From a virus: a stretch of 64,000 bases of DNA. This document shows positions 1 to 64,000 of this stretch, piece by piece. The DNA is taken from IMG/VR virus record IMGVR_UViG_3300024346_000011. One strand, 5' to 3'. The notes beneath the pieces are model-generated. The model saw only the letters and a list, made by a program, of their open reading frames with translations. It was not told where the DNA came from and searched no databases. Numbering within the stretch: position 1 is the first letter of the stretch; every line of letters starts with the position of its first letter. The position numbers were made by a program, and so were the translations under genes.

Positions 1-747
1 TTTTAAATCTTCAAAATAATTCTTTGCACCTTTACCTTCATTAACCACTGATTCAGCCAATCTCATCTCAAGCTTGTTTCTCTTAGCAATAAGCTTTTGA
101 ATCTCATCTTCAATCTTGTTTAGCTGATCGCCATATTCATCGGCAATTGGACCACCTTCAGCTTCAGCCTCTTCTTCCATATCGATTAGCATTTGACCTC
201 TATCAGAATAAAGATCTTTTAGATCTTGGCTAATATCCCATAGATCATCTTCAGCTTTTAGTCTCTCTTTACCGTAAAGTGGCTTACGCTTTGGTTTAGC
301 AAGCTCTTTTTCGCGCTTCATTTTAGCAGCTCTAAAAGCCATTAAAACAGGATCGTTAAGATCTGATTCTGTAATTAATGACTCGCTAAAAAATGCTTCA
401 AAAGTAGGAATAAATGATGTTTTCATTTCTTTAATTTCTTTTTCATCTTCGTCTTCTTCAGATTTTCTACCCTTTGGTATATCACCTGATCCAACTTCAG
501 TTTCGGTTGGGAATGAAATGTCTCCCATTCCTCCAATATTTGACGGTGTAATATTTTCAGCAACTTCAGGTAAACCTTTATGCGGAGTAGATGCAAAGTC
601 TTTAAGATCCTTTAGTGACATACCGTCAACCAACTCTTTAACTTTATCTCTATAAGCCGCATCAACGTCAGAAAGTTGCATATCGCCAGATTTTACGGCG
701 TATGCAACTCCCATTAAACGTTGTTGTGATTTACTAGTGCTTGGCAT
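1..747 (-). CDS. DUF3008-like N-terminal domain protein, putative internal head polyprotein (3' end runs off the window)
   Basis: Not in ORF track. ATG at 747 reads MPSTSKSQQRLMGVAYAVKSG...LKDFASTPHKGLPE (DUF3008-like); both ends translated by hand are open in the same frame down to base 1; internal MKTSFIPTFEAFFSE tag and ESVVNE site. Confidence 0.75.
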   Translation of the reverse strand, partial: MPSTSKSQQRLMGVAYAVKSGDMQLSDVDAAYRDKVKELVDGMSLKDLKDFASTPHKGLPEVAENITPSNIGGMGDISFPTETEVGSGDIPKGRKSEEDEDEKEIKEMKTSFIPTFEAFFSESLITESDLNDPVLMAFRAAKMKREKELAKPKRKPLYGKERLKAEDDLWDISQDLKDLYSDRGQMLIDMEEEAEAEGGPIADEYGDQLNKIEDEIQKLIAKRNKLEMRLAESVVNEGKGAKNYFEDLK

Positions 748-756
748 ATTTAAATA

Positions 757-1095
757 TTATTCTGCAGAAGCTTGAGCAGCTTTAGCAGCAGCTTGAACAA
801 CCTTAGTATATAATCCAAATACCTGGCCAATTGTCATACCATCTTTCCAAGTAGCTACAGTTTTATCACCTAAAACAATATCACTTCCGTCAAAATATAC
901 TTGTCTAGGTAATTTATCAGCACCTGACGCAATTTTGAAAAGTTTTTGAGTAGGATAATCACCTAAGTATCCAGAATATGAGAATTTGTTATCAGCATTA
1001 GCTTGAATATATTTCATTGCGTTTGCTGGTGAAATTTCTCTAGCTTCATTAACATTCGATTCTACGAATTGTTCAAATAATTTTACGTGTTTCAT
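757..1095 (-). CDS. tagged small protein, putative internal head protein
   Basis: Likely true start is the ATG at 1095 (MKHVKLFEQFVESNVNE) rather than 1149. Confidence 0.7.
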   Translation of the reverse strand: MKHVKLFEQFVESNVNEAREISPANAMKYIQANADNKFSYSGYLGDYPTQKLFKIASGADKLPRQVYFDGSDIVLGDKTVATWKDGMTIGQVFGLYTKVVQAAAKAAQASAE

Positions 1096-1142
1096 AATTT
1101 TGATTATTTTTTTTGTTTTTGATTTATTTAAATTAATTTTAA

Positions 1143-3158
1143 TTACCAAGCGTAATCCATATCTTTTACTTTCTTCACTTTATCAGAAACGTATTTAGCA
1201 TATTGCTTGGCTTCTCTTTCATAGTAGCCTGAAGAATAACCTCCTGCTTTTTCTTTCTCAACGTTTACCATGTGTGAAACATATCTATCATAATCGCTTA
1301 AGATACCTGACATCATATTAGATGCGTCAGTAAGTTTAATCTCTTGACCGCGGCTGTTTTGACCAATTTTAATTTCACCATATTTAGTCTTTTCACCTGA
1401 TTTAAGTGCATTAGAGATTTGCTTAGTTAATTCATTAATAGCATCTTCAACCATTTTATCTAATGGTAAGCTAGAAGCTTTAGTTGCTAAAATATCTCTA
1501 TATCTTTGTGTGTTTGCTTTCTTAAAGTCAGCTGCTGATGTGAACGCAATTGCACCAGATTTAGCATCAGATCTAGATTGAATAAGATCCCTTGAAGATT
1601 CACCACCTGTATTAATGTTAAATATAATTGCTCTATCAGCTAATTCAGCCGCTCTCTTGATTGAAGCAATACCTGATGCATCGTAACCTCTATATACTTT
1701 ATTTCCACCAACTGTGGTGCTGCCGTCTGATTTACCAAGAGTGTATTGGTTCTTTTTATTAACGTTAGGTGTTTTTGCATATCCCTTATAATCAACTCCT
1801 AAGAAATCTTTACCTCTTGAAAGAGCTAAAATACCAGGACTTAAAATTGGTTGTCTATAAGAAGATCGATCTGCATACGGATTTTCCTTTTCATTATCTA
1901 CAATATAGAATACTAAATAGTCTCTATTATTTGCATAAGTTTTGTATGCTGTATTTGCATCTGTATCAACTAATGCAGAATCTTCAATTTGATCAAGTTT
2001 GATTTTAGTTAAACCATAAATGGCAGATGCTAGATTCTTAGTACCGTACCAGTTTGCATCAACACCAGAATTTTTCATAGCCAATAAGTTTTGTAACTTA
2101 GAAGACTTAAATGCTTCATTTAATGGTCTGAATTCTTCAACAATTTGAATTGATTCTTCAATGTATTCTGCTAATTCCTCATCGCACCATCCATAATCAC
2201 AATCAGCTAATACATTTTCAAGATCTTTTCTCTTACCTTGCATTACAATGACTGGGTGACCTCCACCTGGACCGTCCATCATTTTATCAATGATAGTAAC
2301 CTTATGCTTCTTTAAGAATTTTAAGAAGTCTTTGTCATCTGGATCCATTGCGTCCATTTCAACAGTTGCTTCAAATAATTGCTCATTCTCTTCATTAACC
2401 ACTGATTCAAACGCTGGAACTAATTCTCTATCACCATAAACATCTACCATGTACCATTTCTTATCTGATTCATCGTATAAGTAAATATATTCAGCACCGC
2501 CGTCATTAGCAGCTAATTTAATAAACTTATCCATGTCTGATTTTTTACCAGCCATTGGAGCTCTACCATCATTGTAGAAGTTCATTTTATCAAGAGCATC
2601 TAATCCTGAGTTATCACCCTTTGCAATAACATCTTGAATTGCTTTTGCATTTTTATAATTCTTCTTAATTGTAGGAAGCATATGCTCTGGGTAAGAATCG
2701 TAGTGGGTATAAACTGACTGGATGTTACCTTTTTTGTCGATGATACCGAATTGACCTCTTGTACCTTCATTAATCATTTCAGTATTTTCATTCAATGAAC
2801 CAATGAATTCTGAGAATGATTCAAATACAAAGTTCTTTTTCATTTGATTATTTTCGTTTATTTTGATTTGATTTAAAATTCTTGCTCCAAATTTAGATAG
2901 GGTAATACCATCCTCAGAAACGTTAAAATATTTAGAGTTACGTCTCATCCATCTGGTAGAATCAGTAGAAAGCTCAGAAAGAATCTGATTAAATTCTTCT
3001 TGAGTCATTGAGCCATCAGCAATTGCTTCAAGCATTTTGTTTCTAATACGAGCCTCCTTACCTGCTGTAAGAGCTGGATAGTTTTCAGTGTAACGTCTTT
3101 TAAATGTTACTTTATTTTCATTTAATCTATTTGATTGATCAAAATGATTCTTTTCCAT
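1143..3158 (-). CDS. multi-domain putative internal head polyprotein
   Basis: 671 aa; internal tag MKKNFVFESFSEF; repeated LNE/INE/VNE junctions; contains a GTR...YTHYDSYP...EYIYLY phage domain. Confidence 0.65.
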   Translation of the reverse strand: MEKNHFDQSNRLNENKVTFKRRYTENYPALTAGKEARIRNKMLEAIADGSMTQEEFNQILSELSTDSTRWMRRNSKYFNVSEDGITLSKFGARILNQIKINENNQMKKNFVFESFSEFIGSLNENTEMINEGTRGQFGIIDKKGNIQSVYTHYDSYPEHMLPTIKKNYKNAKAIQDVIAKGDNSGLDALDKMNFYNDGRAPMAGKKSDMDKFIKLAANDGGAEYIYLYDESDKKWYMVDVYGDRELVPAFESVVNEENEQLFEATVEMDAMDPDDKDFLKFLKKHKVTIIDKMMDGPGGGHPVIVMQGKRKDLENVLADCDYGWCDEELAEYIEESIQIVEEFRPLNEAFKSSKLQNLLAMKNSGVDANWYGTKNLASAIYGLTKIKLDQIEDSALVDTDANTAYKTYANNRDYLVFYIVDNEKENPYADRSSYRQPILSPGILALSRGKDFLGVDYKGYAKTPNVNKKNQYTLGKSDGSTTVGGNKVYRGYDASGIASIKRAAELADRAIIFNINTGGESSRDLIQSRSDAKSGAIAFTSAADFKKANTQRYRDILATKASSLPLDKMVEDAINELTKQISNALKSGEKTKYGEIKIGQNSRGQEIKLTDASNMMSGILSDYDRYVSHMVNVEKEKAGGYSSGYYEREAKQYAKYVSDKVKKVKDMDYAW

Positions 3159-3186
3159 ATCTAAATTTTATATTATATTATTAGAT

Positions 3187-3194
3187 TATATATC
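3187..3194 (-). promoter_or_regulatory. class C putative late promoter GATATATA (representative copy)
   Basis: Recurs just upstream of starts at 10418, 14942, 16044, 27679, 33968, 42773, 53891, 54786 and 60467; AATATATA variants at 21754, 39042, 41218, 49557 and 59037. Confidence 0.65.
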
Positions 3195-4187
3195 TTACGC
3201 TTTAACCTTAACTTGAATACTTCCTCCAGTCCAAGATGAAATTAAAGTTTCACCAACATTGCTGGAAATATTGTCTTTAAATAATACTCCACCAAACTTT
3301 TTGCTAGAATTTGTTTGTACAAATACAAACTTTTCTTTAATTGAGCCAAAACCAGCAACTAAATCTCTTTCAATCTCAGAATAAGATTTTAATTGAATTT
3401 GATTCTGACCAGATATCATATTTTTAATAGCTTGAATGGTTTTATTATTTGAGATAGATCCAATTTGTTCTCCACCTGTTTTAGAAACAATTAATTCTCC
3501 TTCTGGGGAGAGTGACATACTAAAAGTTAATGGTGATGTTACAATTACTGGATCAAGATCCTTAACAATATTAAGGAATTTTGCGCCTTCATCTCTTGCA
3601 ACTTTATTCTGAATATCTTTACCTTCAGCTGTATTTGGATTTAATTCTGGTAAAATATCCTTTAAACCCATATACAGATTTTTCAACTCTTGTTTGGCAG
3701 TTTCAATAATTGATCTGTGCTTAGCACCAGTTCTCCAGCCGTAAAGATATCCATCCTTACTTGTCTTAACCTCTTTACATTCTGCTTGGTCTAAAATTCC
3801 ACCATTATCATTATAAAGCGTTAAATCAATATCAACTGAACCACCGCCAATACCGCAGTTTTCAATAATATAGGCCATCATAATTTCGCCGCGGCCAATA
3901 CCAACTACATCAGCTCCTAAATTAACTAGAGTAGTTGCTGCACCTTTATTACTAGAAAGAATCTTATTTACTTTAGCCATATTAGCTGAAGAAAAAGAAT
4001 CTAATTTAATTCTCTGGAATGGCGCTTTACCCTTAAATTCATTAGTATTAATTAAATTGTATAACATCTCCTTATCATTCTTATTAGAAGATTGGGCTAA
4101 TGCCATATAATTTCTTTGAGAGCTTTCATTAATCTGATTATTTAAAGCTCCTTCAAATCTGGTTCTGATGTCATTAAAATCTGCCAT
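3195..4187 (-). CDS. putative PD-(D/E)xK-like nuclease
   Basis: GRGE...GGGSVDIDL...AECK arrangement resembles D...(D/E)xK nuclease motifs; N-terminal QINE site. Confidence 0.4.
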   Translation of the reverse strand: MADFNDIRTRFEGALNNQINESSQRNYMALAQSSNKNDKEMLYNLINTNEFKGKAPFQRIKLDSFSSANMAKVNKILSSNKGAATTLVNLGADVVGIGRGEIMMAYIIENCGIGGGSVDIDLTLYNDNGGILDQAECKEVKTSKDGYLYGWRTGAKHRSIIETAKQELKNLYMGLKDILPELNPNTAEGKDIQNKVARDEGAKFLNIVKDLDPVIVTSPLTFSMSLSPEGELIVSKTGGEQIGSISNNKTIQAIKNMISGQNQIQLKSYSEIERDLVAGFGSIKEKFVFVQTNSSKKFGGVLFKDNISSNVGETLISSWTGGSIQVKVKA

Positions 4188-6070
4188 TATCCTTTTAATT
4201 TATTCATGAATTGTTCGAATGTCATTAAACCTTCTGGTTGTACTTTAGAAGCATTAACCACTGACATTGACTTTTCTAATTCTGATTTTAATGTTGGATA
4301 CATTTTATGTAATGCTTTAGGTGTCATTAATTTGAAAGACTTTTCGTCCCCATCTAACATTGCATTACGTACTTTAGTTGCTGAAATAGCTTCATCATCT
4401 CTTGGGATTTCATATAGAGCAAAATCAGATCTAACATTTAATTGATCCCTGTATGAATCGTTATTAACTTGGTATCCATAAGCCTGCATTCTATCAGTTC
4501 CTGTTCCCCATAGAACTGGCTCGTATTTTGGTCTTAGTGCATTAAACATCTGGTCAATTGCAGCACTTGGAAGAACAATGATCTCCTTTAAGAATTTATA
4601 CTGCTTCTGAACCTCTTTAAACATTTTGACCTGTAAATCTTCTGAGTATGGTCTTGAAAATTCATCACCTTTCTTTTGTGTCTTAGACTTAATTAAGAAT
4701 ACAATTACATCATGCCCATTTTGCTTGTGAATTGTCTCTAACACTTTAGCGTGGCCCAATGTAAACGGTTGGAAACGGCCAACAAAAATATTTACAGGCT
4801 CTTTGCCTTGCTCTGTGTGATTAACCTTTAGTGCCTCATTTAAATCCATACTCGATACAATTTTATTATGTAACATAAAATTATTGAAATCATAAATTGA
4901 GAGATTATCATTCATCTCCATTAGGACGACTCCATTAATTTTTTCAATTGTGCTATTTAAGTTTTCAATCATATCATCTGTTAAAATATCAGATGCTTTA
5001 GTACGCTTTTTTCTGAATGAACCTACTGTAATTTTAAATAGTTCAGAAAGAATTTCATTTGAAACGTACTTTAATGTTTTTTCATTCTTGATAAAATTAG
5101 TATTTAATCTAAATGAAGGTGCATGTGCAAAATCAGCACTTTCAAAATTAACACCAATATATTTAGAAGAATTCTTTTGAATATAATCGTTAAATACAAC
5201 TGACATTAACTCAATGTATCTTTCATCAGCCGATGATTCCATTAGTTGAATCTCAGAAAAATCGTATGTTGAAATATATTCTAATAAATCTGCAATTGTG
5301 ATTTGATAAATATGAGAACTCTCTCTATTTTCAATAACCAGCTGTCTTGCAAAATCTTCTAACTTGAATGAATGAATCTTCTTACCTTCTGCAAAGTTTA
5401 AAATAAGTCCATCAATCTCTTTTTCAAGATTCTCTTGTAACATTGATTTAGTTGCATTTGGATTAAAGATTCTATAAATCTCTTTAGTAAAAGAAACCAT
5501 TTTATCCGTTTCTTCTAAATAGTCATAATTGCTAGAGAATTCTTTTGAATTCATTTGCAATAATTTAACCAATTTATCTTTTTGTTGTGAATCCATAATA
5601 CCATCAAAAACCGGCTCTTGAGATTGAACATCAAGAATTTTAGCCCATTTTTTAATGATTACTGGATCAATGATAGTTTTCTTTGAATTACCGTTTTCAG
5701 TGATTTGTTGAATATGTGTAAGAATTAAATTATTATATGGTAATTCAGTATATTCGTAATTTGAAACTTTTAATTCTGGTAAATAATCAAAACCAAATTT
5801 AAAATCAATAGGCAATTTAGCTTTAGCTTCTGTTGATAAACTCTGCATGTGTTTAATAGCAACCTCATAAAGAGACATCATAGTACGATCTACCATTGTA
5901 AGCTTTTCTCCATTTGAAGATTTATAGAATTCGAACTTATCATTAATTCGACGAACATAAAAAGATGGTGCTGAAATTTTTTCAACAACCATTACTCTAT
6001 TATCAAGCATTCCTACGAATGTATTGATGTTGGTCTCTTCAAAATGTTGTTTTAATTTTTTAAGTGCCAT
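4187..6070 (-). CDS. N-terminal degenerate ligase-like domain fused to a HIGH-family nucleotidyltransferase (NMNAT/cytidylyltransferase-like)
   Basis: GRFQPFTLGH, GTDR and ISATKVR motifs in the C-terminal third; N-terminal VVEKISAPSF resembles a decayed EKxDG motif. Confidence 0.75.
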   Translation of the reverse strand: MALKKLKQHFEETNINTFVGMLDNRVMVVEKISAPSFYVRRINDKFEFYKSSNGEKLTMVDRTMMSLYEVAIKHMQSLSTEAKAKLPIDFKFGFDYLPELKVSNYEYTELPYNNLILTHIQQITENGNSKKTIIDPVIIKKWAKILDVQSQEPVFDGIMDSQQKDKLVKLLQMNSKEFSSNYDYLEETDKMVSFTKEIYRIFNPNATKSMLQENLEKEIDGLILNFAEGKKIHSFKLEDFARQLVIENRESSHIYQITIADLLEYISTYDFSEIQLMESSADERYIELMSVVFNDYIQKNSSKYIGVNFESADFAHAPSFRLNTNFIKNEKTLKYVSNEILSELFKITVGSFRKKRTKASDILTDDMIENLNSTIEKINGVVLMEMNDNLSIYDFNNFMLHNKIVSSMDLNEALKVNHTEQGKEPVNIFVGRFQPFTLGHAKVLETIHKQNGHDVIVFLIKSKTQKKGDEFSRPYSEDLQVKMFKEVQKQYKFLKEIIVLPSAAIDQMFNALRPKYEPVLWGTGTDRMQAYGYQVNNDSYRDQLNVRSDFALYEIPRDDEAISATKVRNAMLDGDEKSFKLMTPKALHKMYPTLKSELEKSMSVVNASKVQPEGLMTFEQFMNKLKG

Positions 6071-6071
6071 T

Positions 6072-7349
6072 TTATCTTCCGTATTTAATAATGCCCATTA
6101 ACTGATTAATAGCAGCAAATGTGCCTGTTAGTTTCATTACCTTACCTTTGTAACGGAATACTAAACCTTCAGTTGGAATGATAGATTCAACTCCACCAAT
6201 GCGCTCCAATCTTTCAAGTTCTGCCATTACTTTAGCAATTTGTTTCTCATCTCCACCTTTCTTAACCTTTTCAGCTTCAGTGCGGATTTGATTATGTAGT
6301 CTTTGCATCTCTTTATCAGGTGATGCAGCGACAAAATTACTTGCATTTTTAAGAATAATAGAACCTAATTCTAAGAATAAATCCTCAAAAGGTCTAATAT
6401 TCTCTTTATACAATTTGCCAGCATTCTTATCGAACTCCTTAACTTTAGCGGCTCCATCTTTGCCAATCTCTTTGTCAAGTGCTCGCATATTTAATGCTGT
6501 TTTATTATCATAAGCCCAACGTAATAACATTCCTTCTTTCATATCTTGTGGAACTGTTGGGAAATTCTTTTCAATTTGTTCTCTCCACCAAGCTTCATGA
6601 TACTTTGTTACCTCATCAGAGTCTGATAAATTATATCTATCTCTAAGAGTATCAACCTGTTTAATGAACTTTGCTTTGTTCTGATCAAAATTGATGTCTT
6701 TACCAATTTGAATAATCTGTGGAGGGATAACTGTAAATACGCTACCAATGTGTGCGTTTACTTGTGCTAATGCCGCTGGAATAGATTTTGCAGGTTTTGT
6801 ATCTTCACCTATAATATTGCCTTCGCCATCAGTTAATTTAATACCATGGAATTGAATCAAGTTTCTATCATAATGAATCACATTTGGATTCTTAGAGTAG
6901 ATCAATTCCATATTCATAAAGTTTTTACCATTACCAAATACTTCTAAATCTTTTGGAGAAAGTCTTGGTAAGGCAGCTGCTAAATCTTCAGCTGCTAAGT
7001 GGAATGTTTCTTCTACCATTTTAGAAGGGTGACCAGCGAACTTATCTTTAAAAGTTTGTAAGTTCATTGGGTTTTTTAATTCTGTCTTATTACGAGCAAA
7101 TTTAACCTCACCATCTTGAACAGTTGCAAATACATTTTGACCATCTGTCTTTTCAGTTGGATCTTCTTCAAATCTTAAATTGCCTTGTAAGCCGGCTTCA
7201 ATGATCTTTTTAAAATCGCCAAATGTCAAATCTTTTTCGTCAAATGGATGCGACATGTGGCCAGCTGCACCACCTTCCATAATCAGATCAGATTGTGGAG
7301 CCTCGTATCTTTCAACTAAAAACTGCTGGTATGTGAGTAATTTTTTCAT
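6072..7349 (-). CDS. ATP-dependent ligase/nucleotidyltransferase-like protein (GGAAGHMSHP phage family)
   Basis: TEKTDGQN (KxDG motif I), FARNK, EGLVF (motif IV) and MKLTG (motif V); N-terminal tag MKKLLTYQQFLVE. Confidence 0.65.
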   Translation of the reverse strand: MKKLLTYQQFLVERYEAPQSDLIMEGGAAGHMSHPFDEKDLTFGDFKKIIEAGLQGNLRFEEDPTEKTDGQNVFATVQDGEVKFARNKTELKNPMNLQTFKDKFAGHPSKMVEETFHLAAEDLAAALPRLSPKDLEVFGNGKNFMNMELIYSKNPNVIHYDRNLIQFHGIKLTDGEGNIIGEDTKPAKSIPAALAQVNAHIGSVFTVIPPQIIQIGKDINFDQNKAKFIKQVDTLRDRYNLSDSDEVTKYHEAWWREQIEKNFPTVPQDMKEGMLLRWAYDNKTALNMRALDKEIGKDGAAKVKEFDKNAGKLYKENIRPFEDLFLELGSIILKNASNFVAASPDKEMQRLHNQIRTEAEKVKKGGDEKQIAKVMAELERLERIGGVESIIPTEGLVFRYKGKVMKLTGTFAAINQLMGIIKYGR

Positions 7350-7840
7350 TATCTATAATTCTTTTTAAGCCACTCTTCGATGTGTTTTACAGTTGAATCA
7401 AATACTCTACTTCTGTTGTAATCCATACCAAAGTTTTTAAAGTATTCTTTAGCCTCATAATAAGCCGGTTCAACTTCTTCGTTATTATTAATTTTATCTT
7501 CAATGAATGAAATAATTTCTGAAGCATAATACTTTGCTTTCATATATAAGTTATCATACCCTCCGTTAAATACATCATAAAAATCTGAACCGTAAAACTT
7601 TTTAACATTTGGTCCAAATTTCTCCATGTTGGTCCAAGAACCGTCATTAAAGATAAGCCATAAATGTGCAAATGTTAATCTATTCTCATCGGCCAATCCA
7701 TAACGCTTCATCTTTTTAGCAGCTTGAATAACCTCAGCTGGAAAAGGTAATTTACCATTATCTTTCTCCCAACCAACAATATCGCGCTCTGTTACAAAGC
7801 GCTCGTTTAAGAATTGCTCAAATAGTTTAACGTATTTCAT
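7349..7840 (-). CDS. tagged hypothetical protein
   Basis: Starts MKYVKLFEQFLNE. Confidence 0.7.
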   Translation of the reverse strand: MKYVKLFEQFLNERFVTERDIVGWEKDNGKLPFPAEVIQAAKKMKRYGLADENRLTFAHLWLIFNDGSWTNMEKFGPNVKKFYGSDFYDVFNGGYDNLYMKAKYYASEIISFIEDKINNNEEVEPAYYEAKEYFKNFGMDYNRSRVFDSTVKHIEEWLKKNYR

Positions 7841-7853
7841 TTTGTTTTTGTTA

Positions 7854-8264
7854 TTATTTCTTAATCTTTGCTAGAGAGCCGTTTGTTTCTTCATACAGGA
7901 ATGAAAACTTAGACTTTGCATAAAGAGTTCCCATTGAGAATGATATTAATACGCCGTCTGGTTTTTTCATAGCAGTATTGTATGCATCTGTTGCAGCGGC
8001 CTCGTCGTCAAATATACCAATATATTGTTTTGAGCCAGCAGAACCAATTGTATATCCTGCTTCTAATCTAATTCTTTGACCATAAAAATCTGCAGAATTA
8101 TGAGCAAACACTAAGTATTTAGTCTCACCCTTTTCCGGTAGATTGTCGCTATGCTCACCGAATTCATTTCTAGAATTATAGTGATAAGAACCAAATTGAA
8201 TAGATTCATCTACTGGTATGTTATTGGCTTCTGTAAAACTTTCAAATGTTTTTATATTCTTCAT
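7854..8264 (-). CDS. tagged hypothetical protein
   Basis: Likely start ATG 8264, MKNIKTFESFTE; ATGA overlap with the upstream stop. Confidence 0.7.
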   Translation of the reverse strand: MKNIKTFESFTEANNIPVDESIQFGSYHYNSRNEFGEHSDNLPEKGETKYLVFAHNSADFYGQRIRLEAGYTIGSAGSKQYIGIFDDEAAATDAYNTAMKKPDGVLISFSMGTLYAKSKFSFLYEETNGSLAKIKK

Positions 8265-8566
8265 TTTGACCATGGATGATTTTTTGATACCATTTTAGCA
8301 CCGTGAATTAGACCAAGAACGTCTCTATCTCTTTCAGAGTGATAGATTCTGCCTTCATCGTGGAAGTACTTCCAGTGAGCCTCTTTTGACCCTTTACGAA
8401 TACCATAAGAAACATCCTCTTTCTTATCGTAGATCACCTGGTTATCCTTGTGTAATTCCTTGTATGCATTCATAAACTTATCAAGCTCATAGCCAACGAT
8501 GGTATTGTAGGTATTAAAAATACCTGCTTCGTTAACAAATTGCTCAAATAGTTTAACGTGTTTCAT
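8261..8566 (-). CDS. tagged hypothetical protein
   Basis: Starts MKHVKLFEQFVNE. Confidence 0.7.
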   Translation of the reverse strand: MKHVKLFEQFVNEAGIFNTYNTIVGYELDKFMNAYKELHKDNQVIYDKKEDVSYGIRKGSKEAHWKYFHDEGRIYHSERDRDVLGLIHGAKMVSKNHPWSK

Positions 8567-8568
8567 GA

Positions 8569-8889
8569 TTAGTCTAAATATCCGCCTTGATTGTGTACTT
8601 TATAACCCATTGGCTTTTTGTACTCGGATTTATAGTTTAATTTTAATTTCTTTAGGATCTTAGCTGCCTCTTTTTCGCCTCTGATGATTTTAATCACGTT
8701 CCAGTGTTCGTCCTCAGAGTAAGATCCTGGTTCATCGCCCTTTGGCGGGTTACCATTGCCTGATCTATAAAAATCAGCTGCATTTAAAGCTGAAACTGCT
8801 TTTCTATAATCTTGTGAATTATCAAAAGTGTATGAGTTATCCAGGTTTGCTTCGTTAATAAACTGCTCAAATAATTTTAAGTGTTTCAT
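8569..8889 (-). CDS. tagged hypothetical protein
   Basis: Starts MKHLKLFEQFINE. Confidence 0.7.
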   Translation of the reverse strand: MKHLKLFEQFINEANLDNSYTFDNSQDYRKAVSALNAADFYRSGNGNPPKGDEPGSYSEDEHWNVIKIIRGEKEAAKILKKLKLNYKSEYKKPMGYKVHNQGGYLD

Positions 8890-8891
8890 AA

Positions 8892-9191
8892 TTATTGAAT
8901 GTATGCGTTTAATTCGTATTTGTTTTTCATGCCATAAATCTGGATATGTAACATCTTCTTTTGTGGCTTGCCGTCTTTTGTTAGACCAATACTAGCTTTA
9001 TTAGTTACACCCTCCTTTGGCTTAGCTGGGCCAATTGAAATTTCATTCCAAATGTCGTCGTCATTAACCTCATAGCCTTTGGATTTTGCATACTCTAATG
9101 CTGCATCAACCGCAGATGAATATTGATTATGATAAATCTGATAATCAGACTTTTCATTTACAAACTGTTCGAATAACTTTGTATGTTTCAT
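8892..9191 (-). CDS. tagged hypothetical protein
   Basis: Starts MKHTKLFEQFVNE; body ends LHIQIY...YELNAY. Confidence 0.7.
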   Translation of the reverse strand: MKHTKLFEQFVNEKSDYQIYHNQYSSAVDAALEYAKSKGYEVNDDDIWNEISIGPAKPKEGVTNKASIGLTKDGKPQKKMLHIQIYGMKNKYELNAYIQ

Positions 9192-9194
9192 ATT

Positions 9195-9246
9195 GCTAAT
9201 ATAATAAAAAAACTTGACCCGGAAAAATCCAGGTCAAACTTTTTTC
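9195..9246 (-). promoter_or_regulatory. class A (early/host-sigma-like) promoter overlapping a terminator hairpin
   Basis: Minus strand AAAAAAGTTT...ATTTTTCCGGGTC-N11-TTATATTAGC; inverted repeat 9214-9223/9228-9237 followed by a T-tract. Confidence 0.55.
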
Positions 9247-9250
9247 TATT

Positions 9251-10384
9251 TTATTTAAACTTTTTAAGTTTATCTTCGATTAACTTTTTAGCGTCGTACA
9301 TAATGCCAGGAGATCTGAAAGATCCTCCAATATCATTAGCTTCTTTCTTAATCATTGCTAATAAATCATCAATTGAAACTTCAACTTGTGACATTAGATC
9401 TTCTCTTCTCTCGTCTTCATCATCTGAAATTGTGCCATCAGCTTTCTTTTCAGAAACTACTGATTCCATAGTTGCAATCTTTCTGAATTCATCAACAATC
9501 TTTTTTGCTTTAGAACCTTTATGACCAGCTGCAGATACGATTTGATTAAATAATTTATCATCACCTTTAGCTAATTCATCCTCAGTGTATGCTCCATCTG
9601 GGCCTGCAACTTGAGTGTATAATTCCATTGCAATTTGCTCATCCTTTTCGCTTTCGTTAACTAATTCAAGTGAAAGTGGTAACTCGGCTGATTCGTTTAA
9701 ATTATATTTAGTAATTGCTGTTAATAATTTAGAAGCAGCTTCTTCTTCACCGATATGATTTAAGTATTGAACAGTGCCATTAGCGATAGCATAACCGCTC
9801 CATCCTGCTGCATTAGCAATATCTGAATATAATTCTTCTGATTTACCTGTTAATTTAGAGCCTTTAGATGCAGCTCCAATTGCTTTAGAAGTAACCATCT
9901 CTTTGTGAAAATTAGCATCTTCCATTGCATCAGCATAAACTTTAGCAATAGTATTTAAGTCTGTTAAGCCTGATTTTTTCCAAATAGTAACAACTTTGCC
10001 GTTTTCTCTTTTACCTTCGTTAATTTCTTCAGATTCTTTAATAAGAACTGGATATGTTTTGCCATTGAATTCAAATTCTTCTTTGCCTTCGTCTTTAGCT
10101 TTTTTAGCAGCAGCTGCAAATGCTCTACCTTCTTCAACAGGTTCTTCTGCAACCTCTTCTGATTCTTCAGAAACATTACCAAATGCCTTTGTGATAAACT
10201 CTCTTTTTGCTTCTAACTCTAATTCGTCAAAAGAAGTAATATCCATTTCATCAAGAATTGCAGCTAATCTACCAGCCAATTCAGATCTTTTAGCAACTTT
10301 TTCTTCTGCTAATTTAGCTTCAGTCTCTTGAGCTCTTAACTGTGAAAACGTCTGAAAAGACGTAATTTTACTCATTTCTGCCAT
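9251..10384 (-). CDS. acidic multi-domain putative head core/internal protein
   Basis: 377 aa, Glu-rich; ITSFQTFSQL tag variant; several INE/LNE/VNE sites. Confidence 0.6.
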   Translation of the reverse strand: MAEMSKITSFQTFSQLRAQETEAKLAEEKVAKRSELAGRLAAILDEMDITSFDELELEAKREFITKAFGNVSEESEEVAEEPVEEGRAFAAAAKKAKDEGKEEFEFNGKTYPVLIKESEEINEGKRENGKVVTIWKKSGLTDLNTIAKVYADAMEDANFHKEMVTSKAIGAASKGSKLTGKSEELYSDIANAAGWSGYAIANGTVQYLNHIGEEEAASKLLTAITKYNLNESAELPLSLELVNESEKDEQIAMELYTQVAGPDGAYTEDELAKGDDKLFNQIVSAAGHKGSKAKKIVDEFRKIATMESVVSEKKADGTISDDEDERREDLMSQVEVSIDDLLAMIKKEANDIGGSFRSPGIMYDAKKLIEDKLKKFK

Positions 10385-10416
10385 TTTATTAATATTTGTT
10401 TATTTTTGTCATTACT

Positions 10417-11925
10417 TTATATATCTCCTTCGAATTGTATTCTTTTAATATTATACTCAAACTTCTCTTGGCGATATATTGATTGTCTAGCCTTACCGTG
10501 CTTATATAAATAGTTATCCCACTCATCAGTTCTAATATCATCAACAAAATCTATAATAACTACTTTATCCTTGGACTCATGTTGTCTCAATCCTCTACCA
10601 ATAGATTGGCGAATAATTACTTCAGATTTGAATGATTCTGTAAAGAAAATGTTGTGTATTTTTTTAATAGAAATACCAGTTGAAAATGTACCATAAGAAG
10701 CTACAATAACTACCTCTTCACCTTGCTCCATCTTCTTTTTGTATTCTTCGCGAATATCCTTGTCAGTTCCTCCATCAACATAGTAAACTCGCTTAGCACT
10801 ATCCTGCCTAAGCTTTTCGTATAGCCTCTTACCGTGTTCAATGCGGTGGAAAAGGACCAAACTATTACGTGGTATTCTGGAAATGACGCTAGCAATAAAG
10901 CTGAGGCGGCCTGGGTTATTGATGATAAAATTTTGTTCAAGTTGAAATACATCTTTATTTTCGTATTTATTAGTTGCTAATTCCATAAAGGCCCTACGTT
11001 GCGATTCTGTTGCATAATTCATTTCAATTACTTTAACAGCACATTGTGCAATGTGTCCTTGTTTTTGTAGGAAACTTGCCTTTACTTCGCTGATCACTGG
11101 TCCAGTTTGACTCATAAGTGTCAATTTATCTAATGTACCATCTTTTGGTAAGGTACCTGATAAACCGAATCTATATTTAGCTTGTGTACATTTTTGTAGA
11201 ATGGTTTTAATTGAGGCTGATTTGGCTTTGTGTGTTTCATCCACAATTACAGCGTCAAACTGCTCAAAATATTCTTTAGGCTTTTTAATCAGTGATTGAT
11301 ATGTACCAATAACAATATTCTTATTACTTTTAATCTTTTGACCTGCAAATATCTGTTGAATGCGTAAATCAACCTTATTCATATAATTATATTCGTGAAA
11401 ATCCTCATGTGCTTGGACAACAAGAGAAACATTAGGTACAATAAAAAGTATACGTTCAGCCTTTTTCTTTTCAAGCATATAGGCAACTGTTAAAAATGAA
11501 ATTAATGTTTTACCAGCTGACGTTGCCAATTCAGCTAAACATTTTCTAAATTTAAGAACATTAAAGGCAGTTTCAATCTGATAATCTCGAGGTGTAATTT
11601 CAGCACCATTAAAGAAGTTCATTGACCATTGTTCGAATGATTCAATATTAATATCTGGGTCAATTAATCTACGAATACCTTGGATATCTACATCATATTT
11701 GTAGTCCTTACACACGCTAATAACATAACGCCACAAACCGGCCGGGATCCATTTATCATCCTTCATATAGGAGATATAACCATCCCAAACTCCCTTCTTT
11801 ACAAGAGGGTTAAATCGCCAATTATCAATACGTTTAGTTAATGCAATACGAAGCTGTTCTAATTCTAGCTCTGTGATTTCATCAATACGTAGAAATTGAT
11901 TATCTTCTGTTAAAGTTAATACCAA
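10417..11925 (-). CDS. uvsW: UvsW-like SF2 RNA/DNA helicase
   Basis: RDYQ, ATSAGKT (Walker A), DETH, GLSGT, QSIGRGLR; size and N-terminal WDG motif as in T4 UvsW. Confidence 0.92.
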   Translation of the reverse strand: MVLTLTEDNQFLRIDEITELELEQLRIALTKRIDNWRFNPLVKKGVWDGYISYMKDDKWIPAGLWRYVISVCKDYKYDVDIQGIRRLIDPDINIESFEQWSMNFFNGAEITPRDYQIETAFNVLKFRKCLAELATSAGKTLISFLTVAYMLEKKKAERILFIVPNVSLVVQAHEDFHEYNYMNKVDLRIQQIFAGQKIKSNKNIVIGTYQSLIKKPKEYFEQFDAVIVDETHKAKSASIKTILQKCTQAKYRFGLSGTLPKDGTLDKLTLMSQTGPVISEVKASFLQKQGHIAQCAVKVIEMNYATESQRRAFMELATNKYENKDVFQLEQNFIINNPGRLSFIASVISRIPRNSLVLFHRIEHGKRLYEKLRQDSAKRVYYVDGGTDKDIREEYKKKMEQGEEVVIVASYGTFSTGISIKKIHNIFFTESFKSEVIIRQSIGRGLRQHESKDKVVIIDFVDDIRTDEWDNYLYKHGKARQSIYRQEKFEYNIKRIQFEGDI

Positions 11926-11944
11926 AACTCATATCAACTATTTT

Positions 11945-12373
11945 TTAGAGTTTAGAAATATCTAAACGGTTTTTGATTGCAAAACCCATATTATCTAGAG
12001 TTTTAACAGAGCCTTCCAAGAAAGACTTTTGAGTTTCTAAAAGCTCAAGCATGTGTTTGTCATCTGCCATATCTGCATCTAGAAACCTCTCTTTTTGTTT
12101 GTCGGTAAGCTTATAATCGTAATTATAATACTCAATCCATTTTTGCTTGTATAAACGATCACATGCTGATTTTTGGCTGCGAATCTTTGTACCAATTGAA
12201 GCTAATTGTTCAACCATAATCTGACGATATGATAGAGTATATGCACTCACTTCTTCAAGATTGGTACCGAGTTTAAGATCTTCAGCCAATTGCTTAATCT
12301 TAAGGGTCCATTCTGTTCGTTGAGCATCTAAATACTCATCTAACTTAATAAGCTTTTCTTGCTTTGTTGACAT
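11945..12373 (-). CDS. uvsY: UvsY-like recombination mediator
   Basis: 142 aa helical protein next to uvsW; YY...FLDAD...LDNMGFAIKN pattern. Confidence 0.7.
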   Translation of the reverse strand: MSTKQEKLIKLDEYLDAQRTEWTLKIKQLAEDLKLGTNLEEVSAYTLSYRQIMVEQLASIGTKIRSQKSACDRLYKQKWIEYYNYDYKLTDKQKERFLDADMADDKHMLELLETQKSFLEGSVKTLDNMGFAIKNRLDISKL

Positions 12374-12588
12374 TAGAATAATTGGTTTTTATTATTATTT
12401 TTTATATATGTGCTCGTACTAAGTTTCTTTTTAAACTTAGGTTGTAGAATTGTAAAATCCTTTTCTTGATAATTAAGATTAGAAAGATCAAAGCTCACAA
12501 ACTCTCTTAAGTTTCTTGGCTTTTCGCTCTCTTTCTCAAAATCTTCAAATGATTCTTCAATCATAAGTTCAAAGTCTATATTTTTCAT
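12373..12588 (-). CDS. hypothetical protein
   Basis: 71 aa ORF translationally coupled to both neighbours. Confidence 0.55.
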   Translation of the reverse strand: MKNIDFELMIEESFEDFEKESEKPRNLREFVSFDLSNLNYQEKDFTILQPKFKKKLSTSTYIKNNNKNQLF

Positions 12589-13712
12589 AGGTAATATGCG
12601 TCCAATTTAGAGTTGCTAAAATATTGATCGATACTTTTGATTGACGCATCTTTTAAAATATATGCAGCCCTAACAAGGTCGTTCAAATCACCCAGTTCTT
12701 TAGGATATTTATCTAATTCATTTTTATCAACCCCTTTAAGGAATTGTTGCCATTTAATATCCATCTTTGTTTCTTCGAAGAATTTTTGCCACATAAAGAT
12801 CTTTTTACCTCTACGTAGCTTTTCCATCATCTTCTTTTTACCAGTGTCGTCATTATCAAACATATAACGAATGGTAGGGATCTCATCAAACTCTTCAGTT
12901 GAGCGGCCAGCAGTTGCAAGTCCAATACTGTTTTGAATAAACATTGCATCAATTGGACCTTCAAACATGGTGACTTCTCTTTGTAAATCGACTTTTAATA
13001 CGCCAAATAGAGTTGAGATCTTTTTAAGACTAATTAGTTCTTCTTCAGTAACCTTTAATTCTTTATCCATCTCTTGATAAATGCGCTCAATATCATAAGT
13101 CAAATATCTAGATTTGCGATGTTTTGTAAGTGCTCTTGTCTGTAATCCAATAATCTTATTGTTTGGTGCAAGATTGAGAACTACAAGTCTCTTATCTTTT
13201 GGTGAATAGAGAAAGTATTCAAGTTTGTGGGTAAGTAATCTGTTTCTTAAGTAAAAAAATGGAGCATCTCCAGGTTCTACTTCAACCCAACCTAAAGCAT
13301 CTTTTAATTCTTGGCGGGTTGGTGATAGATCATAAATCAATTTGAATACATCGTGCTCAAGAACTTCAACGTCGTTAGTTTCGATCTTATGTTCTTGGAT
13401 GTAATCAATAATCGCAATTGAATCATCGCGATCTGCAAATTGAATATGGTGATCTTTTAAGAGTGAATAAACATCTCCATGTTCTCCACAGTTAAAACAG
13501 TGATATTGTAGTGTATCCCAATACAAATTACCTCGCTTTTTAGAGGAATCTGTACTGGAATCACCACAATATGGACATGCCAGGCTTATACGGCCTGGCA
13601 TTTCCTTAATCATCTGTTTCGAAGGTTCGTGGTGGTGTTTTACGACCACCTGCTTAACTAATCCTCGAATCTTAGATTTTAATTGTTCATCTATCTTAGA
13701 GATCGAGGTCAT
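12585..13712 (-). CDS. DNA primase (T4 gp61-like)
   Basis: Zn finger CPYCGD...HCFNC; TOPRIM EGPIDAMF and FDND; DLND. Confidence 0.9.
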   Translation of the reverse strand: MTSISKIDEQLKSKIRGLVKQVVVKHHHEPSKQMIKEMPGRISLACPYCGDSSTDSSKKRGNLYWDTLQYHCFNCGEHGDVYSLLKDHHIQFADRDDSIAIIDYIQEHKIETNDVEVLEHDVFKLIYDLSPTRQELKDALGWVEVEPGDAPFFYLRNRLLTHKLEYFLYSPKDKRLVVLNLAPNNKIIGLQTRALTKHRKSRYLTYDIERIYQEMDKELKVTEEELISLKKISTLFGVLKVDLQREVTMFEGPIDAMFIQNSIGLATAGRSTEEFDEIPTIRYMFDNDDTGKKKMMEKLRRGKKIFMWQKFFEETKMDIKWQQFLKGVDKNELDKYPKELGDLNDLVRAAYILKDASIKSIDQYFSNSKLDAYYL

Positions 13713-14628
13713 TCAAGAAATCATCTAGATCGTTATCAGAACTTACGCTAGTTGGCTCTGGACTACCTACCATTTCTGAAGGAAATTCGAAATCTGTAGC
13801 TGATTCCACTGTTGCTTTTTGAGCAGGAGCCGCTTTCTTAGCGGCTGCTTTAGGCCTAGAAACTACGCTGTCAATAGAATCTCCAGGATTCAAATATTGA
13901 CGAAGGATTCCATTAACGAAATCGCGAGTTTCACCATCCCAAGACTTGTACTCATAAGGCTCAAGAGAAGGAGCCGCGTCCAATTCAACTTTAAGTGATG
14001 ACATTGTCTCTTTGTTACGCTCTGCTGGAGCGCCATCAAGAACAACTGCTGAACGGCTTGCTGAGAATTTAGATTTGTCGTAGTTATTGTAATCACCTTG
14101 GCGAGTAATAATCAACTCAAAATTCTTACCTTCAAAGAGGTCAAATACTTGGGTTGGTTCGCCGAATGCAGGCTTCAATTCCTCGTCGATCTTTTCTTTG
14201 ATCTTGTAACCAAACTTGAAGATCATGTATTGACCTTCGTATTCAGGGTGTTGAGGATCCTTAATAACTTTAATTAGAGAGTAATATTGCTCACGGCGCT
14301 TCAACTTCTCAGACATTTTACGGTCTACTGCTGAATCGCTGTTACGCAATTTAAAGAATACATCAGCAATCGGGCATTTCTCATTTACTGTAGATGGTGA
14401 ATCGATCAAACGACCGTTACCTTCTGCGTCTGTCAGCCAGTGTACGTACTTTTTAACAAGAGAGTTGCGTGGATTTGCTGGATTAGGAACAAAGCGAATC
14501 AATGCTTTATATGTTCCGTCTTTGCCTTGATCGGCGCTCGGCTTATAGATATTATCTGTTGTCGAGCTTGTTTGTTGGTGGGTGTCAACGTCTGCTACAC
14601 CCAAGTTGAAGATGTCAAAATCTGCCAT
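13696..14628 (-). CDS. single-stranded DNA-binding protein (T4 gp32-like)
   Basis: ALIRFVP, CPI, VIKDPQHPEYEG, FGYKI, FDLFEGKNF, NYDKSKF; acidic tail DDLDDFLNDLDL. Confidence 0.92.
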   Translation of the reverse strand: MADFDIFNLGVADVDTHQQTSSTTDNIYKPSADQGKDGTYKALIRFVPNPANPRNSLVKKYVHWLTDAEGNGRLIDSPSTVNEKCPIADVFFKLRNSDSAVDRKMSEKLKRREQYYSLIKVIKDPQHPEYEGQYMIFKFGYKIKEKIDEELKPAFGEPTQVFDLFEGKNFELIITRQGDYNNYDKSKFSASRSAVVLDGAPAERNKETMSSLKVELDAAPSLEPYEYKSWDGETRDFVNGILRQYLNPGDSIDSVVSRPKAAAKKAAPAQKATVESATDFEFPSEMVGSPEPTSVSSDNDLDDFLNDLDL

Positions 14629-14712
14629 AACTTTAAAACTTTAATTTTCTTTAATAATTGTTTAACTTCTTTGATTGTCTTTCGGTACCTTTAAAACTTT
14701 CAAATACGAATA

Positions 14713-14738
14713 TTATACGTGTCCCCTCTAAAAGGTTT
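14713..14738 (-). promoter_or_regulatory. class B promoter AAAC-N17-TATAA (upstream of SSB)
   Basis: Same motif and exact 17-nt spacer at five intergenic sites. Confidence 0.65.
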
Positions 14739-14757
14739 CACAGTTCTCCAAAAAATA

Positions 14758-14937
14758 TTAGTGTGAATGGTATCTTGAACCAGATTCGTCAATCCAGCCT
14801 TGACCTTCAGGTAATCTAGCTAAACCTGCTCGACGTAAGATGTCTAACATTTCAGCCTCTTCCATACGGCCCTGAGAAACCATGTGCTCTAGAGCAGCTT
14901 TCAAATCTAATAATATTGCAGAACTTATAATATTCAT
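14758..14937 (-). CDS. hypothetical protein
   Basis: Likely start ATG 14937 (MNIISS), just downstream of GATATATA at 14942-14949. Confidence 0.5.
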   Translation of the reverse strand: MNIISSAILLDLKAALEHMVSQGRMEEAEMLDILRRAGLARLPEGQGWIDESGSRYHSH

Positions 14938-15006
14938 ATAGTATATATCTAATTTTTTTGTATTGTTTCGAAACTTTTTACCCAAACATTAATATAAGTT
15001 ATGGTT

Positions 15007-15669
15007 TTAAGCTTGAGGTTGAAAGGTAGCTTGGAGGTATGCATTTAAGAAGTAAGCATCCACTAAGTCGTCAAACGGTTTTGGAATCTTTTGGGTCTCT
15101 CCGATTTCTCCCAAACAAAATTGATAGGTTTCAGACTTTGCAAGGTTTTGGTCATTATTAATATTAGAAAGAAAAACTTTCCATAAGTCTCCCTTATTCA
15201 TGTTGCCTTTACCAGCATGCTTCTTAATAGTTGAAGGCGCGACAGTTTCAATAAACTTAACTTGGAAATATTCTAGGATCTTGAGTTTTAAGATTGCAGC
15301 ACCAGCTGCCATATCAATAATGTTATTAGTTCCTTGCTTAGAGCCAAAGCTCGTGCCTTCAAATGCAAAAGTAACATCTTCATCTCTTGGAATAACCTCT
15401 TCAATCATCTCAAGAATATCGTTAGCGGTAATTAAGTATCTTTGGATTTTGGCAAACTCAACTGAAGAGTATTCACCATTATTAGAGAAATCCGGTTGGG
15501 ATTTATAGATGGAATCTTTAAGCGCCGCAAAGTCTTCTTGGATTTTTTGTTCCTTCTTAGTTCCAGTGCCAGCTTTTAAATAAGAAATAAAGGTATACTC
15601 TTCAGTGTTTGAATTGAAAGTACAAATACCTGGAGAGTTTAATGAAAAGTCAATTGCAACAAAGTGCAT
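15007..15669 (-). CDS. RuvC-like Holliday junction resolvase/nuclease
   Basis: AIDFSLNSPG, FEG, APSTIKK..GKGN..K, DDLVDAYF catalytic pattern; likely start MHFVAID at 15669. Confidence 0.8.
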   Translation of the reverse strand: MHFVAIDFSLNSPGICTFNSNTEEYTFISYLKAGTGTKKEQKIQEDFAALKDSIYKSQPDFSNNGEYSSVEFAKIQRYLITANDILEMIEEVIPRDEDVTFAFEGTSFGSKQGTNNIIDMAAGAAILKLKILEYFQVKFIETVAPSTIKKHAGKGNMNKGDLWKVFLSNINNDQNLAKSETYQFCLGEIGETQKIPKPFDDLVDAYFLNAYLQATFQPQA

Positions 15670-15670
15670 A

Positions 15671-16039
15671 TTAGAATTTATTACCGACTGCAGCACCTAA
15701 AGCAGCGCCAACCAGTCTTGAAGTTAACATATCGTAAATAATGCCTTTCTCTACGCCAAGGACTTTAGCAACCATTTTACCTAAAGATTTGCCAAGGGCA
15801 AAACCAGTTAAACCACCTAAGATAGAACCAAAAAGACCTTCATTTGTCATTTCCTCATTAAGTCTATCTAAATCATAAGAACCATCCTCATTCTGGTATT
15901 CAGCAATAAAAGCATCAATTGCTGCATCTACCTTAGCTTCTAATTCTTCATTCCATTCAGATTGAAGTGACTCTTGAAGGATCTGTAATTCTTCAGAAGT
16001 AACATCCTGTTCTTGCATGTAGTCTAAAAATGTTTTCAT
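15671..16039 (-). CDS. tagged protein: acidic N-half plus C-terminal glycine-zipper helices
   Basis: MKTFLDYMQE start; after TNE the sequence is GLFGSILGGLTGFALG...LVGAALGAAVG. Confidence 0.65.
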   Translation of the reverse strand: MKTFLDYMQEQDVTSEELQILQESLQSEWNEELEAKVDAAIDAFIAEYQNEDGSYDLDRLNEEMTNEGLFGSILGGLTGFALGKSLGKMVAKVLGVEKGIIYDMLTSRLVGAALGAAVGNKF

Positions 16040-16051
16040 AAAGTATATATC

Positions 16052-16603
16052 TTAATCTATTTCGAGCTTGATATTAAATTTGTTATAATAGAATGTAAGC
16101 TGAAACGTAGTAAATTCCGCAATGTTAGTACTCATATTTAATTCAAGTTCAGAAATTGAGTTCATAATTGGCTTTTCAAAAACCGCACTCATTACATGAA
16201 TACCTTCACCATCAAGGATTTGTAATTTAAGATCATCAATAAACGGCTCTCTTTTAGATTTTGAATAATAATATAGGAGAGTGTCTTGCATAATCCAATA
16301 GTTAATGTAGCCATCTAAGAGTTGCATTTCAACCGTAAATTGTCTCTCAATAGTATTCTGGATTGGAATGGAACCTCTATGATATGTTGTTGTTCCGTCA
16401 TTAGGTGATTGAGAGATTGGATCAAAAGAAATACCTGGCATTGCAATACCTTGAATTGCGTAATTGATAAAGTCAATTGGCTCAGTCATTAAATTACCTG
16501 GCATTCTATTCAAATACTTACGATACTTATCAGCAACTTCCTTCGGAATAAAATTACGAGGAAACTTAAAGTTGAATAAATTATTTCTACTATTTAGTAT
16601 CAT
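16052..16603 (-). CDS. tail tube-fold protein (gp3/gp19-like tail completion)
   Basis: IQGIAMPGIS, FTVEM..NY, LQILD, SISELEL, TFQLTFYY pattern of the T4 gp3/gp19 family. Confidence 0.65.
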   Translation of the reverse strand: MILNSRNNLFNFKFPRNFIPKEVADKYRKYLNRMPGNLMTEPIDFINYAIQGIAMPGISFDPISQSPNDGTTTYHRGSIPIQNTIERQFTVEMQLLDGYINYWIMQDTLLYYYSKSKREPFIDDLKLQILDGEGIHVMSAVFEKPIMNSISELELNMSTNIAEFTTFQLTFYYNKFNIKLEID

Positions 16604-18660
16604 TAGATAATCTTAACTTTTCCGTGGTATAATAGTGATTCAGTTTGTCCATTCTTTAAATTAATATAGAATGTATCTGCAAATTGGTTTGTATCTGCCT
16701 GATCAAATCTAACCGCTGTTGACTTTGGAACTTTAAAGAATACTTGACCTTTACCTAAATCAACATCTGGGAAAGTTGGATTATGGTGGATCTGTTGTTC
16801 AATATTTCCACTCTTAATAATTAAAATAATGTCCTCAGCATTAACTAAACTGATTGATTCCAAATTATCACCTTTAGGTCTAGCGATTGAGAACTTAATA
16901 AAGTTATCTGAAACTTTAGAAAGTGTAATTTCACAATTACCTTCAGACGCATATTTAATTTCACTGTTTGCTTCTGCTTCAGCGGCTTGTAATGTAATAT
17001 TAGTTGCACCAGCTACGATACCATAAGTATCCATTGCAACTGGTACATATTTAGTTTCGCCAATTGAAGGTCTGATAGAGTTTACAAACCCATTAACCTC
17101 TCTATTAACTTGTGTGTTCGGTAATTTATTATAGATAATTGGAGATGCATCATTTGATTTTAAGGTAATCTTTTGCATCTTCTTACCATATTTCTTAGGT
17201 TGAGTATAAATTAATGAAGCAACCTTTAAGATTTGTGTATTGTCAGTTTGATTATAAATACGCATTGCAACTCTAATTAAGAAAGAAGAGCAGAATGCTG
17301 CATTTTTAATAATTGGACGATATAACATAGTTTGATCGAATTGATCAACCTGAACCATTGTAGTTTGATATGTTGAAACATAGTTCATACCTAATTGTTC
17401 GCTCACATCAATATCATAATATACAATTATATCATCGCCGGATTCTTGCATTCTATTTAGAATGTATTGTTCAAACCCGTTTTGTGATCCATCTTTCTCT
17501 CCCCAAATTTCAAAGAAATCACCATCAGCCGCTTCTTGAAGATTGACAGTAATATCTGCAAACTCATCTTCTTGTGCTAGAGTTAATTTACGCTCATCTG
17601 CAATTTCAATATATTGAATGCCATTAATATCTTTAGTAACACCAATTGTTCCTAAAATAATTTCATAGTTAGCAGATGAAATAATTGGATCTAGATCAAA
17701 GAATGTAGTTGCAAATTCTTCATTCTTTGTTGCATCGCTCATATGAATTAACGATGGAACCTTAACCTCAATGTATTTAGAGAAAGCACTATCTGCTAAT
17801 ACAAATGGTTTAGGGTTTTGAATTTCGTATGATGAAGTATTTAAATATACAATTGAAGTAAAGTAACCATAAGTACCATTACTTCTTTTAACTTTAACTT
17901 GAAAATGAAAACCATCTAAACCTCTACCAGCAAATGAATAACCTGTTCTTAAGTGTAAGCGAATTGTATCATAGTACACGTGTTGAACATCATTAACCGG
18001 AACCACTGTTAATCCATTAGAATCTGTTCCAGCCCACTCAGATGAATCTAAATAATTCAATGAGTTATTTAAAAGAGCCCATACAGAATTATTAGCAGTA
18101 GGAACCGCATAGTATCTACCACCTTCTCCTGGCGCTGTCTTAATATTATTACCAGTTTCCTGTTCTGATTTTGACCATAAAGAATTTGCTCTATCACCAA
18201 CTTGAATATTACCACCTACAAAATCAACACCTGTAGAATTTACATATTGATATTTATAAGTTCCATTAGTATTAGGTGTATATGTTAAAACAGTTCCAGA
18301 TACTTGATAGCTACCTCCAGAAATTGTAAAACCAGAAATATTATTAATTGAAACATCAGAAAGGTCAAACTTATAAGTTAATCCATTCTTTAATACTAAT
18401 TCGCGACTAGCAAAATTATTAATGTATACAAAGCCATTAGCAACTTTAACTTCAAAGTTTACTACATCAGCACCAAGTTCATGAATTAAGAATCTAGATG
18501 CGCTAGTATCGCCATCAACTGTATCTAAATATTTCAGTTGAGAGCCATTATCATCATTCTCAATTTTAGCATTATCTACAACCGCAACATCTTGGTCATG
18601 GTAGATAAATTCTAATAGAATGTCTTCGTCTATTCTTGCAAATTTTGATGATTGCGCCAT
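16603..18660 (-). CDS. putative virion structural protein
   Basis: 685 aa, beta-rich, in the tail operon. Confidence 0.5.
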   Translation of the reverse strand: MAQSSKFARIDEDILLEFIYHDQDVAVVDNAKIENDDNGSQLKYLDTVDGDTSASRFLIHELGADVVNFEVKVANGFVYINNFASRELVLKNGLTYKFDLSDVSINNISGFTISGGSYQVSGTVLTYTPNTNGTYKYQYVNSTGVDFVGGNIQVGDRANSLWSKSEQETGNNIKTAPGEGGRYYAVPTANNSVWALLNNSLNYLDSSEWAGTDSNGLTVVPVNDVQHVYYDTIRLHLRTGYSFAGRGLDGFHFQVKVKRSNGTYGYFTSIVYLNTSSYEIQNPKPFVLADSAFSKYIEVKVPSLIHMSDATKNEEFATTFFDLDPIISSANYEIILGTIGVTKDINGIQYIEIADERKLTLAQEDEFADITVNLQEAADGDFFEIWGEKDGSQNGFEQYILNRMQESGDDIIVYYDIDVSEQLGMNYVSTYQTTMVQVDQFDQTMLYRPIIKNAAFCSSFLIRVAMRIYNQTDNTQILKVASLIYTQPKKYGKKMQKITLKSNDASPIIYNKLPNTQVNREVNGFVNSIRPSIGETKYVPVAMDTYGIVAGATNITLQAAEAEANSEIKYASEGNCEITLSKVSDNFIKFSIARPKGDNLESISLVNAEDIILIIKSGNIEQQIHHNPTFPDVDLGKGQVFFKVPKSTAVRFDQADTNQFADTFYINLKNGQTESLLYHGKVKII

Positions 18661-18676
18661 TCTTAATTTTTATATT

Positions 18677-19486
18677 TTAAAATCTTAACCATTTTGGTGA
18701 ATAGATCATTCCAATTCCAATTGAAGGTCCAAAACTAACAACCTGTTGGTTATTTAAATTGATGCCATATCCAACTCCTAATCCAATTGACCAACCACTT
18801 TTCTTAACTGTTGATCTATTTAATTTGTCATTCACAATATTAATATTCTCAATATTTGTAAATGTTAAATTTGGGTAAGGAGAACTGATCTTTAGTTGAT
18901 CTTTTCCATCAACATTTAAAATAGCCATTGTTAAACTAACACCTTGATCCATTTCAAATATTGATCTTTTTACCAAAAATAGAGAATCTTGAGGGTACAA
19001 AACTAATTGACCTTTAAAGTTTCTCCAATTATATTTATCCCACTCTTTATTATCAGCTAAATCAATAATTATACTATCATTATTATATGTAACCATTGAA
19101 GCTGCAATAATAGAATCTTTAATTTCTAATTGCGCTGAAATAAGGTTATTAACCTGCTTAAACTTTTCATTTAATTTTAAAGCATCATTATATTTCTTTA
19201 ACAATTTAGAATTAGAAGTTTTCAAAGATTCAATATCATATTGATATGAAGAAATTGAAGCAACAAGATCTCCATTGATATTTTTTTCTAATTTAATACT
19301 ATCTTGAGAAGCTAAATAATTATTAAAATTACGGTTAGCGACCTGTTCTGCATCTGCAACATCTTGCTTTAAATTTTCAATACGATTACATTGATTCAAT
19401 AGTAATAAAACAAGAATAATACCAAGAGCAAAACCTATCACTCCTCTATTATTCTTATCTAATATGTAGTCTAAAAACTTTTTCAT
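18677..19486 (-). CDS. membrane-anchored coiled-coil protein, putative spanin-like
   Basis: N-terminal TM (VIGFALGIILVLLLL), coiled coil, C-terminal Gly/aromatic beta-hairpin ending in Phe. Confidence 0.5.
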   Translation of the reverse strand: MKKFLDYILDKNNRGVIGFALGIILVLLLLNQCNRIENLKQDVADAEQVANRNFNNYLASQDSIKLEKNINGDLVASISSYQYDIESLKTSNSKLLKKYNDALKLNEKFKQVNNLISAQLEIKDSIIAASMVTYNNDSIIIDLADNKEWDKYNWRNFKGQLVLYPQDSLFLVKRSIFEMDQGVSLTMAILNVDGKDQLKISSPYPNLTFTNIENINIVNDKLNRSTVKKSGWSIGLGVGYGINLNNQQVVSFGPSIGIGMIYSPKWLRF

Positions 19487-19492
19487 AATTTA

Positions 19493-21736
19493 TTATATCC
19501 AATCAGTATAATCGTGGTCGTTACCACCAGTATTTGATGTATTATTAAGTTCTGCAATTACAACCTTTACGTGTAACCAGTTGTATGATTGAGAAGGTGA
19601 ACTTAAAATAGATGATTTAGAATTTGCTGTTTGTGCAGTTCCCCATGCTAAATATTGTCCTGGGTTTGCTATTGTATTAAAATATGGCTCTTGAGTTGAA
19701 TTACTGAAAGCATAGAATACATGATATCTCATTGTAGTACTATTAAATCCAGTACCTGTCCATTGTGCTGATGCATCTACTTGTGTAGTCCACGGATCAG
19801 TACCGTAAGGAATACCGCTAACATAAGTCATTGTAACTGCAGTAGAACTTAAATCTAATTGAAGATTACATGTAAATGAAACAGAGAAATATGTAGAAGT
19901 TCTAGCAAATGAATCAACCCATAAATTAGCTGTCCACGTTTTATTGCTATTAGTAAATACGCCATTATTTAATGTGTATCCTGTTGGTGCAACCACTGGG
20001 TTTGTAGTTTTAAATGTTTTACCAGTTGGCGCATTAAATACAACTTGACCTAAGTATGTTGATTCACCATTATTACCAGTTTTATCAGTAAGCTGAGATG
20101 GTGTAACAGTTGCACTATTGTTAATATTTAAAACGTATGTTGCTTTATTAAGAGCTAAATAACCAGCGGCTTGGAATCCAGTTGCATTATATGTAAATTG
20201 ATATGTATTACCATTAAATGTTTGGTCCATATACATATTTAATTTTTGACCATTCGATGGATTAATTGCAGGTGGTGGACCAGTACTAATATTTGGTTGT
20301 GATGTTCCATTTGGATCTGTAAATTGATTAGCAGCTGGTGCAATTGCCCAATAAAAATTATTAGGTGCGTTTAATTGAATTAAACCACTAGTTCCAGGTT
20401 CAATAGTACTCGATCCGTCATATCCACTAATTGTAAATGTTTGGGTTGTTGAAGAACTTGTTTCAACAAAATTATATGTATTTGTTACTAATGGGGTTTG
20501 ACCCGCCCCGGCGTCTGACCAATATAAATCAGATGCACCTAAATAGATAATTTGGGGTAATCTCTTAAGAACCAATGTAACACCAGAAGTACTCTGCTGT
20601 AAATAATCTGTAGTTGTAGTAACGTTACCGGTTACTGTATAAGATCCTGTTGAATATGTTGCTGTTAAATCAACATCAGCACCACCAATAATATGTAAAT
20701 TATCATTAGTTTGAACTGCATCTCCTTGACCAGAAGATGAATCGCTATTGTCTTCAATATCATAAGAGAATGAAGAAAGATCTGGAACCTCATAAGATTC
20801 TGTTCCATTAGTCCATTCTTGTCCATTACAAACATACCAACCTGCATAATCTCCAATACCTGCTCCAATTCTAACTTTTAATACTTCAGAACCTGAAGCA
20901 AGAGTAACTGTTTCAGTATTGATAAACATATTGTTATCTGTAAAAATTTCAGGTAACATTGAAATTATAGTTCCAATTGGAATAGCACTTCCAATTTCTT
21001 GGAAAGTTTTCCACTCAACCTCACCTGTAGTATCTTTAGCAACTGCAATTTTATCAGTGTCTGGGCTATTAGATTCAACTACTAATTTACCTTTAACCGT
21101 AAGATCTTCATTATAAATAGCATTAACTCTAACGTCTAATGCTAAATTATCTAAATCAAATAATGAACTACCATTTAAATCAGTAAAGCTAAATTTATCA
21201 GAATTGAATTTCATTAAATTGCCTAAACCAATCGAGTAATCCTTAAAATAAATGTCTAAATTACCAGTAGATTCAAGTTTAAAATGAACTTCTGTATTTA
21301 CAGAATCTGAAGATAATTTAAAGTTAGAAACTGGAGAACCAGAAGGTCTATTAATAACAAATTGTGATTCTAGATTAGCCAAACCAGCCTGATATTCAGG
21401 GGTTTGAGAACCAAAACCAATTAAAACGGCTGGTGGTAAATCACCAACTGTATGTGATGGGATCAAGGTATCAATTGTACCTGTTTGATCACCACCAACT
21501 AAAAACCAATATTCACCGCCTGGATCACCAACCGGTCCTTGAGTACCTTGAGTACCTTGAGTACCAATAACACCTTGAGGACCTTGTGTTCCTTGAAAAC
21601 CTTGTAGACCTGCAGTACCTTGAGGTCCTTGTGGTCCACCTCCATTCGCAACTAATTGGTCAAAATTATAATTAACTTTGTCCAATTTAATCTGATCTGA
21701 ATCAGCTACGAATATCTGTTTTAAGTTTAAGGCCAT
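19493..21736 (-). CDS. tail fibre with collagen-like repeats and tail-collar domain
   Basis: GxQ triplets [13 protein letters not shown]...; collar motif PIGTII...GWYVCNGQ...VPDL. Confidence 0.8.
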
Positions 21737-21771
21737 GATATATCTATTTTATCTATATATTTATTTTATTT

Positions 21772-23316
21772 TTATAACACTCCACCTTCACCTGTGCCTC
21801 CTCCAGTACTAGGAGCTGGACTTGGGGTTGGGCTCGGAGTCGGAGTTGGGCTAGGAGCCGGGCTCGGAGTCGGAGTTGGGCTCGGAGTTGGGCTAGGAGT
21901 TGGAGTTGGGCTAGGAGTTGGACTTGGACTCGGGCTAGTAATTGGAGTTTTATTAGCTGGAGTACTTCCAACTGGTGATGGTGATGGAGAACCCTGTGGT
22001 GAAAGACCAAGTTGAGATTCACCTGAATTACTCCATGTTAAATCATCAGCACCTAAATATACAATATGTACATTTCTAGATCTATAATAATCTGCACCAC
22101 TCGAAGATCCTTGATATAATAAGCTAACATTTACATCAGCGTCTGTTAAAGTTAAATAAGTATCATATTCATTATTACCACTATATAAACCATCTGTATG
22201 TACTTTAGCTCCAGTTAAAATAATAATATCATTGCTACCGCCAGAAACAGCTGCTTGGCCGTTACCATTGTTTGCATCAATTTGATATGTAAATGCATTT
22301 AAATTAGGAACTTCATAAGAAACTGACTCATTTTCCCAAGTCATACCATTACATAGATACCATCCAATAAAATTACCAGTTTCTTTACCTCTGCCATATT
22401 TAACATATAATTGTCCTTGGTTAGAAATAACTGAAGATAAAACCTCTCCTAAATAAAAATTGTCAGTATTAAAGAATGAAACAGGAATAGAAACAATACT
22501 ACCAATTGGCATATTATCAAAAACTTGTATCTTACTCTTCCACGAAACATTACCATTTGAATCGTCAGCCGCTAAAATATATCCCTGTTGTGCACCATTT
22601 TCATATTTAAGTTTGCCAACAACATTGACATCTTGGCGCATTGTTGAATCCACTTTAGATTCAAACACTGAATTGACGTCTAAATAATTTTCTAATTTAT
22701 TATAACTATTAAACTTGTATTCAGCCGCCTTTAAATTTAATTTTTGATCTGAATAAATCTCAAATATATCATCAACACCATCTGTATACAAATCTAATAT
22801 TGCTCGATTGTTATTATCACCATTTAATAATTCAATATTATTCCATTGTGAATCTGGAGTATAAAAGTTCAATACGGTATCTGCATAATCTAATGGCGCA
22901 TTTGATGTATCAACGATATCACCTGAATCTAATTCTTGATCAGCGTCCGTGTCTGTCCAATTTGTAATAGTATCTGAAAATACAACTCTAACAACGTCAA
23001 CCTCTAAAGCAGGATCACCATTATATTTTGGCATCAAATATCTGATAGCCGCTTGATCCACTTTTCGCCAAGGTTCAATACCTTCCACGCCAGCAGCACC
23101 TTGAGAACCTTGATATCCTTGAGGTCCATCGTATCCAATGTCGCCAGCTTCACCATTAGATCCATTAGATCCATATTTACCTAGAGGCCCCTGTGGCCCA
23201 CCGAGTGTTAGCAATCCAAAATTGTAATTGATCTTATCAATTTTATCTTGAGACCACCAGGCAGTGCTATTTGGATCTAGGTCAGATGTGAATATATGTT
23301 TGACATTAATATCCAT
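21772..23316 (-). CDS. paralogous tail fibre with collagen repeats, tail collar and C-terminal Pro-Ser/Thr repeat
   Basis: [10 protein letters not shown]-terminus shared with the neighbour; GXY repeats; PIGSIV...GWYLCNG...VPNL; (PS/PT)n tail. Confidence 0.8.
21806..21938 (-). repeat. imperfect 6-nt coding tandem repeat (Pro-Ser/Pro-Thr)
   Basis: Plus strand ggagtt/gggctc/gggcta/ggagtc units. Confidence 0.85.
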
Positions 23317-26300
23317 TATGCTTGAATTTTGACGTGCACTTTAAGTGTGTGACCGTACCCGTATTTTTTATTGTATGTTAGTCTGAAACTCAAACCATCA
23401 TTTTGATAACTTTGAATTTCATAATTTGTTTGTGATGTAAAACCACCGTCTGATAATAATTTTGGATCTACAATTGATTCAAAGCCAGAAATACCAGCCT
23501 TAAATTCAGTTCCATAAATCTCAATATTATCAATGATAAATCTTGTGACAACATTGTTGTAAACATAAATCTCTAAATCATCTAAAATGCTAGTTTTATC
23601 ATCGTAAGAATATTGAGCTTCAACATACTTTCTAAACTTAGAAGTAATTCCATCTTCTAATAATTCGTTATAAATTGATTTAGGTAGATAAAAATCTGCA
23701 ACAATTTGTGTGTCTGTTTCAATCCAATGGATTGATGTCTTATTTAGCTTATTAACTCTAATTGCATCTAATGCATTTATATCTTTTTCTAATGTTGCAT
23801 TAAATGCAGTAATGCTATAAGTATCTTTTACTTTCATAACTGTTGAAGCCATAAAAGATTTTATTTCAACTGGCGTTAATGTACCATACGCATCTTCTGT
23901 TTTGCCAGTTGGCAAAGATCTTGTAAAATAGTTTTGATTATATTTAGATCTTAAAATATTTAAGTCTTTTTTATCAATTGCAATTTCTCCAATCTTCGGA
24001 TATAATGGTAGTTTATCAGATGTGTCTGATAACTTTAATAAATTCTTTGAATTAATGTCGTTAACTTTATGGAAATAATAATTTTTAATATAACCAAAAG
24101 ATTGATTAATATGTTTATAAGAATTAAATGCTACACCTAAATTATTTAATCTTGAATAAATCAATGATTCTCTAGAATCCACTTCGATTTGAGTAGATCC
24201 AATTAATGGAATATTACGTTTATGATTTGTATAAACATCTGTAAATGTAATAATATTATTAAATAATGGAGTGTAATCTCCATTCATTCTTCTAATAATA
24301 GTGTAATATCCGTCATCAGTTCTTTTTGTTAAAATAGAACCAACACTCGATTGGGATAATTGATATGCCTTTGGCTTTTCTGGATCTGATGTAACATCTA
24401 ATAGCGACGGTTTAATTAATTCAACACCATCTTCAACTTCTAAAATAAATCTATTTTGAAGCTGTTCACCTGTTTCAGTAATTGTTAAATATTGAATTGA
24501 GCCAAATTGATTAAATCTATCCGCAAAATTATTAGCAACAATTTCTTCTAATAAGAATTTGAATCCACTGGCTCCACCTCTCCAATAATAGAATTGAGTT
24601 TGTCTTGAAACAACTGAAGGATCATCTAGTGTTTCTGGTCCAATTTCTTCTATCTTCTCATTATTAGAATCAAAGACTAGTTTAATTGGCTTTGAATTTA
24701 CTTGAATCTGACTATCTCCGGTGACATTAACAACCTTCATTCCATATGTGACTCCTTGATAATCAAAATAGATCCATGAATATTCGCCAAGTTCATTTCT
24801 ATTAATAAACTCTGTGAATCTACCAGGACCAAATGAGAATACATTGATAATTTCAGATTCCCATTGAGAATTTTCATTACCTAAAAATAGTTTAAAAGGA
24901 AGTGCAGTATCAATTATATTATTGGTAATAACATTTCTAATATTATTTGTAGTGTATAAATCTTCTCTATCAAGGAATGATCTAGAATTTAATACAACAT
25001 CTAAATCTATAACAATACAAATAAATTTGAATTTGTCGTTCTTAATGGTTGTATATCTAACTCCGTTTTCTGTAATTGCATCACCAGTATTATAATTTAA
25101 TACAACACCAAATTTATAATCATTAACCTCAGAAGTATTAATAAATTCTGTTGGATTAGGTCTAGCAAATTCTTTACGCTTTTTATATGAGTATCTTAAT
25201 CCTCTAAATACAGTAGAAGCTTCTAACTCATTAGAGCCTCCAATAAAATTAGAGAACATATTCTTTTCATTTGAATCAACCCAAGCTTGTGTAAATTGGT
25301 TATAAATACCGTTGTTCTTAAAGTATAATTCAAAGTAGTTTACATCAGTTGACTTTAATTGGTCTAAACTAATGCCTTGAGTATAATTAAAATCTGTATA
25401 AGACTGTAAATTATCTAAAGTGTTATTTGTATAATAATGAAGTGGAATCTGGTTTAAATGAAAATGTTCCATATTTAGAGCATTCGCATTTCTACCAGTA
25501 ATATGTGTTAAATCTGGCGAAATATTATCTTCGCCAAATGCCTCACTAATATTTAATGAGTATGGAAGATTTCTAGCATTGAATCCATTCTTTAATGCAA
25601 ACTTCATAATGGTTGGAACCATTCTAGAAAGCAATGCAGTTTCTTTTAATTCATTTTCATTTAATCTATCATACTCAGAGTTGATAGCTGAAACAGAAGT
25701 AGAATCATCAATACTTTCTTCAACTAAAACGTCATATAAATTATTAAAATATGTTGAACCACCCTCTGTTAAAGATAATTCACCAATATCTGACATTCTT
25801 GTTGAATAAAAATCAAAGTCAAAATCTTTTAAATCGTATGCACTAAATTTACCAATTGTTGGTTTATATCTAACCCAAGTCTGAATACTTGTATCATTAG
25901 AAGCTTTAATTGGTTTGTCAAAAATAATTCTAAATTTAGTATCATCTAAAAGATCGCTTGTAATATCTACAATTTTTACATACTTACTAAGATCTTTTGA
26001 CTTGATATAATCGCCAATTTGTAATTTACCTTTTTCTTCTAATGTTACAAACTTAGCACCTCCGACTTCAGAACCACCTCTAGTGGTATAAGTTACCCAT
26101 TGATTAAATTGATTTGATAGCGTAACCTCTCTAGCAATATCAAAACTTACAAAGTTAATAAAGTTTTGGCTATGCGGAGCAACAACCATTCTTTTGCGAT
26201 TATTTCCAGCCGCATAATCTTTAATTACTAATGTATTATCTTTTGAATACGTTTGGTAGAAAGTAATTGCGTTGTGTAAGGCTAAAGTAACATCAACCAA

Positions 26301-27653
26301 CGTTCCATTGGCAGAAAATCTTCTGCCATTAAAGGTACCTGCCACTAATGTTGTATCTGCAACAAACGTGAAATTATATAAATCATAATTAGCAGATTCA
26401 ATTTCAGTTAAATCACCAATTAATATTTTATCGTTATGATTAGGTTTTTCAACAATTTTTAATCTAACAAAACCATAAGTGTCTGGTGTTTCATTTAAAA
26501 CCTTAACAACATCATCCTTTTTATAATTTTGGTTAATATCATCTAGACTATCAAATGCAACTGGGATTGTTAAATATTCAAAATGTGTGTTATTTTTAAT
26601 ATGAAAATATTCACCACTACCAGACTTAAAATAATTAAGAGTTGGCAAGTTTAAATCAAAAGAACTAGGTAACATGTCTTGAGCATAGATACCATTGTCT
26701 AGTTCATATAAGCTTTCTATATTTTCTGGATTGATATAAACATATCCATTCTTTGAAATTGTAGCATCAATTCTTGCTTCTGGAATTTCATCAACATATA
26801 AACCAAAATATCTATAGATCTCATAGTTATCAGCACCTTTATCGTCAAATAAAAACTCTAAGTTAATAAGATTTGCGCTAACAATCTGATTTCTTTCAAA
26901 ACCTTGAGAAATCAATTGATTGAAAAATATTTCAGGATAATCAGTCTGAACCAATTGCTTAGTTAAAAATTCAGACTTAGAAGCAAAACCACCATTTTTA
27001 ATATCAATGCCTCTAAATTCTGTTTCCCCATTTAAATCAAAATTAACTTTTAATGGAGACACTGGCATTAATTTATCAAATGTATGCTTATGTAAATATC
27101 TACCAAGCTTACTCTGCTTGGTTAAATCAAACGTCTTAACAATAGTTGCATTCTTTAATAACTCTAGAATTCTATTGTTTTGGCCAGTTGTATTGTCAGC
27201 ATATTGTGTTGAGTAATCAGTATCTTTAACTCTATAAATTACAAATTTTTCAGGTACTTTTCTATCTAACCAAATTGGAGCTAAAATTTTATATTGCTCA
27301 TCATAAATTTTGTTAGAATTAAATGTAGCACCATAGTTATACTGATTTTCATATTGGAATGCATAATCAGAGTATGCATTTGTATCTGAGTATCTTCTTA
27401 ATACTTGATATGCATCTTGTGCTGAAACCTTATTAAAGAATTTTGCTAAATCAGTTGAGTAAGATCCCTCTTCGCTAAGTTCAAATTTTTGATAATTGGT
27501 TTGAGCCAAAAACTTATTAGCGGCAAATGCACTCAAGAATATACCACCATTTGAATCTGCAACTAACTTAACGTTTGCAGTTAACTTTGGATTAGTTCTT
27601 AAAAGTGAAAATGTCGTCTTATCGTTGCTGTTAAGATTGTAGTTTATAGCCAT
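23316..27653 (-). CDS. large virion structural (baseplate/tail) protein
   Basis: 1445 aa in the structural operon; no recognisable enzyme motif. Confidence 0.55.
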
Positions 27654-27706
27654 TTACCAAACCTATTTTTACTCAAATTATATATCCCAGTAAAATAGCT
27701 GGTATA

Positions 27707-30700
27707 TTACAGCTGTTGCGATATAACCGGGTTAGAGAAATCTACTAGATCTGAAGCAAAATAACCACTACTACTTCCTCCACCACTGTTATAGTTTGAC
27801 AACATTGATGAGGTAATAGAATTGATATTTTTACCTGTTGGCTTATATTTAGCATAAACTTCAACGTCAAACTGGAATTCATTATTATTTGAATCAATAA
27901 TATCAATACCAATTTTCTTAGCATAAGTTAAATTAGAGAATGTATTTGACAGGATACCTCCAATTCTACCGGTTCCGGAATCACCCGCACCATAATAATC
28001 TGTCATTCTATATTGGAATACTAACTCGATTGCAATTGAATTCTTACTAGATCCTGGAATGATCTTTCTACCCCTCTTGTTTTTAGCATCCACCGATAAA
28101 GAATCTTTAGTGATTGGAGATAAGAATAAGAATGAACCACAAGAGTGACCACCTAATAAATATTGATCATTTGCATCAAAAGAAGTCTTCGCCGTAGTTC
28201 TCATACCTGGGTTTCCAGATTCATTTATAGTGTTACACAATCTAAATGCAGTTTGAGATAAACCATCAGTGTCAGTAGATCTTCTTACTGCCGTTTTAGG
28301 CATACCCGTTAAACCGTTTGCATTAATCTCTAACGCATTGAATTGTGAAGAATAAGGGTGATCGATGTGCAAGAACATACCGTTATCATAAGCGGCCGCA
28401 TTTGTTGCATTAATAGTAGAAATCTTTACTAAACCTGTTGGTTCGCCATCAGCACCACACCAAACAAAATCTACCTGTGGGTCTGCAGTAGCATCAGCAG
28501 AATAACCAACGTTTAAGACATCTACACCTGCAAAACTCTTTTCCCAAGTGTTTGTATCAAGAGATACTCCAGGCATTGGATAACTTAAACCATATTCAGT
28601 TACATCATATCCTGTTAATTCTGATGCGTGAATATCGCTAGTAACATATAATTGGCTATCATTTGATAGATTCTTAAATCTAGAATATGCAAATTGGCCT
28701 TTTAACTGCATTGACTGCTGTGGTGAAGGATTGAACCAATTATTTGTTGTATCGGTTGGATCCAAATTTTGATATACAACTGGAACTAAATCATAATTAC
28801 CTTCAGTTGTGTAATATGTGTTAGAAGAAACCTCAGAAGAAATCGAACCAGTTGCTAATCCAAACTTAGTTGTTGTTGATGAAGAAGGAGCTGGTAAATC
28901 AGTATCACCAATAATTCTTGCAATCAACTCTAAGTCAGTTGCTTTAGAGTTTGATAATTCGATCTTATAGTTTTTAGTAACAATGTGACCTTTATAATTT
29001 GTTGAAGGTAATTCATCGACATAGTAACCTGCAAATAATTTAACAGTTGTATTATTGGTTACTTTAGTTACGTTACCATCTTCGTCAATAATAACAATCT
29101 CAAGCTCACCAAGAGTACCTTCAATTTGTGCTTTTAATCTTTCAATCTCAGCTTGCATCTCAACAATCTTATCATATAATGAGATTGGAGTTTGAGAAGC
29201 TGTTAAGAAACCTGAAGCAATTGAAGAAGCAGTGTGTGCAAAATATTTATCGCCAGCTTCAAATTGATCTCCTAAGTGGTCATAAATACCTTCAGCTGTT
29301 AATTCTTCTTTTAATTGAACTTTAACGCTATCAATTTCATTAGAAGAAACTAATTCAATTACTGAATCTGTTGCTAATTCTCCGTCTGGGAATTGAACTC
29401 TTACGATATCAGACCATTCTGATTCAACTGGGTTTGCTGGAAAACCAGCCTCAGAGATTGATTTAACCATAATCTCTACAACTTCACCTGGTTGAATTGG
29501 TAAATCTAATGAATTAAAGTTTACTGCCTGTGCGTCTTCTTCAGACTCAGTAACCCATTTATATACGCCATCAACCAATTGTCTCTTTCTGACTGGGCCA
29601 CTAACCTCAATCCAGTTTGAGAATGCTGCAGTTTTTGAAGTACCATTTGTTGTATCTTCAAATTGAATCTGTTCAACTTGTGCAGTTTTACCACTAGTTG
29701 ATTGGTATCTATATCTAATCTTAAATTGTATAACCTCTTGTGAAACTTGATCACCGATTGTACGTGGTTCTGGAATTGACCAGAAACCTCTAATTCTAAA
29801 TTTAGGTGTAACTTTCTTTAAATCAGATGATTCAGCAGATGCTTTAATTTCAGTTACAATAGAAGAAAACAATTTAGATTGAGAATCTCTATCACCAATT
29901 AATGTTCTTAATTCAGCTTGTTGCTTCAAGAACTCAGTTTTAGATTTAAATTTCTTAGTGCTTAATAAACCCTTTTTCTCTTTAATAGATTCATCTAAAC
30001 CTTTAATTGTTTGTTCAGCTGAAATTTTATCACCCTTTAATTGCTTAACTTTTTGTACAGTCGTATTATCAGTTAAGTGCTTATTAACCTGAATAACTTT
30101 TAAATTATTAGCAACTAAAGCTGGAGCGGCTGGTTTAATACCAACGCTTGATGGCGGAATATAATCAACTCTTAGAGCCTTAATAAATTCACCAAAGTCT
30201 GCAACATTTTCTTTATAGTATTGTGCTAATGTAACTCTACCACCAACTGCATTTACAAGTTGTAATTCATTTGAATAAAAACCAATACCTGGAGAATACT
30301 CATCAGCTGGCATATTTGATACATGATCTATTGGCTTAACAAATATAACCTGTCTTTCGTTAAAACCAACATTGATTTCAATATCTAAATCTGTATCAAC
30401 ATCTTTATAAACTGCTAATTGAGCTTCACCAATATTAATTGGTTCAAAGCCCTCAATCAATTCTAATTCAACTTGTGATGTTGAATTATCAATTGATTTA
30501 ATAATGTATCTAGTTCTGTAAGCTCCAGAATTAACAATTAATGAATCATTAACTCTTAAAACCTCAGTATCTTTTAATGTTCTTGTAGAATCTGAATATG
30601 TTAATTTATTTAATGTAAATAATTTAACAGTTTTTGTTTGTGTAACACCATCAACAATAATATTTCTTTGTTGATTGTTAATCATAGTTACGTCAAATGA

Positions 30701-31336
30701 ACCATAGTATTGCATGGTTCTAATTGGCATATCAATAACGTTTGAATCAATATAATATTGAATATCGTTATCTGCTAAATATGATTTAAATTGAGCGTAA
30801 TTAATATCGCTCTGTGCTTTGTATCTATCGTCAAAAATATCAGCTGTCGCAGTAGCATCAGAATTAAAAATGTATCTTTCAACGTATACTCTTTCTGTTT
30901 CAATTGGAAGCTGACCGCTAACATCAAGACGAACAGTTAATAGAGGATTTAAGAAGTCCTCAAAAAATTCGTTTAATTTAGTGTTGAATTGAGAAGGGGA
31001 TGCTAATTTCTTAATTGAAGGAGCTGGCCCTTTTAATCTTGAGCTATAAATTCTTCTAAATGTACCATCCTTTAATCTAACGTTTGCAGAATTACCATCA
31101 ATTGCAGTAATTGATTTTACGTTAGCATCAAGTCTTTCAAGTTCACGTTTTAAATAACCAAACGCCGGGATTTGAACTGACTTTAATTGCTTAGTGTTTG
31201 GATCATAAAGATCTAAAGTCACAGTTTCTTTGTCCGTCGAAATAGCTTCGTTAATACGGTTGAAAGTTTCTAGAGAGTTTGTGTTTAACTCTAGAAACTG
31301 TTCCATTAGTTGTGAAATAGAATTCTGTGCGCTCAT
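27707..31336 (-). CDS. large virion structural protein with coiled-coil segments
   Basis: 1209 aa; context only. Confidence 0.55.
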   Translation of the reverse strand: MSAQNSISQLMEQFLELNTNSLETFNRINEAISTDKETVTLDLYDPNTKQLKSVQIPAFGYLKRELERLDANVKSITAIDGNSANVRLKDGTFRRIYSSRLKGPAPSIKKLASPSQFNTKLNEFFEDFLNPLLTVRLDVSGQLPIETERVYVERYIFNSDATATADIFDDRYKAQSDINYAQFKSYLADNDIQYYIDSNVIDMPIRTMQYYGSFDVTMINNQQRNIIVDGVTQTKTVKLFTLNKLTYSDSTRTLKDTEVLRVNDSLIVNSGAYRTRYIIKSIDNSTSQVELELIEGFEPINIGEAQLAVYKDVDTDLDIEINVGFNERQVIFVKPIDHVSNMPADEYSPGIGFYSNELQLVNAVGGRVTLAQYYKENVADFGEFIKALRVDYIPPSSVGIKPAAPALVANNLKVIQVNKHLTDNTTVQKVKQLKGDKISAEQTIKGLDESIKEKKGLLSTKKFKSKTEFLKQQAELRTLIGDRDSQSKLFSSIVTEIKASAESSDLKKVTPKFRIRGFWSIPEPRTIGDQVSQEVIQFKIRYRYQSTSGKTAQVEQIQFEDTTNGTSKTAAFSNWIEVSGPVRKRQLVDGVYKWVTESEEDAQAVNFNSLDLPIQPGEVVEIMVKSISEAGFPANPVESEWSDIVRVQFPDGELATDSVIELVSSNEIDSVKVQLKEELTAEGIYDHLGDQFEAGDKYFAHTASSIASGFLTASQTPISLYDKIVEMQAEIERLKAQIEGTLGELEIVIIDEDGNVTKVTNNTTVKLFAGYYVDELPSTNYKGHIVTKNYKIELSNSKATDLELIARIIGDTDLPAPSSSTTTKFGLATGSISSEVSSNTYYTTEGNYDLVPVVYQNLDPTDTTNNWFNPSPQQSMQLKGQFAYSRFKNLSNDSQLYVTSDIHASELTGYDVTEYGLSYPMPGVSLDTNTWEKSFAGVDVLNVGYSADATADPQVDFVWCGADGEPTGLVKISTINATNAAAYDNGMFLHIDHPYSSQFNALEINANGLTGMPKTAVRRSTDTDGLSQTAFRLCNTINESGNPGMRTTAKTSFDANDQYLLGGHSCGSFLFLSPITKDSLSVDAKNKRGRKIIPGSSKNSIAIELVFQYRMTDYYGAGDSGTGRIGGILSNTFSNLTYAKKIGIDIIDSNNNEFQFDVEVYAKYKPTGKNINSITSSMLSNYNSGGGSSSGYFASDLVDFSNPVISQQL

Positions 31337-31337
31337 A

Positions 31338-33266
31338 TTATCTTATAATGTCAAATTCAAATGTCTTGTTTACTGCGTCAACACATACCATTTCGATATA
31401 TGGTTTAGTGCTAATCAATTCTGACGCTGGAATTGATCCTTTTAACAACCAACTACCACCTGTTTTAATATAAACATTGATCGACTTATTATTTAAATTG
31501 TAAATTTTATCTCTAAAAGACATCTTTACAACTTGACCTAATTTAAAACCAACGGTAGAATCGTCTATGTATATATTGAAATCATATTCGAACTTCTCTT
31601 GTTCAAGGTATAATCTAATTAAGTTATCATACTTCTTAACTCTAGTCCAAATACCTTGTGAAGCTGCATTTGCTGGATTAAATTTATTAGAAGCATTTAA
31701 GTCAGATACAATTTGACCAGTCTGAAAATTATAAACTCTAGATTCTGATAAGGTATAACCGTAGTTTGTGTTATTAATTTTGATCTTGTTTGGAGTTGAC
31801 TTATCAACAACTACTCCATCGCCGCTAACAACAACATCAGTGTTATATTGCAGCTCGGTTGGAATTTCACCAGAGATCACCTGGTTTAATCTTTTATTTG
31901 TAGATGAGATTAATTGTAGGATAGAACCCGAGTTCTCAAAATTCAATGCAGCAGCCTCTAGCGACTCTTCTACATCGGCTAATCTAGCTAAAATATCCGT
32001 CTGTTGTGCAGATGTTAAAACTGCATTTTCAATATTGTATAATCTCTTTAAAATATCTGCGTGATTGTTGTTTGCTTCAGCTAAAACCTTAGCGGCGTTT
32101 TCCAACGCAGATGTTGTATCAAAGAATACATCCATTGAGAATGTTGTGAAGTCATTAATATTCTTCTCAATACCAACATTATCAAGTGATGAATTAAATT
32201 TAACGTTTAATTTCAAGGCAAATGCGTTACCATTTAAACCAGTAACGTCATTTGGCTTATACTTAGACACTTCTGGAATGTACCAACCTTGACCAGCCGG
32301 ATCCTCTTTCCAGTTATCTAAAATAATAATACCATAAAGGTTAGTTGATCTTTGTGCAGCGTTAGACTTAGAATATACATCATAATAAACTAAGATTGCG
32401 TTGAATCTGAAATCACCGCCACGCTTTGCGTAATCTACTAAATTATTTAATTTTGGATCATTAACGATTTGAGCATAAGTGTATGGATTAAATTCGATAC
32501 CGTATGCATATCCATTATTTACATCTAACGTAATTTGACCGCTATTATTATCAGCTAATGCTTCTAAATTAATATTTGGATCTGGGTGTGTTTGACCTGC
32601 TCTACCATTAATAAAATCAGTTGGAGAATATGCAGTTGCAGTTGTGTTAAAGTTTGAAACTTTAAATAATACATCTGGTGTATAACCAACATAAGAAGGA
32701 ACGTTAACAAATACTTCGTTATATGTGTTACCTTGATAGTTTTTATCGTTAGTTACATCAATGTTTCCAATGTATTTTACAACTCTAGAATATTCAGAGC
32801 CAGTTTGAAGTGAATCATCTTCTTCAACTACTCTAGCATATCCACTTTCAACTTCTTGTGAAGTACCTTGGCGAACTCTAAAACCACCTAAATGGTGTAA
32901 CCATTTGAAAAAGATTTTTTCAGAATCTGAAGCAAATCTTACCGCATCAAAATCATCATCGTTTAAGATAAAGTTTTCAAAGTTTAATGCGTAGTTTTGA
33001 AAGGTTTGCGCAAAATCGACGTTAGCATTACTATTAGGAACATAATCAGCACCACTTGCATCAAACAAGTTTTCAAATTGAATGTAATTACTTGTTGAAC
33101 CTTGAGATGGCTCAGCAGCTACTGGTAAATCCAATAGTGCGAACTTTGAGTATTCAAACACAATGTCAGGATTGTAATACGCACGAGTAAGATCCCTAGC
33201 AGCGCTAGAAAAAGCATACATCGTGCCGCCCTGTTCTTGTGGTATTCTAATTAATGGTGTTGCCAT
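31338..33266 (-). CDS. virion structural (baseplate) protein
   Basis: 642 aa; context; FRFNAILVYY..NLYGI segment and central coiled coil. Confidence 0.55.
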   Translation of the reverse strand: MATPLIRIPQEQGGTMYAFSSAARDLTRAYYNPDIVFEYSKFALLDLPVAAEPSQGSTSNYIQFENLFDASGADYVPNSNANVDFAQTFQNYALNFENFILNDDDFDAVRFASDSEKIFFKWLHHLGGFRVRQGTSQEVESGYARVVEEDDSLQTGSEYSRVVKYIGNIDVTNDKNYQGNTYNEVFVNVPSYVGYTPDVLFKVSNFNTTATAYSPTDFINGRAGQTHPDPNINLEALADNNSGQITLDVNNGYAYGIEFNPYTYAQIVNDPKLNNLVDYAKRGGDFRFNAILVYYDVYSKSNAAQRSTNLYGIIILDNWKEDPAGQGWYIPEVSKYKPNDVTGLNGNAFALKLNVKFNSSLDNVGIEKNINDFTTFSMDVFFDTTSALENAAKVLAEANNNHADILKRLYNIENAVLTSAQQTDILARLADVEESLEAAALNFENSGSILQLISSTNKRLNQVISGEIPTELQYNTDVVVSGDGVVVDKSTPNKIKINNTNYGYTLSESRVYNFQTGQIVSDLNASNKFNPANAASQGIWTRVKKYDNLIRLYLEQEKFEYDFNIYIDDSTVGFKLGQVVKMSFRDKIYNLNNKSINVYIKTGGSWLLKGSIPASELISTKPYIEMVCVDAVNKTFEFDIIR

Positions 33267-33284
33267 TTATGTTATCTATTTGTT

Positions 33285-33842
33285 TTAGAATGTAACAGTA
33301 CAATTAACCTGAGAGATGATGTACCAGAAAGATCCAACATATCTTAAAGTTAAAGTACCATTAGACAAAATTGTTGCCGCAGTTGCACCTGCAATATTAG
33401 TTGCATCCAAGACGATTTGGCCGCCATCAGCGATCAAAGTAATTTCTTGGCCTGCATCTCCTGCTGCTAATACATTTGTACCCGTTAAGGCAGTTGCATC
33501 TAATACGTAAGTAGTTGCAATGTATTGGTTAGCTGCTGGCATTGTAGTAGCTGAAACAATTGAGTGTCTAAAACCTTCTTCTAAGATAACTGTACCTTCT
33601 GCTGTGAAATCTACATTTGCAATAACATCAGTATTTGAAACTGAAAATAAATTTGAACCGCCGTTTGCTAATGTAAGGCCACCCGCTTGAATACCACCAG
33701 AAATAGATAAAGTCTGTGAAGTTGGATCCAAAAGATCTGTTACATCTACAATCTCGGTATTTAATGCGTTGAAATTGTCGTTAATAACAATCCTTGAAGA
33801 AGCTAAGCTATCTGTTGCTAAAAGAGTCGTGATACTTGCCAT
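33285..33842 (-). CDS. short fibre/baseplate-attached protein
   Basis: N-terminal DSLASSRIVINDNF resembles the fibre-attachment INxNF motif of the two fibres. Confidence 0.55.
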   Translation of the reverse strand: MASITTLLATDSLASSRIVINDNFNALNTEIVDVTDLLDPTSQTLSISGGIQAGGLTLANGGSNLFSVSNTDVIANVDFTAEGTVILEEGFRHSIVSATTMPAANQYIATTYVLDATALTGTNVLAAGDAGQEITLIADGGQIVLDATNIAGATAATILSNGTLTLRYVGSFWYIISQVNCTVTF

Positions 33843-33843
33843 T

Positions 33844-36582
33844 TTAAATAATATTTAGTATGTTTTTTGTTACTTTATTTTTATTACCATTCAAGTCAGT
33901 AAGTTCCAGCTCAACTGTATAAAAACCTTTTTGTTTAAACAGATGAGTGAACCACTGATTATTATAATATATATCCTGGATATTTAAAGTATTATTTATC
34001 AACCTCCATTTTTGCGAAATTATACCAGGCATATTAGTCAAATCATATGATAGGGTTACGTGATTCATTTTATGTAAATCTACAACATCTCTAAAGATAT
34101 ATGTATCATTGAATCCTGGGTTATAACTTGTAAAGTTGATTTTATTTAAGATTTCACCACCAAATTGGCTATTGAAATACACGTTTATAAAGTCATAATT
34201 TCTGCTTGGCTCTTTTGCCACCGCTAAAATATAGTAACAAACATCCTCACCAAGAGGGCCGGTTCCAGTTAATGGGTCTGCGTCTTGGTCTAATAGGATC
34301 GGGTTCCAATTGAATTTACTAAATAGTGGATATTGTACTGGATCCAGATTGTTTAATTCATCTGCAATTCTTTCCCACGCATCAATATCTGCATTATCAA
34401 GTGGATATAATTCTGTAATTGAATAAGCATCAGTAATCACATTATGTCCCTGTTGTTGTTCAATAACTAAATCAGATCCGTTTATAAACTCATTTACACC
34501 TTGATTCATTTGAACTAGATTAACTTTAAATGATGAATTAATGTCTCCACCAATTCTTGTCATTTTCCAAGTAACTTCTTCGCTATCTGACCAAGTGTGT
34601 GTATCTAATGCGCCCCATTGGTAAGGACCTGGGGTTTCATTAAATCCTGAAGGTTGAGTTGAATCTAAGTATCTGCGAATTGTTGAATATTCAACGCCAT
34701 AGGCTTCGTCATTTACATAATTAGCACGATCTAACGTTAAGTAGAAAGAACCTACAACATCGCCAATTGGCTCTAAGTTTTCTCTAGACCATTCCCAATC
34801 AGAACCAGCCTTAGCCCATGTAAAATTATACTCTCCCCATGTTAAAGGTTTCGTAGCAATTTGTGTAACCCCGTAAATTTCAACATTCTTATTTTTAACT
34901 TGGATCCAATCTTTCTTAATCTTAGTACTTTTTACATTATACAAGTCATACAGGTTGGCCTCAATGTGATAACTTCCAGCAAATGGTAGAACTAATGGGA
35001 ATTGGATATAATCCTCGATCGGGCCCCTAAATGACTTATCATAATTAGGACCTTTAACAACCCATTCAATCTCATAAACACCTCTATGCCACCAGTTTTC
35101 CCAAGTTAATAAGTGGTTACCAGTATCTTCGGCATCCATCCATGAAAATTGAGCATCTTCCCACATGTCTTCTAAGCCTTCAATTTCTAAAACAAGAGGA
35201 GCACCAATTGGAATACCTGCAATTGTGTTAAAGGTATCTAATGGCTTATCGTAATATATTGTATAAAAGTTTTTAATTGATTCAACAACTTCTGCTCTAT
35301 CATTTGAAAGAGCCAATTGATTAAAGTCTTGATTTTTACCAGTTAAACGATAATCAACAAATCTAAGATCTTCAATAAAAAGCTCTCTAAATTCTGGAGT
35401 TTTAACACTCTCAAATTCTCTACCAGCATCTTGATTTTTAATGCTGTGTTGGTTAGTCCAAACATTTTGATTAAATTGAGAGAAGTAATCGCCTTCACCA
35501 GTAATATCTACAATTTTAGATTGCAACGGTAAATATTCACGCTGCAATTTGTTTTTTAAACCATATAATTTAATTAAGATTTCATCTGGTGAGAAATCGC
35601 TCATTTCTTCAACAGCTGGAATATCCCATTCGTCATAATCACCTGTTGGTGTGTTCAATCTATAAACTAGTGAAAACCTTGAAGTCTTTTTATGATTTGA
35701 GTTCGGTAATTCAGTTGTTCTGTTCTTATCAGCTAAAAATCCTTTAACTTCTTGATTAGGAACCGCAACTGCTAAAAGCTTACCAAAGTTTTCAGATTGT
35801 TCATTAACATTTAACCAATATTCTTTTAGGGTTAAATTGTTATAACCAAAAAAATCAATTGCATTTAATAATGCTTTATATGTACCAATAAAAGGCTTGA
35901 TTTGAGACGCTTGTAATAATAACTCTTTGCGCTTTTGGTTAATTAAGATCCAATCTGGCGAACCTTCTTTAACATCCATATCTTTAAAGATAAAGAAATC
36001 TAATGGACTTAAAGACATTCCCATATTGGTTAATAATACATCTAATCTCTCGTCCTCTGCCTCAATTTCGCCGTACACTCTAATTTCAGCATACTTAACT
36101 GAATCAATATAAACATTTAAAACGCGAGTATGATATGAATCAATTTCTGATTTAAATGCAATTTGTGCTTTAACTGGGATTGGTTTAGCCGCATTAGTTA
36201 TAACCTTTAATCCATTCTGAGTTCCAACCGAGTACGAAGGATCTAATATGGCTGATTCTTGATACTTATCAATATTTACAAATGGCTCTCCGTTTTCAAG
36301 CTTTGCACTATATAAGAAAATATCATTAGAAGATTCATAATCAGCCTGAAATTCAAATTTAATTTTAACATCATTGCCTGATTCTGAAATTGGGGTAACC
36401 CATTGTGTACCACCAACTTGATTGATTGTTTCTTCTAAAATAAAAATAGTATAAGTTTCATATAAACCTGCAGAAACTATAGGCAAATACACATTTGCTT
36501 GATAGAATCCAAGTGTATCATTCCAAACAGTATTCAGTTGATCTGAATTGCTATCAAAAAATCTTAAGTTTTGGTATGCCAT
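33844..36582 (-). CDS. baseplate wedge protein (gp7/P2-gpI-like segment, PKD-like repeats)
   Basis: IGTYKALLNAIDFFG motif; G.Y.IE/VELELTD PKD-like strands; downstream of gp6. Confidence 0.55.
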   Translation of the reverse strand: MAYQNLRFFDSNSDQLNTVWNDTLGFYQANVYLPIVSAGLYETYTIFILEETINQVGGTQWVTPISESGNDVKIKFEFQADYESSNDIFLYSAKLENGEPFVNIDKYQESAILDPSYSVGTQNGLKVITNAAKPIPVKAQIAFKSEIDSYHTRVLNVYIDSVKYAEIRVYGEIEAEDERLDVLLTNMGMSLSPLDFFIFKDMDVKEGSPDWILINQKRKELLLQASQIKPFIGTYKALLNAIDFFGYNNLTLKEYWLNVNEQSENFGKLLAVAVPNQEVKGFLADKNRTTELPNSNHKKTSRFSLVYRLNTPTGDYDEWDIPAVEEMSDFSPDEILIKLYGLKNKLQREYLPLQSKIVDITGEGDYFSQFNQNVWTNQHSIKNQDAGREFESVKTPEFRELFIEDLRFVDYRLTGKNQDFNQLALSNDRAEVVESIKNFYTIYYDKPLDTFNTIAGIPIGAPLVLEIEGLEDMWEDAQFSWMDAEDTGNHLLTWENWWHRGVYEIEWVVKGPNYDKSFRGPIEDYIQFPLVLPFAGSYHIEANLYDLYNVKSTKIKKDWIQVKNKNVEIYGVTQIATKPLTWGEYNFTWAKAGSDWEWSRENLEPIGDVVGSFYLTLDRANYVNDEAYGVEYSTIRRYLDSTQPSGFNETPGPYQWGALDTHTWSDSEEVTWKMTRIGGDINSSFKVNLVQMNQGVNEFINGSDLVIEQQQGHNVITDAYSITELYPLDNADIDAWERIADELNNLDPVQYPLFSKFNWNPILLDQDADPLTGTGPLGEDVCYYILAVAKEPSRNYDFINVYFNSQFGGEILNKINFTSYNPGFNDTYIFRDVVDLHKMNHVTLSYDLTNMPGIISQKWRLINNTLNIQDIYYNNQWFTHLFKQKGFYTVELELTDLNGNKNKVTKNILNII

Positions 36583-36845
36583 TAGATATTAAGATCGTCT
36601 TTTTTGGTTGTATATGATTTGTACTTTTTTAAGTATTTAACCGAATCAATTAAATCAGCTAGAGTCTCTTGTAAAAGAGAAATAAAGTCATTCATTACTG
36701 GACTTCTATAAATATATTGAGAGATCGAATTCCTTAAAATATTATCACGGTAATTATTACCTAAATGTTTACGCTCATCAACCGCAGTTCTACGAACTGA
36801 ATATAATCTTTCCTTTCTTGATTTAAATAGATTCTCGAACGCCAT
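36582..36845 (-). CDS. hypothetical baseplate-associated protein
   Basis: 87 aa, coupled to neighbours. Confidence 0.55.
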   Translation of the reverse strand: MAFENLFKSRKERLYSVRRTAVDERKHLGNNYRDNILRNSISQYIYRSPVMNDFISLLQETLADLIDSVKYLKKYKSYTTKKDDLNI

Positions 36846-38665
36846 TATAATGCCTTTCTATTTTTAGCCTGTACTTTAGCAAAAATTGTATTTGGAACCG
36901 CAGGTTCGTCGAAGTAGATTGAAAGCGCTGCCATTTCACCAACTTTAGCGTCATCTAAAACTTCAACATTGTCTCTGTCAACCCAACCACCTCTAAACAT
37001 TGCAACCTCTTCTTTTTCAAGAATAATATCGCCAAACGAATCTAGGTTAATTACATTCTCTGGAAGAGCTGCACCTGGTTCAAAGTTAACCTTTCTCTCA
37101 GTTACTGTTCTCTTAAAGAAAACATATTTACTATTACCGTTACCAATATCTTCAAGGACTGGTGTTGATGGAGTTACTATAACTGTCTTTGTCAAATAGT
37201 AACCTAATCTGCGTGCATCCTCTTCAACCTTTGAAATAAATCTAATATTCACTGAATCGACACCTTCAACTCCCTCTAAGAGGGCGATAATGTCCGACTT
37301 AGGTAATCTATCTCTTCTCGTGATGTTGATTAAATAGTTTGAAATCTTAGAACGAATTTCTGTTGCTAATGTAGACTTATCATAACCTTCAAAGTAACGA
37401 ACCTTAACGTCCATTCTAAAATACTGCGGTTGTGGCTCAACAATTTTAACCTCGGTTGTAACCATCTGTTGACCGCTTTGCTCTAATAAGTCAAGGATGC
37501 CGTTCTTTTCTTCGCTTGAAAAAAAGAATTCATCCATCTCTAAATTAAAGTAATCTTTGTTTTTGGTTAATTTACGTTTAGTGTCTGGTAACATGAATAA
37601 GTAAATCACGTTATCATCATCAATATAACCATCATCAGTCGTATTATATGCATCTAAATAAGAGAACATTCCATATTTAGAAAGGAAATGCTCGTAATTA
37701 TCTGGAGTTGCCAACACAAATGAATGTGATTGCATCGGAGCAATCAATTTAGTTAATTGAGTTGATTCTGGATCTGCCCCCATTCTTGGCGCAACAGTAA
37801 AGCTCGATTCTAATAATTCATTTAAATTATATTCATTACCAACTGGATCATATCCAGCTGAAATAAATTCAAATGTTAAATCTTTTTGGCCAGTTAAGTT
37901 ACCAACTGCACCAGCAGTTACGATATATTCAATTTGAATTGCAGCACCTGCAACCGGAATCTTGCCAAATGAACCATTACCAAAATAAATATCTAATCCA
38001 CCTGATAAACCTGTTTTAACTAAACATCCTTCAGTATCAACTTTCATATCATATAATGAATCGTATAATGTCCATAACTTACTATTGACATATACTCTTA
38101 CATGTTTATGATCAGTGAAACCCTTAATTCTAATATTAAATGATTGTAAAGCTTCACCAGTTCCTGTTACAGTTTGCGTTTCGACTTTACCTTGAATAAC
38201 TGGAATGTAAATATAGTCTGCATTAGTTTTTTCAATTCTAAATAGATCACTATTTGTTCTTAAAACATATTCCAAATTATTTGTCTTAGATCTAATAATA
38301 GTATTACGTGGAAAATTGATTGAATCACCTGCGATATCATTAAAGGCTGAAGTATTTAATCGCACTCTGATTTCACCATTTGCGGCTGCTCCTCTAAAAG
38401 GATCGTGACCTGCTAAACGAGCAAGTCCATAGATAGATTCAGGCTGTTGGGCCGTTAAAATATTTTGCTCAACTGTTGAATCTTCAATATAAAAGAAGAT
38501 CATTTTAGTTATCTCAGATAGAACATCTAAAATCTGAGAGAACGGTGAAGCAGTGGTAAACAATTCGCTAGTTCTACCATACAAACGAGCAATATACGAC
38601 CTTGTGTCGTTAATCATCTCATTGGCTTTTACCCTGCTTGCCGATAAAAATTTAAATTCAGCCAT
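36845..38665 (-). CDS. baseplate wedge protein gp6/gpJ-like
   Basis: TAQQPESIYGLARLAG, IYFGNGSFGKIP, EYIVTAG..GN, GADPES, ATPDNY. Confidence 0.85.
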   Translation of the reverse strand: MAEFKFLSASRVKANEMINDTRSYIARLYGRTSELFTTASPFSQILDVLSEITKMIFFYIEDSTVEQNILTAQQPESIYGLARLAGHDPFRGAAANGEIRVRLNTSAFNDIAGDSINFPRNTIIRSKTNNLEYVLRTNSDLFRIEKTNADYIYIPVIQGKVETQTVTGTGEALQSFNIRIKGFTDHKHVRVYVNSKLWTLYDSLYDMKVDTEGCLVKTGLSGGLDIYFGNGSFGKIPVAGAAIQIEYIVTAGAVGNLTGQKDLTFEFISAGYDPVGNEYNLNELLESSFTVAPRMGADPESTQLTKLIAPMQSHSFVLATPDNYEHFLSKYGMFSYLDAYNTTDDGYIDDDNVIYLFMLPDTKRKLTKNKDYFNLEMDEFFFSSEEKNGILDLLEQSGQQMVTTEVKIVEPQPQYFRMDVKVRYFEGYDKSTLATEIRSKISNYLINITRRDRLPKSDIIALLEGVEGVDSVNIRFISKVEEDARRLGYYLTKTVIVTPSTPVLEDIGNGNSKYVFFKRTVTERKVNFEPGAALPENVINLDSFGDIILEKEEVAMFRGGWVDRDNVEVLDDAKVGEMAALSIYFDEPAVPNTIFAKVQAKNRKAL

Positions 38666-38683
38666 TTTTAATTTTTATAAATT

Positions 38684-39037
38684 TTATATGTAAACACCTA
38701 ATTGAAACTTGGAATCAACTCTAATGTCTAAAAACATTACGTGTCTATTCATTTCCTCAACAAGTTCAACGTCGATGGTTACTGGGTATTTTTTTGATAG
38801 TGGAACATATTTATTTAGTTGTTCATTAACTACCTTTTTTATTAAATAATCGTTATATCTTAATTCATATACGTAATCTTCGAGGTTTGCGCCAAAATCT
38901 GGTGAACCAAGAACTGATCCTCTTCTTGTAAAAAGAATAGTTTCGATCTGAGTTAACAACATAGATAAATCATCATCCTGTTGCATTTTATCAGAACTGT
39001 AACCCGGGTCTCCTAATGATCTTACGTAAAATTCCAT
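38684..39037 (-). CDS. baseplate wedge/sheath initiator gp25-like
   Basis: ILFTRRGSVLGSPDFGANLEDYVYE. Confidence 0.88.
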   Translation of the reverse strand: MEFYVRSLGDPGYSSDKMQQDDDLSMLLTQIETILFTRRGSVLGSPDFGANLEDYVYELRYNDYLIKKVVNEQLNKYVPLSKKYPVTIDVELVEEMNRHVMFLDIRVDSKFQLGVYI

Positions 39038-39052
39038 ATACTATATATTTTA

Positions 39053-39883
39053 TTAAGAATGCATCATCCAGTCTGTGCCTTCATCCTCTTTAATTTCTTC
39101 AATAACCTTATCGAGCTCTTCTTGCCCTAAACCTTGAATAGCGTCTGGGTTAACTTGAATATTACCAGGAAGATTAAAAGAGAAAATTTGTAACTTTTGA
39201 CCTAAAGATACTTTAACCTTAGCAGCAACATATCTAAAGAAAATTTCATCACCAAATAGTGCACAATCTGGAATAGTTTCATATACTTCTAAAATAACAT
39301 CTTTCTTAGGAACTTCACCCATGAATTTTAATTGATGTGTTAATTGATTGTAATGAAAACTAAGTGGATTTTGAATAATTTGACGAGCTAAATCAAAAAA
39401 CTTTTCTTGAACAACATAATATTGTAAATTCTCAGCAGCCGCCGCAGTATGAGCACCACCATAAAGACCTCCCATCATAATTCTTTCATATGAAAAATCA
39501 CCTTGCGTAAAGTTAATATCTGCACTACCGCCCCATCTTGAACCTGTTTCAAATACCCCGTACACAGAAAAGATTTCACCACCACCGTTTACTGGATCTG
39601 GGCCTGGAAGAGTGAATGCTCTATTAGCTTTAAAATATGCACTATCAAAAAGTGCAACTGGTAAAACTACAAAAGACTCTTTTACAGAGTATTCATAATT
39701 TTTATAGAACCATTTTTTAGCCCTATTAATTATGTTTAAAACCTCTTTTCTTGGTAGGTTCATTGGGATCATACATGAACCAGTAACCTCATCAGCGATT
39801 TCAGTTACAAAGTTATTTAAACAATCTGAATCAAACTGAGGGTCCTGTGCCCAATCGTCGTTTCCTACAAAAATGTTGCTCAT
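39053..39883 (-). CDS. neck protein gp13-like
   Basis: C-terminal RYVAAKVK..LG..L..F...LPGNIQVN....GQEELDK. Confidence 0.75.
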   Translation of the reverse strand: MSNIFVGNDDWAQDPQFDSDCLNNFVTEIADEVTGSCMIPMNLPRKEVLNIINRAKKWFYKNYEYSVKESFVVLPVALFDSAYFKANRAFTLPGPDPVNGGGEIFSVYGVFETGSRWGGSADINFTQGDFSYERIMMGGLYGGAHTAAAAENLQYYVVQEKFFDLARQIIQNPLSFHYNQLTHQLKFMGEVPKKDVILEVYETIPDCALFGDEIFFRYVAAKVKVSLGQKLQIFSFNLPGNIQVNPDAIQGLGQEELDKVIEEIKEDEGTDWMMHS

Positions 39884-39893
39884 CGTTTTTATT

Positions 39894-41189
39894 TTATATT
39901 TCTTGATATAGAATCTTTTCTACACCGTCAAATGTTGCTGTTTTTTTATCGTATTTACCTTCTCTAAAGATTCCGCCTTTCATTTTGCCTTTCATAACGC
40001 CATCAATTCCAAAAACATAACAGTCATTTACGTGGCATGTTTGATGAATATATGAACTTTTAACTTTAGAGCTATTAATCTGTGAAAATTGAAAGAAGTT
40101 ACAATGCTCGATATCTGAGCCATTAACATCACATCTAAAAATATCACAGTGCCTAAACTCTCCTCTTAAACTTGAGTTTACAAAATCATAATGTCTTAAA
40201 TCAACACAATATTCAAGTTTACCATCATTCAATTGAACCTTACCGGTATCCGTATCATAGTTGATATGTCCTTTAGTTAATTGTCCATGCGTAAACAATC
40301 TCATTACTTGATCCTTAATGTTTGACCAATATAGATCTAAAATTCTTCCATCTTTTTTTAAATCAACTGTAAATTGGATATCTTTCCAACCCTTTTCAAT
40401 ATTTCGCCAATCTTTTGTAGCATCAATAATTCTCTGATTCTCTGCTAAGATTCTCTTCAATTCTAACGCATTTAATTGTGTAAAATTTTGATCTTCTGTT
40501 GATTTCCAAAGTTGTATTAAAAAGCTATCTAATAAGTGTAGAATTGTTGATGTTTTCTTTTCATAATCTTTACCACCAAGATATCTAAACTCTAAATAGT
40601 TTTTATGTCTCTTCTCAAAGTTAATGCCATAATATTTAGTGTCTGGGAAGATAAAGTTTTGTGAATTAATATGTTTACCGTCAAAGAAATAGGTGTCCTT
40701 AGTTGGTAAGATAAATTTAATAGATTTAGCGTATGCAGATCCTTCGCGCTTTGGAAAGAACTTAAACACTTGATCTTCTTTAAAATCAAGAATAAATTTA
40801 AGAACATTCATCTTAGCGATTCTAGTCTTTACGTCAATCTTATTTTTATCAAAAGATAGGTTTAAGTGGATACCAGCCCTATCAGTTGTCCAACCATTCT
40901 TTTCAATCCACTGTAATACGTTGATGATTAATAATCTACCCTCATAATATGGCAAAGCGCCGGTAACCAATTCCATAAGACCTTGGCCACCGCTCATATC
41001 TGGTTCGATCTTGAATTCCTTTGCAGTCACTTCAAAATCTGAGTGCGCTTTTGTTTCAACTCTAATCTTCTTATTTAAAACCTGCTCTAACGCCTTTGCA
41101 GTTTTTTCAGGTCCTAAGTCAGAGAAGAATTCAAACTCCACACCCACCAGGGCATTTTTCAATATTTCTGAATCATTAAATGTATTCAT
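39894..41189 (-). CDS. putative amidoligase (COOH-NH2 ligase family) with C-terminal beta-helix-like repeats
   Basis: GVEFEF, IEPDMS, ELVT, AGIHLNLS, KYYGINF, LEFRYLGG. Confidence 0.8.
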   Translation of the reverse strand: MNTFNDSEILKNALVGVEFEFFSDLGPEKTAKALEQVLNKKIRVETKAHSDFEVTAKEFKIEPDMSGGQGLMELVTGALPYYEGRLLIINVLQWIEKNGWTTDRAGIHLNLSFDKNKIDVKTRIAKMNVLKFILDFKEDQVFKFFPKREGSAYAKSIKFILPTKDTYFFDGKHINSQNFIFPDTKYYGINFEKRHKNYLEFRYLGGKDYEKKTSTILHLLDSFLIQLWKSTEDQNFTQLNALELKRILAENQRIIDATKDWRNIEKGWKDIQFTVDLKKDGRILDLYWSNIKDQVMRLFTHGQLTKGHINYDTDTGKVQLNDGKLEYCVDLRHYDFVNSSLRGEFRHCDIFRCDVNGSDIEHCNFFQFSQINSSKVKSSYIHQTCHVNDCYVFGIDGVMKGKMKGGIFREGKYDKKTATFDGVEKILYQEI

Positions 41190-41249
41190 TCGCGAATTAA
41201 TTAAACTTAAGTTAGTTTATATATTCAACATAGATTATCATATTAACCT

Positions 41250-41302
41250 GAAAAAAAGTTTCACAAATATTTTTTTATGTCGCGGAAAAGTGTTATATTT
41301 AC
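41250..41302 (+). promoter_or_regulatory. class A promoter on the plus strand
   Basis: AAAAAAAGTTT...ATTTTTTTATGTC-N11-TTATATTTAC; matches minus-strand copies at 56548, 56947 and 60805. Confidence 0.7.
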
Positions 41303-41305
41303 TTT

Positions 41306-41448
41306 GTTAGTTGGAGGTAAGTAATTCGGTAAGGAGCAAGTCCGAAGTTAAGAGGTCCCTGAAGCAGTCGCAACCCACTACTCAACAACTAGCCATCTGC
41401 TCGAGAGGATGGTGGAATAAGAGGACTATGCATGGTCCTCTTTTTTTT
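41306..41448 (+). ncRNA. putative structured small RNA (about 140 nt), family unknown
   Basis: Own promoter and terminator, no ORF, locally GC-richer; 41306-13 pairs with 41386-93; hairpins 41325-46 and 41393-412. Confidence 0.6.
41419..41448 (+). terminator. intrinsic terminator of the plus-strand RNA
   Basis: aagaggacta-tgca-tggtcctctt followed by a T-run. Confidence 0.8.
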
Positions 41449-41452
41449 GCAT

Positions 41453-41478
41453 AAAAAAAGGGGCCGTTTGGCCCCTTT
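41453..41478 (-). terminator. intrinsic terminator of the S1 gene
   Basis: aaaggggcc-gttt-ggccccttt with a plus-strand A-run (T-tract on minus). Confidence 0.85.
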
Positions 41479-41496
41479 CATTTCTTTCTAGAGAAA

Positions 41497-42732
41497 TTAA
41501 AGTTTCAAGAAGATCTTGCGAGTAGCAGAATCAATTCTTATAACTTGTACTGTAATATTATCACCAACCTTTAGGGTTTTAATATCAATTGTTTCTGGTA
41601 ATTCAGATATGTGAAGAAGACCAGCTAGACCTTTTTCAACGTCAACAAATACACCATAGTCTTTTACTGACTTGATTAATCCAACAACTTCAGATGGAAC
41701 TTGAATACGCTCTTCAATGCCGTCCCATGGATCAATCTTAACTGGCGCGTCCAATTGGGTAAGAATGATCTTTTCATTTGTAACAATCTCTTTAATCTTG
41801 AAAGTTACATCATCACCTGGTTGAACTTCACGAGCCTTATGTCTCTTAGCAAGTTCTGGGCTAAGATCATTTACGTGGATCATACCTGTTAAACATCCAT
41901 TAAATTCAACGAATACTCCGTATTTAGCCGAACCAGTAACTTGACCTGTAATTTCTACTCCCAAGTTTTCTTTAAGAGCTTCAACCTGTGATGGGATCAT
42001 TGCTTTCAAGTATTCTCTATGGGATACAACAATTGTTCCACGCTGTTGTGAGAAGCTCATTGGCACAACATAAAGTGTTTGACCAACGATTGATTCAAAA
42101 TCAGCCAACTTATTGATACCTGCAAGTGAACCTGGCATGAAACATGCAACACCATTAATTACAACAATGTAACCTCCACCTGGAATCATTTCACTTACAA
42201 AACCTTCGTAAGCTGTGGTTCCTTTTTCAATTGCTTGCATTAATTCATCGATAATCGCTGTTTTAATACCAACAGAAACTGAACCTGTAACGTGAGATCT
42301 ATTAGAAGTCTCGCGGGTATCTGTAACCTGAACCTTTACTTTTTCTCCAGGTACTAACATCTTACGAATCCCTGCGTCTTCTTTAAGCATATTTACATAT
42401 ACCATCTCGCGGTAATTGATGTCGATTGATGCCCACTCTTGATTAACGCTATACACGGTTCCATCATAAATTTCACCTTTATTGATGTGCATAACTGAGT
42501 TAGCAACAGCATCAAAGCCTAGCATGAGGTTAAGAAGATCCTGAGCGTATGGCTCATGTGAATAGACCTTAATACCTTTAGGTGCTTTAATCTTAGTGTT
42601 AGGTTTGCGGAGTGTTTTTGGACAGGTAGCAATGTGTGCTTCCCAATCGAATTCGTCCATAGGGACATTTGCGTTTTCGAGCCTGTTTGAAGTTTTAAGC
42701 TCTTCTTGTACTAGAATTGTGTCTTCTGACAT
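41497..42732 (-). CDS. rpsA: ribosomal protein bS1-like (about 4 S1 domains)
   Basis: N-terminal EFDW as in Bacteroidota S1; repeated S1 motifs (YGVFVEF.G..GMIHVNDL; YGVFVDV..GLAGLLHISEL); IVVSHREYL. Confidence 0.85.
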   Translation of the reverse strand: MSEDTILVQEELKTSNRLENANVPMDEFDWEAHIATCPKTLRKPNTKIKAPKGIKVYSHEPYAQDLLNLMLGFDAVANSVMHINKGEIYDGTVYSVNQEWASIDINYREMVYVNMLKEDAGIRKMLVPGEKVKVQVTDTRETSNRSHVTGSVSVGIKTAIIDELMQAIEKGTTAYEGFVSEMIPGGGYIVVINGVACFMPGSLAGINKLADFESIVGQTLYVVPMSFSQQRGTIVVSHREYLKAMIPSQVEALKENLGVEITGQVTGSAKYGVFVEFNGCLTGMIHVNDLSPELAKRHKAREVQPGDDVTFKIKEIVTNEKIILTQLDAPVKIDPWDGIEERIQVPSEVVGLIKSVKDYGVFVDVEKGLAGLLHISELPETIDIKTLKVGDNITVQVIRIDSATRKIFLKL

Positions 42733-42801
42733 TTTTTTTTAAAATTAAAAAGGGTTAAACATAATAACATATTATATATCTAAATAATTTGGGAGATTTT
42801 C

Positions 42802-43956
42802 CTAAGCGCTAGGTCCCATTGCACCTTCACTGTAAGAATTTGGCTCAGTCGCTATATCCTTAGATTTTGTAAGTTGTTGAACAACAGAATTCAACCATTC
42901 ATCATATTTTAGAATAACGGTTGCATTTGCTGCTTTAAGATCTTTAGCCGCATTATTACTTGTTTCTCCTTGCTTAATAGCTTTATTAAGATCTTTTCTA
43001 TTATCTGAAGTTAATGGGAATACAAATATTTTAAATTCGTTACCTCGAGCAAGCTCTTCAACCTGCTTAGCATTCCATTTTTTACCTGCAAATGTATATG
43101 ACCATTCATTTTTAGCCTCTTCCAATTTACCTTGTAATTCAACATCAGTTGAAATTTCTTCTTCCTTCTTTTTAACTTGACCTAATATACCTTCTAATCC
43201 CTTTAAAGGAGCTGCAATAACTCCCATGAATTCTTCGTATGGTTTAGTTTTATCAATACCTAAATCTTCTGCAGTTGTCATAAAAAGTTTAAGAGTTATA
43301 AATACGCTGTCAATAGCTCTCTTAATCTTAGAGATTGTAATATAGATTTTTAAAGCTGTAGAGAATGGGTTTGGACCAACTGGGCCAATAACGTTTGGCA
43401 TTAAAGCCTCTGATAAAGATTTAGTAAATTCTTTAGGGATACTCATTAACTCTTTCTTTAAGCGAAATGCATTTGCCTTAAGCTCATCAAACTTTTTCTT
43501 AAGTTCCTTTTTAGATAATCCTTCAGTATATTCTTTAATTAATGCATCTTTTTGATTTTTTAAATCTTCTTTAAGTAATTCTTTTTCTTCGGGTGTTAAA
43601 TTTTGGCCCGTTAATTCTTTATATTGTTTATAATATTCCTCTAATACCTTTTCAAAGCCTAAAACCTTATCAATATACAACATAACAATATCTTCATACG
43701 CATATATTAAAAGGGTTGCGCCTAAATAAGTATCAACTGCGTTTGCAACGTATTCTGCATTGGTTGGACCAGGGTTATTATTTTGGCTTGATGTTGATGG
43801 GCTAGAATTTGTTTGAGGCGCTGGGTTAGATTGGCCAGCTTGTGTATTAAATCCACCGCCGCCGGCCCCTGAAGAAGATTCGCCAGACGCAACAGTTCCG
43901 CCAATACCATTACTCATTGGAACTCCTTTATTGATTGTATTTTTCGCGTCTGCCAT
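42802..43956 (-). CDS. hypothetical helical protein
   Basis: 384 aa with low-complexity N-terminus, directly after gp5. Confidence 0.55.
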   Translation of the reverse strand: MADAKNTINKGVPMSNGIGGTVASGESSSGAGGGGFNTQAGQSNPAPQTNSSPSTSSQNNNPGPTNAEYVANAVDTYLGATLLIYAYEDIVMLYIDKVLGFEKVLEEYYKQYKELTGQNLTPEEKELLKEDLKNQKDALIKEYTEGLSKKELKKKFDELKANAFRLKKELMSIPKEFTKSLSEALMPNVIGPVGPNPFSTALKIYITISKIKRAIDSVFITLKLFMTTAEDLGIDKTKPYEEFMGVIAAPLKGLEGILGQVKKKEEEISTDVELQGKLEEAKNEWSYTFAGKKWNAKQVEELARGNEFKIFVFPLTSDNRKDLNKAIKQGETSNNAAKDLKAANATVILKYDEWLNSVVQQLTKSKDIATEPNSYSEGAMGPSA

Positions 43957-43957
43957 A

Positions 43958-44626
43958 TTATCCTTGTTTAATGTTATTTAATCTAGATTTTAATAATGTC
44001 ATATCTAATTTAAAATTAGGAGACATTGGGCCAACACCAGATACGTGAACGTGATTATTAATAGTATCAACAATTTTTTCTAAGTAACCTGTTAAAGTTT
44101 CACCTTTAACTGCTGGCTCGCTTTCATCATTATTTGACGAAGCAATATAAATTTTACTTGAATGTAAATAGATCTTACCGTCATTTGAGAAACGAATTGC
44201 TGGCGCAGCATCTTTATCATTACCAGTTGCCATAGTTAAACCATCCTCCGGGCTCCACCAGATCCTTACATTTCTTTCAGCGTCATATACTAATGAAACC
44301 ACATCTTGTGGTGCTGAGGATGAATCTAATACATCCCCTTTTAAATCTTTATTCTGATTAACTTGAAACCAATACTCTGGGTGATAAATGTTACCATTGT
44401 CAAAGCGAATCGCAACAATATCCCCGATTCTTGGGATTGAATGTGCCCCAACATGATCACGATTCATTGGAGTTGCCCATGGAATTGCGTCATTAGTTAA
44501 ATTATCAAATTTACCATACACCTTTACACGACATCTTCCAAAGTTAGAAGGGTCTTGATTATCAACAACCTCCCCTAACCAATGTGTGTCTCTAATATTA
44601 TCTTTGTAAAGGTCTCTATTATTCAT
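43958..44626 (-). CDS. baseplate central spike gp5/VgrG-like (OB domain, no lysozyme)
   Basis: WLGEVVDNQDP..GRCRVKVYG..IPWA..P.IGD.V; C-terminal NNHVH metal-binding tip. Confidence 0.88.
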   Translation of the reverse strand: MNNRDLYKDNIRDTHWLGEVVDNQDPSNFGRCRVKVYGKFDNLTNDAIPWATPMNRDHVGAHSIPRIGDIVAIRFDNGNIYHPEYWFQVNQNKDLKGDVLDSSSAPQDVVSLVYDAERNVRIWWSPEDGLTMATGNDKDAAPAIRFSNDGKIYLHSSKIYIASSNNDESEPAVKGETLTGYLEKIVDTINNHVHVSGVGPMSPNFKLDMTLLKSRLNNIKQG

Positions 44627-45750
44627 TATCCATATACGTTACCAAGAGATCTAACCGCAGCATCATCTAGGTTTCGACGAATTGCCGCGCTAGCTTCAAA
44701 TCCATATACGTTTTCCTGCACTGCTACTCCAAGATTTCTTGTTTGTTGATTTATATCTGTTTGTTGATCTATTTTATTAATAAAATTTTTAAATACATTT
44801 TCTGGATTTTGTATTTTATTAAGTGTTCGATCTCTAACATATTGTTCAATTTCAAGTTGCTTTTCTTTTGACAGTCTCTTCATGTCATTCGCGAGTCCTT
44901 TTGCTATATTCTCAACGCCTTCTTGAATCTTTGATTTTAATTTACCTTTAGAATTTTCAAGTTCAATTGGAGGAGCCGGCGAAATTTTATCATCATTATA
45001 TGTTGTATTAACAATACCATTTAATGCTCGAGCTTCAACTCTATTTACGATATCATATTTAATACCAATTTCGTTGCCAACTGGTGCATCTGGGTTCTTT
45101 GATAGATCCGCAAATGGCGTAGTACCGCCTTGAATATCAAACTCACAAGAACCTAATGAAACCATAAGGTAAGGTTTATTCTCCTCTCCGGTTAATGGCG
45201 CAACTGGCTTAGCACCAGCTATTAAAGAAACCCCACCTTCATCATAATTTCTAACAGCTCTAATTTCAGTAACATATACATACATTCTGAATTGTCTTAA
45301 ATTCTTAGGTAAGATCCATCCCCACTTATTTTCGTCAAATGCAGCTCTACGATATAGTTGCATTAAACCAGTAATTGCTAAGTTAATAGATTCTAAAGTT
45401 GAAATGGTCAAAACTGCTTCGTCTCCACCTCTAAAAGGATTCCCAGTGTCATACTTTAGAATTCTATCTAATCCACCTAAACCTTGCCAATACCAAGGTG
45501 CTCTATTATTAATAGTCTTAAGTGCTTGTATAAAGTTCTGTAGATCTTCTTTACGTTCTTCGTAGAACTTACCGCCACCTTGGCTAATTAATTTATCATA
45601 ATATGCAGTAGCTCCACCTGCGAGTAAGGGTGAATTGACCTTATCTGTAAAGTCAAACATTAAGACAAACGACAAATAGGTTGGATCCTGATATGGCAGG
45701 GTAGCCAACTTGCCTTTTCTAAAATCTGCTGTATTTCCAAAATCTGACAT
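44626..45750 (-). CDS. baseplate/tail tube-like protein
   Basis: 374 aa between hub and spike genes. Confidence 0.45.
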   Translation of the reverse strand: MSDFGNTADFRKGKLATLPYQDPTYLSFVLMFDFTDKVNSPLLAGGATAYYDKLISQGGGKFYEERKEDLQNFIQALKTINNRAPWYWQGLGGLDRILKYDTGNPFRGGDEAVLTISTLESINLAITGLMQLYRRAAFDENKWGWILPKNLRQFRMYVYVTEIRAVRNYDEGGVSLIAGAKPVAPLTGEENKPYLMVSLGSCEFDIQGGTTPFADLSKNPDAPVGNEIGIKYDIVNRVEARALNGIVNTTYNDDKISPAPPIELENSKGKLKSKIQEGVENIAKGLANDMKRLSKEKQLEIEQYVRDRTLNKIQNPENVFKNFINKIDQQTDINQQTRNLGVAVQENVYGFEASAAIRRNLDDAAVRSLGNVYG

Positions 45751-45757
45751 ATATTAT

Positions 45758-47230
45758 TTATCCAATATTATTTAGACGGCTTGGCCATTCTCTTCGATAA
45801 AGAGTCAGAGTTTGAGCAATTTTACCCGTATTCTTTTTATATGTATATTTAATACCTCCAACCACATAGAACCCGCTTAAAAAATCATCGATTGTAACAG
45901 ACGTGCTAGGGCCATTATCATTTGAAGTTTCAGTAGCCTCAAATCCTTTGTCCTCTTTCTTACTCTTTAATTGATTATCTGCTTGAATTCTTTTTTGAGT
46001 TTCATTGAAAATAAGAATTGGAAGCTTTTGATATCTATGTATTGCTGGATTAAATCCTTCTAATTGAACTTCTAAAATCATCTTTTGAAGTTCATCATTG
46101 TTTTGTTTATTATGAATCCTTGCAAAGTTATGGTTGATATGAGTATTGGAAGTAGCTGGGTCAACATCAATTCTACCCATGTACTTTGTTTTTACTTCCT
46201 GTTTATATCTCTCTTCATCTCTACGACCCTTTAATGGTTCTTCAATATCTTTTAAACTCTTTGAAGAAAGTGGCTCCTGATCAAAGCTAACCAGCTTCTC
46301 GTTTGAATCATTTTCAAAATATTGTAGAGTCTTTTTATATCCATTTAATTTTGCAAAGGCACCTGATCTATTAATTAAAGCATATTTTTCAATATGCGTA
46401 TTTAAGCCTCTAGCATTAGAATGTGATGTTAAAACAAGAGCTCCTTCAGATTCATTAGCATCTTTATCAATACCTTTAACGTCTGTAACATTTTGAGAAA
46501 AGTTAACTTTAATAGTTTCAAAATCTTCTTCAGAATTAATTAGATGATTTATGTTAACATAGTTTAAATAGTAATATGGATCAATTGAAAATGTCTGAAA
46601 AGATTCATCATTAATATATGAGTGTTCAACCCTTTTTTGAATTGAATCCATAATTGAATCATTTGCAATAAGCATATTCATACTATCATCAGCCGCATCA
46701 ATATTTGTTGCAAATCCTAAACCAAGATCTTGAGCAATAGATTGTAATTGATTTAATGAAGTATCTTTAGGATAACTTTTACAAACCTCTGCATATAGAG
46801 ATGGCACCTTCATAGTTCCAGTAAATACAAATTTACTAGCAAGTCCGCTAGTTAATGTTGTTTGAGCTGGAGTTTGAACATCATCAATATCAAAGTCAAT
46901 TCTTAAATCTTTATAAACATCCTTTTGTCGAGCAGCAATTCTTAAAGATAACACATCACCATCTCGCGGAAATGCATCAACACTAAAAAATGCTTGATTA
47001 TCTACTAGAGAAACTTTAATAATTGGAATAGCTCCAGTTGAATCGATTTCCAATGTTTGAATGTCAGCATCGCCAAATGAATAACCATTGATAATCACTA
47101 ATGGTTTTTCTGCCCCTAAACCATCACTAATATTTGATTTACCTTCTTCCTCTTTGAATGACTCGAAAGTATATTCGTCAAGTTTAATAGAAGGCTCAAT
47201 AATCGTAAGTATGTGATTACTTAATGCCAT
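45758..47230 (-). CDS. baseplate hub gp27-like
   Basis: Position between gp53 and gp5; C-terminal LSGFYVV..IKY.Y...QTLTLYR. Confidence 0.65.
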   Translation of the reverse strand: MALSNHILTIIEPSIKLDEYTFESFKEEEGKSNISDGLGAEKPLVIINGYSFGDADIQTLEIDSTGAIPIIKVSLVDNQAFFSVDAFPRDGDVLSLRIAARQKDVYKDLRIDFDIDDVQTPAQTTLTSGLASKFVFTGTMKVPSLYAEVCKSYPKDTSLNQLQSIAQDLGLGFATNIDAADDSMNMLIANDSIMDSIQKRVEHSYINDESFQTFSIDPYYYLNYVNINHLINSEEDFETIKVNFSQNVTDVKGIDKDANESEGALVLTSHSNARGLNTHIEKYALINRSGAFAKLNGYKKTLQYFENDSNEKLVSFDQEPLSSKSLKDIEEPLKGRRDEERYKQEVKTKYMGRIDVDPATSNTHINHNFARIHNKQNNDELQKMILEVQLEGFNPAIHRYQKLPILIFNETQKRIQADNQLKSKKEDKGFEATETSNDNGPSTSVTIDDFLSGFYVVGGIKYTYKKNTGKIAQTLTLYRREWPSRLNNIG

Positions 47231-47232
47231 TG

Positions 47233-47730
47233 TTAAATTGTAATTTTACCGTTACTAATATCTATATTCTTTTCACCTGGTTTTAAAACGTTAGGTGGTA
47301 AAGGTTGTGATGATCCATTTTTAAGTTGGGCAGCTTTTCTTTGTAAATATTCAACCCTAGCCGCGTCCTTTTTAGATAATCTTTTAGTGTCTATAAATTG
47401 ACCTCTAATATTATCAATTTCTACTTCAATATCTGAAATTTCTTTTATTCTATCCCACTTCTTAAAATTAGTATCCATTGATGGGATTAAAATAATATCA
47501 CCCTCATTGATAGAAAAAGGGTTAGAAATATTATTAAATTTTAGAATAAGATCTGATAAATTGTCGCCATTATAATATTTACGAGAAATCATATCAATCC
47601 TACCGATTTCGTCAATCGTGACAACGTGTCTAGCAATTAACTTTACTTGATCACCAAATAAAATATATGGCTCAGTCATTCTAAGCTTGCCATTTTTTAT
47701 TTGTTTATTATCAATATTTCTAAAATCCAT
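47233..47730 (-). CDS. baseplate wedge gp53-like LysM protein
   Basis: GRIDMISRKYY..LILKFNNISNPFSINEGDIILIP. Confidence 0.85.
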   Translation of the reverse strand: MDFRNIDNKQIKNGKLRMTEPYILFGDQVKLIARHVVTIDEIGRIDMISRKYYNGDNLSDLILKFNNISNPFSINEGDIILIPSMDTNFKKWDRIKEISDIEVEIDNIRGQFIDTKRLSKKDAARVEYLQRKAAQLKNGSSQPLPPNVLKPGEKNIDISNGKITI

Positions 47731-47732
47731 GA

Positions 47733-49526
47733 TTAACCGTTTGCAATTTTTCTAAATGTATTTGTAAATTCATTGGCTTTACGATCCTTATTACCGTATG
47801 CGCTAACATCTAATGTATTGTTTACATCAACACCATCTTTAGGAGAAACATAGAACCTTCCTCTACCTGAGTTAAACATTGATTCAATTTCAGCCTTATC
47901 TCTTGGTCTACCTGGTTTTAATTTAATTGTAACAACCATTCTTTCTGGAAAATCTTCAGGTCCCATGTTGCCTTCAAATGCAACATCAGTCCCTGTACAT
48001 GCTAAGTTACCTAATACCATAATTGGATTTAATGGATTACCAATTGTTACGTGCCATTGGCCGGTTGGATCTCCAGTTAATAATGAGTTAACCGCTTGTC
48101 CACCTGCTGGCGAATTAAACATTTCCATTAACGATCCACCCAACATACCACCTAAAGCTTTACCAGCATTACCAACAATATTTTTAAATTGATCCATAAG
48201 ACCGCCGGATCCACCTCCTAAATCTGTAACAACTGATTTTAAGAAGCTTCCATAATCTCCATTACGAATATGCTCAAGATTGCCTAAAGGTCTAGTGACT
48301 GATCCATCACCAATATATCGAACTGAACCACCCCAGAACGGAGCATTATTTGAAGTTAAAACAAGAATATTTGCTAATTGATCCAGCATCAAAAGTTTTG
48401 GATTAGCTCCACCAAGTTCTCTTAATTCATATTCAAATTTAAGTGTAAATTCTTGTTCAAATGTCAAACCTTGATCCCTCATATAAACCTCTTTAATAAC
48501 GTTTAATGGACCAAATACGTGGTTAGGATACGTATTACTAAATGAATCATAGCCAGAATTGGCTCTTTGGCTCTGTAAACTTACTGCGTCTCCACCTTGT
48601 GCAGCATTTGCAAAGTTTCTTAAGAAAGAATTGCTCTCAACAAGATTACCAAATGAACCTGCAGATTCTCCCTTCTTAGATTGAATCTCTTGAACCGCAG
48701 CTTCAGCATTCTTCCAATTAAAACCATGTGAAAACTTTAAAATATCGGTCATATTATTACCGCTTTGTTCGCCAAGCCAAGTAATTGCTCTGGCGAGATC
48801 AGGTTGAGGCGTTGTTTGACCATCAACCCCCTTCGGTGAAATAATATCATCAGGGCATGGGAATGCAAATCTACGAACCGTAATCATCATGTTATTTGGA
48901 ATCTTACCAAAGAATCTAGTTAATGCAAAATCAGAATAATCATATCTATAACCGACGTTACCTTCTATTCCGCTAGTGATCTCAATGATTTGAGAAGCTG
49001 TTGGATTTTTAATAGCAGATGGTGATAGTTGATTATATGATTTAGATTCACCGCCGGTCTCTGGAAAGAGAGGAGTACCTTGATAATTAACTAAAGAATA
49101 TTTGTTAAAAACTGAATATGGTCTTGGGCCTTGTGTAGTTGTCGCCTTTGAGCTACCTTCTGGTAATTTAAATTCTTCAGATTCTACAATCTGATTATAA
49201 AATATACTAGCGTCATCAGACACTGTAGTTTCTGTTAATTGTGGAGGGTTTGCAGATGCGTTTGCATCTATATCAATCTGAGCAAATGCAGTTAATTTAT
49301 TACCTGTTCTATGTGCAGCCCAACCTTTTTCAAAAGAAGTTGTCACATTATCTGGTGAAGACCCTGAGAAATAGTTAACAGGATCATTTAAAAAGCTACC
49401 AAGCGCATCACCAGAGTCAACACCCTGGTCCGATATTTTTTTAACACCGTCGTCTAATGAACTACCCAATTCATCTAGATGAATATTGGAAGTAATTTGA
49501 TTTAAAGAAAAAGTATCTAATCCCAT
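47733..49526 (-). CDS. baseplate tail-tube cap/initiator (gp48/gp54-like)
   Basis: QEFTLKFEY, NLAC..TDV.FEG..FP..MVVTIKL tube-like C-terminus; upstream of gp53. Confidence 0.5.
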   Translation of the reverse strand: MGLDTFSLNQITSNIHLDELGSSLDDGVKKISDQGVDSGDALGSFLNDPVNYFSGSSPDNVTTSFEKGWAAHRTGNKLTAFAQIDIDANASANPPQLTETTVSDDASIFYNQIVESEEFKLPEGSSKATTTQGPRPYSVFNKYSLVNYQGTPLFPETGGESKSYNQLSPSAIKNPTASQIIEITSGIEGNVGYRYDYSDFALTRFFGKIPNNMMITVRRFAFPCPDDIISPKGVDGQTTPQPDLARAITWLGEQSGNNMTDILKFSHGFNWKNAEAAVQEIQSKKGESAGSFGNLVESNSFLRNFANAAQGGDAVSLQSQRANSGYDSFSNTYPNHVFGPLNVIKEVYMRDQGLTFEQEFTLKFEYELRELGGANPKLLMLDQLANILVLTSNNAPFWGGSVRYIGDGSVTRPLGNLEHIRNGDYGSFLKSVVTDLGGGSGGLMDQFKNIVGNAGKALGGMLGGSLMEMFNSPAGGQAVNSLLTGDPTGQWHVTIGNPLNPIMVLGNLACTGTDVAFEGNMGPEDFPERMVVTIKLKPGRPRDKAEIESMFNSGRGRFYVSPKDGVDVNNTLDVSAYGNKDRKANEFTNTFRKIANG

Positions 49527-49572
49527 TAATATATAGTAGCTGTTTTTATCCTACTATATATATTCGATTAAT

Positions 49573-50163
49573 TTACATATTTAAATTATCGTAATCTGGC
49601 CCGTTAGGACGATATAAAAGTTTATCGAAATAGTCCTTTTGATTAGGAACTCTATCTCCTAAGAACTTTTTGATGTGTGCTTCAAAGACTCCTCGAGTTT
49701 CATAGTAATATTTGCCATCTTTATATACTTGGCGAGTTGACATCTCATATAGCTCCCGTAGATTCTTTTCAACTAAAAAGTCTTGAATGCTATTGTACAA
49801 ATCCATCACTTGATTTAACGTTTTTGTACACATAACCGAATCAACCGTGATTAGATATGTTTCAGCATTTGCTTCTAAGTGTTCTTGTAATTCATTCTTT
49901 GTAGAGAATTGAGAGCGCTTAAATCTAAATTTAGTATTAGCACCATTAAAGTTTTTTTCAAAGTTTGTGTCAAAGAAATACCTTTTTAAGAATGATAGAT
50001 CATCATAAAATCTAACAATTCTAATCTGATATTTAGGCATTTTTTCGTCAAACTTAACATCATAGATAATTGCGCGAACTGGAAATAACACATTCGTAAA
50101 AGAAGTGTTAGAGATTAGGGCGTGGATATATTCACCTTTACTAAATAATCTGTGTTTAATCAT
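49573..50163 (-). CDS. hypothetical protein
   Basis: Likely start ATG 50163 (MIKHRLF). Confidence 0.6.
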   Translation of the reverse strand: MIKHRLFSKGEYIHALISNTSFTNVLFPVRAIIYDVKFDEKMPKYQIRIVRFYDDLSFLKRYFFDTNFEKNFNGANTKFRFKRSQFSTKNELQEHLEANAETYLITVDSVMCTKTLNQVMDLYNSIQDFLVEKNLRELYEMSTRQVYKDGKYYYETRGVFEAHIKKFLGDRVPNQKDYFDKLLYRPNGPDYDNLNM

Positions 50164-50563
50164 TGTCAATAAACTTAACGCAATCAAACTTATTAAGAAT
50201 AACTCTAGATGGTGTTCTTTCCATCTTTAATACATTTAATGCAAGAGTATAGGATTCTTCAGTATTTGACTCGATTAACTCTCTAAAGTTAGAAACCGTG
50301 TCAGTCGATAAATTTTTGAATGTATATACGATGGTTGTTGGGGTCTGCTTCTCTTCAGAAAAAATAGATCTAACTGTGTTAATAATATGAAGAGCTATTA
50401 TAGAATCGTTTGGTTCTGCCTTATACGGGTCCGCTTTGATTAATTTATTTTTAATATTTAAATAATCAATTATGACAAGGCTTGGATCCTCAATAGATTT
50501 AATAAATTTATTGAAGTCCCTTTTAGATTTGTACCAAACGCATTCTATAATAAACTTATTCAT
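50156..50563 (-). CDS. hypothetical protein
   Basis: 135 aa, overlapping coupling with neighbours. Confidence 0.6.
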   Translation of the reverse strand: MNKFIIECVWYKSKRDFNKFIKSIEDPSLVIIDYLNIKNKLIKADPYKAEPNDSIIALHIINTVRSIFSEEKQTPTTIVYTFKNLSTDTVSNFRELIESNTEESYTLALNVLKMERTPSRVILNKFDCVKFIDND

Positions 50564-50870
50564 CTTTAGGTGGCATCAGTCCTTGTAATTCGGACTTCAG
50601 CTCTTCAATCTTATTTTTAATCTGCTCTGGCGTAGGTTGGTAATCTTCTCCCCAACCTTCGTTGATTTGGATTTGAGAGCTCGACCTTGAATTGCCGAGC
50701 TCTAATCCGATATCTATACACAAATCATAGATGAATTCAATCTTCTTTTGATTTGTTGCAAATTCATACACCACAGTAGATTCATAAGACTCGCCAGCCC
50801 CATTGATATTGTCATCATTAATGGTTTTAATAATACCATTATCGGCGATTTGTAGTGTAACTATTTGCAT
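50556..50870 (-). CDS. hypothetical protein
   Basis: 104 aa ORF in the operon. Confidence 0.6.
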   Translation of the reverse strand: MQIVTLQIADNGIIKTINDDNINGAGESYESTVVYEFATNQKKIEFIYDLCIDIGLELGNSRSSSQIQINEGWGEDYQPTPEQIKNKIEELKSELQGLMPPKDE

Positions 50871-50874
50871 AATA

Positions 50875-51261
50875 TTAAGCTCGTGCTTTGCGCATTTCTT
50901 GCGCTTGTTTTGTTAATTGACGAGATTGTTTTTTATCTAATTTGCGCTGAGCAGGGTCTGAATCTTTTACAGTAGTAAGTGACCATGCTTCTTCAAGAAG
51001 AGCGATTTCTTCTGTGTTGTAACCCATGTTTGACCAGGTTTCTTTCATTGCCTTTAACTTAGATTCCAATTGCTCTTCAATTTGATCCATTGTACGCTTT
51101 TGATATGCTTCATGCATCATCTTTCCATCTTCACTCATTTTAGCATACCACGAAAGAGCCTGTGGAGAAAAACGGCTGAACATGTTTTTAATCTTTAAGA
51201 AGTTAGCGCTACGAAATTGAGATCTGCGATTACGGCGCGACATTGTTGTATTCTTACTCAT
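50875..51261 (-). CDS. hypothetical basic helical protein
   Basis: 128 aa; Arg-rich N-terminus SRRNRR. Confidence 0.6.
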   Translation of the reverse strand: MSKNTTMSRRNRRSQFRSANFLKIKNMFSRFSPQALSWYAKMSEDGKMMHEAYQKRTMDQIEEQLESKLKAMKETWSNMGYNTEEIALLEEAWSLTTVKDSDPAQRKLDKKQSRQLTKQAQEMRKARA

Positions 51262-51307
51262 GTTGTTTTAAATTAATTGTTAACTTTTTATTTATCCTAT
51301 TTAGTTT

Positions 51308-51910
51308 TTAACTGTAATATTCACGTAAATAATCCGTGATGTTGCTTTTAATATAATCTTGAAGCTTATCCATTTCAATTTGAGAAAGTGCAACTTCCAT
51401 AATCTCATCATTAAGATCCTGTTCTTCCATACCTTCTGATAACATTGCATGAAGCGCTGGAGTTGGAATATTAAGATTGATTTTAATAGGAATAGTTACA
51501 AGATTCTTTTTACTCATCTTCATAATCATCTTACCCATAACAGAAGGTTCTTTAGCGACTGTCGGTTGTTGAATGATTACAGCATCTGAAGAGTTTGTTG
51601 CAACTGTATTTGTTTGATCTTGAATAGGACCAGTTTGCAGAATTTCACTGGTCAATTTAGATGAAATTTTGTCAGCCCCAGGAAGTGGTACTCTACCGTC
51701 TTTAATTTCTTCTAAAAATTCTGATTGAATATTTTTAAAGATTCTAGTGCCATCGGTAAAATATAGAAATTCAGCATCAGTAGATTGTAACTCGACAATC
51801 TTACCAAAGTTATCCCCTTTTTTCCATTGATACCTTTTTAATTTTTGATCAGCCATAACTTCCGACATAACATTTGATTTATTTTTATTGAATAATTCTA
51901 GAATCTTCAT
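51308..51910 (-). CDS. hypothetical protein
   Basis: Likely start ATG 51910 (MKILELF) or a later Met. Confidence 0.6.
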   Translation of the reverse strand: MKILELFNKNKSNVMSEVMADQKLKRYQWKKGDNFGKIVELQSTDAEFLYFTDGTRIFKNIQSEFLEEIKDGRVPLPGADKISSKLTSEILQTGPIQDQTNTVATNSSDAVIIQQPTVAKEPSVMGKMIMKMSKKNLVTIPIKINLNIPTPALHAMLSEGMEEQDLNDEIMEVALSQIEMDKLQDYIKSNITDYLREYYS

Positions 51911-52073
51911 ATCCCTTTTGAAACTGTTCAACAAACTCAAAACTTTCAGTTGGGCCAATAACTGCATCAGGTGATTCTATATAAATTTTGTAAAATAGAT
52001 CTGGGCCTAATCGATCTAATGTCTCTTGTAGTTTTTCAACTTCTGGTAAATATCTCTTGTTAAATCCCATCAT
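51885..52073 (-). CDS. hypothetical protein
   Basis: 62 aa, MGFNKRYLP start. Confidence 0.55.
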   Translation of the reverse strand: MMGFNKRYLPEVEKLQETLDRLGPDLFYKIYIESPDAVIGPTESFEFVEQFQKGYEDSRIIQ

Positions 52074-52569
52074 TCCAAACTGTTACACATTCTACTTCAA
52101 TATTTGCCTTTTCCAATAATTCAACGCCGCTCATATCACGATAATCTTCGCAATAATACACTTTTGAAATACCTGCTTGAATAATTAATTTAGCACAATC
52201 AAAACATGGACATGTTGTCGTATATAACTCAGCACCATCACAATTCATAGTTGATTTAGCGACTTTCATAATTGCATTTGATTCCGCATGTAAAACCTCA
52301 CGGCGAGTAACCGTCTTAGAGCAACATCCATTATCACAAACATAACCCTTATCAATTAACACATGCGCATGATCTGGATTTTCATAAGATCGAATCTGTT
52401 CCTCTTCGCATTTGTTTTCAAAACCATGTGGCATACCATTATACCCGAAAGAAATTAACTGCTTATCTTTAACGATAACGCAACCTACCTTTCGTCGTTC
52501 AGCATAACTCAATTTAGCAAATTGATACGCCGTTTGCATGTAGATAACCTCTATTGGAATTCTTGGCAT
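52060..52569 (-). CDS. dCMP deaminase
   Basis: KVGCVIV, GYNG, HAESNAI, PCFDCAKLIIQAGI. Confidence 0.95.
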   Translation of the reverse strand: MPRIPIEVIYMQTAYQFAKLSYAERRKVGCVIVKDKQLISFGYNGMPHGFENKCEEEQIRSYENPDHAHVLIDKGYVCDNGCCSKTVTRREVLHAESNAIMKVAKSTMNCDGAELYTTTCPCFDCAKLIIQAGISKVYYCEDYRDMSGVELLEKANIEVECVTVWNDGI

Positions 52570-52592
52570 ATATTATATTATTATAATACTAT

Positions 52593-52618
52593 TTATACAC
52601 CTTAGTTTGAGATTGTTT
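52593..52618 (-). promoter_or_regulatory. class B promoter AAAC-N17-TATAA
   Basis: GTAAAC-N17-TATAAAT upstream of dCMP deaminase. Confidence 0.65.
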
Positions 52619-52621
52619 ACG

Positions 52622-52651
52622 AAAAGAAAAAGGGCCCGTATAGAGCCCTTT
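52622..52651 (-). terminator. intrinsic terminator
   Basis: aaagggc...gcccttt hairpin with T-tract on the minus strand. Confidence 0.7.
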
Positions 52652-52682
52652 AAAAAATTATTGAAAAGTTAGATAAAAAAAA

Positions 52683-53204
52683 TTAAGCTCTAACATCAGC
52701 TACTTTTGCTAATTCTTTTAATTTAGCTTGAGCTTGCTGAAATTTAGAAAATGCTTCGTCGTATGTCTTTTTACGATCTGCAACTTCATCGCAACCTTTT
52801 TTAATATCTTTACAAGTCTCTTTTACACCTTGTAATGCTTGTCCAGCTTTCATGAAATCTTTTCTTGATGATCTATATTCACCTTTAGCAAAAGAATATA
52901 GAGCTAACATATCTGGCGACATTTTATTCTCTAATTTATCGCATTTAGCAATCGCTTTTTCCGCCTTTGCATCTGCTTCCGCCTCCTCTGCTTCGTCTCT
53001 CTCTTTCAAAGATTTCATTGTATCTTTCTTATCTGGTAGAACGTGTTGCAACATTGCAGACCATTTAGAAGATTGATAACTCAATTCTCCAATAATTTGA
53101 ATTGTTTTTGCAACAACTGGTCTAACTTTCTCTTGATCTTTGTCTCCTTTTTCAAGATTAGAAGCTTCAAGAACAAATTGCTCAAATAATTTTATACGTT
53201 TCAC
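52683..53204 (-). CDS. tagged helical hypothetical protein
   Basis: GTG start, MKRIKLFEQFVLE. Confidence 0.7.
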   Translation of the reverse strand: MKRIKLFEQFVLEASNLEKGDKDQEKVRPVVAKTIQIIGELSYQSSKWSAMLQHVLPDKKDTMKSLKERDEAEEAEADAKAEKAIAKCDKLENKMSPDMLALYSFAKGEYRSSRKDFMKAGQALQGVKETCKDIKKGCDEVADRKKTYDEAFSKFQQAQAKLKELAKVADVRA

Positions 53205-53224
53205 AAGCTATAATAATTATTGTT

Positions 53225-53857
53225 TTATTCAGCAGTATCTTCAGCTTCTGGTGCTGAATCCATTTCCTTCATTTCATTCATTTTCTTAGTATATGCTTCG
53301 ATCATCTCATTACAAGCTGCTTCGAAAGCTTCAACTGCATATTCTTCTTTCATCTCTTTAAGAGTATTTGCAGCTAATGCAGCAATTAAAGCTGCATTCT
53401 CTTTCATGTAAGATTCGACAGTATGCTCGTCATGTGCATCCTCTTCGTATGCTTTAGCTTCGTTCTTACAAGAAGATTCATATACTTCTTTTAACATTTC
53501 AGCAACGGTCTTTACTTCAACTGGAGCCTCAGAAGCACCTTCGTGCTCTTCTTCCTCAACTTCTTCAGCTTCAGAAACTTCTTCCTCAGATTCTTCTTCT
53601 TTTTCTTCAGATTCATCTTCGTCATCAGAATCTTCATCTTTTTCTTTTTCCTCTTCGGCTTCTTCAGCTGCTTCCTCTTCTGGAGTTTCTTCTGATTCCA
53701 CTTCTTCAGCTTCTTCTTCTTGAACCTCTTCAGCTTCGTCTTCTACTTCTTCAATTTCTTTTGAATCAACTTCGGCCGTATCAACTACATCCTGTTCGAT
53801 TTCTTCAGTTCTGTCCATTTCTGCAACAAACTGCTCGAATGATTTTAATTTTGCCAT
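53225..53857 (-). CDS. tagged highly acidic protein, prohead core/scaffold-like
   Basis: MAKLKSFEQFVAE; long Glu/Asp tract. Confidence 0.65.
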   Translation of the reverse strand: MAKLKSFEQFVAEMDRTEEIEQDVVDTAEVDSKEIEEVEDEAEEVQEEEAEEVESEETPEEEAAEEAEEEKEKDEDSDDEDESEEKEEESEEEVSEAEEVEEEEHEGASEAPVEVKTVAEMLKEVYESSCKNEAKAYEEDAHDEHTVESYMKENAALIAALAANTLKEMKEEYAVEAFEAACNEMIEAYTKKMNEMKEMDSAPEAEDTAE

Positions 53858-53897
53858 TATACTAAATTTTATTTTTTTTTAGTTATAAACTATATAT

Positions 53898-54248
53898 CTA
53901 TATTATCTTATTAATTTTTAAAGACAATTGGGATGAACCTGGGATCAATCTATGATATAATCCAGCAGGTATTTTAATATCAATACCTGTGAGCAGTGGT
54001 ATTGGTAGTTCATTATCATATTGAAATTTCCAATCTGAATCGGCTAAAACTTCAACAATCCTGTCTTCGTTATCAAAGTGCCACTTGAATAGGTGTTCTG
54101 GTGAATTTGGAATAAATGTTCTAATGATTGTATTCTCATCAATCTTTTCTTCTGTAAATGGTAGGGTTTGATCTTCAATCATTTCCCACATTTGTTCGGC
54201 TGTCATTTTTCCACAGCCACAATTTTTACATTTACAATTTTCTACCAC
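53898..54248 (-). CDS. cupin-like protein
   Basis: WHFDNEDR...WKFQYDNELP...IPAGLYHRL. Confidence 0.6.
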   Translation of the reverse strand: MVENCKCKNCGCGKMTAEQMWEMIEDQTLPFTEEKIDENTIIRTFIPNSPEHLFKWHFDNEDRIVEVLADSDWKFQYDNELPIPLLTGIDIKIPAGLYHRLIPGSSQLSLKINKII

Positions 54249-54781
54249 GGGGAATCGGACTTTAAACCTAATTGTTTACCAAAGAGGGTTGGCCCATAAC
54301 AAGCCCAGAATCCAGCTTTATTTGGATCCATCTTTTCCATCTTATCGCAACCATGTCTTGCCCAAAAACTAGCAGCTTTTCCTGGATCATCATTCTTAAC
54401 AGTTAAGTTAGGATCTCCCCATTCAATTTTCTTAGCAATAATATTACCTTCTTTATCTTCTCTGCCGGAATTGCGGTAAACAATATATTTCTTGTCTCCA
54501 CCACGTTCAGGTGAATCCAATTTAACTTTGACAGTATTACCACCCCTTGGAGTATATACAGCCGCCTTGCCAACCTCTAGGTTTTTAGCCATCCAGCCTG
54601 AAGGACCTTTCAAAATAATATTGCCCTTATCCCAGTATTGTTTTACCTCTTCAAATAATTTGACATAAGCATCGCTACCCAGCCTAAAGAACGTCGTTTG
54701 AAGATCTAAACCTTCTTCGATGTGTGCTTTAAGTTCAGGCGAAACACTCTTCCAGTCCTCAAATGTTTTAATAAATCTCAT
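54242..54781 (-). CDS. tagged conserved phage protein
   Basis: MRFIKTFEDW; C-terminal WGDP..SFWARHGC..AGFWAC motif. Confidence 0.6.
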   Translation of the reverse strand: MRFIKTFEDWKSVSPELKAHIEEGLDLQTTFFRLGSDAYVKLFEEVKQYWDKGNIILKGPSGWMAKNLEVGKAAVYTPRGGNTVKVKLDSPERGGDKKYIVYRNSGREDKEGNIIAKKIEWGDPNLTVKNDDPGKAASFWARHGCDKMEKMDPNKAGFWACYGPTLFGKQLGLKSDSPW

Positions 54782-54791
54782 ACATTATATA

Positions 54792-55718
54792 TCAACTTAA
54801 AACTAATTCATTTAGAAATTGCTCACGATATTTGAGTAGAGACAATTCCTTAGCTTTTGCTTCTATTTCTATATCAAGATCTAGGCCATAAGTTTCAATA
54901 TATTCATAAATGTAATCTGCATGAGCGCGCAAGATAACACTAGCATCTTCATGAATCTTTTTAGCAGATGAATAGTGGCACAATTGACGAATACCTTTAG
55001 GCCAGGTTAAAGCCGCTAGGCGCAATGCTTCTTCTTCGGGCATTGGATCTTCATAGCATCGGTGGTGGTGATAGTCAAATGTAATTGGTGTGCCAACTTG
55101 CAAATAGATGTCATAAAGATCTTGAACCGAATATTGTGCTGGTTTGTCGTCATTTTCAAGAATCAAACGAGCTTGTGCAGATCGGGATAACATTTTGAAA
55201 TTTTGAACAAAGCGGGCTTTAGTAGATTCTTTGTCGCCATAAGAACCACCAAGATGGATATTCATCGAATAATATTGGTTTACCGGTAATCCCATAGCAT
55301 CAAGGATTTCAGCATGTTGATTCAATTCTTTGACAGTAGCATCAACAACTTTTTTAGTCGGTGATGGAAGAACACAAAATTGACCAGGGTGGAATCCAAC
55401 GCGTTGGCCATATTTTTGAACCAATGTACCTGATCCCTTGAGTAAGTTAGAGATTGTTGACCAGTTAGGCAAATCAGTAAGCTCATATTCACTCATCCAA
55501 GGAAACATAGAGCTACTCATACGGTAAACTTTGATACCATTTCTATGATTCCATTTAATAATCTCAATCATATCGCGTACATTAGCTTCTGCTAGTTCAC
55601 CAGCATACTTAATTCCTTTTTGTTGGAATGTACGTTTAATCATAGATCGACCAATCTTAATACCTTGTTCGTCAAGAGTTAGATTGATACAACAATATCC
55701 TAAGTTTACTTTGCTCAT
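54792..55718 (-). CDS. uvsE: UV damage endonuclease UvsE/UVDE
   Basis: LGYCCIN, YRMSS, HPGQF, NIHLGG, LENDD, FDYHHH, HYSS, AHAD, EAKAKE. Confidence 0.95.
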   Translation of the reverse strand: MSKVNLGYCCINLTLDEQGIKIGRSMIKRTFQQKGIKYAGELAEANVRDMIEIIKWNHRNGIKVYRMSSSMFPWMSEYELTDLPNWSTISNLLKGSGTLVQKYGQRVGFHPGQFCVLPSPTKKVVDATVKELNQHAEILDAMGLPVNQYYSMNIHLGGSYGDKESTKARFVQNFKMLSRSAQARLILENDDKPAQYSVQDLYDIYLQVGTPITFDYHHHRCYEDPMPEEEALRLAALTWPKGIRQLCHYSSAKKIHEDASVILRAHADYIYEYIETYGLDLDIEIEAKAKELSLLKYREQFLNELVLS

Positions 55719-55719
55719 A

Positions 55720-55947
55720 TTATATTTTATATTGTTTTTTTAATTTGTTTATAGCTGTTTCAGCCTCATAGATTTCATTAAGTGTAAACACATCAACATC
55801 TTGAAACATAAATCCGCCAACTGTAGTAATAAATACATGATTACCTAGTCGATCAACTGAATCGACCTCATGAATTGTCATATCCTCTAAATATATGATT
55901 TTAGATTCGCCTTGAAGGCGCTCAATCCTCTGTTCGATCGTTATCAT
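55720..55947 (-). CDS. hypothetical protein
   Basis: 75 aa ORF. Confidence 0.55.
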   Translation of the reverse strand: MITIEQRIERLQGESKIIYLEDMTIHEVDSVDRLGNHVFITTVGGFMFQDVDVFTLNEIYEAETAINKLKKQYKI

Positions 55948-56122
55948 TAAAGAAATATTTAAGAAATTGATAAAATACCAATGGCCAAACTATGATTGCA
56001 ACTATCCTCTCAGAATTGGTTAACCGAAGATCTTCATTTTCTTCACCCAATTGATTAACTAAGTAATCAAAAACAATATTAAATATTGTACCAATTAAGA
56101 TGTACCAAAAAATCAATCCCAT
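55922..56122 (-). CDS. small membrane protein (2 TM)
   Basis: Likely start MGLIFWY at 56122; two hydrophobic segments, WP motif. Confidence 0.55.
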   Translation of the reverse strand: MGLIFWYILIGTIFNIVFDYLVNQLGEENEDLRLTNSERIVAIIVWPLVFYQFLKYFFNDNDRTED

Positions 56123-56532
56123 TGCTTCTCGTATGTGTACCAATGGTCTGCAGTTGCACAATCTATGAGAGCAGATTCCATAACAGTAATAATCTGTTTT
56201 GCTGTCATCATATCTAATTGAGAGTTAATCCACATTTCAGCCAGTAATTTATCTTCAAATTTAGAGGTGGCATATTTCATAAGACCACTAGCCATTCGAG
56301 TAATAATTGAATCAATGTCAGAAACTCGTCTTCCAACTATCCAGGGTTCAATTAAAATGCCAGAATCTTCAAGTTCTTGCAGAATAGTGGCTTGATCAGT
56401 CATCATGAAATGCGTCTTTAAAAATACTTTGAGCTTTGATATATTATCTTCGGTTAGAGATTGAACTGCTCCAACCAAAATACCATTACATTTTACTTCT
56501 GTTGCGTTAAATTCTAAATTCATATTTGTCAT
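56113..56532 (-). CDS. hypothetical protein
   Basis: Likely start ATG 56532, below a class A promoter. Confidence 0.6.
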   Translation of the reverse strand: MTNMNLEFNATEVKCNGILVGAVQSLTEDNISKLKVFLKTHFMMTDQATILQELEDSGILIEPWIVGRRVSDIDSIITRMASGLMKYATSKFEDKLLAEMWINSQLDMMTAKQIITVMESALIDCATADHWYTYEKQWD

Positions 56533-56547
56533 TTGTTTAATTACTAG

Positions 56548-56599
56548 GTAAATATAATAAAAAAGTCTGACATAAAAAAATGTCAGACCCACTTTTTTT
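56548..56599 (-). promoter_or_regulatory. class A promoter overlapping a hairpin terminator
   Basis: ATTTTTTTATGTC-N11-TTATATTTAC; inverted repeat gtctgaca/tgtcagac. Confidence 0.7.
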
Positions 56600-56924
56600 A
56601 AAAATTATAGTCATAATATTTACGTGGAGCATCGGCGATTTTGCGCCAATCATACCGACCATTTGTCATACGCATTTCAATAACTTCACCAACCTCTTTG
56701 AATTCCCATTTCTGGTCAGAGTTATTAGTGCAGTGGGCTGAAAATCCACCAGGAACAAAGTCCATCTTTGTCTTATTCTCAGTGGCCTCAATAGGTTGTA
56801 CATACAAAATCGTTTTGGATTTGATACCAACTATTTTTCCAATTGGATTAATGTCTGAGTAAAGATACTCGTTGATGTACTTGCCAATCATGTCTTCGTT
56901 CGCGGTGAAAGTTTTTCTTGTCAT
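56598..56924 (-). CDS. hypothetical phage early protein
   Basis: 108 aa; LYSDINP, ends KYYDYNF; own promoter and terminator. Confidence 0.65.
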   Translation of the reverse strand: MTRKTFTANEDMIGKYINEYLYSDINPIGKIVGIKSKTILYVQPIEATENKTKMDFVPGGFSAHCTNNSDQKWEFKEVGEVIEMRMTNGRYDWRKIADAPRKYYDYNF

Positions 56925-56946
56925 GTGTTTATCTTTTAATTATAGT

Positions 56947-56998
56947 ATAAATATAAACAAAAAACCCGACATAAAAAAATGTCGGGCAAACTTTTTTC
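56947..56998 (-). promoter_or_regulatory. class A promoter overlapping a hairpin terminator
   Basis: AAAAAAGTTTG...ATTTTTTTATGTC-N11-TTATATTTAT; inverted repeat cccgacat/atgtcggg. Confidence 0.7.
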
Positions 56999-57011
56999 AC
57001 TTTTTTTCAAA

Positions 57012-57356
57012 TTATTTCCAAAATAACTGGATCGCAATGATTGCAGTGGCCAGTATCAGCGATATAAAGGTCTTGGCATTTACGCCTTCATTCATAAAAT
57101 AATTAGTTAATAGAGCAAATGATAGAATACCAATTGCAAATCCAATAAATCTACCTGGCCAAATCAATCCGTCATAATAACTGGCAACAAACGCGGTTGC
57201 TTTAATAAACATATATGATACTAAAGTTCCTCCCATTAAAGCCACTATAAATGGATTTTTTTTAAACCATGGCCACATGAATTGACCATTGCTTTGAAAC
57301 CATATTATAGATTGGCCAACCGTATAAAGCAATATGCCATATAATAATCCTCTCAA
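57012..57356 (-). CDS. 4-TM membrane protein, SMR/DMT-like
   Basis: 114 aa with four hydrophobic helices. Confidence 0.55.
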   Translation of the reverse strand: MRGLLYGILLYTVGQSIIWFQSNGQFMWPWFKKNPFIVALMGGTLVSYMFIKATAFVASYYDGLIWPGRFIGFAIGILSFALLTNYFMNEGVNAKTFISLILATAIIAIQLFWK

Positions 57357-57985
57357 AACAATTGACCAGCTGAAGTTAATAGATGGGAAATAAACGATTC
57401 GCGGTGGTATTCTGTTTTTCCAGAATTCTTAATTGCTGTAATATGTTGTTTAGTCCCGTACCCTTTATTAGAACCCCAACCGTATTCTGGGTGATCTTTA
57501 CTAATTTGCTTCATGTACTCATCACGAGTAGTTTTAGCCAAGATTGAAGCAGCCGCAATTGAAACATATTTATTATCTCCACCAACTACAGTTTCGTATG
57601 GAATTCCAGCAAATCCATGAAATTGATCCCCATCGACGAGGATAAAATCAAATCGATTAGCGCGATCATCTAAATATTCTAAACAATCATGCATCCCTTT
57701 TAATGTTGCCCTAAGGATATTCATCTCCTCAATTTTATCAACGGCAATGTGTGTAACGTGCCATGCGATCGCATTTTTGCAAACAATCTTTAATGCTTCT
57801 TGGCGTTCGCCTTCACTTAGCAGTTTGGAGTCTTTAATCAATGGGTGATTAAATCCACGTGGCATAATACAAGCCGCTACAGTTACTGGACCTGCAAGAG
57901 CCCCACGGCCCGCTTCATCTACTCCTATTTCTATAATTTCAGGATTATCGTTAAATGAATCTTTAAGAAGAATGTGTTTGGACAT
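57353..57985 (-). CDS. rnhB: ribonuclease HII
   Basis: GVDEAGRGALAGPV, DSKLL, VDG, SIAAASILAK, NKGYGT..H. Confidence 0.95.
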   Translation of the reverse strand: MSKHILLKDSFNDNPEIIEIGVDEAGRGALAGPVTVAACIMPRGFNHPLIKDSKLLSEGERQEALKIVCKNAIAWHVTHIAVDKIEEMNILRATLKGMHDCLEYLDDRANRFDFILVDGDQFHGFAGIPYETVVGGDNKYVSIAAASILAKTTRDEYMKQISKDHPEYGWGSNKGYGTKQHITAIKNSGKTEYHRESFISHLLTSAGQLF

Positions 57986-58002
57986 AAAAGCTTATTTTAT
58001 AA

Positions 58003-58028
58003 TTATATCCAAAATATTGATAATGTTT
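58003..58028 (-). promoter_or_regulatory. class B promoter AAAC-N17-TATAA
   Basis: ATAAAC-N17-TATAAT upstream of rnhB. Confidence 0.65.
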
Positions 58029-58731
58029 ATTTCTCAGGATTATCCATTCTCCATTTGTCATAACGGTTTACAACATCTTGTAAGATCTTAGCTCTCACAA
58101 TATCCTTTTGTGTAAACACATGTTCACCAACACCTTTAATGCCTTTCATTAATTCAGCAAATGATTCTAGTCCAATATTATTTTTAGCAATATCATATTG
58201 GCTAACGTCGCCAGTTACAATTACTTTAGATCCATTACCCATTCTAGTAACGAATAACATTAATTGTTTAAATGTAGCGTTCTGCGCCTCGTCAAGAATC
58301 ATAAGAGATCCATCGAAAGTATCTCCTCTCATAAATGCAAGTGGACGGAATTGAATAACTTCAGACTCTACTAATTGCTCTGTAATCTGTGGGCCAATAA
58401 TCTTACTTAAATTGGAAACGTATGATTGCATATACGGATCGATCTTTTCACTAATATCACCTGGCAAGAATCCTAGCTTTTCACCAGCTTCTTGAATAGG
58501 CTTACAAAGAATAATAGTGTCAATCTTTTTTTCTGCAAATAATTTTAATGCGACATAACATGCGGTAAATGTTTTAGATGTTCCGGCTGGGCCGTGGCAA
58601 AATGTTATGTCATTCTCTAGAATGGTTTGTACATAGTGTTGTTGAGATTGTCTTAATTGAGCTTTAACAGTCTCTGGTTTAATCGAAATCTTTTTTCGAC
58701 CAACCTTTCGGTTTTCATTGTTTTGATTCAT
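58027..58731 (-). CDS. phoH: PhoH-family ATPase
   Basis: GPAGTSKT, LGFLPG, PLAFMRGDTF, ILDEAQN, TGDVSQYD. Confidence 0.93.
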   Translation of the reverse strand: MNQNNENRKVGRKKISIKPETVKAQLRQSQQHYVQTILENDITFCHGPAGTSKTFTACYVALKLFAEKKIDTIILCKPIQEAGEKLGFLPGDISEKIDPYMQSYVSNLSKIIGPQITEQLVESEVIQFRPLAFMRGDTFDGSLMILDEAQNATFKQLMLFVTRMGNGSKVIVTGDVSQYDIAKNNIGLESFAELMKGIKGVGEHVFTQKDIVRAKILQDVVNRYDKWRMDNPEK

Positions 58732-58745
58732 TCATTAAAATTTAA

Positions 58746-59003
58746 TTAATCACCTGCCATTATGACAAGATCTTTCAATTTCATTAACTTGTCGCACTTC
58801 TCATACTCCTCAAGACCTTCAAAATATCCAATTAAGATATCAATGAATTTTGAGCGTTGACCAATACCGTGAGGGATTTCAATAATATCGCTTCCTTCTC
58901 TAAATACAACAAATCGATTAACTGTTTTAGTAAAGTTTCGAGTGATTGTATAGTACGAAGCTCGCATTAGTGAATCTCTGTCTTGACCTAATATTTCATC
59001 CAT
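58746..59003 (-). CDS. small protein with C-terminal UVR-like motif
   Basis: YFEGLEEYEKCDKL. Confidence 0.6.
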   Translation of the reverse strand: MDEILGQDRDSLMRASYYTITRNFTKTVNRFVVFREGSDIIEIPHGIGQRSKFIDILIGYFEGLEEYEKCDKLMKLKDLVIMAGD

Positions 59004-59109
59004 GATTGCGACCTTCTATGTTTTGTTTTAACAGTGTATATATTTAAACCGGGTTAAACCTGTTAGTTAATTTGGTAAAAAAATATAATGATATTATACT
59101 CTGTTAACT

Positions 59110-59307
59110 TTATTCGGCAGACTGATTATCACCGAATTTTTGCTGAATATACTTAGCTTTTTGATTCTTAATCCTTTTGGTTACGGATGGCTTTGTATAC
59201 TCCTTTTGGTCGCGAAGTGTTTTAGTTTGTTTAGTTTTATTTACTTTATATTTTAAGACCTTTAAGGCCTTTTCGATATTTCCATTATCAACATTAATAA
59301 TCAACAT
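59110..59307 (-). CDS. rpsU: ribosomal protein bS21
   Basis: MLIINV..NIEKALK..K.K..K...LR..KEYTKPSVTKR...KAKYIQ, Bacteroidota-type. Confidence 0.9.
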   Translation of the reverse strand: MLIINVDNGNIEKALKVLKYKVNKTKQTKTLRDQKEYTKPSVTKRIKNQKAKYIQQKFGDNQSAE

Positions 59308-59534
59308 ATTTTATCAATGATTTTTTTAATATTAAAGCACTTTTCATATTCTTCAGTGCCTTCAAAATATTGTAGAACGTTAGTAAGAGCATCTAACTTT
59401 TCATTAGCTGGTGTGTTGCTGCTTAAAGCATCTTGTTCATTATTAACAATCGCTTTATAGATCATATTCATCATAGTATCTTTCGATCCTTGGATGATGT
59501 GTTCAATACCGTTGTCTTCAAATTCGCTAAGCAT
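59301..59534 (-). CDS. small protein with C-terminal UVR-like motif
   Basis: YFEGTEEYEKCFNI. Confidence 0.6.
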   Translation of the reverse strand: MLSEFEDNGIEHIIQGSKDTMMNMIYKAIVNNEQDALSSNTPANEKLDALTNVLQYFEGTEEYEKCFNIKKIIDKIC

Positions 59535-60312
59535 ATAATTCTTTAATTTTTTCTACTAATTTTAGTTGCTCTTCGTTTAGATTTGGTGGTAGAGTTCTGA
59601 GTTTAATCAATAAACTGCCATATTCATTTGTATTATATATTGGCATTCCTTTGCCAGAAATTCTAAGTACCTTTCCTTCGTATGAATTTTTAGGTATATT
59701 GACTGTAATATCATACAAACTATTCTTTATATTTATCTTTGTTCCAAGTAATAAATCAACAAAAGATAAGGTACATTCAGTCCAGATATCGTGTCCCTGT
59801 ATAATAATATCGGGATCGATAATATATTGTATGGTTATGATTGCATTTCCTCGAGGGGCGGATCGATTGATTGGATGATAATCTCCTTTACCGTTTACTT
59901 TAAGTTTAGCGCCATTTAAAACTCCAGCTGGAATTTTAATATTAAAGCTATCACCGCCTAAATCAATATATTTAGAACAACCATTATAAACTTCTGACAT
60001 CGTTAATGGAACTGAAATCCTAACATCTAATCCTCGGGCCTCTTGACCAAACGATTGATTAAACATTCCAGACCAATCTCCACCAAACTTAACAAAGAAA
60101 TCTCTAAAGCTGGAATCTCCACTTTGCTTAAAATCGTATTCTTGTCTCTTATTGGTATCGCCTAAAATATCATACGCCTCAGAGATTTGTTTGAATCTAT
60201 CTTCAGACCCACCTTTATCAGGGTGATGAATCTTCACCAAATCCCGATAAGCTTTTTTTATCTCATCGTGAGAAGCATTAGAATTTACCCCTAAGACTTC
60301 GTAATAATTCAT
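59527..60312 (-). CDS. DnaJ/CbpA-like class B J-domain co-chaperone
   Basis: YYEVLGV, HPDKGG, G/F region, DnaJ C-terminal domains, no Zn finger. Confidence 0.92.
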   Translation of the reverse strand: MNYYEVLGVNSNASHDEIKKAYRDLVKIHHPDKGGSEDRFKQISEAYDILGDTNKRQEYDFKQSGDSSFRDFFVKFGGDWSGMFNQSFGQEARGLDVRISVPLTMSEVYNGCSKYIDLGGDSFNIKIPAGVLNGAKLKVNGKGDYHPINRSAPRGNAIITIQYIIDPDIIIQGHDIWTECTLSFVDLLLGTKINIKNSLYDITVNIPKNSYEGKVLRISGKGMPIYNTNEYGSLLIKLRTLPPNLNEEQLKLVEKIKELYA

Positions 60313-60443
60313 TATGCTTTTTTATTACGCGATTCCTTAAGCGCTCTGCGTTTTTCAGCAACTTCACGCTTCTCCGAATTCTCCATCTTAGCTGCAATCT
60401 TTTCTAATGCAATTGCAATGCGTTCTAATAATTGATCGTTCAT
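60312..60443 (-). CDS. 43-aa helical peptide (below the ORF-track cutoff)
   Basis: MNDQLLERIAIALEKIAAKMENSEKREVAEKRRALKESRNKKA; TAATG coupling to the DnaJ gene; promoters directly upstream. Confidence 0.7.
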   Translation of the reverse strand: MNDQLLERIAIALEKIAAKMENSEKREVAEKRRALKESRNKKA

Positions 60444-60465
60444 AATATGTTATTCTAATATTATA

Positions 60466-60491
60466 TTATATATCACATTTTGTCAATGTTT
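60466..60491 (-). promoter_or_regulatory. class B promoter overlapping a GATATATA element
   Basis: TAAAC-N17-TATAA plus GATATATA at 60467-60474. Confidence 0.65.
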
Positions 60492-60497
60492 AAACAT

Positions 60498-60527
60498 AAA
60501 ACCAACCGGGCTAACCCGGTTGGTTTT
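60498..60527. terminator. perfect 13-bp hairpin, probable terminator
   Basis: aaaaccaaccggg-ctaa-cccggttggtttt. Confidence 0.8.
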
Positions 60528-60780
60528 AGATGGTATCAAGTACCCTCTTTAAATCTGTGCATTTTTCATATTCCTCAAGTTCTTCAAAATACTGCATAGT
60601 CTCGCTGATAATTTGCTTGAGCATTCTAGAATTATTGTGATATTCTGTATTGATACCATAATTTTTGATAGCAGTATAATTTGCTCGAGCCAATCGATCC
60701 TTCAAGATCTCCATGTGTTCTTGAGAATTGTCAAACTCTGGTGTGAAATCCTCTTCAAAATCTTCGTTAAAGTCAAACAT
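60526..60780 (-). CDS. small acidic protein with C-terminal UVR-like motif
   Basis: YFEELEEYEKCTDL. Confidence 0.6.
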   Translation of the reverse strand: MFDFNEDFEEDFTPEFDNSQEHMEILKDRLARANYTAIKNYGINTEYHNNSRMLKQIISETMQYFEELEEYEKCTDLKRVLDTI

Positions 60781-60804
60781 AGTATCTGTATTTTGTTTTA
60801 TAAG

Positions 60805-60856
60805 GTAAATATAACAAAAATCCGCGATATAAAAAAATGTTTTAGCTAATTTTTAC
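60805..60856 (-). promoter_or_regulatory. class A promoter
   Basis: ATTTTTTTATATC-GCGGATTTTTG-TTATATTTAC. Confidence 0.7.
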
Positions 60857-61201
60857 AGATTTTTTTCTAGAAATGTTCTCATCTAACATCGGTAAATTAA
60901 TCGCGAGCTCTCCATTTTCGCATTTTGCAGTTACCTTGTCATAATCGATTTCAAGAGTCTCTAGATTAAATCTTTTGTTTACAACCTTCTTTGAATCTTC
61001 TGTTCCCTTAGATCCTTGAACATGTAGTACATCTTCTTCAATATCGATTCCAATATCATCTTTAGAGAATCCCGGTACATTAACAGTTAATACGTAACCG
61101 TTTTCATTCTTGTCAATATTCCAAGAATTTGAAGTTCCATAAGATGGAATGTTGTTGTTGAAAATAAAATCGCTAAACATAAGTTGATTTAAAATACTCA
61201 T
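60842..61201 (-). CDS. small heat-shock protein Hsp20
   Basis: VPGFSKDDI.I, L.V.G, AKCENGEL.I.LP, C-terminal VKI. Confidence 0.9.
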   Translation of the reverse strand: MSILNQLMFSDFIFNNNIPSYGTSNSWNIDKNENGYVLTVNVPGFSKDDIGIDIEEDVLHVQGSKGTEDSKKVVNKRFNLETLEIDYDKVTAKCENGELAINLPMLDENISRKKSVKIS

Positions 61202-61260
61202 AATTTAATTTCTATTTAGTTAAACATTTTTTTGAGTTATTGTCATAACATATATTATAA

Positions 61261-61276
61261 TGCAATAATCATGCCA
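61261..61276 (-). promoter_or_regulatory. sigma54 (-24/-12)-type promoter for Hsp20
   Basis: TGGCAT-GATTA-TTGCA matches TGGCAC-N5-TTGCW with correct spacing; TGAC repeats upstream. Confidence 0.65.
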
Positions 61277-61331
61277 TTGTTAAAATATGTCAAATAGTCA
61301 CTTTTTAATTAATTTACTGTAGTTAAATATG

Positions 61332-62165
61332 TCACAATGACACTCTTATTGCTTTAGCCTTGATTTGATTAATTTGATCTAGCACTGTCCCATTATCAAT
61401 TGCCTCTTGATAGTGCATACCAACCGAGTTTTCATGGTTCTTCGCGCTCATTTTAACCATATATTGATTATATCGGTCAGTTACATACTTCTCTCCAAGA
61501 AATTTATAATGAAGCATCTTTAATGGTTCGCGGTTAAAATCATCTAAGATCTCAAATAGTTTTTGCCAACGACCCCATTGGTGACCTAGATATTCCCCCA
61601 TTGGTCGAATATCTTTAGGAACTGGGTGGTAGAATTCTCCTAAATCGTAACTTAATTCTAATTCATGTGCACCTTCAACCCATTCTAAATCATCTATTAG
61701 ATTTAAATTAACAATCATTGGTTTTACATACCATGGATTAGGTTCTCCCCATTGTACATAATCATATAATTGTCCAGGTAAATCGTATGGAAAATCATCG
61801 GATGCCATTTGAAAACCTGCTGGATAGAATACGCTACAATTTTGATTTTGAGATAGAAATGATTTCAAGTCTGTATGATACACAAACTCATCACAGTCCG
61901 TTAAAATGATAAAGTCGGCCTGTCCTTTAGCATGTTGAATACTCTTTCTCTTTAATTCAATATGCGTATAATCATTGAACTCGCCGTTAGTTTCAAATGG
62001 GATTATTTCAACCTGATTTCCATATTCCCGTGCAATGTCACAGGTTGAATCTGTGGACATATTATCGTATATGATAATTTTATCACAAAATTGAGAATAG
62101 TGCTTTAGGTAATAAGGAAGCATTAACTCCTCATTCCATACTAGGACGTATGCCCATACTTTCAT
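61332..62165 (-). CDS. glycosyltransferase family 2-like
   Basis: VWNEE, YDNMSTD, TDCDEF (DxD), LHYKF. Confidence 0.85.
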   Translation of the reverse strand: MKVWAYVLVWNEELMLPYYLKHYSQFCDKIIIYDNMSTDSTCDIAREYGNQVEIIPFETNGEFNDYTHIELKRKSIQHAKGQADFIILTDCDEFVYHTDLKSFLSQNQNCSVFYPAGFQMASDDFPYDLPGQLYDYVQWGEPNPWYVKPMIVNLNLIDDLEWVEGAHELELSYDLGEFYHPVPKDIRPMGEYLGHQWGRWQKLFEILDDFNREPLKMLHYKFLGEKYVTDRYNQYMVKMSAKNHENSVGMHYQEAIDNGTVLDQINQIKAKAIRVSL

Positions 62166-62875
62166 AAAATATCTAGATTTGCGATTCTAAGCATTACATT
62201 CATAGTAGCCTTAACATCTCCTTCGCAATACGTTTTAATATTTTCAAGTTCACCAGCCCAATAACGATCTGAAACTTGATCATTTGAAATATCTTGTTTA
62301 GGTGAAGGAATATCTAATGCTGCGCAAATTAAATCTAATGAAGTACTATTTACTCCACCAAATTTCCAAATTTCATAAGTATCTAATAAGCAGTTTTCCC
62401 AAGGCTTTTGCTTCTGGAAATGAAATTGATAAGGTACTTTTAATCCATTAATTAAAGATCTCTTAACAATCCACGGCATATCAAATCGCTTAATGTTATG
62501 ACCAACTAGTTGAATCTTAGGATTCTTATTAAAAACAGCCTGCATAACTCCGTTAAATTCTTCAAGTAATACCCTTTCATCATCTCCATAAAAAGATCTT
62601 ATATTAGCCGTTTGAGGAACACCTTGTTCATCAAATTTAATTTGGCCAATAGAAATACAAATAATCTTTCCAAATTCTGGAAACCACGCCGCTCCTTTTT
62701 CGTAAATATCTTCATCGGAAAGGTCCTGCATGCCATCTTCATTTTTACGTTGAAAATCAGCCTTAATTTGCCAAAGTTTGCTTAATCTATCTGAAACCCC
62801 AGAAAGATCTTGATATTGGCCAGCTGTCTCGATATCAATGAATAAAAAATCTTTAAAGTCTGTTTGATTGTACAT
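62162..62875 (-). CDS. DEDD 3'-5' exonuclease (PolB-exo-like)
   Basis: IDIET, GHNIKRFDMP, LDT, YCEGDV. Confidence 0.9.
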   Translation of the reverse strand: MYNQTDFKDFLFIDIETAGQYQDLSGVSDRLSKLWQIKADFQRKNEDGMQDLSDEDIYEKGAAWFPEFGKIICISIGQIKFDEQGVPQTANIRSFYGDDERVLLEEFNGVMQAVFNKNPKIQLVGHNIKRFDMPWIVKRSLINGLKVPYQFHFQKQKPWENCLLDTYEIWKFGGVNSTSLDLICAALDIPSPKQDISNDQVSDRYWAGELENIKTYCEGDVKATMNVMLRIANLDIL

Positions 62876-62876
62876 A

Positions 62877-63116
62877 TTATTTTAATTCTTCATAAGTTAG
62901 TGCAATATTTCTAAGAGGAATTGGGTATCTCATCTCCTTGTCGCCTTCAATAATATGCATACGATACCACTTTTCGCCGTAATGAATTTCTAACCTTTCA
63001 ATACGATCCCCTAATGTTCCTTTAATGATGCCTCCTGCGAATGTAAAATAATACTGTTCTCCTTTCTTTGGAGACTTAACAGTAATTTTGCGATCCTCTT
63101 TCTTTTTCTTGGCCAT
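62877..63116 (-). CDS. hypothetical protein
   Basis: 79 aa ORF, first gene under a class B promoter. Confidence 0.55.
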   Translation of the reverse strand: MAKKKKEDRKITVKSPKKGEQYYFTFAGGIIKGTLGDRIERLEIHYGEKWYRMHIIEGDKEMRYPIPLRNIALTYEELK

Positions 63117-63135
63117 CTTAAATATGTTTCAAGTA

Positions 63136-63161
63136 TTATATATGGCCAATGAATAAAGTTT
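63136..63161 (-). promoter_or_regulatory. class B promoter AAAC-N17-TATAA
   Basis: TAAAC-N17-TATAAT. Confidence 0.65.
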
Positions 63162-63402
63162 ATAATCTAGAATCTAAGAATGATGTGTGGTCTTTTACTT
63201 CTCTGATTAGAGAATAGATTTCATAGGTAATATGGATTTCTAAAAAGCCACCAGATATTAAATCTGGTAGCTCTTTATAATCAATCCAATAGTGAGGTGG
63301 AGTCTTAATTCTACCATTGATATAATCATACATCGCGTCTATGTCCATGTGGTGTACATAGATTGTAACGAACATTGATTTCATATCAGGGTATTTGTCC
63401 AT
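63160..63402 (-). CDS. hypothetical protein
   Basis: 80 aa ORF. Confidence 0.55.
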   Translation of the reverse strand: MDKYPDMKSMFVTIYVHHMDIDAMYDYINGRIKTPPHYWIDYKELPDLISGGFLEIHITYEIYSLIREVKDHTSFLDSRL

Positions 63403-63412
63403 ATACTATTTA

Positions 63413-64000
63413 TTATTTGTAATGCTCTCCGCCTACCCATAATACAAAGGAACGTCTAAGTCCTTTTGTAACTGGTTTTACACGGTGAGGCATATAGCTT
63501 GGGAAAATGATCACATTACCTGCTCCACGCGGTGTGTATTGTGCTGTATCGATATCTCCACCTTGCCAGATTTCAAGATCTCCTCCATCATATTCGTTTG
63601 ACTCCGATAATTGAACCGTAATAGAAACCTTTCTAAGAGAAGCTCCGCCGTGTCCAATATCTTGGTGCCAATCGTAATGACCTAACTCGGCTGCATCATA
63701 TTCGGTGTATTGAATCTGTTCAGGCGCAGTATGCAAATCAAAATGCCAAAGAGAGTTATTAGCCTCAACAGCCATATTGATTAATTTTTCATATACCCAT
63801 CCCCAATGTTCATCACGCGGGAGCCACTTAATATTTGAACGTCTTACTTCACCACCATCGGTGCTACCTAACGTTGTTGCTCTTTCAAAAGGAATATTCT
63901 GCAAGTCTGCATAAATCTTATGCAATTCTGATCTAGAAAATCCTTCTTTAAACCAATACCACTGTTGTGGATCATTGTGTTTGTACGGAAAAACGTAATC
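63413..64000 (-). CDS. 2OG-Fe(II) oxygenase, PKHD/prolyl-hydroxylase-like (5' end beyond the window)
   Basis: WHQD (HxD), RKVSITVQL, YDGGDL, FPS..PHRV.PV..G.R.S; frame stays open from 63925 to 64000 (DYVFPYKHNDPQQWYWF...). Confidence 0.9.
   Translation of the reverse strand, partial: DYVFPYKHNDPQQWYWFKEGFSRSELHKIYADLQNIPFERATTLGSTDGGEVRRSNIKWLPRDEHWGWVYEKLINMAVEANNSLWHFDLHTAPEQIQYTEYDAAELGHYDWHQDIGHGGASLRKVSITVQLSESNEYDGGDLEIWQGGDIDTAQYTPRGAGNVIIFPSYMPHRVKPVTKGLRRSFVLWVGGEHYK

Follow-up and report, generated by a model that had tools for sequence, protein, structure and literature searches.

Among genes that all read in one direction, a compact unit lies reversed in the 64,000-nucleotide stretch of viral DNA that we analyzed as a whole (hereafter, the window). 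We interpret it, with a little better than even confidence, as a lineage-specific 202-bp cassette of promoter, cargo, and terminator that occupies, in inverted orientation, a hyperplastic spot between an S1-domain protein gene and an amidoligase-like gene, and that probably yields a non-coding RNA. A preliminary description of this DNA had proposed a self-contained plus-strand unit, unique in the window, that runs from its own promoter (41251–41302) to its own terminator (41419–41450) and holds no gene, and our analysis agrees with that outline.

The window has a G+C content of 33%, and all 69 of its length-selected open reading frames (ORFs) lie on the minus strand. The cassette sits in a 307-nt gap (41190–41496) flanked on the left by an Amidoligase_2-like gene (39894–41189, minus strand, 431 aa; Pfam PF12224, E = 2.5e-7) and on the right by the gene for a phage S1-domain protein (41497–42732, minus strand, 411 aa; Pfam S1, E = 9e-26). 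Both genes are surrounded by baseplate genes, and the matches to baseplate wedge and hub PHROGs that adjoin the locus suggest that the phage is a myovirus. The source genome is absent from GenBank phages; relatives of its S1 protein (80 in IMG/VR and 80 in metagenomes, all at identities of 70% or less) lie on contigs of up to 236 kb from uncultured phages of marine and fresh waters. Any Shine–Dalgarno (SD)-like 4-mer was found upstream of 2 of 68 genes in the window, and such SD-less gene starts fit a Bacteroidota-type host, while the bacterial relatives of the S1 protein, at most 31% identical over long matches, do not indicate the host. The window also carries a bS21 gene (59110–59307, minus strand; Pfam E = 8e-13), neighbored by genes for DnaJ (59527–60312) and Hsp20 (60842–61201); an SD-like word was looked for upstream of the bS21 gene and none was found.

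The S1 and amidoligase-like genes are adjacent and in the same order in 130 related loci, separated by a gap that comes in discrete size classes ranging from 78 to 2005 nt. The left edge of this gap is the conserved late-type promoter of the amidoligase-like gene, GAATATATAAAC (41215–41226, minus strand), which occurs as an identical block in the related loci L086, L087, L088, L098, and L006. In L086 and L087 (68% S1 identity) and L088 (64%), the gap is only 118–130 nt long and consists of the S1 terminator followed by this promoter. Elsewhere it holds three tRNA genes and an ORF (L058), three small ORFs (L001), a 267-aa gene (L016), or an unrelated G+C-rich stretch ahead of a tRNA (L111), and elements of the promoter class that we call class A stand on its S1 side in L087, L058, and L001. 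Homology of the window with L088 and L087 reaches an A7G run at 41251–41258 and resumes at the S1 terminator, so that the 202 bp between are extra. This extra DNA is exactly the promoter, the cargo, and the terminator, in opposite orientation to every neighbor, and it was found only in this phage, being absent from the relatives compared. An 8-bp direct repeat, AAAAAAAG, could be read at both ends, with its left copy at 41251–41258 and its right copy at 41453–41460, where, read on the minus strand, it also supplies the T-run of the S1 terminator; AAAAAAAG runs also come up as inverted-repeat arms in repeat analysis. As judged from these alignments, the unit is a lineage-specific 202-bp insert bounded by direct repeats. 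A 10-bp inverted repeat, TTTTTTTATG/CATAAAAAAA, was considered as an inversion breakpoint and rejected, given that the promoter element runs on intact upstream.

RNA genes or candidates also lie in the gaps of relatives. In L058, a 68% relative, the tRNA genes are those for tRNA-Arg(TCT), tRNA-Met(CAT), and tRNA-Tyr(GTA) (4874–5121). In L111, whose S1 is the closest (70%), ~105 nt without an ORF (1224–1329) are G+C-rich, closed by GAGAGG/CCTCTC, and flanked by a small ORF and a truncated tRNA-Tyr; this stretch has no Rfam match and no significant similarity to the cargo in the window, and it may be a co-transcribed small RNA.

The cassette's promoter belongs to class A, a promoter class that we infer from the recurrence of its motif. 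The class A layout spans ~55 nt and comprises AAAAAAAGT, a variable arm, TTTTTTTATGTC with an arm, a T-rich spacer, and TATATTTAC. At 41251–41302 on the plus strand, the element is complete: an A7GT upstream tract is followed by TTTTTTTATGTCGCGG and then TATATTTAC, the whole reading AAAAAAAGT...TTTTTTTATGTCGCGG...TATATTTAC and aligning over ~55 nt with the other four copies in the window (9195, 56572, 56971, and 60829). Every one of those four is on the minus strand, 3–24 nt upstream of a start codon, which leaves the cassette with the sole plus-strand copy. A related element stands upstream of a 73-aa ORF just after S1 in the relatives L001–L005 and L064. Three class A copies have a hairpin fused to TATATT (9245–9206, 56987–56964, and 56590–56563); the cassette's copy retains the full sequence frame, but its 5′ arm is non-complementary and no hairpin forms, unlike at 56971 and 56572. 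The minus strand of the 64-kb window has 10 occurrences of the late-type word GATATATA, and the plus strand has none. At the 9195 copy (9206–9191, minus strand), TATATT lies just 6 nt 5′ of the ATG of a tagged gene, and if TATATT is the −10 element, that copy would imply a leaderless or near-leaderless message.

At its other end, the unit closes with an intrinsic terminator (41419–41450, plus strand), a 10-bp stem, AAGAGGACTA/TGGTCCTCTT, followed by T8. The hairpin proper (41419–41442) has a stem energy of −13 kcal/mol, comparable to those of the window's other terminators, and the terminator is the only strong plus-strand hairpin with a long T-run in the 64 kb. The S1 gene's own terminator (41453–41478, minus strand) adjoins it back-to-back and reads GGGGCC-AAAC-GGCCCC followed by T7 (hairpin at 41457–41478, −17.7 kcal/mol). 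The match to four class A copies near start codons, together with the related copy ahead of a small ORF in relatives, argues for a real non-coding transcription unit, which on such sequence features we regard as fairly probable. The one-sidedness of the ORFs, of the other class A copies, and of GATATATA, the singularity of this plus-strand terminator, and the G+C content of the cargo likewise exceed what chance would give. RNA polymerase would start ~7 nt after TATATT, near 41306, and transcription would stop in the T8 run, giving a non-coding RNA of ~140 nt early in infection.

The cargo (41306–41418, plus strand, 113 nt) differs in composition from the genome around it. Its G+C content of 48.7% places it in the top 0.5% of same-size windows, compared to 33% for the genome and 18–36% for the remaining intergenic gaps. 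The 5′ half is purine-rich (G18/C4 in the first 50 nt); C prevails over the following 50 nt (G8/C19). The preliminary description called this stretch ORF-less, which strictly it is not: a 47-codon frame with a TTG start is open at 41311–41454, traversing the terminator to a stop codon past the T-run. The frame nevertheless shows no coding potential. Its codon-usage log-likelihood of −12.0 is lower than in any of the 382 true coding windows of equal length (mean +16.4, s.d. 5.9) and falls within the distribution of stop-free non-coding frames, its 47-aa product had no match among 1.84 billion representative proteins, and none of the cargo's frames was similar to the small proteins encoded in the gaps of relatives. 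Because the codon score is low, the stop lies beyond the T-run, and no protein matches, we treat the cargo as non-coding. The window has another G+C-rich spot, an apparent gap at 14629–15006, with a 59-aa ATG ORF (14758–14937, minus strand); because GATATATAC precedes this ORF, the spot is a small late gene that escaped the 60-aa cut-off, and not an RNA.

The cargo appears to be an orphan. No homologue was found in 163 S1-linked loci searched with nhmmer, blastn, tblastx, and a covariance model (self-match, 152 bits), nor in ten large contigs of relatives (three searched with BLAST only, five with the covariance model only, and two with both), and the conservation beside S1 in related phages to which the preliminary description had looked thus did not appear. 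The covariance-model search for a paralogue within the window returned only the cargo itself. There was no sequence match to the cargo in GenBank phages and no match to exact 20-mers (four searched in IMG/VR and one in GTDB representatives); 401 Bacteroidota genomes gave only scattered single matches at chance level (E of 0.005–0.1 per genome), none of them array-like. In Rfam, none of 4227 models matched the whole window at the gathering threshold, and a permissive local scan gave only terminator-driven matches far under threshold, with no tRNA or tmRNA at E up to 10. ARAGORN found no tRNA or tmRNA gene over the 64-kb window either, and the earlier statement that the RNA is not a tRNA holds. 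Non-conservation weakens the case for a function but does not kill it, because the nearest relatives share only 64–70% S1 identity.

Predicted folding did not set the RNA apart. The pairings from which it had been called structured are all present: GTTAGTTG (41306–41313) with CAACTAGC (41386–41393), extended by GAG/CTC; TTCGG (41325–41329) with CCGAA (41342–41346) around an AAGGAG loop; and CCATC (41393–41397) with GATGG (41408–41412). In the predicted ensemble of an RNA that begins at 41306, these helices have pair probabilities of ~0.85, 0.5, and 0.98. The folding energy is no better than that of shuffled sequences (z = +0.13 for the whole unit and +1.16 for the cargo), and the 8-bp long-range helix arises in 38% of shuffles (p = 0.38). 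The five GGA motifs (starting at 41313, 41333, 41407, 41414, and 41423) are also there as described, including a GGAGGT at 41313–41318, against 2.8 expected, and at least five occur in 11% of shuffles (p = 0.11). Since the fold z-scores, the outer helix, and the GGA count are all at chance level, the label "structured" is unsupported, and the motif count does not amount to a signal. Among the GGA motifs, only the AAGGAG copy sits in a predicted loop, and GGAGG is mostly paired in the ensemble. A search for pairing targets in the 70 translation start regions of the window found none that was significant (p about 0.13). A CsrB/RsmZ-type sponge was rejected on the GGA count and the single copy in a loop, and a conserved structured RNA on the z-scores and the lack of a homologue by nhmmer, BLAST, or covariance model.

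One further likeness concerns the sequence with which the S1 gene ends. The most distant S1 clade (44–50% identity) has a conserved hairpin, AAGGUGGUUGGAGC-UUAA-GCUCCAACUAACCUU, whose loop contains the S1 stop codon; it was found at the 3′ end of the gene in L121 (about 1310–1345), L074, L124, L126, L127, L063, L137, and L129–L134, with compensatory changes (GGAGC/GCUCC, GGUGC/GCAUC, and GGGGC/GUCCC) and with the GGATATATA promoter of the next gene directly after it. The first 11 nt of the putative RNA, GTTAGTTGGAG (41306–41316), are the antisense of an arm of this hairpin, in the same orientation relative to S1. GTTAGTTGGAG is found nowhere else in the 1.03 Mb of window and loci, in which 0.5 occurrences would be expected (post-hoc p about 0.03). 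Because the p value is post hoc and closer relatives lack the match, the identity is probably due to chance.

Whether the RNA, given that it is transcribed, has a selected function or is a neutral by-product of cassette shuffling is a question on which we come down evenly. The intact promoter and terminator speak for function, as does the G+C content, which in an A+T-rich genome would be difficult to maintain unless the cargo is under selection or arrived recently; against it are the cargo's orphan status, the lack of a structural signal, and the lack of a significant partner among the 70 start regions. Should the RNA be functional, our guess is that it works in trans through its purine-rich 5′ half, in which the GGAGGU and AAGGAG motifs are partly exposed and which would pair with a partner or titrate it. 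The cassette itself could have arrived by recombination at the A/T runs of terminator and promoter elements, as in the promoter-early stem-loop (PeSL) cassettes considered below. Several observations count against the cassette as we interpret it: no homologue and no significant target were found, the folding energy, the helices, and the GGA count do not exceed chance, its promoter copy is without the hairpin present in three other copies, and PeSL cassettes normally carry ORFs.

A possible but distinctly less probable explanation is that the cassette is empty or decayed, with its promoter and terminator as remnants of a unit whose small ORF recombination has taken out or scrambled, and with a cargo that is junk, perhaps transcribed but inert. 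It would suit a gap that is a recombination hotspot with cargo differing by lineage, a cargo for which no homologue, structural signal, or target was found, and a promoter copy that has lost its hairpin arm. Decay is harder to reconcile with a cargo of 49% G+C in a 33% genome whose other intergenic gaps are A+T-rich, with the integrity of both promoter and terminator, and with the finding that no frame resembles the small proteins of relatives.

We consider it improbable that the sequence serves instead as a transcription insulator or other DNA-level element, either through convergent terminators and an opposing promoter that shield the amidoligase-like gene from S1 read-through, or through a short G-rich transcript that primes replication via an R-loop. 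The two terminators do stand back-to-back, the transcript's first 50 nt are indeed G-rich, and R-loop priming of replication by a transcript is known at T4 origins. In relatives, however, one terminator suffices; cumulative GC skew has no inflection near 41 kb, and downstream of the promoter lies G+C-rich DNA instead of the easily unwound A+T-rich kind.

That the transcript is a decoy RNA, whether a mimic of a CRISPR repeat (Racr), an antitoxin mimic, or an SD mimic that binds the host anti-SD, seems to us quite unlikely. Its outer helix ends in GTTG...CAAC, which recalls some Bacteroidota repeats, and like a Racr it would be a small non-coding phage RNA with its own expression signals. Racrs, however, are solitary, one repeat in length, and closely matched to host repeats (Camara-Wilpert et al. 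2023, PMC10651486), whereas the GTTG...CAAC span here is 84 nt and had no repeat-like match: the 401 Bacteroidota genomes, a sample of Bacteroidota at large, yielded nothing significant or array-like, and the one exact 20-mer was unmatched in GTDB representatives. The proposed CRISPR-repeat mimic thus loses its footing, as does the antitoxin mimic, no tandem repeats having been found in the cassette. A type III (ToxI-like) antitoxin was rejected in the same way: tandem repeats of ~34–36 nt are missing, and the neighbors are the S1 and amidoligase-like genes, not an endoribonuclease toxin.

For an SD mimic or a ribosome- or S1-related regulator, the observations behind the earlier proposal are real. 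GGAGGT (41313–41318) and AAGGAG (41331–41336) lie 20 nt apart in the cargo; on the plus strand of the 64 kb GGAGGT occurs twice and AAGGAG six times, few gene starts of the window have an SD-like word, and both an S1 gene and a bS21 gene are present. Two SD-like hexamers in an SD-less genome are only suggestive, and with GGAGG mostly paired in the predicted ensemble the regulatory idea is not supported. We attach very little probability to a specific form of it, in which an early decoy RNA would pair through GGAGGU and AAGGAG with the anti-SD tail that Bacteroidota 16S rRNA normally keeps sequestered, and would act jointly with phage S1 and bS21 to retune host ribosomes to SD-less phage messages (for context, see PMC9976891 and PMC9723584).

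Least credible is a small protein gene at 41311–41454, since the TTG frame, although open and beginning 8 nt past TATATTTAC with a spacing like that of other class A copies, starts with TTG and stops after the terminator T-run, scores under every real coding window, matches no known protein, and is of a kind, stop-free over 47 codons, that is not rare at the cargo's G+C content.

As it stands, the cassette that we favor is an orphan known from one genome, with no support from structure or evolution, and its main value is that of a clean, small test case. If the RNA is transcribed and functional, a large phage whose host is SD-less and probably belongs to the Bacteroidota would have a small RNA gene that stands on its own, in a host group whose phage RNAs are essentially unstudied, and promoter/terminator cassettes would then shuttle non-coding cargo as well as orphan ORFs.

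Phage RNAs of similar length are known from T4, whose small stable RNAs C and D (species 1 and 2), ~120–140 nt long and of unknown function, are encoded beside tRNA genes and processed from a tRNA precursor. The likeness extends to position, in that tRNA genes occupy the same gap in the relative L058. Unlike RNAs C and D, the unit described here has its own promoter and terminator, and it has no sequence match among GenBank phages.

A closer resemblance, by analogy, is to the PeSL cassettes of T4-type phages. Hyperplastic regions of those genomes contain orphan cargo with terminator/promoter composites at its flanks, and these composites mediate indels (Arbiol et al. 2010, PMC2839356; Comeau et al. 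2014, PMC4122927). In both systems a composite of terminator stem-loop and promoter is repeated in intergenic spots (five copies in the window), the elements lie at the edges of indels between related genomes in a hyperplastic region (here, a gap of 78–2005 nt), and the cargo is an orphan without database relatives. The differences are also clear. PeSL cassettes normally carry small orphan ORFs, whereas the cargo here is non-coding, its sole open frame failing the codon test and having no relatives; the cassette is inverted relative to all of its neighbors; the copy at 41251–41302 is without a stem-loop; and the promoter consensus, TATATTTAC, is nearer to the Bacteroidota −7 box than to the sigma-70 type. 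A PeSL cassette in the full sense also calls for a T4-type myovirus and for demonstrated promoter, terminator, and recombination activity; here the baseplate matches suggest a myovirus, and these activities are predicted from sequence. With these likenesses and differences, the cassette adds to the evidence for PeSL-like modular shuffling in this group of marine and freshwater phages.

What the first reader, a model, noticed from the sequence alone, without database searches (positions are those of the whole stretch)
58746..61201. Three YFExxEEYEKC (UVR-like) paralogues interleaved with bS21, DnaJ and Hsp20: candidate ClpC-adaptor/proteostasis hijack module
Seen: three 77-85 aa ORFs with unrelated N-termini share a C-terminal motif: ILIGYFEGLEEYEKCDKLMKLKD, NVLQYFEGTEEYEKCFNIKKIID and ETMQYFEELEEYEKCTDLKRVLD. 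They appear to fall under different promoter classes (AATATATA 59037; class B/C 60466; class A 60805). Known: the UVR coiled coil (E.YE.AA..RD) mediates UvrB-UvrC contacts and contacts between the ClpC middle domain and adaptors such as McsA. Inference: a constant docking motif plus variable substrate-binding heads gives stage-specific adaptors or inhibitors of host ClpCP (or UvrBC, complementing the phage UvsE).
Basis: partly seen in the sequence, partly recalled or inferred. Interest (0 to 1): 0.72.

Follow-up and report, generated by a model that had tools for sequence, protein, structure and literature searches.

The report
Phage-only small EEYEKC helical protein family
Three small genes scattered among a large phage's chaperone and ribosomal-protein genes are ancient copies of an undescribed, phage-only family of about 80-residue helical proteins with an invariant cysteine motif; they resemble the UVR docking hairpin only weakly, and their function is still unknown.

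Summary
The three ORFs and their shared YFE..EEYEKC motif are real (HMM E 1e-18 to 1e-25). The neighbours are confirmed as bS21, a zinc-finger-less DnaJ, Hsp20 and PhoH.

The N-termini are not unrelated. All three share a first-helix motif, and the two I folded (par1, par3) show the same predicted three-helix bundle. They are whole-length paralogues, not one docking motif on variable heads.

The family is phage-restricted:
- 187 clusters at 50% identity.
- One hit in 185,579 bacterial species genomes, in a phage-like region.
- Absent from Pfam, PHROGs, GenBank phages and the literature.

About 30 viral contigs keep the order par3-orf43-DnaJ-par2-bS21-par1-PhoH. DnaJ, par2 and bS21 overlap or abut, and the slot classes separate on a tree with the fewest possible changes. 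Cys is invariant in 164 sequences.

UVR membership is not shown. The Pfam UVR model misses the family. My profile-profile test gives a weak, in-register signal (P 0.0014, probability 18%), above the shuffled, reversed, TPR and J-domain controls.

Relatives encode their own N-domain-less ClpC and a ClpP, with a fourth family member between them. However, two near-complete phages carry family members with no Clp ATPase, DnaJ or bS21.

Best guess: small protein-binding subunits that work with the co-expressed stress and translation proteins. The ClpC/UvrBC adaptor idea remains possible but unsupported.

The parts
58746..59003 (-). par1: family member, 85 aa. Three-helix core plus an inserted beta-hairpin. 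Lies 14 nt upstream of phoH.
   Evidence: ORF. Family HMM E 6e-18. AF2 pLDDT 87.9. It is the most conserved gene of the module: mean 74.5% identity over 30 loci. Its clade has 99/99 support.
59301..59534 (-). par2: family member, 77 aa. Its start overlaps the DnaJ stop by 8 nt (ATGCTTAG). Its stop overlaps the bS21 start by 7 nt (ATGTTGA).
   Evidence: E 1e-25. The overlaps or abutments are kept in nearly all related loci. Mean identity 46.6%.
60526..60780 (-). par3: family member, 84 aa. Acidic, disordered N-terminal tail of about 18 residues, then three helices. Has its own promoter-like element and terminator hairpin.
   Evidence: E 4e-21. AF2 pLDDT 78 with helices at 19-41, 51-67 and 71-83. 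Fastest-evolving copy, mean identity 35.7%.
59110..59307 (-). Phage bS21 of Bacteroidota type.
   Evidence: Pfam Ribosomal_S21 8e-13. The only PDB matches at E <= 0.01 are bS21 of F. johnsoniae (7jil_z) and P. gingivalis (9i5v_9), both at 2e-8.
59527..60312 (-). CbpA-type DnaJ: J domain plus C-terminal domains, with no zinc finger.
   Evidence: Pfam DnaJ 3.9e-23 and DnaJ_C 4.5e-27, with no zinc-finger family reported. tblastn hits are annotated cbpA or dnaJ.
60312..60443 (-). Conserved 43-aa helical ORF. Its stop overlaps the DnaJ start (TAATG).
   Evidence: Homologue present at the same place in 19 of 30 module loci.
60842..61201 (-). Hsp20. A variable member of the module.
   Evidence: Pfam HSP20 3.5e-13. 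Present in only about a third of related loci.
58027..58731 (-). PhoH-like ATPase, probably co-transcribed with par1.
   Evidence: Pfam PhoH 8e-65. The gap after par1 is 14-26 nt in the related loci.
60497..60525 (-). Terminator-like hairpin directly after par3 (CCAACCGGG-TTAG-CCCGGTTGG, then TTTT).
   Evidence: Read from the sequence. Not flagged by the scanner, which requires at least 5 T in the tail; this hairpin has 4.
60458..60492 (-). Promoter-like site for the orf43-DnaJ-par2-bS21 unit (TTGACA-17-TAATAT, also readable as AAAC-N17-TATAA).
   Evidence: A consensus match only.
60781..60841 (-). Promoter-like element upstream of par3 (TTTTTTTAT[AG]TCGCGG...GTTATATTTAC). Shared with two other sites in the window.
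   Evidence: Alignment of five sites, two of which match closely.
59037..59044 (-). AATATATA box, 34 nt upstream of the par1 start.
   Evidence: Read from the sequence. Function untested.

Best explanation
The three ORFs are real genes. They are ancient, vertically inherited paralogues of a phage-restricted family of about 80-residue three-helix-bundle proteins.

The hallmark is the turn between helices 2 and 3: [YHFW]-F-E-x2-E-E-Y-E-K-C-A-x-L-K-K. Here Cys is invariant and E, E, Y, E and K are each 85-99% conserved.

The genes occupy fixed slots in a conserved module of a lineage of large T4-like phages, probably of Bacteroidota: (Hsp20)-par3-orf43-DnaJ-par2-bS21-par1-PhoH. In relatives, a fourth copy lies between a phage ClpC lacking its N-domain and a phage ClpP.

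Most likely they are small protein-binding subunits (regulators or adaptors) that act on stress and translation proteins. Each would work with the protein it is co-expressed with: par1 with PhoH, and par2 with the CbpA-type DnaJ and bS21, much as CbpM follows cbpA. The conserved acidic, Cys-bearing tip would be the common contact, or a metal or redox site. The rest of the bundle would give each copy its specificity.

Shown: the genes, the family, the paralogy, the synteny, the gene overlaps and the predicted fold.
Inferred: that they bind proteins, which partners they bind, and any role for the Cys.
For: The genes and the family are real:
- 14 close homologues and 187 clusters at 50% identity.
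- 59 viral contigs carry members. The three-copy arrangement recurs in about 30 of them, at the same spacing and in the same order.
- The slot classes separate on the tree with 3 changes, the minimum possible. par1 forms a 99/99 clade, 24 of 26 par2 form a starred clade, and the par3 branch is weakly supported (57/23).

Fold and motif:
- AF2 predicts the same three-helix core for par3 and par1.
- Cys74 is 100% conserved, E72 99%, E69 98%, K73 93% and Y71 91% in 164 sequences.

Links to the neighbours:
- The DnaJ stop overlaps the par2 start, and the par2 stop overlaps the bS21 start, here. They overlap or abut in nearly all related loci.
- par1 lies 14-26 nt upstream of phoH in the related loci.
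- Conservation tracks the neighbour: par1 74.5% against PhoH 69.4%; par2 46.6% against DnaJ 46.3%; par3 35.7% against Hsp20 34.0%.
- The fourth copy lies between ClpC and ClpP in 3 of 3 related contigs.

No enzymatic family or fold was found that would suggest a catalytic role.
Against: - There is no direct evidence of any interaction.
- Partnership is not obligatory. L012 keeps bS21 but lacks par2, and L020 keeps all three copies but lacks bS21.
- Two phage genomes rated 99-100% complete carry family members but no DnaJ, bS21 or Clp-type ATPase. The family's basic function therefore cannot depend on phage-encoded partners.
- The only natural fusion to bS21 (P0059) is a singleton on a 1.4-kb contig.
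- The rate matching rests on three pairs. It may only reflect shared expression timing.
- A thymidylate-synthase-like gene and a GT25 gene separate the fourth copy from ClpC and ClpP.
Confidence: 0.35

Rival explanations
1. First reader's model. The C-terminal hairpin is a UVR domain that docks onto the UVR-type middle domain of ClpC, or onto UvrB or UvrC. The paralogues would then be stage-specific adaptors or inhibitors of ClpCP or of excision repair. My variant is that the target is the phage's own N-domain-less ClpC-ClpP.
For: - Predicted alpha-hairpin.
- In-register hhalign match to 33 genuine UVR segments: score 18.8, P 0.0014, 0 of 200 column shuffles as high, and above the TPR, J-domain and reversed controls.
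- The nearest named ESM Atlas cluster is a set of 63-aa viral proteins, 32% of which carry PF02151. The cosine is 0.85, so this is a lead only.
- Relatives encode a ClpC matching residues 156-805 of S. aureus ClpC (E 5.6e-224). It has a UVR middle domain, lacks the N-domain that known adaptors use, and is accompanied by ClpP. A fourth family member lies between the two genes.
Against: - hhalign probability is only 18%. The positive control (ClpC-type UVR against UvrB/C-type UVR) gives 95.6%.
- Pfam UVR is not hit by the window ORFs or by 16 members at E <= 10, and is not among the families matched by the 150 members. It misses the family genes in six-frame scans that do find ClpC, UvrB and UvrC.
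- PDB profile searches find no UvrB, UvrC, ClpC or McsA.
- UVR's AA and RD are not conserved. The family has an invariant Cys and KK instead.
- In the models the hairpin is packed against helix 1, so part of its surface is already covered.
- Near-complete phages with family members lack any Clp ATPase.
- The 'variable heads' premise is wrong.
Confidence: 0.12
2. The proteins are host-takeover or counter-defence factors whose targets have nothing to do with the neighbouring genes. Examples would be a binder of host RNA polymerase or sigma factor, or a small oligomeric sponge or inhibitor. Their slots in the module would then be historical accident, fixed by operon structure.
For: - The family is restricted to phages and widespread among unrelated phage types. 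These include a roughly 145-aa subfamily in a quite different conserved context.
- It occurs in phages without DnaJ, bS21 or Clp.
- There are several paralogues per genome. par3 evolves fast and has an acidic disordered tail, as is common for proteins that target host factors.
- par3 appears to be a self-contained unit, with its own promoter-like element and terminator.
Against: - par1 is the most conserved gene in the module (74.5%). This is unusual for arms-race proteins.
- No match was seen to any named takeover or anti-defence protein. One member had a chance-level Pfam hit to Tad8, E 0.027.
- The tight translational coupling of par2 to DnaJ and bS21 has been kept across deep divergence.
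Confidence: 0.3
3. The invariant Cys and the surrounding Glu residues (E-E-Y-E-K-C, containing an ExxE pair) form a metal-binding or redox-sensing site, probably across an oligomer interface. The family would then be a set of small metal- or thiol-dependent switches or carriers.
For: - Cys is 100% invariant in 164 sequences, although Ala, Ser or Gly would satisfy packing. E69 and E72 are 98-99% conserved.
- P0126 is a natural tandem of two domains, which hints at dimerisation.
Against: - There is only one conserved Cys per chain and no His.
- No similarity to known metal-binding families.
- Cys74 lies at a predicted core position next to the turn, so tight packing could explain part of its conservation.
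- P0126 is a singleton.
Confidence: 0.1

Closest known systems
UVR domain (Pfam PF02151; the UvrB C-terminus, UvrC and the ClpC middle domain; McsA, from memory)
   Same: Both are helix-turn-helix hairpins of about 35 residues. Both have an aromatic-Glu-x-small-small-x-[LI]-basic core just after the turn: Y-E-K-C-A-x-L-K against F-E-x-A-A-x-L-R. There is a weak, in-register profile-profile match.
   Different: - No significant HMM match.
- An invariant Cys replaces the first Ala, and KK replaces the RD pair.
- A conserved acidic EE precedes the aromatic residue.
- The hairpin is part of a closed three-helix bundle with a conserved first helix.
- The family is phage-only.
CbpM, the modulator encoded directly downstream of cbpA (a zinc-finger-less DnaJ homologue) in E. 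coli. Cited from my own knowledge, not checked here.
   Same: par2 is a small protein encoded directly after a CbpA-type DnaJ and overlapping it. This arrangement is kept across about 30 phage loci.
   Different: - No sequence similarity to any Pfam family, CbpM's family included.
- par2 is also coupled to bS21.
- Two further paralogues are not next to a J-protein.
- The family exists in phages without DnaJ.
bS21-encoding phages of Bacteroidetes (Chen et al. 2022, PMC9723584)
   Same: Both are large phages predicted to infect Bacteroidetes and carrying bS21 together with chaperone and Clp genes. In both, hypothetical proteins flank bS21.
   Different: In that study bS21 lies on the reverse strand among terminase, portal, protease and capsid genes. 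Here it lies in a DnaJ-par2-bS21-par1-PhoH unit on the same strand as its neighbours. The EEYEKC motif appears in no paper searched.

Membership tests
UVR domain (PF02151) | Significant match to the family's profile HMM (gathering score 21.5 bits) | tested here: not met
   - No UVR hit at E <= 1 for the three ORFs or at E <= 10 for 16 members.
- UVR is not among the 25 families most often matched by the 150 members.
- Six-frame scans of five related phage contigs and one MAG hit ClpC, UvrB and UvrC but not the family genes.
UVR domain (PF02151) | Profile-profile similarity to genuine UVR segments | tested here: inconclusive
   hhalign of 164 family sequences against 33 UVR segments gives score 18.8, P 0.0014 and probability 17.9%, in register.

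Controls:
- 200 column shuffles: 7.0 +/- 1.5, maximum 13.2.
- Reversed: 10.0.
- TPR_1: 8.3.
- J domain: 9.5.
- UVR against UVR: 37.8, probability 95.6%.

UVR domain (PF02151) | Helix-turn-helix hairpin | tested here: met
   AF2 models put the motif across the turn between the last two helices: par3 H51-67 and H71-83, par1 H49-63 and H67-82. This is a prediction only. In these models the hairpin packs against a third helix.
UVR domain (PF02151) | Signature residues: the A-A pair and the R-D pair after the aromatic-Glu | tested here: not met
   Family columns: C 100%; A 52%; then L 76%; K 51%; K 57%. In the UVR alignment built here, AA and RD are near-invariant.
UVR domain (PF02151) | Binds a partner UVR hairpin (UvrB-UvrC, ClpC middle domain) | not testable with these tools
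ClpC adaptors (MecA, McsA/McsB, ClpS) | Homology to a known adaptor family | tested here: not met
   No Pfam, PHROG or PDB-sequence match to any of them.
ClpC adaptors (MecA, McsA/McsB, ClpS) | Genomic association with clpC or clpP | tested here: inconclusive
   A fourth family member lies between ClpC and ClpP in 3 of 3 related contigs, but two unrelated genes intervene. That region lies outside this window. Two near-complete phages with family members have no Clp ATPase.
CbpM-like modulators of CbpA-type J-proteins | Small gene directly downstream of, and coupled to, a zinc-finger-less dnaJ | tested here: met
   The par2 start overlaps the DnaJ stop by 8 nt here. The two genes overlap or abut in nearly all related loci.
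CbpM-like modulators of CbpA-type J-proteins | Sequence homology to CbpM | tested here: not met
   No Pfam family at all is matched by par2 or its relatives at meaningful E-values.
TPR repeat (PF00515) | Profile similarity to TPR hairpins | tested here: not met
   hhalign against 26 TPR_1 repeats gives score 8.3, P 0.25 and no aligned stretch.
J domain / J-like proteins | Profile similarity to the J domain | tested here: not met
   hhalign against 30 phage J domains gives P 0.37. The HscB match at E 0.22 is taken as chance.

The most novel reading that the evidence does not exclude
The EEYEKC proteins are a phage-wide family of miniature UVR-like adaptors that plug into the middle domain of ClpC-type unfoldases. 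In this lineage they would steer the phage's own N-domain-less ClpC-ClpP protease. That protease cannot use the N-domain-dependent adaptors known from bacteria. Each paralogue would deliver or protect a different client at a different stage of infection: PhoH, DnaJ or bS21, or Hsp20 substrates. Together this would be a phage-encoded, programmable protein-degradation system.
Probability: 0.1. Interest if true: 0.8.

Novelty: new variant of a known kind. Interest (0 to 1): 0.45.

Why it matters
A widespread, strongly conserved and phage-only protein family has no entry in Pfam or PHROGs and no mention in the literature searched. One copy, par1, is the most conserved gene of its neighbourhood, so it very probably does something important for these phages.

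The family's fixed placement among a phage's own DnaJ, Hsp20, bS21 and PhoH, and beside ClpC and ClpP in relatives, makes it a concrete handle on two questions. One is how large phages of Bacteroidota rewire host proteostasis and translation. The other is how phage bS21 is deployed.

If the weak UVR likeness is real, the family would also be the first candidate for adaptors that act on a ClpC lacking its N-domain.

Tried and rejected
- **J-like protein.** The helix-1 motif LKDRLARANY resembles the end of J-domain helix III, and HscB was the best PDB hit at E 0.22. hhalign against 30 J domains gives P 0.37. Rejected.
- **TPR hairpin.** hhalign P 0.25. Rejected.
- **bS20 mimic.** Both models weakly resemble bS20 chains of bacterial 30S subunits in Foldseek (E 2-6). 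The family is acidic and bS20 is basic, and the scores are at noise level. Rejected.
- **Fold searches.**
  - Foldseek on PDB for both models: nothing at E <= 0.001.
  - VIA wide search for par3: only generic three-helix bundles, Z <= 7.1.
  - BFVD for par1: only uncharacterised phage proteins.
- **Informative domain fusions.**
  - The representative search lists only proteins of 49-177 aa.
  - The 'longer' search found one 220-aa protein with no Pfam domain.
  - L036 (217 aa, weak DUF3846) and L046 (291 aa) are uninformative.
  - The bS21 fusion P0059 and the tandem P0126 are singletons.
- **GenBank phages.** tblastn with par3, par2 and a 148-aa subfamily member found no real match.
- **Bacterial genomes.** One hit only, in a phage-like region of a MAG.
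- **Alignment A3** was too diverse for the locus scan, so A2 was used instead.
Full report
**1. Observation**

The region holds a run of minus-strand genes. Pfam identifies most of them:

| Coordinates | Gene | Pfam E-value |
|---|---|---|
| 58027-58731 | PhoH | 8e-65 |
| 58746-59003 | par1, 85 aa | none |
| 59110-59307 | bS21 | 8e-13 |
| 59301-59534 | par2, 77 aa | none |
| 59527-60312 | DnaJ (J domain and C-terminal domains, no zinc-finger family reported) | 4e-23 and 5e-27 |
| 60312-60443 | 43-aa ORF | none |
| 60526-60780 | par3, 84 aa | none |
| 60842-61201 | Hsp20 | 3.5e-13 |
| 61332-62165 | GT2 glycosyltransferase | 3e-13 |

A six-frame scan finds EEYEKC nowhere else in the 64 kb.

The 'unrelated N-termini' do not hold up. 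An alignment shows a shared first-helix motif, (K/R)D-x-[LM]-x-[RN]-x2-Y-x2-I. AlphaFold2 gives the same three-helix core for par3 (pLDDT 78; helices 19-41, 51-67, 71-83; disordered acidic tail 1-18) and for par1 (pLDDT 87.9, pTM 0.77). par1 differs only by a short helix and a beta-hairpin inserted after helix 1. par2 was not folded; its place in the family rests on the alignment and the HMM.

**2. A real, phage-only family**

- par3 has 14 close homologues in metagenomes, on contigs up to 227 kb.
- A profile search of 1.84 billion representatives finds 187 clusters at E <= 0.001. All 150 listed are 49-177 aa and keep the motif.
- In 164 aligned sequences, Cys74 (par3 numbering) is 100% conserved. 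E72 is 99%, E69 98%, K73 93%, Y71 91%, F65 87% and E70 85%.
- The family has no Pfam or PHROG model.
- It has no tblastn match in 50,697 GenBank phage records.
- The motif appears in no paper searched.
- Among one genome for each of 185,579 bacterial and archaeal species there is one hit. It lies next to an endolysin-like gene in a MAG.
- BFVD and the ESM Atlas return only uncharacterised viral proteins.
- Longer forms are rare and uninformative.

**3. A conserved module with fixed slots**

A scan of IMG/VR returned 59 loci. About 30 share this order:

exonuclease - (GT2) - (Hsp20) - par3 - orf43 - DnaJ - par2 - bS21 - par1 - PhoH - RNase HII - membrane protein.

GT2 and Hsp20 come and go. The three family genes, DnaJ, bS21 and PhoH are nearly constant. 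Two exceptions exist: L012 lacks par2 and L020 lacks bS21.

On a maximum-likelihood tree the slot classes separate with 3 changes, the minimum possible, against a shuffled mean of 36.8. par1 forms a 99/99 clade and 24 of 26 par2 sequences form a starred clade. The branch uniting par3 is weakly supported (57/23). The duplications therefore appear to predate the lineage.

The genes are tightly packed in the window:
- The DnaJ stop overlaps the par2 start (ATGCTTAG).
- The par2 stop overlaps the bS21 start (ATGTTGA).
- The orf43 stop overlaps the DnaJ start (TAATG).

The same overlaps or abutments recur across the related loci. par1 ends 14-26 nt before phoH in the related loci.

par3 stands alone. 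It has a promoter-like element shared with two other sites and a hairpin plus T-run directly after its stop.

Mean identity to the window's proteins over 30 loci:

| Gene | Mean identity |
|---|---|
| par1 | 74.5% |
| PhoH | 69.4% |
| RNase HII | 65.3% |
| bS21 | 62.1% |
| par2 | 46.6% |
| DnaJ | 46.3% |
| par3 | 35.7% |
| Hsp20 | 34.0% |

par1 is the most conserved gene of the neighbourhood. Each copy's rate resembles that of its neighbour. This is only three pairs, so it is a hint and not a test.

**4. Host and phage type**

The window's bS21 matches only the bS21 of Flavobacterium johnsoniae and Porphyromonas gingivalis among PDB sequences at E <= 0.01. Leaders in the region mostly lack obvious Shine-Dalgarno sequences.

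The window also holds baseplate, tail-fibre and helicase genes, a four-repeat bS1-like gene and UvdE. CheckV rates related contigs of 140-160 kb as about 50% complete, so the genome is probably near 300 kb.

Chen et al. 2022 (PMC9723584) describe bS21 phages of Bacteroidetes with chaperones and Clp protease. In those phages bS21 lies among structural genes on the reverse strand, which is a different context.

**5. Is the motif a UVR domain?**

*Sequence-to-profile tests say no.*
- Pfam UVR is not matched by the three ORFs, by 16 close members at E <= 10, or among the top families of 150 members.
- Run in six frames over five related phage contigs and a MAG, the Pfam UVR model finds ClpC, UvrB and UvrC but not the family genes.
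- Family profiles find no UvrB, UvrC, ClpC or McsA in the PDB.

*A profile-profile test gives a weak, specific signal.* I built a UVR alignment from 33 segments that Pfam's model had located in 13 bacterial genomes and 4 phage ClpC genes.
- hhalign of the family against it aligns YFEe-EEYEKCa-LkK with aa-l-FE-AA-RD in register. The score is 18.8, P 0.0014, probability 17.9%.
- Controls:
  - 200 column shuffles: 7.0 +/- 1.5, maximum 13.2.
  - Reversed: 10.0.
  - TPR_1 repeats: 8.3.
  - J domains: 9.5.
  - ClpC-type UVR against UvrB/C-type UVR: 37.8, probability 95.6%.
- The ESM Atlas names a 63-aa viral cluster, 32% of whose members carry UVR, as the nearest annotated cluster. At cosine 0.85 this is only a lead.

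*The family departs from UVR at its signature.*
- An invariant Cys replaces the first Ala.
- KK replaces RD.
- There is a near-invariant acidic EE at the turn.

My reading is that the hairpin is UVR-like in shape and perhaps in distant origin. Membership is not shown, and the invariant charged and Cys tip points to a function of its own.

**6. The Clp connection**

The gene that the UVR model does hit in the relatives is a 667-aa protein.
- It matches S. aureus ClpC over residues 156-805 at E 5.6e-224.
- It has two AAA+ modules and a UVR middle domain but no Clp_N domain.

Downstream lie a thymidylate-synthase-like gene, a fourth family member (100 aa...ENYEKC...), a GT25 gene and ClpP (7e-57).

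The fourth copy is found next to ClpC in all three contigs examined. In the one contig read in full (G001) this region lies about 22 kb upstream of the module. In the present phage that would fall beyond the window's end, and no whole genome is held, so it is unverified here.

Against it, two phage genomes rated 99% and 100% complete carry two family members each but no Clp-type ATPase, DnaJ or bS21. A separate subfamily of about 145 aa sits in a quite different conserved context in other phages.

**7. What it most likely does**

The proteins have several features in common:
- They are small and helical, with no sign of catalysis.
- They are conserved and present as fixed paralogues.
- They are co-expressed with stress and translation proteins.

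I therefore favour small protein-binding regulatory or adaptor subunits (confidence about 0.35). In this view par2 acts on the DnaJ/bS21 pair, by analogy in position with cbpA-cbpM, and par1 acts on PhoH. The conserved tip would be the shared contact or a metal or redox site.

| Reading | Confidence |
|---|---|
| Small protein-binding subunits working with the co-expressed neighbours | 0.35 |
| Host-takeover or counter-defence factors unrelated to their neighbours | 0.3 |
| A metal or redox switch | 0.1 |

None of these can be decided without interaction data.

**8. Verdict**

The architecture claim is wrong. The UVR and ClpC interpretation is a reasonable but unproven lead.

What is new is an undescribed, widespread, phage-only family with an invariant EEYEKC tip. 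It is held as three or four ancient paralogues in a conserved chaperone and translation module. Interest is moderate.

Noticed in passing
L130:4689-6692 and L130:8773-9441 (related phage contig G001; likewise G002, G005): Relatives of this phage encode a ClpC lacking the N-terminal domain. It aligns to residues 156-805 of S. aureus ClpC, has a UVR middle domain and shows a GIGF loop. They also encode ClpP. Between the two genes lie a thymidylate-synthase-like gene, a fourth EEYEKC-family gene (L130:7594-7896) and a GT25 gene. A LOG-family gene and an RNaseH-like gene lie upstream.
   Followed up: partly
window 60312-60443 (-): A 43-aa helical ORF whose stop overlaps the DnaJ start (TAATG). It is conserved at the same place in 19 of 30 related loci. 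No family match.
   Followed up: partly
window 41497-42732 (-): A 411-aa protein with S1 RNA-binding repeats (Pfam S1 9.4e-26). It is a phage bS1-like gene in the same genome as bS21.
   Followed up: partly
L024, L030, L033-L035, L040, L042, L043, L047, L048, L052, L053, L056, L058, L059 (for example L048:2957-3403): A second subfamily of about 140-155 aa in other viral contigs. The N-terminal part is conserved (INKIF-LF ... W[VI]GMFKKLI-NH ... EAGEF--YNRAW) and is followed by the same EEYEKCAHLKK hairpin. The neighbourhood is conserved but different, and has no DnaJ, bS21 or PhoH.
   Followed up: partly
P0059 (127 aa, metagenome protein): An apparent fusion of an EEYEKC-family domain to most of bS21. 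It is a single sequence on a single 1.4-kb contig, so it may be a frameshift across the overlapping genes rather than a real fusion.
   Followed up: partly
L060:4989-5189 and L060:5935-6306: Another viral contig carries bS21 about 750 nt upstream of an ORF whose C-terminus looks like ribosomal protein bL12. Judged by eye only and not checked against any family.
   Followed up: no
L026:6586-8119 (-): A run of overlapping ORFs made of tandem TESLTE/FTESLT-type repeats, just downstream of a family member in a viral contig. This is repetitive DNA of unknown meaning.
   Followed up: no
window 59047-59060 (-): A direct repeat, GGTTTAA-ccc-GGTTTAA, lies immediately upstream of the AATATATA box in front of par1.
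   Followed up: no
window 54792-55718 (-): UV damage endonuclease UvdE (Pfam 1.1e-60).
   Followed up: yes
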